A stretch of DNA of 64,000 nt, taken from Mobula hypostoma. Taxonomy: Eukaryota. The position numbers and the translations under genes were made by a program. The notes below the pieces were generated by a model. That model was not told where the DNA came from and did no database searches. It was given only the letters and a program-made list of their open reading frames with translations. Numbering within the stretch: the stretch's first letter is position 1; every line of letters begins with the position of its first letter. The stretch is from contig NC_086108.1 in assembly GCF_963921235.1 (NCBI RefSeq), positions 80,788,001 to 80,852,000 of the forward strand, written 5' to 3'. Positions 1-64,000 of this stretch are shown piece after piece.

Positions 1-689
1 TTTTATCAGATGCTCTTAGGTCATGCTAAATGTGCATGTGACTCTGATGTTGATTTTACTTCTTGACCTTCTGAATGTGTGACATCCTGACTCAACTTGT
101 TGGTGACTCATCTTCAGTAGTTGATTTTACATACACTTCTAGGAGAAATCCGTAATCACATTTTTCTCCAATCTGTAGTCATATGTCGCTTGCTGCAGTA
201 TTTGGTCAACACAGGCGCTCCGAACTTTCCCTCCGAGTTGCACAAAATATCGTTTCATATTGGATAATTATACCATTTATCAACATCCCATTTGTCATAC
301 TTGTTCCTTGTTCTTAACACTCTCACTATCTTGTGTTACCTAACCTCCTTCCTTTTGCCTCCTCACAACAAATTCTTGAAATGAGACGTGATTTTGATTT
401 TGCTTCAACACTTGTCATATAGCTGTTGGCCATATAACACCCTTAAATATCCCAAATTATTTTCAAGCTTAACAATCATCTATGAATTGCATTTACAAGC
501 AAATATAAATTTGTCCACTACAAAGATCTTACAAAAAGCAATCAAATTCTAAACTGCTTTTGTTGGTAGAGATTTAGTGATTAATGCTGAGAAGATGAAT
601 TCTCCAAACATCTTCAGTCAATGCATGAGGGCACCTGCTACCATCTGAGTGTGGCTTCCCTAGTTTAAAGACTCTGCAAACTGAACCAT

Positions 690-812
690 TGCAATACTCA
701 CTCAGTAACAAGAATCTGCACTGGTGTGTTAGTCTGAATGCTTGAGAGATAGGTGGAAGCTTGAATCCTATCACCTTCTGGGTCAAGCGTGAGAGTACTA
801 TCACTTAGCCAA
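690..812 (-). mobile_element. Old tRNA-derived SINE head (SacSINE1/DeuSINE-like)
   Basis: tggctaagtgatagtactctcacg...cagaaggtgataggattcaagc (box A/B-like), then cagactaacacaccagtgcag...tactgagtgagtattgca. The family assignment is from memory. Confidence 0.45.
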
Positions 813-2314
813 TGGCGTTAGCAAAAAGTCAGTAAGGATGATTCCTTGGACACTAGGTATAATAAATCCATCTTGTTAAATGTAACATTTCCACCTACAA
901 TTGGAATGTGGAAACATTGAGGAGCAAAGGGAAGAGAATGCAACTGTCTAATTACAACTTCAATGATACTAATATTGAGCAAGGAGGAGCAAAGGTTCCC
1001 TGCCGTCAACATGTCAGCAGTTCAGAATAGTTTGAGAGTGAAATCAGAGGCTGCAAAATTGCGAGAAGATTGGTTTACATTGGAATTGAAACACAAACTA
1101 TAAGTTTCCAACTATCACTATGGCTTGCTGATAACCTGTAATCTATCCAGTCCTTTAACTGTTATTTACGTTCTGAGCTTCTCTCCGAAAGAATTCTGAA
1201 TATACAATGTTTCACACTAAAGAGTAGGTGCATAGTCCTAGCTGTCAATTTTTCTTCCATACCTAGATAACAAGTGGTATTCTTAGCTGTACAAAAATTG
1301 TGGTTCTAAAATCATTCTGTCTTCAGTCTACTTCAGTAGAATGACAGCACAGTTAACAGGGACAAAAAACCTGATTGATTAACCAGTTTACCACCAACCA
1401 TTCAGCATCCCCCATCCCCTATCCCCCACAACCCTCATAAATCACTATTTCCCCCAATGCAAATCATGAGCACAGAATGTGTCGTACAATCTGATTCAGA
1501 TTAGCTAACCCACTCTGTTGCCTACCTAGATTCTATACCACAGCAGGCAATCATTTGAAATTCCCCTTGAAGTTCACAACTACAGGGAACTTGCATAATT
1601 TTCACTGCTGTTTCAATTTCCTAGCTCCTTGTAGTTGAATGTGTGGAAGATTCTTGCATTCTGACTTCTGATCAGGTGACACTTTTGCAATTTTTGGTTA
1701 AAACTGTGAAGAATTTAAGGATCAAGAACATCTCCATATACTGTACATTTACATGTATTAGACAAAAATTGGGAGCGTGTGGCTCTAGGATCTGAACTGA
1801 ATTCACACCTTGCACACAGAGGTGTAGAATTAAGACAGAAAAAATATGGTGATCATAGAGTGATTCACTCTGCGCCACTATAATACTCTTTCAAAGATGA
1901 CTCAAGAATGCTGTTGGCAGACATTTATAAACACATTCCTTTCAAACAGAGAATAAAGTACATTCTGGGCTTGAATTTTTTGAGTTTTACCAAAGAAAAC
2001 TAGAGAAATACTCGGAAATGTCCATTTATCAAAAAAATCTTTGTTACTTGCTTTTTCACAATAAAACTCTGCAATGGCAAAAGATTTGACAACATCAGTC
2101 ATACATTCAGCTTTTCAAATTTAGGTTTTGTATATGGCTTATTAACCAATTTTATTTGTTTGTTAGTACCTAGTTGAATCATAGTCAGTGAATTGGGGTG
2201 TAACAAAAACCCAGATTAATGAAAATATGGATGTAAATGGCTACTTTGCCTGTTAAATTATTGTCATTGCTAATTTACTGCCCAATTATCATCAAAACAA
2301 AAACATACCCAGAG

Positions 2315-2415
2315 AAGCACACACAAAATGCCAGAGGAACTCAGCAGGTCAGAGAGCACCTATGCAAATGAATAAACAGTCAACGTTTCGAGTTGAGACC
2401 CTTCTCAGGACTGGT
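2315..2415 (-). mobile_element. Penelope-terminus (pLTR-like) fragment
   Basis: Homologous to 8370-8470; carries a decayed hammerhead core. Confidence 0.7.
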
Positions 2416-2446
2416 AAGTGAGGGGGAAATCAAAAGACAATACACA

Positions 2447-3009
2447 CACTCAGTGGCCACTTTATTAGGTACACTTGTACACCGGCTTGCTAATCACCCA
2501 ACCATGTGGCAGCAACTCAATGCATAAAAGCATGCAGACTTGGTCAAGAGGTTCAGTTGTCATTCAGACAAACATCAGAATGGGGGAAAATATGTGAATC
2601 TAAGTGACTTTCACCGTGGAACGATTGCCGGTGTAAGACAAGTTGGTTTAAGTATCTCGGAAACTGCTCATCTCCAGGGATTTTCATGGACAATAGTCTC
2701 GAGAGTTTACAGATAATGGAGCAAAAAAAATAAATAAAAAAGAATATTCAGTGGGCAGCAATTCTGTGGGCAGAAACACCTTGATAATGAAAGATGTCAG
2801 ACAAGAATGGCCAGACTGGTTCAAGCTGACAAGAAGGTGACAGTAACTCAAATAACCATGTGTTACAACAGTAGTGTGCAAAGCATTTCTGGATGCACAA
2901 CAGGTTGAACTTTGAAGTGAATGGGCTACGACAGCAGACAATGGCAAATATACACTCATTGGCTGCTTTATTAGATATAGGAGGTACCTAATAAAGTGGC
3001 CACTGTGTA
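2447..3009 (+). mobile_element. Tc1-type non-autonomous DNA transposon
   Basis: Perfect 22-bp TIR CAGTGGCCACTTTATTAGGTAC at 2451-2472 and inverted at 2984-3005. Internal TIR copy ~2951-2975. Decayed Tc1 transposase N-terminus (LSDF.RG.I.G.R..GLSISETA.L.GFS..., QFCGQK.L...RMARLVQAD.KVTVTQIT). Confidence 0.85.
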
Positions 3010-3244
3010 TATGCCTAAACATTTTATCAACCAAAGATACCTAATCTTGTTAAATTCTGTCAGTGTCTGAATGAACACACCTAAATTGCACTAAAAATTT
3101 AAAAAAAGAGAGAAAATATTGTCCTATTTTTGTTGCATGAAACAGGATCTTAAAGATTTTTTTAAAAAAGGAACAGGGCTAGAATCATTTAGATGAATGA
3201 AAGTTTATTTATGTTTTATCCTCCAGGTCAACATACTCTTCAAT

Positions 3245-3946
3245 ATGACAACTAAGCACATGCCTTTATCTCAAGAAACCTTAGCTAAATTCAATCAAAC
3301 TCTGACTGAAGATGGTTTGGAACCACGGCCTCGTGCAACCTCTATTTCTACCCGTAGAAGTTCTCAGACAATGGATATTCACGCTGGCAAACATTATCCA
3401 CATTTGAAGAATGCAGAAGGAAGAGCACATATGTCGTCCAGAAAGAGCTCCGTTATAAGCAATGTGAATATACCATTTTCTCGTAAAGGCTCTTTGCTGC
3501 TGGGCAAAAGGCACTCCATGAGCTGGATGACCTCTGGTCAAGTCAGTTTCTCTGGACTGCCTCTGTACCAACCTATCAGAGAAGTAAGCTACGAAAACAC
3601 ATACAAAGTTCAACCAGATGAAGGCTGCAAGTTTAATGCCACCAAAGTCCAAAAGATCTTGGAGGCCATTCTTCCAAGCTACCTGGCTGACAATAAATAC
3701 AATCCTGTAACATCTGTGCAGCTGGTGCAGAGTTTAACAGACCACATCAGATTGAAGGTGAAGGATATCAATGCCCCTAGATATAAGCTGGTATGCAATG
3801 TGGTGCTGGGCCAACTCAATGACCAGGGAATGCAAATTGTCAGTCGTTGTCTGTGGGATACATCGACTGACAATTATGCGACAGCCACTTTCAAAAACTC
3901 CTCACTTTTTGCTGTTGCAACTGTATATGGCTTATACTTTGAATAA
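3245..3946 (+). CDS. DYNLT4: Dynein light chain Tctex-type 4 (TCTEX1D4), single coding exon, 233 aa
   Basis: C-terminal Tctex-1 domain (YENTYK..P...F; PRYKLVCNVVLGQ; SRCLWDTSTDNYATATFKNSSLFAVATVYGLYFE) plus a Ser/Arg-rich N-terminal extension with VSFSGLP. A splice acceptor (tttatcctccag, AG at 3225-3226) precedes ATG 3245, so the ORF-track start at 3197 is probably intronic. Tail-to-tail with PLK3, as in human. Confidence 0.9.
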   Translation: MTTKHMPLSQETLAKFNQTLTEDGLEPRPRATSISTRRSSQTMDIHAGKHYPHLKNAEGRAHMSSRKSSVISNVNIPFSRKGSLLLGKRHSMSWMTSGQVSFSGLPLYQPIREVSYENTYKVQPDEGCKFNATKVQKILEAILPSYLADNKYNPVTSVQLVQSLTDHIRLKVKDINAPRYKLVCNVVLGQLNDQGMQIVSRCLWDTSTDNYATATFKNSSLFAVATVYGLYFE

Positions 3947-5332
3947 CTAATTTATCTGAATGTACAATCATGCCTAAAAGAATATTTACAGAGTGATTTA
4001 CTCAGTCAGATAAAACATAATCCTATAGCTGAAAATCAGTATTTAATTTTTAATTTAATTATTTCCATATTAAATATTACTTATGATAGTTGCTTTGTTA
4101 TGCAGAAATCACTAGAAGAGGACAGTCATGTAGAGGCTCCATTTGACAGATGATATATACAACACTATTAGAACTCACCCATTACTCAACACTTCCCCTG
4201 AAGAAACAAAGGTGGAAGATTTAGAAGAGAACTTATCCTACATATCTTGAGTTGTTTCCAAGCCCAAGAATGACAATGAGGTAAACCTGAAAACAAATTG
4301 CCAAATCCTTCCTTGGACGGAAAATGTTTAGTTATCGAGGGAGGGGCGACTTAGTTGGTGCATAGGCACCTGTGCATAATTCCTTGCAACTTAATTCGTA
4401 TTTTATCATTTGCTCATGACAATCAAATTCTTAGACGCACTAGACGCTATGGCCAAAAATTAATTCAGTTTTTGTTAAAAGCCAAAGAAACAAGCAAGTA
4501 ACCTTATTTTGACATTTACAAAATCAAGATACAATTATCAATCACTAGAAAATAGTCACTGGCTTAAGGTAACTTTTTCTCCATTTTCTCATTTCTTGCA
4601 ATAGATTAATCTTTTGATAGGTTATTTTTGGCACTTTCATTTAGGTTGACATAATGGAAGCCTAACTTTCCAGCCTTGCTGCTCTCTTTGCCAACATACT
4701 GCTTATTTTCCCGAAGCATTTTAATGGAGGAGTTCCACCATACAATCTCCCAGTTAACTTACAGATGCTTTGCCTTCTAATTTTCAGTATCTTTGCTTAC
4801 ACGTGATGATAAGCAAAATACCAAGGGTGAGTGATTGATATAAATATTTAGTCCCAAACACTAGAAATGTTCATATTTTGCTAAATGTACCTGTAAGTCT
4901 ACTAAATGCTAGACTAGACTTCAATAGTGAAATTATGAGGAAAGGGCACAAACTAGTTAGTAGTTGCTAGAATTTAAAAAAAAAGCTTATGGTGACATTT
5001 GGTTGAAGTATGCAAAATTTTAAGGGGGTCTGATTGGGAGATGGATAGTCAAAAACTATTTCTACTGGTTAGGAAGTGTTGAACTGAGGAGCACGTAATG
5101 AAATATGTTCATCCATCAACTCATGCAATCCAATAAGTAGCCTTAAGGATTGGTGGGATTTGACTTTAGATCTTTTAATTATTATACCTATATTTTAATT
5201 ACATAATATACATTTAGTGTATAGAGAAAGTTTGGTTCCAGAATTTAATGATTAATAATAAAGAAAGAATTAGAGATTGCATGACGATGGTGTATAAACA
5301 AACATATCTACTGTGTTTACTGATGCTGTGTT

Positions 5333-5338
5333 AATAAA
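5333..5338 (+). terminator. Probable DYNLT4 polyadenylation signal AATAAA
   Basis: AATAAA followed by a GT/T-rich tract (gtttttttctgtgtttct). A second AATAAA lies at 5257-5262. Confidence 0.5.
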
Positions 5339-6269
5339 GGGTTTTTTTCTGTGTTTCTATTTATTGTATATTTCCAAACCCTTCTGCTACATTTTGCCAC
5401 CATATTATGCCTGATGAAAAGTCTAAGTGTTCACTCATTGCAAACAGACAACTTCAAATCAGCAGTATTTTCAGTAATGAAAACTTATCACTGTGCTGAG
5501 TATCTGAAGTCTTTTGTTCAGAAAGACCTATTTAGAGGTCGTGGACATCAAGTTCCTACATGTGCAGAAATTGGGAGCAACTGTATCTTAACACATTCAG
5601 CTGGTTAGCCCCACTCCTCTGGTTGGGTGCTGGATAACTAGCAAGTTCAGCTATGACAATCACTGCTTGCCCATTGAGGACAAAACAGGATTATAGGAAC
5701 ATGAGGTCAGTCTATTCACATATCTGCTCTTTCATTACATTAGATCTTGACTAACCTATAGCTGGAATTTACTTAAACACCCTGCATCACAGTGAACAAA
5801 AAAACATACCATAGAATTGTTGTGTACAATAACCTCTTCAATACTCTGACATGCAAAAGAGCAGCTTCACCAGATTTATGATGCCACACTGCTGCAGAGT
5901 TAAGATGGACAGTGAACTCCATTTATGTGGGTACATGTGTCCAACTAAAGCTTTCAAGGAATGAATATTTTACACATAATAGTTGATAAGTTGCTTAATC
6001 TGAGAGCTTTCCTGTCAAGCTATATTGGAGTTCAAATTATTACCATATTATCATATGTGAGAGTGTATGTTTTCACATGAGAGTTTGCTTTATGAGACCC
6101 ATGAGTAATCTGTTGGGTTGTTAATGATTGAAATAAGTGAATCAAATAGGTTAACTTTATAATGAAAAAAATGGGAGAAAAGAATCACAGAAATTAATGG
6201 CACAGATGGAAATATTTTACCAATTGTGTCCACACCAACTAAAAATTCCACTTCCCACCTCTTAGAATA

Positions 6270-6560
6270 GATTAGATTGGATTAACTTTATTTGTAATAT
6301 GTACATCAAAACATAGAGTGAAATATATTGATTGAGTCAAGGTGAGTACAGTCCAAGATATGCTGACGGAAGCCCAATGTGCCACCATGCTTCTGACGCC
6401 AACATAGCATGCCACAACTTACTAAGCCTAAAGTACATCTTTGGAATGTGGGGGGAAACCCACAAAGTCAAAAGGGGAAAGTACAAACTCCTTATAGCCA
6501 GTGGTGGAATTGAACCCGGGTCACTGGCACTGTAGTACCACTCTGACACCATGCACTGTA
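6270..6560 (-). mobile_element. tRNA-derived SINE
   Basis: Box-B-like cccgggttcaattcc; body shared with the copies at 7370-7680 and 39575-39820. Confidence 0.65.
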
Positions 6561-7367
6561 GTATATGGCTCCTCAAGTGTTGTTCCAGGAACATTTTAGA
6601 TATGGTGACCATTTCTGCCCATCACCTTTTTCAGGTAGAGTTCCAGAGCCCCAGCAATCAGCGAAATTGTTTTAGCAACCCCTTTCGAAACTTTCTGCTA
6701 ACTGACAATAAAATGTTTTGGGAAAATAAGCAGTATGTTGGCAAGGAGAACAGCAAGACTGGAAAATTATGCTTCCATTATGTCAGCCCAAATGAAAGTG
6801 CCAAAAATAACCTATCAAAAGATTAATCAATACCCACTAATCTCTGATCTCTCTGCAAATGGAGACAGATCCTATCTGTTTGTGCTGTTTAGGTATTCTC
6901 ATTTAAATCTCCCCTCAGTCTCCATTGTTCCAAAAACAACAATTGCCTTGTCAGTTTTCCTGGTAATTATAATTCTTCATCCAAGATAGCAGCTTCAGAG
7001 TCTCCTCTCTGCATTATACATCCTTCTGTAATAGGAATCAAACTCTGGAGATCCCAGAATGGAGCAGAGTAAATATAAAATTCAATTCGATAATTCATAA
7101 AGAATGTGTGTAAAATTTGGCATGTTTGAATCACTTTATTTCAACACTTTTCCTATTTAGTTTTGTTTGAGAGATCTGGAGGCTTGGCAAGTATTCAGTG
7201 TGAGTGTAGGCAAGAGGACATTTTATAGATAGATATTATGCTTCTCACAGCTTTAATTGTTGTAATTATTCTAAACACGGGTCAACGTTTATCTCCCTGA
7301 TACGAACTAGTCTGTAGGTTCCAGAGGATATCCATTGAAGGTGAGATGAAAGTCGAAGGGAAAGTGG

Positions 7368-7682
7368 TCAGCACGGTAGCCTAGCAGTTGGCGCAGTCAT
7401 TTGACCATGGCAGAGATCAGCAGTTGGGGTTTGATTTCCGCCGCTCTCTGTAAAGTGTTTGTATGCTCTCCCCTTGACCCGCACAGGTTTTCTCCAAGTG
7501 CTCCGGTTTCCTCCCACATTCCAAAGACATACAGTTAGGGTTAGTGAGTTGTGGGTAAGCTACGTTGGTGCCAGAAGCATAGTGACACTTGCCGGCTGCC
7601 CCCAGCAGAGTGTGTCACAAAATGACGCATTTCACTGATGTTTCGATGTACTTGTGACAAATAAAGATGATCTAATCTAAAG
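7368..7682 (+). mobile_element. tRNA-derived SINE
   Basis: gcacggtagcctagcagttggcgc...ggggtttgatttcc...ctccggtttcctcccacattccaaagac...gtgacaaataaag. Confidence 0.7.
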
Positions 7683-8338
7683 ATGTCAGAGCAGGGATTT
7701 TATACAAATTGGCGGGTGCCTGGAATGTATTACCTAGGCTTTTGGAGATGCTGATGCAATGGGAACATCTTGAAGATTCTTAGATAAGCACATTGATGTA
7801 AGAAAAATGGAGCACTATGTGCTGTAGAGGAGGGAAGAGCTTCATTGGTTGTGGAATAGGTTTATATAGGTCAGCATACAATCATGGGCTGTACTGTTCT
7901 ACATTCTATGGTAAACTTAGAAGTCATCTTATATATGGATCTTCACACAAACAAAACATTAGTCAATAATTTGATTAGTGGGATTAGGATGAAGGACAAT
8001 TTTTCATCCATAACAAACTTGGAGGTCAATGAACACTTTCTGTGCTCTAAATTGATATTTGTATAGTTTTACCCTCTACTTAATTAATTGTTCTAAAGGT
8101 GGACCATCATCGTACTAATGTACTGTTGCTTTGTTGTGTCTAATCCTGAAATTTCAGTGTTGCCTTCCCTCCCAAAGTCTGACTTTAGCCCAGAGGCCTA
8201 GTTGAAAAACAGGCAAACAGAACAGTCACAAAGGGAAAGGGCATTTCAAATCAGCATCCATAATATTTGATTCAAAGTGGTAGAGAATCTTTGTCACTTA
8301 AATATTATAATAGCAAGAAAAATGATAGGAATGTAAAC

Positions 8339-9427
8339 AACAGGAATTCTGCAGATGCTGGAAATTCAAGCAACACACATCAAAGTTGCTGGTGAACGCA
8401 GCAGGCCAAGCAGCATCTATAGGAAGAGGCGCAGTCGACGTTTCAGGCCGAGACCCTTCGTCAGGACTAACTGAAGGAAGAGTGAGTAAGGGATTTGAAA
8501 GCTGGAGGGGGAGGGGGAGATGCAAAATGATAGGAGAAGACAGGAGGGGGAGGGATAGAGCCAAGAGCTGGACAGGTGATAGGCAAAAGGGGATACGAGA
8601 GAATCATGGGACAGGAGGTCCGGGAAGAAAGACGGGGGGGGGGTGACCCAGAGGATGGGCAAGAGGTATATTCAGAGGGACAGAGGGAGAAAAAGGAGAG
8701 TGAGAGAAAGAATGTGTGCATAAAAATGAGTAACAGATGGGGTACGAGGGGGAGGTGGGGCCTAGCGGAAGTTAGAGAAGTCAATGTTCATGCCATCAGG
8801 TTGGAGGCTACCCAGACGGAATATAAGGTGTTGTTCCTCCAACCTGAGTGTGGCTTCATCTTTACAGTAGAGGAGGCCGTGGATAGACATGTCAGAATGG
8901 GAATGGGATGTGGAATTAAAATGTGTGGCCACTGGGAGATCCTGCTTTCTCTGGCGGACAGAGCGTAGATGTTCAGCAAAGCGGTCTCCCAGTCTGCGTC
9001 GGGTCTCACCAATATATAAAAGGCCACATCGGGAGCACCGGACGCAGTATATCACCCCAGTCGACTCACAGGTGAAGTGATGCCTCACCTGGAAGGACTG
9101 TTTGGGGCCCTGAATGGTGGTAAGGGAGGAAGTGTAAGGGCATGTGTAGCACTTGTTCCGCTTACACGGATAAGTGCCAGGAGGGAGATCAGTGGGGAGG
9201 GATGGGGGGGACGAATGGACAAGGGAGTTGTGTAGGGAGCGATCCCTGCGGAATGCAGAGGGGGGGGGAGGGAAAGATGTGCTTAGTGGTGGGATCCCGT
9301 TGGAGGTGGCGGAAGTTACGGAGAATAATATGTTGGACCCGGAGGCTGGTGGGGTGGTAGGTGAGGACCAGGGGAACCCTATTCCTAGTGGGGTGGTGGG
9401 AGGATGGAGTGAGAGCAGATGTACGTG
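8339..9427 (-). mobile_element. Young 5'-truncated Penelope-like element (GIY-YIG endonuclease end + pLTR)
   Basis: The ORF to stop 8762 encodes a GIY-YIG domain (GVIYCVRCSRCGLLYIGETRRRLGDRFAEH) preceded by a Cys motif (PCKRNKCYTC). Flanked by a perfect 18-bp direct repeat AATGATAGGAATGTAAAC (8321-8338, 9428-9445). Confidence 0.9.
8433..8468 (-). ncRNA. Minimal type-I hammerhead ribozyme in the Penelope terminus
   Basis: Minus strand: AGUC-CUGACGA-AGGGUCUCGGCCU-GAAAC-GUC-GACU. Stem I AGUC/GACU, complete catalytic core, stem II, palindromic ACGU stem III, GUC cleavage triplet. Confidence 0.75.
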
Positions 9428-10868
9428 AATGATAGGAATGTAAACTCTCTTCAGCATCTGTGAAGAGAGCAAAAACTAAATATAGTTCCTTTCATGATCT
9501 TTGGTGATACTCTAGCTCTCTGGTTTGTATTCACATAGAAATTACATCAATATTTACATAGTTGCTAAATGATCCTAACGGTGGAAACTTGCACTTACAC
9601 ATTCAGTGAGGTTTTCAGGTCAGCAATGCCCCAGATGATAATAAATTAGCACAATGTAGTACCACTAACTTTTATCATGTTGTATTTTATCACAATTCAT
9701 AGTATTTGAATTGAACTTTAAATAATTTTGCAATTCAGTCTAGTAATTCATTGCATTTATGTTTGAGCAGCTTCAAGATTTATGACATCGTGCCTTGATC
9801 AATTTGAATGAGGGATGGAGTTCAGTCTGACTCTCCTAAACTATGAAATAAAAGAAAGAAGAGCAGCATTTTTTATGAGCAACTAGTTAGGCCATTCAAT
9901 TTGAAAATAGCAGAAAAGTAAACTATGTTATTCAGACCAAACTATTGCAGAGTGTAAAATACAGATAACACATGCCCTTTGGTAGTAAATACAAAGTAAA
10001 ACAAACTCAGGTATCTGGTGTGTGAATATAAAGCAACTTCAAGAATACACATTACCATAATGTCCAAGGATATTATGAAACTTTCCTTTCTAAATCATAG
10101 CTAGAAAATTGGAATGTACTTCAACGATAAAGCATACAGCACGGTACAAAAGCAAAGATATAATGCTCAAGCTTTATACTGTTAATTAGACTATGGAGTA
10201 TTATGTCTGGTTTGGACATGAGGAGGGGATTAAAATGAGATTAACACAGGATTCACATAATTGGTGGTTGATTGTCAATGTGGATTCTGTGAGCTGAAGG
10301 ATCCATTATCGTGCTGTATGCCTCTATTTTAGGATCATGTGGCCTGACAATTGTATCATATCTAAGGAATGCAGGAACTCCACGGTACGTGGGAAGACTG
10401 GATAAACTGGCTTGGCTTTAACTGCTGTAAAATAAAGAATGATTTAGCAGTTGTACTAAAACATTGGAGGAGGCGAGGGTGATGAAAGGATATGTAGAGA
10501 AGCAGGATCTTGAACTATCCATATAGCATTGAATGATGAAGGCTTCTCCAAGGTCAATGACAGAAAAAAAAATTATACCCAGAAAATTAAGAAAACAACC
10601 TGGGGCAAAAACACTAAAAGAAATGAAGCAAGTTGCTGAGATCTTGTATGCATTTACACTAGTTTTGCTTGAACCAGCACGGATAACTTCAGAAACCTCA
10701 CTGAATTAACTTCGCGGCCTATGGGCTAATTTTCAAGGACTCTGCAACTCGTTCTCAGTATTATTTATTTTCCATTTCTATTATTTGCATGATATGACTT
10801 CTTTTGTCCATTGGCTGTTCGTCAGTCTTTATTATTTATAGTTTCCATAAGTTATATTATATTTCTTG

Positions 10869-11750
10869 CCCGGAGAGACGGCATCCGGGGCAGAACGGGC
10901 TGGCAACCCAATCTGTGTCCTCTGAGAGGAGGACCCCCACAAAAGCTACAATGAATCTAAGGGAAAGATACCCCCAGGGGTGCCCGAGAGGGGGGGAGGA
11001 TGTGCACCCCAGTCAGATGGACACAACGACATCAGACCCAGGCAATGAACAAACGACGATGAGGAAGCAGTGTGCATGTGGCAAAATCTGCATGAACGAT
11101 CGCGGCTTGAAGATCCACCAAGCGAGGATGAAGTGTTTGGCAGGAACAGGAGCAGCACAACGCGCAGTTGTCCAACCTGGTGAGACGAAGGAGGGGCCAG
11201 GCCCGGAGTCACCCCATAGTGCCCAGAACCTCCAAGTGTTGCAAACTAATCCCTCTAACATGAAGTCTAACAGGAGGCAGATCAAATGGCCTGCAGCTAA
11301 CATGACTTCACTGTGGAAGCAGTTTGATGAAGATGTTAACCAAATTCTGGAGGCAATGGCGAAGGGAGGGGTTGATAGGAAGCTGCAAGCCATGACAACA
11401 ATTATTGTCAGTATCGCAGCTGAACGGTTCCCAGTGGAGATTAGTTGTCGGGGATTCGTAGCCCGTTCCTTAGTTAGAGCCTTCAGCATTTTGGACATCG
11501 AGGGAGAGAGGAAGAGGAGAGGAAGAGGAGAGCCATCCGCAGTACCACCGATGCGGCAGAGAGGGCCTCAAGATGGCTGTGGCTCAAAAGAGGGGAGCCA
11601 TGGAGTCATAAGTAGCTAGCCATCTGGACATAAGCTGGGGTCTGGTCAGCCCTGGCTGGGTCACCTGGGGGAGGTTGTATAATGTTGAAAGACCCGAAAC
11701 ACCCGATGATTCCAGGAACATCACTGAAGATGTGTCCAGAAGCATCAATA
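10869..11750 (+). mobile_element. Internally deleted HERO-like (restriction-like endonuclease clade) non-LTR retroelement
   Basis: N-terminal zinc finger (CACGKICMNDRGLKIHQARMKC) and RRQIKWP/W..FDED motifs are joined directly to the C-terminal PVEISCRGF motif; AERASRWLWLKR follows in a shifted frame. No RT domain. Boundaries are approximate. Confidence 0.7.
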
Positions 11751-11789
11751 CATGTATGTACACAGCAGTATTTTAGTTTTACATTAGTG

Positions 11790-12655
11790 GTTTGGATAAG
11801 CACATAACAAATAAACCAGTAAAGTTTGCGGATGACAAAATTAGGGGGATGTTCTGATAACAGCAGAATCAATACAGTTAGATCTAACCAAAACCCAGGT
11901 GTGGGCAGATGGCACTCAGTGTAAGCAAATGTGAAGTATTACATATAGGAAGTAGAAATATTAGATATAAATATAGAATGGGGGTGTCTGAGTTAGAAAG
12001 TGCACTGTGTGAGAAGGATTTGGGTGTCTTGGTAGATTCATCACTACCAACATCCGGACAATGCACGGAAGTGATTAGGAAGGCTAGTAAAATGTTGGGC
12101 TATATAATGTGTTCAGTGGACTTCAAGTCCAGAGGTGTTCTCTTTAAGTTGGATAATGCGCTTCTGAGGCCTCACCTTGAGTACTCTGTACAATTTCGGT
12201 CTCCATATTTTGTGAGGGATGTGGAAGGACTGGAGAGAGTTCAGAGAAGGTTGATGAGACTCATTCTCATCGGAAGGTTGACAAGAGCTATGAAGGAAGA
12301 TTGAAAGAGTTAATATCTTTTTAGCCTTAGATGTAGAATGAGAGGAGACATGATAGAAATGTTCATAATCCGTAAGGATATAAGTAAGGTGGATGCCAGC
12401 TGCTACATCAAAATTAATCCATCAATGAGGACACAGGGCCTTAGGTGGAGACTGGTTAAAGGGAGATTAGGAGGTATTTCTTTACAGTGAGTTGTACACA
12501 CAAGGAACAAACTTCCTAGTTGTGTATTTGAGGGTAGTACCTTAGAGACTTTCAAATCTAAACTCAATAGTTATTTTAACACAATGTGAATAGGATTTGG
12601 CAAGCTTTGTTGGGTCAAATGGCCTGTTCTTGTCAAAAATGTTTAGCGTTCTAAT
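11790..12655 (+). mobile_element. Degraded CR1 LINE 3' fragment
   Basis: KFADD, KCEVLH, EKDLGVLVD, RPHLEY motifs with frameshifts. Confidence 0.85.
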
Positions 12656-13024
12656 TTTCCTGTAAATGCCTGCAAATGAATCTCCAAGTAGTTCTGTTTA
12701 TGGTGACGTACAAATTCACAGTTTGATAGCTAATATACTTTGACTTGACTTTGGTCAAGAAATGCAAAATGCCCCTATAGAAAGCCTTCACTTATTTCAA
12801 ATACTTGGGTTTTACTACAAAAAAAGAGCAACTTTTTTATTGGCAATATCTTCCTTGGGGCATTCAATGTAATAATAACACAAAAGTAAATTATTCAGAT
12901 CAAATTAGAGAATTGGAAAATACAGATAACACATGGCCTTTGATAGTAAATATAACACAAAATAAACTCAAGTGTCTGGTATGTGACCTAACCAGCCACC
13001 TGAATAGGCCACATTTGGAGTCGT

Positions 13025-13913
13025 GTCATAGTCATAGTCATACTTTATTGATCCCGAGGGAAATTGATTTTCGTTGCTGTTGCCCCAATCAAGAATAGAG
13101 TATAAATATAGCAATATAAAACCATAAATAAGTAAATAGTAATAAGTAAATTATGCCAGGAAATAAGTCCAGGACCAGCCTATTGGCTCAGAGTGTCTGA
13201 CCCTCCAAGGGAGGAGTTGTAAAGTTTGATGGCCGCAGGCAGGAATGACTTCCTATGACGCTCAGTGCTGCATCTCGGAGGAATGAGTCTCTGGCTGAAT
13301 GTACTCCTGTGCCCAACCAGTACATTATGTAGTGGATGGGAGACATTGTCCAAGATGGCATGCAACTTGGACAGCATCCTCTTTTCAGACACCACTTGAG
13401 AGAGTCCAGTTCCATCCCCATAACATCACTGGCCTTACGAATGAGTTTGTTGATTCTGTTGGTGTCTGCTACCCTCAGCCTGCTGCCCCAGCACACAACA
13501 GCAAACATGATAGCACTGGCCAACACAGATTCATAGAACATCCTCAGCATCGTCCGACAGATGTTAAAGGACCTCAGTCTCCTCAGGAAATAGAGACGGC
13601 TCTGACCCTTCTTGTAGCAGCCTCAGTGTTCTTAGACTAGTCCAGCTTATTGTCAATTCATATCCTCAGGTATTTGTAATCCTCCACCATGTCCACACTG
13701 ACCCCCTGGATGGAAACAGGGGTCACTGGTGCCTTAGCCCTCCTCAGGTCTACCACTAGCTCCTTAGTTGTTTTCACATTAAGCTGCAGATAATTCTGCT
13801 CACACCATGTGACAAAGTTTCCTACTGTAGCCCTGTACTCAGCCTCAACTCCCTTGCTGATGCATCCAACTATGGCAGAGTCATCAGAAAACTTCTGAAG
13901 ATGGCAAGACTCT
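13025..13913 (-). mobile_element. Rex1/Babar LINE 3' fragment
   Basis: LQKFSDDSAIVG, TKELVVDLRR, FYESVLASAIMFAVVCWG; tail tcaataaagt(atgact)n. Confidence 0.85.
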
Positions 13914-14715
13914 GTCCCACTATAGGATGTCTTCTCTTTGAACATTGCAGAGGAGGTTCACCAGGCTTTTGCCAGCATTGGAGGTTTTTTTTAGTTATAG
14001 CAAAAAGTTGGCTCGGCTGGGCTTGTTTTCCCAGGGCAAAGTGTAAACTGGTAGAAGTATCTAAATCATTAGCCACATAGGACTAGATGCCAATATCCTT
14101 GTACCATAGTACAGCCATAGCTTAGATTGAGAGGTGTTTAAAAAGAACAACTTGAGAGATTTAATTAAATGTGCAAAAGAAATAAGTTATAATTACTGCA
14201 CTGAAGCATTTAGACAGACTTGAATAGGCAGAGAAGGATACATTCTACATGATAGCACATGGGATTAGTGTAAATTAGCATGGACAAGGCTGAAGGACCA
14301 AATTCTGTTCTATTATAACTACTGACTAAAAACCAAAATTAATTAAACTTTGATGTTTATTGCATTCTGGTTTTGACATCCTCAGCAAGCCAAACATTCC
14401 AACTTGCCCTCAAGATGGAAGTAGAACTGCTGAATGATCTTTAAATTGGCAAATGGATGCTTTCTCCAAATTCGTGTCACTTTAAGACCAGGTCTCAAAA
14501 GTTAATGGAGTAAATCTTGTTGTTTCTACAATGCAGCAAAGGTGAGAAAGAGAAAGTCAGGGTGGATGATCAAGGTTTCCTGGATGCTGAACTTCATGCA
14601 GACAGCTAAATAGAATGCAATAGGAAGCTAACATGCTACTTGCAGACAGAAAAGTTTTAGATGAGGGGAATCTCGCAGCGGAATGGCTAGCTCCTGGTTG
14701 TTAGTTATGATATTA

Positions 14716-15305
14716 ATAGACAATAGACAATAGGTGCAGAAGTAGACAGTTCGGCCCTTCGAGCCTGCACCGCCATTCTGAGATCATGGCTGATCATCTA
14801 CTATCAATACCCGGTTCCTGCCTTGTCCCCATACCCCTTGATTCCCCTATCCATAAGATACCTATCTAGCTCCTTCTTAAAAGCATCCAGAGAATTGGCC
14901 TCCACTGCCTTCTGAGGCAGCATGTTCCACATCTCCACAACTCTCTGGGAGAAGCAGTTCCTCCTCAACTCTGTCCTAAATGACCTACCCCTTCTTCTTA
15001 AGCTATGCCCTCTGGTACTGGACTCTCCCAGCATCTGGAACATATTTTCTGCCTGTCTTGTCCAATCCCTTAATAATCTTATATGTCTCAATCAGATCCC
15101 CCCTCAATCTCCTTAATTCCAGCGTGTACAAGCCCTGTCTCTCTAACCTCTCTGTGTAAGACAGTCCGGACATCCCAGGAATTAACCTAGTGAACCTACG
15201 CTGCACCTCCTCTACAGCCAGGATGTCCTTCCTTAACCCTGGAGACCAAAACTGCACACAATACTCCAGGTGTGGTCTCACCAGGGCCCTGTACAAATGC
15301 AAAAG
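14716..15305 (-). mobile_element. CR1 LINE 3' fragment (relatively young)
   Basis: LYRALVRPHLEYCVQFWSP...RRLRGDLIETYKI; tail (attgtct)n. Confidence 0.9.
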
Positions 15306-16049
15306 GGGACTGGATCAGTTAAATATTATTCAAAACCTCAGACCAGTTGGGTCAAGGTGAAGGAAGTGAATGAAGGAGTTGAACTGTTACTTTGAGCTGG
15401 CCCAAGTGGAATGAACGTTTGCCCTTCAATTGAAATCAGCCCCAAGTTGTCCAGATGCACCAAGACTGAGACGCGTGTAGAAGGGTGAAAAATGAATCTC
15501 TACATAGGAAAGTAAACAGCTCCCAACTTGTGCTAGAGGTTATCTGGTGGAAGGGGTGAAGCAGAGGACATATCCAAAGATCTTAAAACCCTTCATGATG
15601 CTCAACTCACCCAACCATTTACCTGTGTACTGCCAAATGATGAGGAAACATCAGCCTTGCCCCCTTCCCCAGTCATGTAGGGGATGTCCAACCACCTTAA
15701 CCATATAATGCTAAGTGACATTGAAAAGGCTGGAAACAACTGGACAGGCAGATACAAAATGAAACACAAGCTTGGGCATGGGATCTTGTACAGGAGCTTT
15801 TATTTTTAATGCAACTATTTGACATTTAGCTTGAGTATCTTTCTGCATGTACTGGGGGAGTGTGGCAGCAGATGTGGCCTGGGTGGTGTACCAGTCTTAT
15901 TCTTGAATTTTAGACACTATACAATTGACTACAAAGCAGCCATGCATTCACTGTCAAGCACAGCTTCCTATCTGTTCTCTTCCACTCCACGCGCCCCCCC
16001 CCCCACTCCCCAACAAGCCACAGGAAAAAACCAGTGATTTAAATGAAAC

Positions 16050-16055
16050 TTTATT
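16050..16055 (-). terminator. Probable PLK3 polyadenylation signal AATAAA
   Basis: Plus-strand tttatt. On the minus strand it is preceded by AU-rich elements and followed by a T/G-rich tract. Implies a ~1.8 kb 3'UTR. Alternative signal at 15799-15804. Confidence 0.65.
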
Positions 16056-16120
16056 TTGATAAAAATATTGTACAATTCCTTTCAGAATTTCAATTGCATC
16101 GTTATCCTTAAAAATTACAA

Positions 16121-16186
16121 TGAAATAAATAATAAATACAAAAATAAATTAGGCTGACAGAATACTTGCAACAAACATAAATAAGA
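16121..16186 (-). promoter_or_regulatory. AU-rich elements (AREs) in PLK3 3'UTR
   Basis: Minus strand reads cUUAUUUAUg ... aAUUUAuuuuugUAUUUAUUAUUUAUUuc and includes a UUAUUUAUU nonamer. Confidence 0.7.
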
Positions 16187-16829
16187 CCTAATTAAATATT
16201 AGGGAATCCAGCCATCACACCCAGAGGTAATTAGAAATCTCAACTTTCGATTGAACAATTTGTAGCAGTTGAAATGCAACTTCTCTCCCCCTCTTTGATC
16301 ACCATTTCCCTATGCCAAAACATTTATACTAAAGTTTGAGATCCAACTATCAAAACTTCACCTTTGCATTTTGAAAAACATTCTGCCTTTGAATGTTGTC
16401 TTCATCTGCAGTCTTATATCGCCTAAACATCCATGTCTCCTATCCCCAAATCTGGACCTCAAATATGAGGATACAAATTTAGTGCTCGTAACTGAATGCT
16501 GTCAACAAATGCACTTAGATATGGCCTTGATCACCTCTGAATCTGATGTGCGAAAATGGGAAGCTGTCTTGGAACGTCAGTGGATGGAATTTTGTCTCAT
16601 AATTTAAACATTTAGTATTGCATCTTAAATAGTAAACTGCAAATACTCCACTTTAGTGCTTCCATGAATAGACAGGGATCACTATTGGAAAATCTGGTTT
16701 CCAATCCATCCATCAAGCAGTGGAAAGAGATGCTCCACCTCACAGCAACTGCCAGAGGTTACTGCAACTGTAACATGTCATGATTTTGATCAAGATAAAC
16801 CAAAACCAAGTATCAATGATTTTTAAACA

Positions 16830-17050
16830 TGAGATTCTACAGATGCTCAAAATCTAGAGCACCATAGCCAAAATGCTGGAGAATTCAACAGGTTGGGTAG
16901 CATTATGGAAATGAATAAACAGTCTTTGTTTCAGGCCGAGACCTTTCATCAACCATGAAGAGTCTCAGCCCAAAATATCTACTGTTTATTTATTCCAATA
17001 GATGCTGCCTGACCTGCCAAGTTCCTCCAGCATTTTGGGTGCTTTGCTCT
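16830..17050. mobile_element. Inverted pair of Penelope termini (fold-back) inside PLK3 3'UTR
   Basis: ccaaaatgctggag 16868-16881 pairs with 17025-17038; aataaacagt 16914-16923 pairs with 16981-16990. Confidence 0.75.
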
Positions 17051-17838
17051 GTATCAATGATTTTTACCTGGATCCCTGTGAGATGTACAGGAAAGTTAAG
17101 TTCATGTTCATTTGTAACACAAAGTCAGAATTCTAAGCAGCTGGGTATTCAGCTCATTTGAGCATTCAAGTTTACCAAAATCCATATTTATGACCAGTAG
17201 ATTGTAAAAGCAAAATATTCACCAAGTCTTCATTCACAAGCAGTTTCAAAGTTTACATATAGCTTTTCAAACTTTAAGTTATAGGGCAAGACTTGGAAAT
17301 ATTTCAACTATCACATTGGACCATTTTTTGCTCAAGTAAAAGCAGTCGTTCTCAGGAAGGATGTAGTAAAATTTGAACATGTACATTTGCTCATGACAAA
17401 CTCAAACCCAAAAGTTTAGAAGGTTGCCTAATGACATGTCAAGTTAACCACTTATCAGGACCAATTTAGTATAGAGGCCCAATTTTGTCAGATTTAGGTA
17501 GCAGTAAGTCATCCCCATTACTACCAACTAATGTCAAGAACAATTATTCTGGAAGTCCTCAAATACTAAAGGAGTCAGAAACAATTTTGATAACTCATGT
17601 TCACATCTGTTTTGATTAGTGATATATAAAAAAAATGCAAACTAAAATGACTAAGAGCTAGATTTTAAATTTTATCTACAATATTCCCTATCTCCCAATA
17701 CAGCAGCAAATTTTAGCCAGACACTGGCCAGTTTGATACTGATACTCAAATACCTCAGTATCTTGCACCCCTTTAAAAACTCCATAGTAGAAGCTGTTAA
17801 ATACTGTGTGGACCTCTCCCGAAGGTTTCATTTCACAT

Positions 17839-31341
<13,503 letters not shown>

Positions 31342-31418
31342 CCCTCAGATTTCTATATAACACAATTAATCCGCAAAGCTCCACAATACCACCACACGCT
31401 CCCTAAAATCCGACTAAA

Positions 31419-31626
31419 CACGTGGCTGGGGAATCCCTCCCGCATTTTTATACGACTCGGCTTCTCTAGCTACGTCATAGAGGCGGAATACCAGTTGGTG
31501 GGCGTGGTTATGACGTCTCACGAAAGTTTCATTGGTGAATCTTCATCCGTACCCTATAATTGGCTGATGGGTACAAGGAGCTGGAATGTGGGCGCGTCTA
31601 TGCACCATCTCCTGGATTACTATTGG
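31419..31626 (-). promoter_or_regulatory. PLK3 proximal promoter
   Basis: TATAAAAA 31452-31445; GGGGAATCCC kappaB site 31428-31437; CACGTG 31419-31424; CRE-like TGACGTA 31477-31471 and TGACGTCT 31511-31518; GC/KLF box GTGGGCGTGG 31498-31507; CCAAT boxes at 31535-31531, 31563-31559 and 31626-31622; locally CpG-rich. Confidence 0.8.
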
Positions 31627-31987
31627 TGATGGAAAGTCTCTAAACAAACATCCGTCTCTACTGAAATGGAAGAAATCGAACTTTCCTTTCATACAATTTT
31701 GTTCAGGTTATGAAAAGTGGGTTTTTTTACTTCGTAAATATTAATCCCCCACCTCCAGAAATTAGTCTTGCACATCAGCAATATTATAAAAAATGTGAAT
31801 ACGCAAAGTTTATTTTCTCAAATGTTGCTCATCGCCCAGAAAAATCGGTGATTTTTGACAGCTCAGAAAATCTGATCTCTGCGACTTTAAACCATAGCGG
31901 AACAAAGTCAGTCAAGAGCTCCAACCACACGAAAAGTAGCAACGAGTAACTCCAAGCAACCAAAAGAGAAAAGAAACAAATTGGAGG

Positions 31988-32108
31988 CACAAGAGATTCT
32001 GCAGATGCTGGAAATCTTGAGCCACGCACTCAAAATGCTGGAGGAACTCAGCGTCTATGGAGGGAAATGAACAGTCGACGTTTCGGGCGAGATCCCTCAT
32101 CATGACCA
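31988..32108 (-). mobile_element. Penelope-terminus fragment upstream of PLK3
   Basis: Homologous to 8339-8470; hammerhead core with C3->A. Confidence 0.75.
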
Positions 32109-33679
32109 AAGTTAACTGAACAGAGATGTAAAATATTATAGTCTATTGAATGATCTCTCCCATTTGTATATAACGCTTTCACCCATTTATGTCATCGGCT
32201 TTTTTTGCGAAATGGTTATGTGGCTTTTCTGCACAGTAACGATATTAAAGTAACGTTAGCAACAAGACAAAGAGCTTTTCCTTTGTGTGACAGTTGACCC
32301 CTTCACATGTCCATGCTATCTTCCACAGTTTTGTTACAGCCTCCTTTTTCCCTCTCCTGAGAAACTCGTGTTTAACTTTGTTTCAGTCTGGGATGTAGAT
32401 GGCGAGGTTAATATGTCCTGCCTGTTCCTAATTGTCATTCAGTTAAATGGTTTGCTCGGTCTTTTCAGTGACCTATGGTTGCTTCACTATGGTGGAATGT
32501 TTCTTAGAGATACATTCGGGATTATCTCATAAAACGAGTCTACCATTCAAACCAATAATCACACAATTTAAGTAATGCATTTGGTAATCTTGCCCAGTCT
32601 TCTCACATACATTCACTATTTCCGGAACACAGAAAAGATTAGTATTAGTTTTTTAGTGCTGGAGAGCCCTCTACTGGTTGTCATTTTTCTCCCTCGGGAA
32701 TCCGAATCCTGGTGTTTGGCATTTTTTGTTTGCCTGTATATAATAAAACAAAAAAAAATCGTGGTCAAATAATGACAATACAGTCGTCACTTACTGAATT
32801 AATGGATCACTGCTCCTGTGATTTCCAAGTGGAAATAAGTTGTAGAAACTTGTAATATCAGTCAGGTCCAGCATGGTACCAGACCCCGTAGTATCCAAGA
32901 CATCTTTAAGGAGCGGTGCCTTAAGAAGACGGTGTCCATCATTAAGGACCCCATCACCCAGGGCATGGCCCCTTCTCATTGTTACCGTCGGGATGGAGGT
33001 ACAGCACCCCGAAGGCACACACTCAGCGACTCAGAAACAGCTTCTTCCCCTCTGCCATCCGATTTCCAAATTCAAAGGTCACTGCATGGATCTATCTTCT
33101 AATAATGAAGCCAACTTGAGTGGGATACAGTTCCTTGTTACAGTGCTGATCAGAATTCTTAAATGACACACTGGCCAATTTTTAGCATTTGATGAAAATG
33201 ATTAAGAAACTTACTGCATGAACTGACCTGTTGTGGTTTTGCTGGTATCAGACAAAGCAGCAGAAAGAGTGTTGTACTTGTTTTCAGTGTCCACCCAGCA
33301 ATTTGGTGAAAATTGGCTATCATTGCTTTTCATGATTAAAGTGAAATAAAATCTTTGTTTTCCAGAACAGGAGAGCTGGTGTTGTTTATAGAACAAGTGT
33401 TCCCAGTGAAACAGCACACAAAGTGACCCCACATCTAGGTCCTCAACAATTCACGACAATTGCAGCATCACGTGTTAAAGTGAAAAAGTCTTTCCCTTTT
33501 CTACAAATCACAAATGCCATTCTGGACTCCAGAACTGGGGCCCAAGCCATTTGTAAACCTCCAGCATGTTGTGAGTGTTGCCCAAGCCATTCATCTGGAT
33601 TGAGTGGGCTATGGGACTCTTTCAGTGCAAGGAAGATCCATAGAAAAAGTCACTGGACACAACCCTTTTTGAAGACTTT

Positions 33680-34000
33680 TTGATGTTTCCCATGGTGGGA
33701 GAATCTAGGACAAGAGGATACAGCCTCGGGATAGAGGGGCGCCCTTTCAAAACAGAGATGCGGAGAAATTTCTTTAGCCAAAGGGTGGTGAATTTGTGGA
33801 AACTGATGCCACATACAGCTGTGGAGGCCAGGTCACTGGGTGTATTGATAGGTTCTTGATTGGACATGGCATCAAAGGTTATGGGGAGAAGGCAAGGAAC
33901 TGGGGTTGAGGAGGAGAAGGAAAAAGGATCAGCCATGATTGAATGGTCGATAGGCCAGATGACCTAATTCTGCTCCTACGTTTATGGTCTTATGGTCTGA
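33680..34000 (+). mobile_element. CR1 3' fragment
   Basis: RNFFSQRVVNLW motif and CR1 3'UTR. Confidence 0.75.
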
Positions 34001-35862
34001 GACAATGGGTAATCTATACAGCCCCTGAATGATATGGTCTGCTGCTCTATACATGGAAGATCTTGTGCAATTGCATCCTGGATTTCCCTATTTGTAGACC
34101 CCCGTCAGTTCAGATGGTGACATCTCCTCCACAATCTCCATCATCAGAGATCCCCACCATCCAGGTCATGCTCTCTTCTCACTGCTGCCATCAGGTAGAA
34201 GGCACAGGAGCCTCAGGACTCACACCACCAGGTTCAAGAACAGTTACTACCCCTCAACCATCAGGCTGTTGAATAAAAAGGGATAACTACACTCACCTGT
34301 CCATCACTGAAGTATTCCAACAACTAATGATCTCTCTTTAAGGACTCTTTATCTCATTATCTCATATTCTTGCACGGTTTGTTGTCTTCTGCACTCTGGT
34401 TGATCTTTTATTGATCCTGTTTTAGTTACTAGTCTATAGATTTGCTGAGTATAACCACAAGAAAAGTAATCTCAGGGTGATGTATTGTGACATATATGTA
34501 CTTTGATAATAAAATTTACTTTGAACTTTGATGATAAATAGCTCAAAGAGTAACAATAGCCAGGAGTTGCCAACTTTGAAGCCCATCAGTTCATGTCTCT
34601 TACAGAAAGAACTTCATTTCTTCATTGCCTTGCATTGGTGCAACTGAACTAACAGCTAGGACATTCAATTGTGTCATCTGATATGAAGGAAGGAAAGAGT
34701 AACCAGAAGCTAGAATTTGGCTGAGGACACCTTAAGATTCTGATGGGATATTTTCCTGCTCACAATACAAAGCTGAACATAAGTGATGTTGACACGATCT
34801 ATATTGTTGCCTGCTATGGAATGATCTACTTGGATGCAAAATGTTCAGAGCAAGAGATTCCCAACCAACTAATTCCAGAGAAGCACAAAATTAAGGCTCA
34901 CACATGGCTTCTGATCAATGTCTTGCCTCCTTGGATGCGTGTAACAGGCCACATATGCTTTACAAAGAGGAGCAATATCAACTAATTCAATGACAACTAA
35001 AAGCAAGTAGAATTAATGAATCTGTTTATCTTCATACTGCCATTTCACCATAGGATCATAAAGGACAGAGGAAGCTATTGAGCCCATTGAAGAAGCTAGC
35101 CAATGCATTCTCCCCATCTGCTCCTGCCTTGAGTCTTTCTCCTTTTAGATCACGTATTCCAGAATCTAAAAAAAATCGCAAATCTGTGATATTTAGCCAT
35201 GCTCAAAATACCAAGTGCGTTTCTTACATACTAGGAAGAACCTCATTAGGTTATTCTTAGAACCCCATCAATGCAATAGTGGGGGGGGGGGGCACGGCAT
35301 AGGATTGAAATAAAGTGCAGAAATTTGTAAACTCAGTCAGCTCCATCATCAGCATTAGCCTCCCCAGCATCCAGGACATCTTCAAAGGTGGCATCCATCA
35401 TTAATGACCCCTATCAACCAGGACATGCCCTCTTCTCATCACTACCATCTGCGAACAGGTACAGGAGCCTGAAGGGACACACTCAACGATTCTGGAATGG
35501 CTTCTTCCCCTCTGCCATCCGAGTTCTGAATGGACACTGAACCCATGAACACTAACTCGTGACTGTTTCTCCTCTTTTTTCACTACTTATTTAATATAAC
35601 ATTATATACTTTTTACTGTAATTCACAGCTTTTATTATTATGTACTGCAATGTACTGTTGCCATATAAATACAAATTTCACAATATATGCCAGTGTTATA
35701 AACTTGATTCTGTATGTAAATCATACATGAAGACAAGTTTTGCAAATCCTTAAGGCAAAAAAAAAATCAAAAGGCAAGTTGAAGACTTAGTAGGGACAAT
35801 CTGTATAAATGGAAGAGATCGTTCAATTGAATATAACATATTTTCAAATCTCTTTATACATA

Positions 35863-36379
35863 CAGGTGTCCCCCGCTTTACGAACGTTCACTTTACGCCA
35901 CTTCACTTTTACGAAAGACCTACATTAGTAAATGTTTTCACTAACTGAAGGAGGATTTTCACTTTTACGAAAAAAGGCACAGTCTTGAAATTTGTGTTTA
36001 CCCCAAGAAAGACTACCATGACCGTGATGCCTTGTGCGGGCAGATGTGTGCGCATGTGTGTACATGCGGATTTTTTTCTACAAATCGGTTTTGGCTAAAA
36101 CTTCCTGATTCTGTTAAGTGAAACTACACGGTACATACATTATTTCTACTTTATATAGGTTGTGTATTTATCATATCATTCCTGCTTTTACTATATGTTA
36201 GTGTTATTTTAGGTTTTATGTGCTATTTGGTATGATTTGGTAGGTTATTTTTTGGGTCTGGGAACGCTCAAGAATTTTTCCCATATAAATTAATAGTAAT
36301 TGCTTCTTCGCTTTACGCCATTTCGGCTTACGAACCGTTTCACAGGAATGCTGTACCTTCGGATAGCAGGGGAAACCTG
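35863..36379. mobile_element. Tigger/pogo-like MITE
   Basis: TA flanks on both sides; imperfect TIRs CAGGTGTCCCCCGCTTTACGAA / CAGGTTTCCCCTGCTATCCGAA. Confidence 0.8.
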
Positions 36380-36854
36380 TATTGTCCTTTTACTTTTACA
36401 TCTCCACCCAATTAACTTTACATCTCCTGCTAGCCTGTTTGAGGTAACTTATTTTTTATTCCTTCTTACTTCTGTTCTATTATTTTTGATATTTGTATAT
36501 CTGTGCACTTGTAATGCTACTGTGACACTATGATTTCCTTTGGGATCAATAAAGTATCTATCTGTCCTTTTTTTGTTGTTTGGCGTTATGGGTTCCTGCC
36601 CTCTAGTGGTGAGTATGTTGTTCCAGTTACTGTTTTTTGACAATATGTAATTAAATGACATCTGCTGGTTGGAGGCCAAAAGAAGTCTCTAGATTTAATT
36701 AGTTTTCAAGCTACCAATAAATAATAAGAGGCAGAATGCTAAGCATAGAATTGTGGAAATCTGGGGAATTAGGTGCTCGGGCTTCTAAGGAAAGATATCA
36801 AATGTGGTTTGATGGTCCAACTTTTGTATCTAATAACTGAACACATGGCCCCAC

Positions 36855-38197
36855 AAACACGAAAAAATCTGTAGATGCTGGAAGACCAAGGCAACACACA
36901 CAAAATGCTGGAGGAACTCAGTAGGCCAGGCAGCAGCTATGAAAAGGAATGAACTGTTCACGTTTCGGGCCGAGACACTTGATCAGGACTAGATTGAAAG
37001 ATGAGAAGTCAGAGTAAGAAGGTGGGGGCAGGAGAGGAAGATTTTTCAAGAAGGCAGGTGATAGGTGAAACTGGGAGAAGGGAAGGGAGTGAAGTAAAGA
37101 GCTGGGAAGTTAATTGGTGAAAGAGATGAAAGGGCTAGAGGAGGGGAAATCTGATAGGAGAGGATAGATCATGGAAAAAAGGGAAGGAGGACCACCAGAG
37201 GGGGGTGATGTGCAGGGAGGGAAAAGGATGAGAGAGGGAAACAGGAATGGGGAATGGTGAAGGGGGGGTGGGGACAATTGGCAGAAGTTCAAGCCGTCAG
37301 ATTGGAGGCTACCCAGATAGGATATATATAAGGTTTTGCTGCTCCAACCTGAGTGTGGCCCCATCGCAACAGTAGGTGCTCAGCGAAGCGATCTCCCAAC
37401 CTGCATCAGGTCTCACCGATATACGGGAGTCCACACCAGGAGCGGCGGATAGAGTAGATGACCCCAGCAGGCTCACAGGTGAAGTGTCACCTCACCCGGA
37501 AGGACTGTTTGGGGCCCTGGTGGTAGTGAGGGAGGAGATGTGGCACTTGTTCCACATGCAAGGATAAGTACCAGGAGGAAGAATGGTGGAGAGGGGTGAG
37601 TGAACAGCGGGGTCACGTACGGAGCGATTCCTGCCAAAAATGGGCGGGGGTGTTTGAGGGAAAGATGTGCTTAGTGATGGGATCCTGTTGGAAATGGCAG
37701 AATTTATGGAGAATTTTGTGCTGGGAGCAGAGGCTAACAGGCTGGTAGGTGAGCATAAGAGGCCAGGGAACTTGAAGTCTTTGAAAAGATCAAAAGCGAG
37801 TGAAGTGTCATGGATGTAGGTATGAAGGGACTGAACCAGAAGGGGCGATGAAACAGAGTCGGGGTGTGCGGATATAAGTTCAGTGGGGCAGGAACAAGCA
37901 GAAACAAATGGTCCACCTGGACAGGCAGATAGAAACAGGAGCTGTGGAGTAAGGGAACTATGAGGTTTGTGGCAGTGGATGCGAGATCCCCAGAGTAAAT
38001 AAGGTTGGTGATGGTGGTGAAGACATCGGCTTGGTGCCCCTTACTTGAGTCCCGCAAGGGGTAAGTAAGATGAGGTGTCTGAGAGTTGTCGCCTGGCCTC
38101 GGCAAGGTAGTGATCAGTCTGCCAGACTACTACAGCACTTCTTTTATCTGCGGGTTTGATGATGTGATTAGGATTAGTGCAGAGAGAGTAGACAGGC
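36855..38197 (-). mobile_element. Older, internally deleted Penelope-like element
   Basis: Colinear with 8339-9427, plus an RT N-terminal remnant IIKPADKRSAVVVWQTDHYLAEARRQLSD near 38070-38170. Confidence 0.8.
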
Positions 38198-39574
38198 ATG
38201 CTTATGGAACTCACCTTCCACCTTTTTCCTTACCTATCTATGGTGACACGTCAGCCCAGTAAGGGGAAAGCAACTCAGGTTTTTCACGGAAGTTCAAACA
38301 GGCTGTTCATCAAACTTCACCTTGATAAACAGCCTGTTCAAATAGAAATATTTCAAAGAGAACCTCTCTTTATTTTGCACAATTTGTTTCTTTTTCTCTC
38401 TGTGCATTGGGTGTTTGATGATCTTTTTTTATGGGTTCTTCTGGGGTTTCTTTGAAGTCAATACACCTAGCAGATTAACAACCAAGAAAATGTTTTACTT
38501 TATGAGAGGTGTCAGTAGTGATATGGCTGTTACTTCAGATTACTGAAATGTCCAGGTGTAGTGAGTGACAACGGTTTGAAGATGGTCAGAATAATCAGGT
38601 GTGAAGTGTTCAAGGGCAGAGGTCAAGGGTATGTGAAATGGGGGATCAGTTGTCCATTTCATCTGAAATGGCATGCTGGCAACCAGAGGTACATTTACTT
38701 TGGCTTTACAGTAATCCAGTGAATTATGTTGCACTGTGCCAGTATGGAATGACTGCCGACAATAAACTCAGCAGCATAATTTACTACTTCTTCCCCTTGA
38801 AGCTGTCAGGACATTGGCACAGTGCTGTTAACTCAGAGCCAAGAAAGCAGACATGCAGACTTAATTCTACATTGAAAGCACAATTTAAAGTAGGGTCCTT
38901 GTAAAATACAAATGAAATGTTTGTTATTTTTTATTTTTGTCATTGCATCAGCCAGTTAGCAATTCTGTTTTAAAAAAATAGAAATTGATATACAAAGGCA
39001 AATCTTATTCGGAGGCAAATATGACATTCAAAAAAGAATGTAATACTAATGATGTCTTTCAGAAATCTTCAGCAATTTTATAGTTCCAAGTTAGGTGTTA
39101 AGTATCAAAAACTGGGAAACATTTTATAAAACAATAAAGATTTGATATTTTGATGGATAAGGACTATTTTCCCATTGGGAATGAACAGTGAACTGTTTGT
39201 TCCATTGAACCATTTTCCTGGATCAGATGTGAGGTTCTCTTGTATTGACTGCAGTACCCTTTGAAAACATAACAACAGACCTTTGGCAGGATTGAGTTCA
39301 TTTTTATGGTTTGAACTGTAGCCTGTTTCCTGGGTCAGTGGTGAAGTATACAAATCTGGAGATAGGTTGCTCAGTACAGGAAATTTGCATGTTTTTTTAA
39401 TCAGTTTCTGCATATTGCTTCCATATTCAAATGCACTGGTAGGAATTCAAGGCAACGCGATGTGCGGCTTTGAACCAAAAGAAAAGATATGAAACAAAAT
39501 GACAGCACGTAATGTACTGACGTGGGACCAGAGCCTGGAGAACGGACAGACAATGGAGTGGGCGTAGAGGTTGC

Positions 39575-39820
39575 ACAGCAGAGTAGCGGTTAGCGCAACA
39601 TTATAATAGCGCCAGTGACCTGGGTTCAATTCCTACTACTGTTTGTGAGGAATTTATACATTGTCCCTGTGACCGCATCAGTTTCCTCTGGGTGCTCCGG
39701 TTTCATCCCACGTTCTAAATACATGAAGGTTGGTAGGTTAATTGGTCACCAGCGTGTAATTGTATGGTGCAGGCTCATTGGCCTGCTACCATGCCGCATC
39801 CCTGAATAAGCTAAATAAAT
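39575..39820 (+). mobile_element. tRNA-derived SINE
   Basis: agtagcggttagcgc...cctgggttcaattcc...gggtgctccggtttc. Confidence 0.7.
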
Positions 39821-39900
39821 GTAAGTGATAGGCTCACGTTCAACTTAGGAGGTTGTGCTTAGATGGGATCCAAAGATCATCCCAGCTATTCACCATCTAT

Positions 39901-39963
39901 AGTACTGTGCAAAAGTCTGAGGCAGATATATATAGCTTGGGTGCCTAAGACTTTTACACAGTA
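39901..39963. mobile_element. Minimal Tc1-type hairpin MITE (second copy 40563-40623)
   Basis: actgtgcaaaagtctgaggca...tgcctaagacttttacacagt: two TIRs separated by ~18 nt. Confidence 0.65.
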
Positions 39964-42900
39964 ATTGTATGTATTGCACTGTACTGCTGCCCCAGTACCA
40001 AACAAACTTCATGACCTTTGTGAGTGATGATAAACCTGATTTTGATAGGGCTGTCTTTTGTTGACTGAAAGTGGGAAGGGGCCAGGGAGAGGGGAATCAT
40101 GGTTGGGAAAAGGGGAAGGGTGAGGGGAGAGAGCAGGAAGCACCAGAGATACATTCTGTAATGATCAATAAACCAATTGTTTGGAATCAAATGGCGTTGC
40201 CTGGTGTCTCTGGGCTGTGTGCATCTGTATCCGCACCACACTCCCCCCCCATCCACTGCCCTTGGCACTCCTCTATCTTGGCACCCATCCTGTGGCACTC
40301 CATCCTCACCATTATCATTATCCTTTGCTCCTCAATAAGCAATTAAGGTAAATTGGCCTATTGCTAGAGATTTGAGTACAAGAGTAAGAGAACACCACAA
40401 CACCAAAAAAGCCCTTTGGCCCATCTAGTCCATGCTGACCCATTAACCTGACTAGTCCCAGTGACCTGCACCTGGACTATAGCTCTTCATGCCCCTCCCA
40501 TCCATGTGCCTATCCAAATTTCTCTTATATGTTGCTATCTGCTCCACCTTGACAAACACAGAACTGTGCAAAAGTCTTAGGCACTCCAGCTATATATATG
40601 TGCCTAAGACTTGCTCAGTACTGCATGTTAATGACTTGGATATTGATCAAAGCTCGGTGGCAAAGTGAGCTGTGTGGAGGACGAAGGGAGGCTTCAGGAG
40701 CATATTGGCAGGCTAGCATTAAATGTGAAATCAGCTTATAAAAGAAAACTGTGAAATTGAAAGCTGTTGTGTTCAAAAGGACCTAGATCTCCTTGTACAC
40801 GAATCAGTAAGTTAGTGCACGTGTGCAATAAGCAGTTACAAGGGTAATGGCCTTTATTGCCAGAAGATTTGAGTTCAAGAGTCATAGAACACTACAGCAT
40901 GGAAACAGGCTTTTTGACCCATCTAATCCATGCTGAACCATTAACCTGCCTAGTCCATTCAACCTGCACTGGACCATAGCTCTCAATACCCCTCCCACCA
41001 ATGTACCTATCCAAATTCCTCTTAAGTGTTGAAATCGAGCCTGCATCCATCACTTCCACTTATTTACTCATTGATTAATTGATTGAGATACAGTGCGGAA
41101 TAGGCCCTTTGAGTCGCAGCTACCGATTTAACCCTAGTCTAATCACAAGATAATTTACAATGATCAATTAACCTATCAGCCGATTTCCTCATGTTCCCCT
41201 TAAACATTTCACCTTTCACCCTTAACCCACCCCCTCGAGTTGTAGTCTCACCTAACCTCAGTGGAAAAAGCCCGCTTGCATCTACCCTATCTATACCCCA
41301 CATAATTTTGTACACTCTATCAAATTTCCCCTCAGTCTTCTGTGTTCTGGGGATTAAATTCCTAACCTATTCAACCTTTCCCTGTAACTCAAGTCCTCAA
41401 GTCCTGGTAACATGCATTTAAATTTTCTCTGCGCTCTTTCAATCTTATTTGCATCTTTCCTATAGATAAGTGACTAAAACTGCAGACGATACTCTAAATT
41501 AGACCTCACCAATGTGCCTTCATAAAGTGAAAACATCTGACTGAAATTGTGTAGAAATCTGATGAGACAGCAGCTGTAACATTACGTACAAGTCTCATCT
41601 CCCTTACTTGGAATTAAGTAAGTGCAGCAAAGATTCACCAGACTGATGCCTGGAATGTGGGAATTGTCCAATGAGGGAAGTTTAGGATTTGGGCCTATAC
41701 TTGTTTGTAAACATTTAGAAGGATAAGAGGTAGTCACATTAAAATTTATGAAATTCTTTTCATGGAATCATAGAAGATGTCCATTCAGCACTTCATATCT
41801 GAGCTGACACTCAACAGATTCTCCTCTGTAACTTTGCAAATTTATCCTCACCACGCATTTGCCCAATTTTCTTTTGAAGGGTACTGTTAGGGTGTATTCT
41901 GCAGTTATCGTATATAGCAAATACTACTTTTAACAGCAGCCAGTCTTCAGACCTGAACGTGGATTGTAGATTGAACTTAAAACACAGCTCTGAATAATGG
42001 TCTTCCTGGAACTGAATTTTGGGGGTTGATTGCAAACAAAGAACCACTCCATTCGTTTGCAAAAGCCTACATATGCATGAATGCAGCCATTAACATTCAT
42101 TTTGGGTGTTTGGACTGTGGGTGTGAAGACAGAGATGTTTAAAAATTATATGTAATTCAAAGGAAGCATTGTAGAGATATTGTAAGTATAGAATTGTCTT
42201 ATCGTTATCTGAATCCTGATAAAGGAGCTCGGCCTGAAAAATTGACTGTTTACTCTTTTCCATAGATACTTCCTGGCCTGCTGAGTTCCTCCAGCATTTT
42301 GTGTGTTTTGCTTTGATTTCCAGCATATGCAGATTTTCTCTCGATTCTGCCATTACCTTTGATCTTTAGCATATAAAAATGTCATGTAATATTGGGTCAG
42401 ATGGGCCTCTTCTTCCAAGAGCATCTCGAATAGCTGCTTGTTTTGCTGAATAAAGATTTCTATATCCACTAGCTTCAGTGTCTCCCCGGTGACTTTGTTC
42501 ACAGTTACTGTATTTGGGGGCTCATCCAGGGTATGTTCATATCTCACCATGTGGCCAGCGATCTCAGCAATCTGAGTGGGTGAGTGTTTTTTTTTATGAT
42601 TAGTATTCACACTTAGATTTGTTCAGGCCAATGACTGCGAGATCACAAAGTACCATAGGTATGGCAGAGAGCTGAGCCAGTAGATATAAAAGTAATGTAG
42701 AGTGTGTGCATGCATGTGTGTTTATGTAAGAGAATAGACATTTTGTGTTAATGTGGTGAAACTGGGCCACCAGTTGTGAAGGATAGTTACTGACCATTAG
42801 GGACACCAGTGGGGTGCGTTTATACTCATTTGGGAAACTGTATCGCAGCAGACACGTTTGTGAGTGTGTTTGTGTGTGTTAAGAATAGGTCTGTAATCTT

Positions 42901-43791
42901 GGTGTAAGTTTTAAATGCAAAGGAATACAGCAGGCATTATGAGTTCAGACCCACATCATTGGCAGGTTGCAGATGACGTACTCTGTGGTTTTAAGTATGT
43001 TTACGTAAGTTTTAAGATACAATGCAACATACCTCTACCAGGTTCACACATACTGCATAAAGAAAGATTTTCCTCATCACTTTTAGTTGTTCCCCTTTAA
43101 TTTATATCTGAAACCTCTTGCCCTTAACCCTCCTGTAAAGGGAACAGCATCCCATTATCCATTCTTGCAATCTCCCTCATCATTTTATACACTTCTAAGC
43201 CTCTCCCATCCATCCCTTTATGAATGATACACTCAGGCCTGGAACCATTCTGAGAAATCCTATCTGGTTGCTCTCTAACGCCTATACATTTCTCTGAAAA
43301 TGCGGTGACAGCAATAAGCACATTAGCCCAGCTGAGGCCAGACCAGAGTTTATCCAGGTTCAGCTTGGATAGGAGGTTGGCTGACTGGCAGGAAGCAAAG
43401 AGTGAGAATAAAGAGAGCATTTTCTAGCTGGTTGCCGGTAACTAGTGGTGCTCCGCTGGGGTTGGTGTAGGGACTACTTATTTTTAGGTTAAATATCAAT
43501 GATTTGGATGATGGAATAGATGGTTTTGTGGTCGTTTGCAGATGATATGAATATAGGTGAAGGGGCAGGTAGAGTTAAGGAAGCAGGGAGTCTACAGAAG
43601 GACTTAGACAGAGTGGGAGAACGCTCAAAGAAGTGGCAGATGGAATATAGTGTAGGGAAGTGTATGGTCATGCACTTTGGTAGAAGGAATAGAGGCAGAG
43701 ACTATTTGCTAAGTGGGGAGAAAATTCAAAAATCAGAGGTGCTGAGGGACTTGGGAGTCTTTGTGCAGGATACCCTAGGTTAACTTTCAGG

Positions 43792-45362
43792 CAATGTTCC
43801 CCCTAAGGTGTACGGTTCTGTGCACACACATCTTTTGCTACTAGTGCACAAAGGAATTTAAACCGCGCACAAAAAGTTGTCACCCTCTAGCTCGTTGGCA
43901 TGATAAGCATACTTCGCGATCGTACACAATCACATTTGCTTTTCGGTTTTCTGATGCGAATGGTGTCAACAACATGGAGTTGGCAATGATTTGTCTGCAG
44001 ATTTTAGAACAGGCTTAGTTATACCATTTTTATTGAAGAAATTATTGATTCACTATTGTCGAATTCCAAAGAAGCAAAGGGCTTGAAGCGCAAAGGAACT
44101 TCTCGTTCACTTAAAGCAGAATTGCTTAATGAAACAGTAGAAACTGCTGCACCAAAAGCTCATGAGGTCAGGAGCGTGCAGCTATGAGAAATATTTATGT
44201 TGTTACATACCTTGTGGGTATCTTGTGACTGTCTTATGACCATGATGTAATTGAGTATCTTGTGAGCATGATGTAATGGTCTTGTGATGGTGGGGTGATG
44301 TAATTTTCCCGCCAGTGTGAGGTCACATGATGACATGTTCTCAACAGGTGTATAACAGGAAACCCTTGTTACGCAGTTCAGTTCATTGTTTAATTTGTCA
44401 GTTACTCTGTTAGGCTGCGTATTCGTCTCATGACGCAGTTTCGTTTTAGAGTGGAGTTTTACTTTCTATTGTAAGTCTAGTATTGGAGAGTGAGGACCTT
44501 ACTAAAGTACGGGAACCTGAAGGATCAAGTAAAGTTGGTGTCTTTTGGCGGTTTAACACAGGATCGACCTTATTGAATCTTCATTCAGAAATAGTGGCCT
44601 GCATCTGAGATAACCCCTGTAAGATCAGGAAGGTTTGTGCAGTGTTCATTCGCCAGGACAAGGTCAGTTCCTTTAAGCCGTTTTATTTCCTTCATCGTGA
44701 ATCCTTTGGACGGGATCATCAGTAACATCACATCTTCAAAGAAATCTGTTTCCAGAGAAGTCTCTCCTTATTGACTGTGTAAATCACTTGGACTTCCGAA
44801 TTTACCATTTTAAGACTGTGTTCAAATTTACCATTTTAAGAACTGTGTTCGAATTTACCATTTTAAGAACTGTTCCGGAGTTGCCATATAGCAGTTGACT
44901 TCCGGTTAAGTTAGTCGTTTGAATACTTTTCGCTATTGTTGAGCAGAGTTTAATAAATGTTTATGTTTGTTTATAAAACTTGACTCAATTTTATATTCAT
45001 TGCTGCTGGTCACGTGACAATGTACAATACAGAAACTGGTGTTACCTGCATGTAACATGATGCAAAAGTTGTTGGAGAATTTGCAAGTGGGAAGAAGTGG
45101 AGTAATATCTGGAAACTTGTCTTTTTAAAGCGTTATTTAGCAAGCAAATCACATATGTACAGTGTGCAAAAGCTCTGGTGAGAAAATCCTTCATTACCTG
45201 CTATAGGCCTGCTACAGACCTGCTACATAGGTTTTGCTAGCTGTTAAAATGAATACCTTTATATATAAAATTCAGTGTACACATGTTGTTGTCCCTGGGC
45301 AAAAAATTGCACAGCACAAGATTTTTGCACACACTGATCATTACAAATTAGAGGGAACATTG
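43792..45362. mobile_element. Non-autonomous hAT transposon
   Basis: TIRs CAATGTTCCCCCTAA / TTAGAGGGAACATTG; 8-bp TSD CTTTCAGG / CTTGCTGG (2 mismatches). A shorter, inverted relative lies at ~48709-49012. Confidence 0.8.
44201..45019 (+). mobile_element. Solo LTR (819 bp)
   Basis: TGTTAC...GTGACA termini, 4-bp TSD ATGT, TATA-like ~44350, AATAAA ~44953, and three ~26-bp tandem units at 44799-44875. Confidence 0.85.
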
Positions 45363-45838
45363 CTTGCTGGTTGGGTCAGAGGTAAAGAAAACAAATGCAA
45401 TCATTTTGAGAGGACTAGAATATAAAAGCAAGGATGTAATGCTGAGGATTTATAAGGCATTGGTCAGACTGCCCTTGGTGTATTGTGAGCAGTTCTGGGC
45501 CCATTGTAAGAAAAGATGCGCTCGTATTGGAGTGGGTCCAGAGGAAGTTCAAGAGAATGATTCCAGGAATAAACGGGTTACTGTATGAGGAGCGTTTGAT
45601 GGCTTTGGGCCTGTACTCCCTGGAGTAAAGAAGAATGCAGGGTGATCTCAGTGAAATCTATTGAATATTAAAAGGCCTAGATAGAGTGGATGCGGAGAAG
45701 ATGTTTTCTATAGTGGGTGGGCCTAGGATCAGAGGGATACCCATTTAGAACTGAGATGAGGAGGAATTCCTTTAGCAAGAGGGTGGTGAATCTGTGGAAT
45801 TCATTGCCACAACTGTGGAGGCCAAGTCATCGAGTATA

Positions 45839-46149
45839 TGAGGGGTGATTGATAGGATTGTGGCCTAAGGTAGAAGGAGATGAGTTATTAACTTCGAACT
45901 TTCTGCATAATCACTCAAAGAGTTGACCTGCATGTGTATATAACGAGAGCTGTATAACTATCTCCTTCTACCTTAGGCCACGAACTTATCAATCACCCCT
46001 GCTGTGGACACTTTCTACAAAGAAGGGATCCATATGCTCCACAACCGCTGGACTAAGTGTGTAAGTGTAGGAGGGGACTATGTTGAAAAATAAATGTGCT
46101 AGGTTTTCTAAAATTGACCTTAGGCCACGAACTTATCACTCACCCTTCA
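45839..46149. mobile_element. Mariner-type MITE
   Basis: TA flanks; TIRs TGAGGGGTGATTGATAGGATTGTGGCCTAAGG / CCTTAGGCCACGAACTTATCACTCACCCTTCA; internal TIR copy ~45970-46000. Confidence 0.8.
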
Positions 46150-47509
46150 TATTAAAGCGGAGGTTGATAGGTTCTTAATAGGTCAGGGCATCAAAGGTTA
46201 CAGGGAGAAAACAGGAGAATGGGGTTGAGAGGGATAATAAATCAGCCATGATGGAATGGTGGAATAGGCTCAACAGGCTGAATAGCCTAATTCTACTCCT
46301 GTTCCTTATGGTCTTATTTATCTGCAATTATTGATAAAGATCAGAAATGTCCTAATATTGCCTCTTCTCATTCTTCCTATCAAAATGCATCACCTTACAT
46401 TCCTAAATACTAAACATTACCTGCCTTGAGATTGCTCATTCCACCATTGCTTATATTCTGTACGGTTAACTAAACTGCCAAATGTTCTGTCATCTTCAAA
46501 GCTATAAATTGTGGCTTGCTACTTTTCATCAGAAAAGCATTAACTTCCTGAAAAGCCCTATCATTCACCTTTCTCAGGTATGAAAACAACCATAACCATG
46601 GCCCTCTGTTTGCCTGTTACTTACCCAACTTTGTATCTATTATAGAAATGTCTCTTTTATGCCTGTGTTTCAAGTGTGCTGATAAGTATTTTAGGTGTTA
46701 CCTTATCAAGTGTGTTCTGGAGGACCATGAACACCACCTCATTGTCAGTTCTGTCAGCTACTTCATCAAAGTCCTGTTGAAATAGTTAAACATAATTATC
46801 TCTTACAAAATTATACTGGCTTGCCTTAATTCATCTATTTTCCTTCAGATCAAAGTTTCTCAGAGATTTCCCAAACTGAATCACTGGACTTGTTGATAGA
46901 CTAGAAGAAGGGAAGGTATTTTCCCCTGTTGGTCTTTCTGGAATCCAGAGTCAGTTTTTCCATACTGAAATGAGAAAAAAAAGGGGAATGGCGAAACTTT
47001 GGAATTCTTCTTCCAGAGGGGAAGTGAAATCTTTGCTGTGAAGTTATTCAAGACCCAGGATGAAAGATTATCAGATATAAGGAAATCAAGGATTAGGGGG
47101 TTAGAACTGAAAGGTCGATGAGTTTAAAGGTCTACCATGATCTTATTGGATGGCAGAGCCAGCAGACAGGCCATGAAGTTTACTCCTTCTTCCAGTAATT
47201 ATGTTCTGATGATTTTTCATGCCATCCTGACTTGGACAATTATTATTGTCTCCATACAACATTCTTCCTAATCTATTGCCGGGTGTCTACCCTCATGAGC
47301 AGTTCAAGAGGAAGCTCTGTAAACACAGGTGTTGGCTCACCTCCTTCTGAGTCATAAGGTTGGGTGTCTTCACTGCCACCAGCATAAAGTCTGAACTGGC
47401 TTTCCAGGAAAGTACTAAGGAAGACCAATAATATTCCTTCTGCTTGTCTGCTATTTCAAATCATATATAGATATATCATATAGTGTTTTACTATCTACTA
47501 AAGGCAGAG

Positions 47510-48205
47510 AAAATACAAAAACCGAGGTGCAAAGGGATTTGGGAGTCCTTGAGCAAGATTACCTAAAGGTTAATTTGCAGGTTAAGTCTGTGGTGGGGAA
47601 GGCAAATGCAAAGTTAGCATTCATTTCAAGAGGACTAGAATATAAAAGCAAGGATGTAATGTTGAGACTTTTTCAAGCATTCGAGTATTGAGAGCAGGTT
47701 TGGGCTCCTTACCTTAGAAAGGATGTGATGAAACAGGAGAGGGTTCAAAGCGAGTTCACAAAAATGATTCCAGGATTGAATGGTTTGTCATATGAAGAGC
47801 ATTTGATTGCTCTGGGCCTGTATTCACTAGAATTCAGAAGAATGAGGGGTTGCCTCATCGAAATGTATCGAATGGTGAAAGGCCTTGATAGAGTGGGTGT
47901 GGAGACTATTTTTCCTTTGGTAGGATAGTGTAAGACCAGAGAACACAGTCTCAGAATTGAGAGTCATCCTTTTAGAACAGAGATGAGGAAGAATTTCTTT
48001 AGCCAGAGAGTGGTGAATCGATGGAATTCATTGCCACAGGCAGCTGTGGAGGCCAAGTCTTCATGAATTTTTAGGGCAGAGGTTGATAGGTTCTTGACTG
48101 GTCAGGGCATGAAGGGGTACAGGGAGAGGAAAATTGGATCAGTCATGATGAAATGGCGGGGCAAATGGCTTAATTTTGCTCCATATCTTATGGTCTTCCG
48201 GTCTT
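47510..48205 (+). mobile_element. CR1 LINE 3' fragment
   Basis: MIPGLNGLSYEE..LGLYSLEFRRMRG motif. Confidence 0.85.
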
Positions 48206-50853
48206 ATCTCATACCATTGCCAATTTCTGACAGCTTACAAAGAGGCTATTTGATTTTTCAAATCAATGCCAGAAGTCAGAGCAATTCCATCACTCCCATT
48301 CTCCCCATTTATCTTTATCTCTGTGGATGAAAATAATCTCAGGGCATAACTTCAGAAAAGAACAGTCAGTTCTCCCTAATGTCTAGGCATTTACTTCTAT
48401 CTCAATCAGTTTCAATAATATCAAATATTATCCTGTCATAATTGCAATCTTGCTTGTGAGCACCTGCTGTGAATAAATTGGCTGCTGCTTTTTCTATATT
48501 ATATTCACAGCAGATAATCCTTAGTTTACCAATGCTTGATTTGCAATTATTTTACTGTAACACCATTGACTCTTATGAAGTTATTTTTCACCATTACCAC
48601 TCTCCGTGGATAGAATACATTGTACTAAAATACCCAGAATGCATTTTGCCCTGCCTTTTCAATCTACAAAATTTCTCCGAACCAATGTTTCCTCTAACTT
48701 GTAATGACCAGGGTGCGCAAAAATCTTGTGCTGTGCAATTTTTTGACAACATATGCACACTGAATTTCTTCAATAAAAACAGTTTAAATAAGCTAGTTCT
48801 AAAATCTGCAGATAATCATTCCAAACTCCAAATTGTCAACACAATCGGCATCAGAAACCGGAAAAGGAAATGTGAGTGTGTATGATTGTAAAGTATACTT
48901 AGCATGCCAGCGAGGTAGAGGGTGACAACTTTTTGTTCACTGTTTAAATTCCTTTGTGCACTAGTAGCAAAAGGTGTGTGCGCACACATGGGCATGTCTT
49001 AGAGGGAACACTGCACCTAACTGATGTTTTCCAGGAATGCACCCTCTTGGAAAATTGAGTAACAGCTGCACACTTCAAAGGTTCTTTCCACCTCAGATAC
49101 AGCTGTCCTCACCATTGAGGTAATCTATAAAAGACGATGACTTTGAAAGGCAAGATTCATCATTAAGGACCCCAGCCACCCAGACTTGCATTCTTCTCAT
49201 TCCTGCCATACACCTCAAGGTACAACGAAAGCTTGTTCCCAACTACCATTGGGTTCCTGGACTGACCTGAATATCCCTCGTTCTACCGTGGACTATACTC
49301 CTTCAACTTGCACTAATGTTATTATGTTTCCTTCTGTTTATTTGATCACATAGACTTTGTATAATTTGTGTCAATTTAAGTTTAAGTAACTTCTATTTAT
49401 CATAGTTGTAATGTACTGTGCTGCTGCAGAATTTACATGACATTTATACCCTGGGTATAAACACCCATGATGAAAGATTTAAGCTTGAACTTCAATTTTA
49501 TTGGCCATCAATGAAGTGCTAAGTAGCACTTGGAAAGCTACAGATGAACACAACTGACCTTTCAATGCCACCCGCATTCTGAGAATGCATAAAATATCAA
49601 TAGAGGTGTGACGCTACCAAGCAACAGAACGAGAAGGAAAGTAGAGCCAATGTGATGCATAATCATTGCTGTGGGCTGCAAAAATATTAAACTTGAACTA
49701 ACAAAACCAGAAGCTGCTGTTTATAGTTCAGTGAAGGTATGCAGTCTATGAAGTTTTCCATTGTAGGGAGAGAGTTGTAAATTCTGCAGCTGGTTTTGTG
49801 ACAGGGTTTGTGACTCAGGGGTTCATTTAGTTATGTAACTTAGAAAACTTAAATCCCATCCTTAAGCTTATGAAGTTGAAGTGGACAATTTTTTTTGGCT
49901 GCAAGGGAATCAAAGTTTATAGAGTTCATATGTTGTTAATGTAGCAGCTTTGGAGAAAGCTAAATAACTAAGCTGCTATAGATTCTCCCCGTGACCGGGT
50001 CGCTTTCCAGTTTCTTCCCACAGTCCAGACATACCAGTTGGTAGGATAATTGGTCATTGTAAATTGTCCTGCGATGAGGTGAGGGTGAAAATGTGGTTGC
50101 TGTGCAGTGTGGAAGGACCTGTTCTGCGCTGTATCCCAATACTGTAAATAAAAAGCAGAGAACCTGACAGTGATAGTGGGAAAATTTTTGCACAATGTTC
50201 TGAGGAATTCTATAAATCAGCTCTTGGAGAGGCAGGTTAATTGAGGTGAGACAGCATAGATCTGTTAAGGGAAACGTGTCTGACGAAACTGAACACCTCA
50301 GTAAGATATTACAGTGTATCAATGAGCAGTGCATTGGATATTATCAAGGTGTTTAATAAAGTCTATAAGACATATTGATGACGAAAGTGAAAGCCCATGG
50401 GATCCAAGCAAGGTGGTGCTGAGTTAAACACCGGCTCGATGGCGAAACACAAAGACTAATGGTCAACTGGAGTTTTATCATCTCGCAGGCTGTACTTCAG
50501 TAACTTCTTCAGTGTCAAGCACTCTACAATTTAACATTGACATAAGTAGTGTGGACTTAAATGAAAGGGCCATGGTTAATAAGTACAATATGGAGTCAGA
50601 GTCATAAAAAAGTGCAGCACAGAAACAGCCTATCTAGTCCATGCCAAAACCATTTCAACTGCCTACTCCCATCGAGTTGCACCAGGACCATAGCTCTCTA
50701 TACCCCGACTGTCCATGTACCTATCCAAACTTCGCTTAAAAGTTGAAATTGAGCTTGCATGTACTTGTGCTGGCAGCTCGTTCCAAACTTTCATGACCCT
50801 CAGAATGAAGAAGTTTTCTTCATGTTCCCCTTAAGCCTTTTGCCTTTCACTCT

Positions 50854-51701
50854 TGTTACATACCCCGTAACTGGGTTGCCAAACCAGCAGAAATGGATCA
50901 CTCAGTTGGAGTCTGGATTACTAGAACTAAGAAAGTTTTATTAAAGAAACAAGCAACACAGTACTCTAATCAAAAGGATAATAAATGCAACAGTTCAGCA
51001 ATGATAAACATACATGTACACAGAATTAAGATAACAGGATCAATCAAGCTCTATCGTTGTCTAGGGGTAAATGACCAGTTTCAAAGTGACACAAAGTTCA
51101 GTTCAATTTAGTTCAGTTCAGTTCGCAGTAATCGCTGCCGTGGCGATGGACAGTGGGGGGAGGGAGAGAGAGAGCAAAACGAATGAATGTTCAAGGCTTC
51201 CACACAGACCTTCGCAGTCAGCTTTCGGGCGAGTCCTTTGTGATGTCATCTGAGGTCACCGACCGTGACCCCTCCGTTTCCAGATACAATCGTTTCTCTG
51301 CGATGAACCCAGCACCCAGGCAAGGGTGGACACACACCAGGTTCCCGCCAACCGTGCCTTTCCACCCTGTGCGTCTATGGCCCGGTACTTCCCACCGACT
51401 TGTGAGAGACGCACCGCTTCCAGGGTCTTGTTACCTCGGGTGTCGTGTGTGTCCTGCCTTAGCGAACCTGTCCCTTTTTATCCCCCTGCTGGGGTATCCT
51501 CTGTCCATCACTTCAAACAGTTCAGGGTTCAAAGGGGGAGCCGCTCTTGACAGCTCTCCTTCCTTCATTAACATCTCCAAATGCTGCTCCATTGTTTTCC
51601 CTATCTCTCTCTCTCCTGAAGACAGGTGGCAGACCAACTGCTGATCCCACCGGTGCCAGCACAGGACAGCTACATCTTAATCTATGTGTATTCTTGTCAC
51701 A
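50854..51701 (-). mobile_element. Solo LTR (848 bp)
   Basis: TG...CA termini, 4-bp TSD CTCT (50850-50853, 51702-51705); minus-strand ATAAAAAG ~51480 and AATAAA ~50940; CpG-rich. Confidence 0.85.
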
Positions 51702-52250
51702 CTCTTAACCTCTGGTTGTAGTCCCACACAATTTCAGTGGAAGAATCCTGTTTGTATTTACCTTATCTATACTCCTCATAATTTTGTATACCTCTATCAA
51801 ATCTCCTCACAATCTTCTACAATCTAAAGAATAAAACCCTAACCTCTTCAATCTTTTCTTTAAACTCAGGTCCTCCACACCCAGTAACATCCTTGTAAAT
51901 TTTCTCTGTTCTCTTTCAACCTTGTTTACATCTTTCTTGTAGGTAGGTGACCAAAACTGCGCACAATACTCCAAATTAGGCCTCACCAACATCTTATACA
52001 ACTTCAACATAATGTCCCATCTCCTGTACTCAGTACTCTGATTTATAAAGGCCAATGTGCCAAAAGCTTTCTTTACAACCCTATCTACCTGTGACACCTA
52101 TTTCAATGAATTATGGACCTGTATTTTCAGATCCCCTTGTTCTACCCCACTCCTCAGTGCCCAACCGTTCACTGTGTAAGCCCTACCCTGGTTGGTCCTA
52201 CCGAAGTACAACACCTTGCACTTGTCTGCTTTAGTTCCGTCTGCCATTTT

Positions 52251-53088
52251 CAAGTCAAATCAAGTTTATTGTCATTTAACTATACAATGTATATGATGTA
52301 TATAATATCATATACATGTGAGACAGAGAAACAAATGAGATGTTTCTTTGAACCAGCGTGTAAAGCACAGTAGTTCACATAACACACACAACACACATAA
52401 CACAAAATGAAGGTAAGGATAAAATCTACAGATGAATCACACATAAATAACAAATGAAAGTACCTTAATATCAAATATTGTAAGGTACAGAACAGATTAA
52501 CCAGTAGCAATTCGAATATGATACAGCAGAGAATTCAGAAGCCTAACGGCCTGGGGGGAGAAAACTGTTCCTCATCCTGACTGTTTTTGTTTCTATGCAT
52601 CGTGGTCTCCTGCCTGATGGTAGAAAGTCAACGAGGACGCTGGATGGATGGGTGGGATCCTTAATAATACTAAGGGCTCTGCGTATGTAGTGCACCTGAT
52701 AAATATCCCTGATGAATGGAAGGTGAACCCTTATGATCCTCTCAGCTTTTCTCACAGTCCTTTGTAGGGACTTCTGGTCCGATGTTTGACTGCTGCCATA
52801 CAAGATGGAGATGCAACTTGTCAAAATGCTCTCAGTGGTGCTCCTGTAAAATGCCGTTAAGATTGGGAGGCGGGGGAACCTTGCTTGGCACAATCTTCTT
52901 AGGAAGTGGAGGCACTGCTGTGCTTTGTTGTTCAGGGAGGTGATATTAAGGGACCAGGTGAGGTAATCCATGATGTGATCTCCCAGGAACCTGGAGCACT
53001 TAACTCTCTACAGAGGAGCCATGTATTCATAGAGAGGGATGGCTCATCTGCACCTTCCCAAAGTCCACCATGATTTCCTTTGTCTTCT
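52251..53088 (-). mobile_element. Rex1/Babar LINE 3' fragment
   Basis: KAQQCLHFLRRL...FYRSTTESILTSCI...DPTHP..LPSGRR; tail aataaac(ttga)n; ccatttt repeated at both junctions. Confidence 0.8.
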
Positions 53089-53445
53089 CCATTTTTCCAG
53101 TTGGTCCAGATCCCACTGAAAGCCATAATAGCCTTCCTCGGTGTCCAATAGACCCCAGTCTTGGTGCCATCCACAAATTTGCTGATCCAGTTGACCACAT
53201 TATCATCTAGATCGTTACAGAGGACAAACAACAACAGACCCAACACCATTAGTCACAGGTCTCCAGTCAGAGAGGCAACCATCTACTGCCACTCTTTGGC
53301 TTCTCCCACAAAGCCAATATCTAATCCAATTTACTACCTCATCTTGAATGCCGAGCGACTGAACCTTCTTGACCGACCTCCCATGCGGGACCTTGTCAAA
53401 TGCATTGCTAAAGTCCATGTAGACAACATCCACTGTCTTTCCTTC

Positions 53446-53736
53446 TTTTTTTTTTGGCATGTGCCTGCACGCGTGCAAGTCTGTGTGTCCGTGTGTGCAT
53501 CCGTGATGATGGCTTTTTACAAAGCGCGGAGCGAGAGAGAGACCGTGTGATACACCACGCCTCACACAGACATTTTCACAGTATTTTCCCTTTGCTTTAT
53601 GAGGTCGAGTTGCGGTCTCGACACGCAAGCCGGCACGGATGGAAAGCATGTTCGGGGGCAGACCCGACTAGTTTTGAACCCGGGAACCTCCGCTCCCGGA
53701 GCTGGTGCTGATGTCGTGGTGCCACCGGCCGGCCCA
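53446..53736 (-). mobile_element. Full-length tRNA-derived SINE with poly(A) tail
   Basis: 16-bp TSD CCACTGTCTTTCCTTC (53430-53445, 53737-53752); box B GGTTCAAAAC; A10 tail. Confidence 0.85.
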
Positions 53737-55094
53737 CCACTGTCTTTCCTTCATCCATTTTCCTGGTAACTACCTTGTAAAACTCTATATGATTGGTTAG
53801 ACATAACCTAAAACACACAATGCTATGCGGATTGTCCTTAATCAGTCCATGTTGATTCAAACACTTATATATCCAGTCCCTTAGAATGCCTTCCAATAAT
53901 GTTCCCACTACTGATGACAGACATAGCAGCCTACAACTTCCTGGTTTACGTTTAGAGCCTTTTTTAAACAATGGAGCAATATTGCCTATCCTTCAATCTT
54001 CTGGTTCCTCTCCTGTCACTAAGGATGATTTAAATATCTCTGCCAGGGACCTGGCACTTTCTGCACTTGCCTCCCATAGGGCCCGAAGCAACACCTTGTC
54101 AGGCCCTGGGGATTTATCCATCCTGATTTGTCTCAGGACAGCAAACACCTCCTCCTCTGTAACCTGTACAGAGTCCATGAAGTTGATGCCGCTTTGCCTC
54201 ATTATAGATTCTGTGTCCATCTCCTGAGTCAATACAGATGCAAAGAATTAATTTAAGATCTCCTCCATCTCTTTTGGCTCCACATATGGATTACCATTCT
54301 GATCTTCCAGAGAACCAATTTTGTCCCTTGCAATCCTTTTGCTCTTAACATATCTATAGAATCCCTTAGTATTCTCCGTCACCTTGTCTGCTAGGGAAAC
54401 CTCTTGCCTTCTTTTAGCCTTCTTTCTTGAGTGTTCGCTTTCATTTTTTATACTCCATAAGTACCTCATTTGGTCTTTCCTGTCTGTACCTGCTATGCAT
54501 CTCCTTTTTTCTGAACAAGGCCCTCAATATCTCTTGAAAACCAAGGTTCTCTACACTTATTATCTTTACCATTTATTCTGATAGGCACATACAAGCTTTG
54601 TACTCTCAAAATTTCACTGTTGAAGGCCTCCCTCTTATCAACTACACTTTTGCAAGAGAACAGCCTATCCCAGTCTATGCTTGCCAGATCCTTTCTGGTG
54701 CCATCAGAATTGGCCTTTCTGCAATGTAGAATCTCAATCTGCAGACCAGACCTATATATTTGCATATTTACTTTGAAACAAATGGCATTGTGATCACAAG
54801 ATGCAAAGTATTCCCCTACACAAACTTCTGTCATCTGTCCTGTCTCAATCCTTAATAGCAGATGAAGCATCACACACTCTCTCATAGGGACTTCTATATA
54901 CTGATTAAGGAAACTTTCCTGAACACATTAGACAAACTCTATCCCATCCAGTCCTTTTACGGTATGGGATTCCCAGTCAATATGCGGAAAGTTAAAATCA
55001 CCTGCTATAATGCTCTTATGTTTCTTGCAACCGTCTGTGACTTCTCGTCAAATTTGTTCCTCGAAATCTTTTGGACTGTTGGGTGGTCTGTAAT

Positions 55095-58000
55095 GGTGGT
55101 GGCATCCGTTAGTCTCGCGAGACCATGGATCTGCGCCTGGAAGGTCTTGCTTCAGTCTGTGTTAGAGCAGCATCTGTTGTGACTGTAGAGGCCCACACAG
55201 GAGTGACAGTCTCGGCTGCAGCGACTGAAACTGAAGGCACTGTCCTCCAGTGTTGTCTTGGTGCTGTTTTTCTGACGAGTGCGCTTTTCTTCAGCAGCAA
55301 GCCTCAGCTTCTCTCCTTCTCTTTTTAGACCTCTGCGTAGTTCCAGCCTCCAGTGAGAGCGATCGCTTGCAATGTCCTCCCACCTCTCGATGTTCATTTT
55401 CAGTGACTTCATGTCTCTCTTGCAAACGTCTTTGAAACGAAGATGGGGCCGCCCTTGTGCTCTCTTGCCGGAGGCCAGTTCCCCGTACAGCAGGTCTTTC
55501 GGGATCCTCCCATCTGACATGCGGTGTACGAAGCCCAGCCAGCGGAGATGGTGTTGTTGGAGCAGGGTGAAAAGGCTGGGTATCTGAGCACGGGCCAGGT
55601 CCTCATTGTTGGTGACTCGGTCAACCCACTTGATGTCCAGGATGCGTCTCAAGCTGTGATGGTGGAAGGCGTTGAGACGCCGCCCTTGTCTGTAGTAGAG
55701 ACTCCAGGTCTCGCTGCCGTAAAGCAGTGTGCTGAGGACGCAGGCCCTGTAGACTGCAACCTTGGTGTGCATCATCAGCTTTCTGTTCTCCAGACTCTCT
55801 TTGTTAGCCTGGCGAATGCTGAGGCTGCTTGTCCAATCCGTCTGTTGATCTCGGGGTCTAGGGAGAGGCTCTCACTGATGGCAGAGCCAAGGTATGTAAA
55901 CTTGTGAACTACCTCCAGTTCGTAGTTGTTGATGGTGATGGCAGTGGGGTGCTCAAAGCCTTGGCCCAACACGTTTGTTTTCTTCAGGCTGATGGTCAAG
56001 CTGAAGTCCTGGCAGGCTCTTGAGAAGCTGTCCATGAGGCGCTGCAGTTACTCTTCAGGGTGTGTTGCCAGTGCCACATCATCTGCAAACGACATGTCCC
56101 TGATGAGTACTTGGGTAAGAGTGACCATAATATGGTGGAATTCTTCATTAAGATGGAGAGTGACATAGTTAATTCAGAAACAAAGGTTCTGAACTTAAAG
56201 AAGGGTAATTTTGAAGGTATGAGACGTGAATTAGCTAAGATAGACTGGCAAATGACACTTAAAGGATTGACGGTGGATATGCAATGGCAAGCATTTAAAG
56301 GTTGCATGGATGAACTACAACAATTGTTCATCCCAGTTTGACAAAAGAATAAATCAAGGAAGGTAGTGCACCCGTGGCTGACAAGAGAAATTAGGGATAG
56401 TATCAATTCCAAAGAAGAAGCATACAAATTAGCCAGAGAAAGTGGCTCACCTGAGGACTGGGAGAAATTCAGAGCTCAGCAGAGGAGGACAAAGGGCTTA
56501 ATTAGGAAGGGGAAAAAAGATTATGAGAGAAAACTGGCAGGGAACATAAAAACGGACTGTAAAAGCTTTTATAGATATGTAAAAAGGAAAAGACTGGTAA
56601 AGACAAATGTAGGTCCCCTGCAGACAGAAACAGGTGAATTGATTATGGGGAGCAAGGACATGGCAGACCAATTGAATAATTACTTTGGTTCTGTCTTCAC
56701 TAAGGAGGACATAAATAATCTTCCAGAAATAGTACGGGACAGAGGGTCCAGTGGGATGGAGGAACTGAGCGAAATACATGTTAGTAGGGAAGTGGTGTTA
56801 GGTAAATTGAAGGGATTGAAGGCAGATAAATCCCCAGGGCCAGATGGTCTGCATCCTAGAGTGCTTAAGGAAGTAGCCCAAGAAATAGTGGATGCATTAG
56901 TGATAATTTTTCAAAACTCGTTAGATTCTGGACTAGTTCCTGAGGATTGGAGGGTGGCTAATGTAACTCCACTTTTTAAAAAAAGAGGGAGAGAGAAACT
57001 AGGGAATTATAGACCGGTTAGCCTAACGTCGGTGGTAGGGAATCTGCTGGAGTCAGTTATCAAGGATGTGATAACAGCACATTTGGAAAGCGGTGAAATC
57101 ATCGGACAAAGTCAGCATGGATTTGTGGAAGGAAAATCATGTCTGACGAATCTCATAGAATTTTTTGAGGATGTAACTAGTAGAGTGGATAGGGGAGAAC
57201 CAGTGGATGTGGTATATTTGGATTTTCAAAAGGCTTTTGACTTGGTCCCACACAGGAGATTAGTGTGCAAACTTAAAGCTCACGGTATTGGGGGTAAGGT
57301 ATTGGTGTGGGTGGAGAATTGGTTAGCAGACAGGAAGCAAAGTGTGGGAATAAATGGGACCTTTTCAGAATGGCAGGCGGTGACTAGTGGGGTACCGCAA
57401 GGCTCAGTGCTGGGACCCCAGTTGTTTACAATATATATTAATGACTTGGATGAGGGAATTAAATGCAGCATCTCCAAGTTTGCGGATGACACGAAGCTGG
57501 GTGGCAGTGTTAGCAGTGAGGAGGATGCTAAGAGGATGCAGGGTGACTTGGATAGGTTGGGTGAGTGGGCAAACTCATGGCAGATGCAATTTAATGTGGA
57601 TAAATGTGAAGTTATCCACTTTGGTGGCAAAAATAGGAAAACAGATTATTATCTGAATGGTGGCCGATTAGGAAAAGGGGAGGTGCAACGAGACCTGGGT
57701 GTCATTATACACCAGTCATTGAAAGTGGGCATGCAGGTACAGCAGGCAGTGAAAAAGGCGAATGGTATGCTGGCATTTATAGCGAGAGGATTCGAGTACA
57801 GGAGCAGGGAGGTACTACTGCAGTTGTACAAGGCCTTGGTGAGACCACACCTGGAGTATTGTGTGCAGTTTTGGTCCCCTAATCTGAGGAAAGACATCCT
57901 TGCCATAGAGGGAGTACAAAGAAGGTTCACCAGATTGATTCCTGGGATGGCAGGACTTTCATATGAAGAAAGACTGGATGAACTGGGCTTGTACTCGTTG

Positions 58001-58828
58001 GAATTTAGAAGATTGAGGGGGGATCTGATTGAAACATATAAGATCCTAAAGGGATTGGACAGGCTAGATGCAGGAAGATTGTTCCTGATGTTGGGGAAGT
58101 CCAGAATGAGGGGCCACAGTTTGAGGATAGAGGGGAAGCCTTTTAGGACTGAGATTAGGAAAAACTTCTTCACACAGAGAGTGGTGAATCTGTGGAATTC
58201 TCTGCCACAGGAAACAGTTGAGGCCAGTTCATTGGCTATATTTAAGAGGGAGTTAGATATGGCCCTTGTGGCTACGGGGGTCAGGGGGTATGGAGGGAAG
58301 GCTGGGGCGGGGTTCTAAGTTGGAGGATCAACCATGATCATAATAAATGGCGATGCAGGCTCGAAGGGCCGAATGGCCTACTCCTGCACCTATTTTCTAT
58401 GTTTCTATGTTTCATGACCCTTGGTTTTTGCCCTCAGCCGGGACAGACTGAACAGCTTCCCATCCGATCTGGTGTGGAGGTAAACACCATCAGTTGATGT
58501 TCCAAATGCGTGCTTCAGCATGACTGTGAAGAAGATGCCAAACAGGGTGGGGGCAAGCACACAGCCCTGCTTCACACCGCTGCGGATGTTGAAGGCCTCC
58601 GAAGAAGAGCCGTCGAACTGAACGACGCCTTTCATGCCTGTGTGGAATGACTGAACTACCCTGAGGAGCCTTGGGGGACAACCGATCCTGGCAAGGATTT
58701 TGAACAGGTCATCTCTGCTCACAAGGTCGAAGGCCTTCATAAGGTCAATGAAAGTGACATAGTGTGGTTGTCTTTGCTCTCTGCATTTCTCTTGTAGTTG
58801 TCGAAGTGAGAAGATCATGTCTGTGATA
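55095..58828 (-). mobile_element. RTE/BovB-like LINE, 5'-truncated, split by a CR1
   Basis: MIFSLRQLQEKCREQ..FIDL.KAFD..GVKQGCVLAPTLF (58405-58818); FADD; VYRACVLSTLLYGSETW; C-terminal CCHH-like end; TSD TGGTCTGTAAT / TGGCCTGTAAT. Confidence 0.9.
56113..58413 (+). mobile_element. Young 5'-truncated CR1 LINE with nearly intact ORF2 (reverse transcriptase)
   Basis: One reading frame from SDHN to stop 58318, broken only by TGA at 56339-56341; RT motifs YLDFQKAFD, GVPQGSVLGP, FADDTK; tail (tttctatg)n. Confidence 0.95.
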
Positions 58829-60592
58829 TGGCCTGTAATATGGCCCCATTAACATGGGCATACCTTTCTTATTTCTCAGTTCAACTCACAACACCTCACT
58901 AGATGAGTTCTCCAGTCTGCCCTGACTGAGCGCTGCCGTAACATTTTCCCTGACGTGTAACACCACCACTCCTCCTTCAATCGCTCCCCTTCTGTTGTGT
59001 CAAAAACAAAGGAACCCTGGAATATCGAGTTGCCAGTCCTGCCCCTCCTGCAGCCAAATCTCACTAATGGCTACAATATCATAATTCCAGGTGTTGATCA
59101 TGCTCTGAGCTGATCTGCCTTTCCTATGATACTTCTTGTATTGACATATACGCAGCTCAGGACACTAGTCACACCATGCTCAACCTTTTGATTCCCGACT
59201 TAATCTGAGGTCTTACCAATATCTGTCTCCACAACCTCCTCTATCTGCTCTGACACTCTGGTTCCCTTCCCCATGCAACTCTGGTTTAACCCCCCTCCCT
59301 TATGCAGCACTATCCTGCTAAGATATTAGACCCCCTCCAGTTCAGGTGCAAACTGTCTCTTCTGTATAGATCCCACCTTCCCCGGAAGAGAGCCCGATGA
59401 TCCAAAAATCTTACGCCCATCCTCCTACATCAGCTCCTTAGCCACATGTTAAACTGTATAATCTTCCTATTTCTGGCCTCACTGGCACGTGGTATGGGTA
59501 ACATTCCTGAGATCACAACACTGTAGGTCCTGCCCTTTAACTAACTCCCTGAAATCCCTTTGCAGAACCTAGTTCCTCTTTCTACTTAGGTCATTGGCAC
59601 CTACATAGACCACGATCTCTGGCTTTTCACCCTTCCATTTAATAATGCTGAGGACTTGATCTGAGATTTCCTGGACCCTGGCAACCAGGAGGCAACATAA
59701 CATCCAGGAATCTTGTTCTCATCCACAGAGCCTTCTTTCTGTTCCCCTAACTGACAAATCCCCTATCACCACAGCTCACCTCATCTCTCCCCTTCTCTTC
59801 AGTGACAGAGTTCCGATCACTGTAATTTTCTTCTGCCAGGTCATTCCCTCGAAGTGTCCAAACTGATATACCTACTGTTGAAGCAGATGGCCACAGGGGT
59901 ACTCTGCACTGGCTCCTTAATCCCTTTCCCCTTCCTGACTGTTACCCAGTTTCCTGTGTTGTTAGTAAAGTTCACAATGAAGAAGCAAGTTCTAGGACTA
60001 CTGAGAGATACCAAGAGGCTTGTTACATGAGCACAGAAGTGAGAAATGGGCCGCACAAAGGCGGCAAAGGAATACAATAAAAAGCAAATTTGGAAAAGTG
60101 AAGGAACAGGGCTGCCTTGGAGTGTATATCCACAAATCTCTTACATGCCAAAGAACATTGAACACAAGAGCTAGAAGGGAATGCTGAAAAAGTATATTAA
60201 TTCAGCCACAGTTAGAGCACAGTGTACCACTCTACTTCCAGACACAATATGACAGCGCAGGAGAAGCTGCAGAGGAGATTTACAAGCACATTTTCAGGAG
60301 TGGAGAGTCTGAGCTATCTGATGAAGCTAGCTAGACTGAGGTTGTTTATGAGACAAAGAGGTTTCAGTATCAGATACTAAGACAGGTAACTGGAAAAGAT
60401 CTAATAATTCACTAACAGAAAGGTCAGAAACCACAGGGCATGGGTTGAAATTCCTTGCTCAGAATCAAAATCAGGTTTAATATCACTGCATATGTCGCGA
60501 AATTTGTTAACTTAGTGGCAGCAGTACAATGCAATGCATGATAAATGTAGAAAAAAATAAGTACAACAATTTCAGAAAGTACATATGTACAT

Positions 60593-61270
60593 CTTCTTCT
60601 TCTTCATGTGCCTTGCGCGTTACCCGCTTGGGTGATCATGGCTCTCCACATCGAACGATCCCACGCAGCATCAATGATATCTCACACACTTAGATCTGTT
60701 AGTTCTTTCACAGTGTCCATATATTTTCTTCTTCATCTTCCTCTTCCGCGTTTCCCAGGCATACAGCCTTGTAATGTAAGGCATTCTATTTCTCCCTTTC
60801 TGATGACATGGCCCAGGAATTTAAGTTTCCTCTCATTTAATGTTCTCATTAAAGATCTTTTTGTATGGGCACGTTGGAGTACTGTCTCATTAGTTACCCT
60901 ATCTCTATATGATATTTTCAGCATTCTTCTAAGAAACCACATTTCTGTTGCTTCTCAGTTTCTTTGGAGATCTGGTGTTACAGTCCATGTTTCAGAAGCA
61001 TACAAGATTGACCAGATGTAACATTTTAGTAGCCTAAGCCTTGTTATAGAAACGTGTCTGTTGGTAAAAATGGGTTTCAGTTTTTGGAAGTTGGTTTTGG
61101 CAATGGCAATTCTTTTCATTTTTACTTTACTTCTAGCATCTTGTGATATAAAGCTACCAAGGTACTTAAAGCTGGTCTTTTGTTCAATCTCTTGGTTACC
61201 GATGTACAATTGGCAGTTGGGAGTATCCTGCTGTTTTGATATTACCATACATTTGTTTTTTTTTACAGTT
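60593..61270 (-). mobile_element. RTE-clade LINE 3' fragment with (AAG)n tail
   Basis: FKYLGS, LY.SETWT, MWFLRRMLKISY.DRVTN, LKFLGHVIR, GKRGRGR; 10-bp TSD ATATGTACAT (60583-60592, 61271-61280). Confidence 0.85.
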
Positions 61271-61479
61271 ATATGTACATTAAGTAGTTAAATTAAAGAT
61301 AGTTTTGTAAGAATTGGAGGGTGTTGAAAAAAAGTAATTGCATCTAAAGTTTGGTGGTGGTCTGTAAATGAAGGCAGAATCATCACCCTATCTAAAAGTT
61401 ATCTGTAATTCCCCCACACCCAAAACTCTTTCGTATGCAGTATTCACAAGGAAGTAGCCGTGATGGGCTTAAAAAAAGG

Positions 61480-62590
61480 GAATGCTCCAAGTACTCCTGG
61501 AAGTGGGAATAATTCAGGAAATTACAGGCTAGTGAGCCTCACGTCAGTGATAGAGGAGAGGATTCTTAGGGATAGGATTTACACACATTTGGAAAGTGGA
61601 ATCTGATTAAAGACCATCAGCGTGGCCTTCTGCAGGGCAGGTCATGCATTTCAACCTTGATGGAATTGTAGAGATGGTGATGATGCTGATTGGTGAGGGT
61701 AGGGTAGTGCATGAAGTATTTGACAAGGCTCATCGTAGTAGGCTGATCCAGAAGATAAAGATACAAGGGATCTGCAGTGAATTGGTAGTTTAGAATCTAT
61801 ATTCTGTTTTGTTGGTGATATATATATAAATGACTTGAATGAAAATGTAAACAGGTGGGTTGGTAAGTTTGCAGATGAAACAAAGATTGGAGGAGCTGTG
61901 GACAGTGTAGAGAGCTGTTAAAGGATACAGTAGAGTATTGATTGGGTTCAGATAGGGGTAGAGAGATGGCAGGACCCTTAACAGCATTGATATACAGAGA
62001 GATCTTGGAATCTACACAAATAGATAAGATGGCCAACAAGGCCAATGGTATGTTTGTCTTCATTGGTCAGGGCACGGTATAAGAGTCAGGACATTATGTT
62101 GCAGCTGCACTTGGAACATTGTGTGCAACTCTGCTCACTCCATTACAGGAAGACCTTGGGAGCGGTGGAAAAGAGTTTTACGTGGATGCTGTTTGGATTA
62201 GAGGATATGAGCTAGAGGGAAAGATTGAACAACCTTGGCCTGCTTTCTGTGGAACACTGGAGACTGATAAAAATTTATAAGCAGTATTGATAGGGTAGAC
62301 AGAAACTTTTCCCCAGTTACTGGAGGAAATGCATTAAGGTGAGAGAGGAAAAGTTTAAAGAAGATGTGATATGCACATTTTTTTTTACACAGAAAGTGGC
62401 AGGTGCCTGGAACAGGGTTCCAGTAGTAATAATGCAAGTAGATACAATTGTGGTGATTAGGAGGCTGTTACACATGAATGTGGAGGGAATTGTGGGATAT
62501 GGACTATGTACAGGCAGAAACAAATTAATTTAGTTCAGCTTTGGGTTCAGGCTGAAGGGCCCTGTTGTTGTGCCATACTGTTCTATGGTC
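61480..62590 (+). mobile_element. Heavily degraded CR1 fragment
   Basis: GNYRLVSLTSV and KFADETKIGG remnants, with deletions. Confidence 0.7.
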
Positions 62591-63771
62591 ATAGCAGAAC
62601 GAGCGAGGGAATGGGCTCCAAGATTGTCACAGACTGCTCTGGAGATCTGGAAGAGATACATCATTTGACAGATGTTTCATGGTGGATCAGGCCATTTCTT
62701 GCTTTTTCAGGATAATAGGCCATACAACTAAAGGAGTCAATGGGGAGAGACGAGTGATTCTGAATGTCCCAGTTCCCCAGGCCATTTCTGGAATGTCCCA
62801 TGCTGTGGCCAGGAGCAAGTCTGGAACCATTTAAGATAACTGTATCCCCACACCCATTTCTCTTTACATAGCAAAACATTGGTGCCTTATGAAATCTGCT
62901 AGAAGGCCTGTGGTGTCTTGAAGAGTTCAATACCTGCTTGCTAGAGAGCAAGATAGCCTGTGTTTCTAGTGCAGAAGTAGGGGCTAACTCTGCTTGCACA
63001 CTTTTGAATCCAACTAAGGTTAAGTGGCTGATGACTGATACCATAGTTTCCATCCCAGCGCAAGCAACAGGGACCCACTGATACGGCCAAGCAAGCTTGA
63101 CTCCTGCCATTGAGCAGACTGAAAAGGAGTCTGCAAACTGTCATAGAGGTGTAGAATACTGCAGATCAGGGCTGCATGCAGTTTGCATTGAAATGATCAA
63201 AGGAGAGCAAAAAAACAGAGAGGAAGGCCAGGTGAATTCTGTGAGAAATCTGCAGGTCACCAAAGACACATGCCAAGCTTTAAATTCTCTGAGAAATTAC
63301 CTAAGAAGCAGAGGAAGGATATTCATTTGGCCAGAGTAGCAAAAGATCAAAATAGTTTGTAATATTGCAGAAATTGAAAGCTCCATATCAGGTCTCTGTT
63401 CCGGTGGGCTGGAACATCTAACCCACCTCTTTCTCCAGGATATCTGGCTTTCTTCACAACCGTTCACCAAAGACCTCCATTTTCACATCCAATCCCAGAA
63501 CCCAGACTCGGGTGTTTCTACAGTGAATCCCATGAAACCAAATTGTTTACAAGCCTGCACTAGAGCAATGAAATGAAGTATACTAAGGGCTGTATAACAA
63601 TAAATAACACCAATAGTTACTAATACTCCACAGGCATGATTTAAGTGTTAAAAGAACAAACGTCTTTTTTGTTGACGTTGCTTTTCCCGGTATCAAAGAC
63701 AACGTGATTACAAAAACACTTTTTTTAACATTTAAATCAGGCCATCATATCATGCCAGCATCAAATATAGA

Positions 63772-64000
63772 GCATAGAACACTACAGCACAAAAAACAGG
63801 CCATTCGGCCCTTCCAGTCTGTGCCAAAACGTTATTCTGCTCGTCCCATTGACCTGCATCCAGTCCATAACCCTCCAGACCTCTCCCATCCATGTATCTA
63901 CCCAATTTATTCTTAAAACTGAAGAGTGAGCCTGCATTTACTACGTCAGATGGCAGTTCGTTCCACACTCCCACCACTCTCCGAGTGAAGAAGTTCCGCC
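63772..64000 (-). mobile_element. CR1 3' end running off the window
   Basis: RVVGVWNELP..VV.A..FKNKL..YM and CR1 3'UTR. Confidence 0.85.

Follow-up and report, generated by a model that had tools for sequence, protein, structure and literature searches.

The 36 bases at 8433-8468 on the minus strand of the window (the whole stretch of Mobula hypostoma DNA that was analysed, 64,000 nucleotides, positions 80,788,001 to 80,852,000 of contig NC_086108.1) are very probably a standard minimal hammerhead motif from the terminal repeat of a Penelope-like element (PLE), present as a passive passenger in a dead-on-arrival copy. While this class of hammerhead is already described, the analysis adds an age for the insertion from empty sites, a subfamily shift between species and a conservation boundary at the edges of stem I. 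The motif and its parts, the latter read from the sequence, are as follows.

8433-8468, minus strand: minimal type-I hammerhead motif (sequence, descriptor and shuffles, pair probabilities, window copies, published consensus)
8468-8465, minus strand: 5′ arm of stem I
8464-8458, minus strand: core positions C3 to A9, with C at N7
8457, minus strand: extra unpaired A after A9
8456-8445, minus strand: stem II, 3 bp, with a G·U first pair and a 6-nt loop
8444-8441, minus strand: GAAA
8440-8439, minus strand: C15.2 and G16.2, a single C-G with no loop
8438-8437, minus strand: U16.1 and C17, the end of the cleavage triplet
8436-8433, minus strand: 3′ arm of stem I

The core (CUGANGA, GAAA and the NUH cleavage triplet) shows zero mismatches, stem I consists of 4 Watson-Crick pairs, and stem II is closed, with 3 bp (4 with a G·U). 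These features confirm at 8468-8433 the intact minimal hammerhead of the initial annotation, with all core bases, a 4-bp stem I and a loopless palindromic stem III, and the cut predicted there agrees with the canonical position, between 8437 and 8436. The description of the structure needed one correction: it stands as a hammerhead, whereas stem II follows the unpaired extra A and opens with a G·U pair. In this register the pair probability was 0.94-0.95, versus 0.02 for a register with an A-U first pair, and the first stem II position pairs in 7/7 family copies of the window versus 4/7; the A-U register was rejected on these two counts. The G10.1-C11.1 pair is G·U in the present copy and G-C in 4/7 window copies. 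Across the seven copies, 82.9% of hammerhead stem cells are paired, compared to 20-44% for slid partners. The tetranucleotide A15.1-C15.2-G16.2-U16.1 is self-complementary, the loopless arrangement from which a dimer-type architecture had been proposed; a dimer can indeed be drawn, and scores poorly.

The descriptor search suggested at the outset was run on the 64 kb window with a strict loopless descriptor. Its 1 match was the 8433-8468 motif, and 300 dinucleotide shuffles (19.2 Mb, both strands) gave 0 matches. Rfam gave no match at gathering over the window, nor at E up to 10 over 8250-8800, and the hammerhead assignment therefore rests on the descriptor together with the published consensus, NNN-CUGANGAH-G...C-GAAAN-palindrome-NUH, which the motif fits. 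ARAGORN found no tRNA in the window.

The motif lies within an inserted element whose features are listed here.

8339-9427, minus strand: 5′-truncated Penelope-like element of 1,089 bp, with ORF end, pyrimidine-rich spacer, hammerhead and 3′ tail (bounds from the target-site duplication (TSD), depth step and empty sites)
8321-8338, no strand assigned: TSD at the 3′ end of the element (exact 18-mer repeat)
9428-9445, no strand assigned: TSD at the 5′ truncation point of the element (exact 18-mer; single in organisms B and C)
8762-9427, minus strand: PLE ORF remnant with the end of the reverse transcriptase (RT) thumb, linker and endonuclease (three-frame translation; protein matches)
9140-9166, minus strand: CX4CxxC zinc-finger linker (protein alignment; published motif definition)
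8834-9058, minus strand: GIY-YIG endonuclease domain (Pfam PF01541, E 1.1e-4; score 22.8 bits, curated cut-off 22.6)
8339-8436, minus strand: 98-nt 3′ segment past the predicted cut, to the common 3′ terminus of the family (contig loose ends at 8335)

A Penelope-like host had been proposed from the letters of the sequence, and the identification holds: the PF01541 domain and the CX4CxxC linker lie upstream of the motif, and relatives of the element carry RT. The ORF remnant, which is without the RT core and without the promoter end, is interrupted by a single frame break, at a homopolymer run near 9255-9267, and the hammerhead starts 294 nt downstream of its stop. Compared with longer proteins, the ORF gave 18 matches among 369 candidates. 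The best were RT-GIY-YIG fragments in Mobula (94% identity) and Hypanus (89%); P0001 (94%) includes the C-terminal part of the RT, while P0013 (46%) and P0017 (39%) include PF00078. A CX2-5CxxC cysteine linker is reported as a mark of Neptune or Nematis elements that is missing from Penelope/Poseidon (PMC8557442). By this linker, also found in Nematis, the element is probably a Neptune-type PLE. The copy has only one terminal repeat and no tandem or paired pLTR arrangement, a condition common among 5′-truncated copies, which weakens the case for activity and not that for a PLE origin.

Several annotated host proteins of rays and sharks (P0003, P0004, P0012, P0014, P0018) also contain pieces of the PLE ORF, under names that include mucin-2, chitinase-domain and ABHD14A, among others. 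These pieces suggest that the repeat was either drawn into the gene models or genuinely exonised.

The age of the insertion was assessed by aligning 4 public runs (of 24 listed) to 7700-10100. All are contigs, which are unable to show RNA ends or strand, and run X1 may be the window's own source and is not independent of it. A single contig of organism B spans 7700-8320 and passes straight on to 9428-10100, and one of organism C leads from 8176-8320 on to 9428-9759; the site is empty in each. The 18-mer, present exactly at 8321-8338 and 9428-9445 of the window and thus bearing out the perfect 18-bp TSD previously noted, occurs once in each of these organisms (2/2 other organisms aligned), whose flanks diverge from the window by 1.2% and 4.2% in B and C, respectively. 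With empty sites bearing a single copy of the TSD in two relatives, the insertion at 8339-9427 is young. X1 contigs span both junctions, running on through the TSD without a break and at the depth of the flanks, and the sequenced individual therefore appears to be without an empty allele. At 9511, a 10-base stretch found in organisms B and C is missing from the window, whose lineage thus carries a small deletion as well, 66 nt away from the insertion.

The family itself differs between species in a manner consistent with recent growth. At 13 sites, hand-picked from the best 40 of 264 family differences, the letter of the present copy was compared between the families of organisms A and B. Its frequency was 0.33 versus 0.02 at 8430, 0.35 versus 0.01 at 8502 and 0.22 versus 0.02 at 9080, while other letters were common to both families (0.70 versus 0.66 at 8381; 0.78 versus 0.74 at 8476) and the letter at 8602 looks private (0.01). 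These shifts fit a subfamily that would have grown after the A/B split. The earlier reading of a young family and a recent insertion is therefore supported, both by the empty sites in organisms B and C and by the alleles that are commoner in A than in B.

The summed contig depth over the motif is ~5 x 10^5 times the flank depth (X1, X5), a ratio that is not a copy number. Within the window there are six further family copies, none of which (0/6) keeps an intact core.

36865-37753, minus strand: older decayed family copy with an endonuclease remnant, hammerhead core broken (window copy comparison)
16826-17051, no strand assigned: two decayed copies of the hammerhead tail, head to head in the putative PLK 3′ UTR, neither with an intact core
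2318-2412, minus strand: decayed solo hammerhead-tail copy, with a deletion of position 7 of the core
31996-32109, minus strand: decayed solo hammerhead-tail copy, C3 changed
42214-42339, plus strand: decayed solo copy of the hammerhead tail, with changes in G8 and stem III

These relatives were found by BLAST with the 8339-9427 element, a search biased towards conserved stretches. In 6/6, identity to the 8339-9427 copy was 0.66-0.86 over the motif, 0.49-0.72 over the tail and 0.22-0.47 upstream. Contigs of divergent subfamilies cease to match at the stem I edges, 8432 and 8468 (452 and 474 contigs, respectively, in X5; 360 and 350 in X14); among the best 40 of 264 family differences, none lies inside 8433-8468. 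The motif is thus apparently the most conserved part of the family, with its core and stem I boundaries kept, as expected from the family conservation of core and stems that the initial annotation had supposed and as indicated by the 6/6 window relatives and the loose ends. Covariation on the 7 window copies was not above shuffles (154-262 of 500), so the hammerhead structure is supported by conservation and consensus, and not by independent covariation.

A second boundary lies at 8335, where >500 contigs (529 and 525 in X1 and X5) leave the match into unrelated A-rich flanks. These loose ends indicate that family members end at one 3′ terminus, that targets are AT-rich and that target and element end have 4 bases in common: the last 4 bases of the TSD, 8335-8338, also match the 3′ end of the family. 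This microhomology may have primed reverse transcription.

In run X9, which is RNA by guess, the tail bin 8348-8428 had 9.0 times the depth of the upstream bin 8510-8590, versus 1.7-2.4 in three DNA runs. The excess is a weak hint that fits short tail RNAs or many transcribed solo tails, contig depth being unable to rank parts. A tail-motif scan for further copies found 0 stretches in each of the metagenome, viral and prokaryote collections. A protein scan of the metagenomes returned 12 distant loci (30-49% identity). A sense hammerhead followed the match in 0/12, an uninformative count because most loci have little DNA beyond the match; on the minus strand of one contig (L007:1877; 1/12), a hammerhead whose palindromic stem III has 4 nt was seen on the opposite strand, just before a GIY-YIG fragment.

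Two other stretches of the window carry long open frames. At 10798-11619 (plus strand) there is a 273-codon stop-free frame that shows a CxC-like zinc-knuckle pattern and matches no Pfam family, which we take to resemble the N-terminus of a non-LTR retrotransposon ORF, and at 56342-58318 a 658-codon open frame of another young retroelement, presumably a CR1/L2-type LINE reverse transcriptase by its motifs. Segments 9887-10025 and 12855-12986 form an 80-85% identical duplication ~2.96 kb apart, flanking a block with the insertions at 10.8-12.3 kb. The pair is possibly an old long target duplication or a segmental duplication.

Folding predictions indicate that a lone copy of the motif would have its core locked. 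In the isolated 36-mer the core is predicted to be closed by pairing of G5-G8 with C15.2-C17 (probability 0.96-0.98), the closed form scoring -10.0 kcal/mol and the open form -4.6. With at least 22 upstream bases, a competing structure is predicted to form.

8453-8483, minus strand: predicted competing hairpin of upstream pyrimidine tract, 5′ half of the core and start of stem II

When this hairpin is formed, the probability of stems I and II is at most 0.02 (contexts of 76-422 nt), and the open-core fold lies 5.7-9.9 kcal/mol above the free ensemble (five contexts). In a crude comparison, an active-like dimer scored -6.7 to -8.9 kcal/mol, versus -20 for a pair of locked monomers; the best co-fold reached -28.3. 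The folding z-score was an unremarkable -0.37. Because nearest-neighbour folding ignores the tertiary contacts of the hammerhead core and Mg2+, it understates every hammerhead, and these values are to be read for direction only.

Minimal hammerheads in metazoan PLEs, including Neptune elements of fishes, have been known since 2014 (PMC4209133), and the ray motif agrees with those of Cervera and De la Pena in being type-I, in its short stem I, in the extra unpaired base after A9, in having no loop 3 and a palindromic 15.2-16.2, in its pyrimidine-rich 5′ flank and in occurring as a single 3′ motif in a 5′-truncated copy (PMC4209133). Motifs listed there from Ixodes and sea urchin have core letters identical to those of the ray. 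The ray stem II, 3 bp (4 with a G·U), is shorter than most listed, and begins with G·U rather than the G-C preferred by the published consensus, as do several listed examples (PMC4209133). The ray family is also far more abundant than the 4,000-9,000 motifs of coelacanth and Xenopus (PMC4209133). No cartilaginous fish is among the 56 PLE hammerhead motifs listed in the available part of the supplement to that paper. A recent preprint reports PLE-derived type-I hammerheads in vertebrates, including one chondrichthyan genome (10.64898/2026.07.22.740005). We found no published report of a PLE hammerhead in rays, and Lunse, Weinberg and Breaker 2017 may list elasmobranch examples.

With respect to activity, single minimal PLE motifs did not cleave in the published experiments, and dimers and trimers cleaved weakly (PMC4209133); cleavage of PLE hammerheads has been tied to their tandem arrangement (PMC6765202), and 1/9 Xenopus dimer constructs cleaved while 8/9 did not (10.64898/2026.07.22.740005). 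The best-studied comparison is the Poseidon element PAc of Anolis carolinensis, whose motif is reported to cleave only with the element's protein, in a core-dependent manner (PMC11167929). In that study, catalytic mutants had no effect on insertion in vitro, no RNA-seq ends fell at the cut, and uncut RNA was the main template in vitro. The ray element resembles PAc in its pLTR hammerhead, in a 3′ end fixed downstream of the cut, in AT-rich targets and in an apparent uncut-RNA template. In contrast, PAc belongs to the Poseidon clade, has no Cys linker and starts its ORF within the motif, whereas the ray copy is a Neptune-type 3′ fragment (PMC11167929). We found no biochemistry on Neptune-type PLE hammerheads in the literature examined. 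The ray element shares with the Neptune clade the C-terminal GIY-YIG, the CX2-5CxxC linker, the Cys/His pattern, a TSD and 5′ truncation (PMC8557442, PMC3846280); its 18-bp TSD is longer than the 8-10 bp of rotifer examples, and its target is not a microsatellite (PMC3846280). PLE-derived type-I hammerheads are also carried by non-LTR retrozymes, which unlike the ray copy are non-coding tandem repeats (10.64898/2026.07.22.740005). The ray copy was rejected as a retrozyme, being single and attached behind an ORF remnant.

The motif lies between two host genes.

3245-3946, plus strand: Tctex-type dynein light chain gene (Pfam PF03645, E 1.7e-30; cluster members annotated as Tctex-type 5 in two rays)
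17839-18036, minus strand: last coding exon of a polo-like kinase, stop at 17841-17839 (Pfam POLO_box, E 6.2e-11)

The position between convergent genes, in sense to the kinase, was thus correctly described, the two genes being Tctex (plus) and PLK (minus); the name PLK3 is given by synteny only. Kinase exons of the minus-strand gene lie near 27.6 and 24.4 kb and polo boxes near 19.9 and 18.0 kb. Exon-sized searches scored 86.8 bits for PLK2 versus 79.7 for PLK3, and no PLK3 chain was among the 29 matches of a further search. Since PLK3 adjoins TCTEX1D4 in sheep (PMC6334744) and the ray gene also has a Tctex neighbour, it is reasonably named PLK3.

The hammerhead is antisense to the Tctex gene, 4.5 kb past its stop, and in sense to the PLK gene, 9,371 nt past its stop, with 8 AATAAA and 2 ATTAAA in between. 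The likeliest poly(A) signal, chosen by judgement, is the AATAAA at 16055-16050, after an AU-rich tract, and the hammerhead is 7,587 nt past it. At 9.4 kb past the PLK stop and 7.6 kb past that signal, the relevance to PLK3 suggested in the initial annotation is not borne out. Run X9 (RNA by guess) had zero contig depth over the unique flanks 7943-8266 and 9482-9805, which is evidence neither way.

The stretch from the PLK stop (17839) to the AATAAA at 16055 contains the two copies at 16826-17051. With 46-nt arms 5 nt apart and similarity on a 95-nt scale, these could pair with each other in the PLK mRNA as an inverted-repeat duplex. One of them supplies an AATAAA at 16994 on the PLK strand. 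As dimer partners for the intact motif they were rejected: the sense one is without the cleavage triplet and palindrome, and the other is antisense.

Three alternatives to a passive passenger were weighed. It is very unlikely that the copy acts at its locus, that is, that PLK3 read-through is transcribed in sense through the motif and the nascent RNA is cut in trans or with protein assistance, changing termination or RNA fate in this lineage only. The motif is on the strand of the PLK gene with all core bases intact, family RNA may be a plentiful trans partner (7,912 contigs in X9, RNA by guess), and the source individual appears, from the junction contigs, to carry the insertion on both chromosomes. 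Against this stand the distance past the PLK stop and poly(A) signals, the misfolding predicted in native context and the predicted dimer that scores below the locked monomers, and the silence of published single motifs (PMC4209133) and inertness of 8/9 Xenopus dimers (10.64898/2026.07.22.740005). Moreover, two close relatives live without the insertion, and no conserved role is therefore possible for it. The copy had earlier been regarded as potentially active, a view that gives way to a solo 3′ copy with 0/6 intact window partners and a monomer core locked in the predicted fold.

Somewhat less improbable, although still improbable, is that the family retains the motif not for catalysis but for another function, such as protein binding or folding for the RT or endonuclease, cleavage being incidental or absent. 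The normal in vitro insertion of PAc catalytic mutants and the lack of RNA-seq ends at the cut (PMC11167929) favour such a role, as does the proliferation of Naiad PLEs without canonical hammerheads (PMC8557442). The 3-bp stem II and the closed-core rod that is the predicted ground state point the same way, and every spacer-containing copy came from uncut RNA. However, exactly the catalytic core and stem I boundaries are kept, and the PAc motif cleaves core-dependently once protein is added (PMC11167929). A chance match of a short motif has a negligible probability: the motif is only 36 nt, with no Rfam match and an ordinary folding score, but the 19.2 Mb of shuffles gave nothing comparable, family conservation is bounded by stem I, and the published PLE motif has the same position, strand and form (PMC4209133).

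These considerations leave as the likeliest reading, by analogy with the published elements, a slow, dimer- or protein-dependent ribozyme that would serve master elements and is a passenger at this locus. The literature points to an active Neptune-type family, expanding in the ray lineage and transcribed from a tandem master. Its GIY-YIG/RT protein would have nicked an AT-rich site, and reverse transcription would have begun ~100 nt 3′ of the hammerhead on RNA uncut there. Because the copy extends to either side of the cut, the template was presumably uncut or re-ligated RNA. Synthesis would have stopped after ~1.09 kb, with repair leaving the 18-bp TSD; both the TSD and the empty sites are observed. 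That the motif is intact would reflect both a young copy and a family that retains it. In the family's own cycle, cutting would most likely be slow and take place either in a dimer that neighbouring repeats form through their loopless palindromic stem III, or with help from the protein of the element. At 8339-9427 the motif has neither a partner nor its own promoter, and it most likely does nothing.

We consider it highly doubtful that loopless hammerheads of different host transcripts pair in trans via their palindromic stem III and cut each other. If they did, each insertion would equip read-through or intronic RNA of the host with a cleavage site particular to its lineage, in this case past PLK3, and the two sister lineages without the insertion would be natural controls. 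The finding would matter more only if solo copies cut host RNA, and otherwise little. The dated insertion, with filled and empty alleles and many near-identical copies, nonetheless offers a clean Neptune-type template for tests of dimer- or protein-assisted cleavage.
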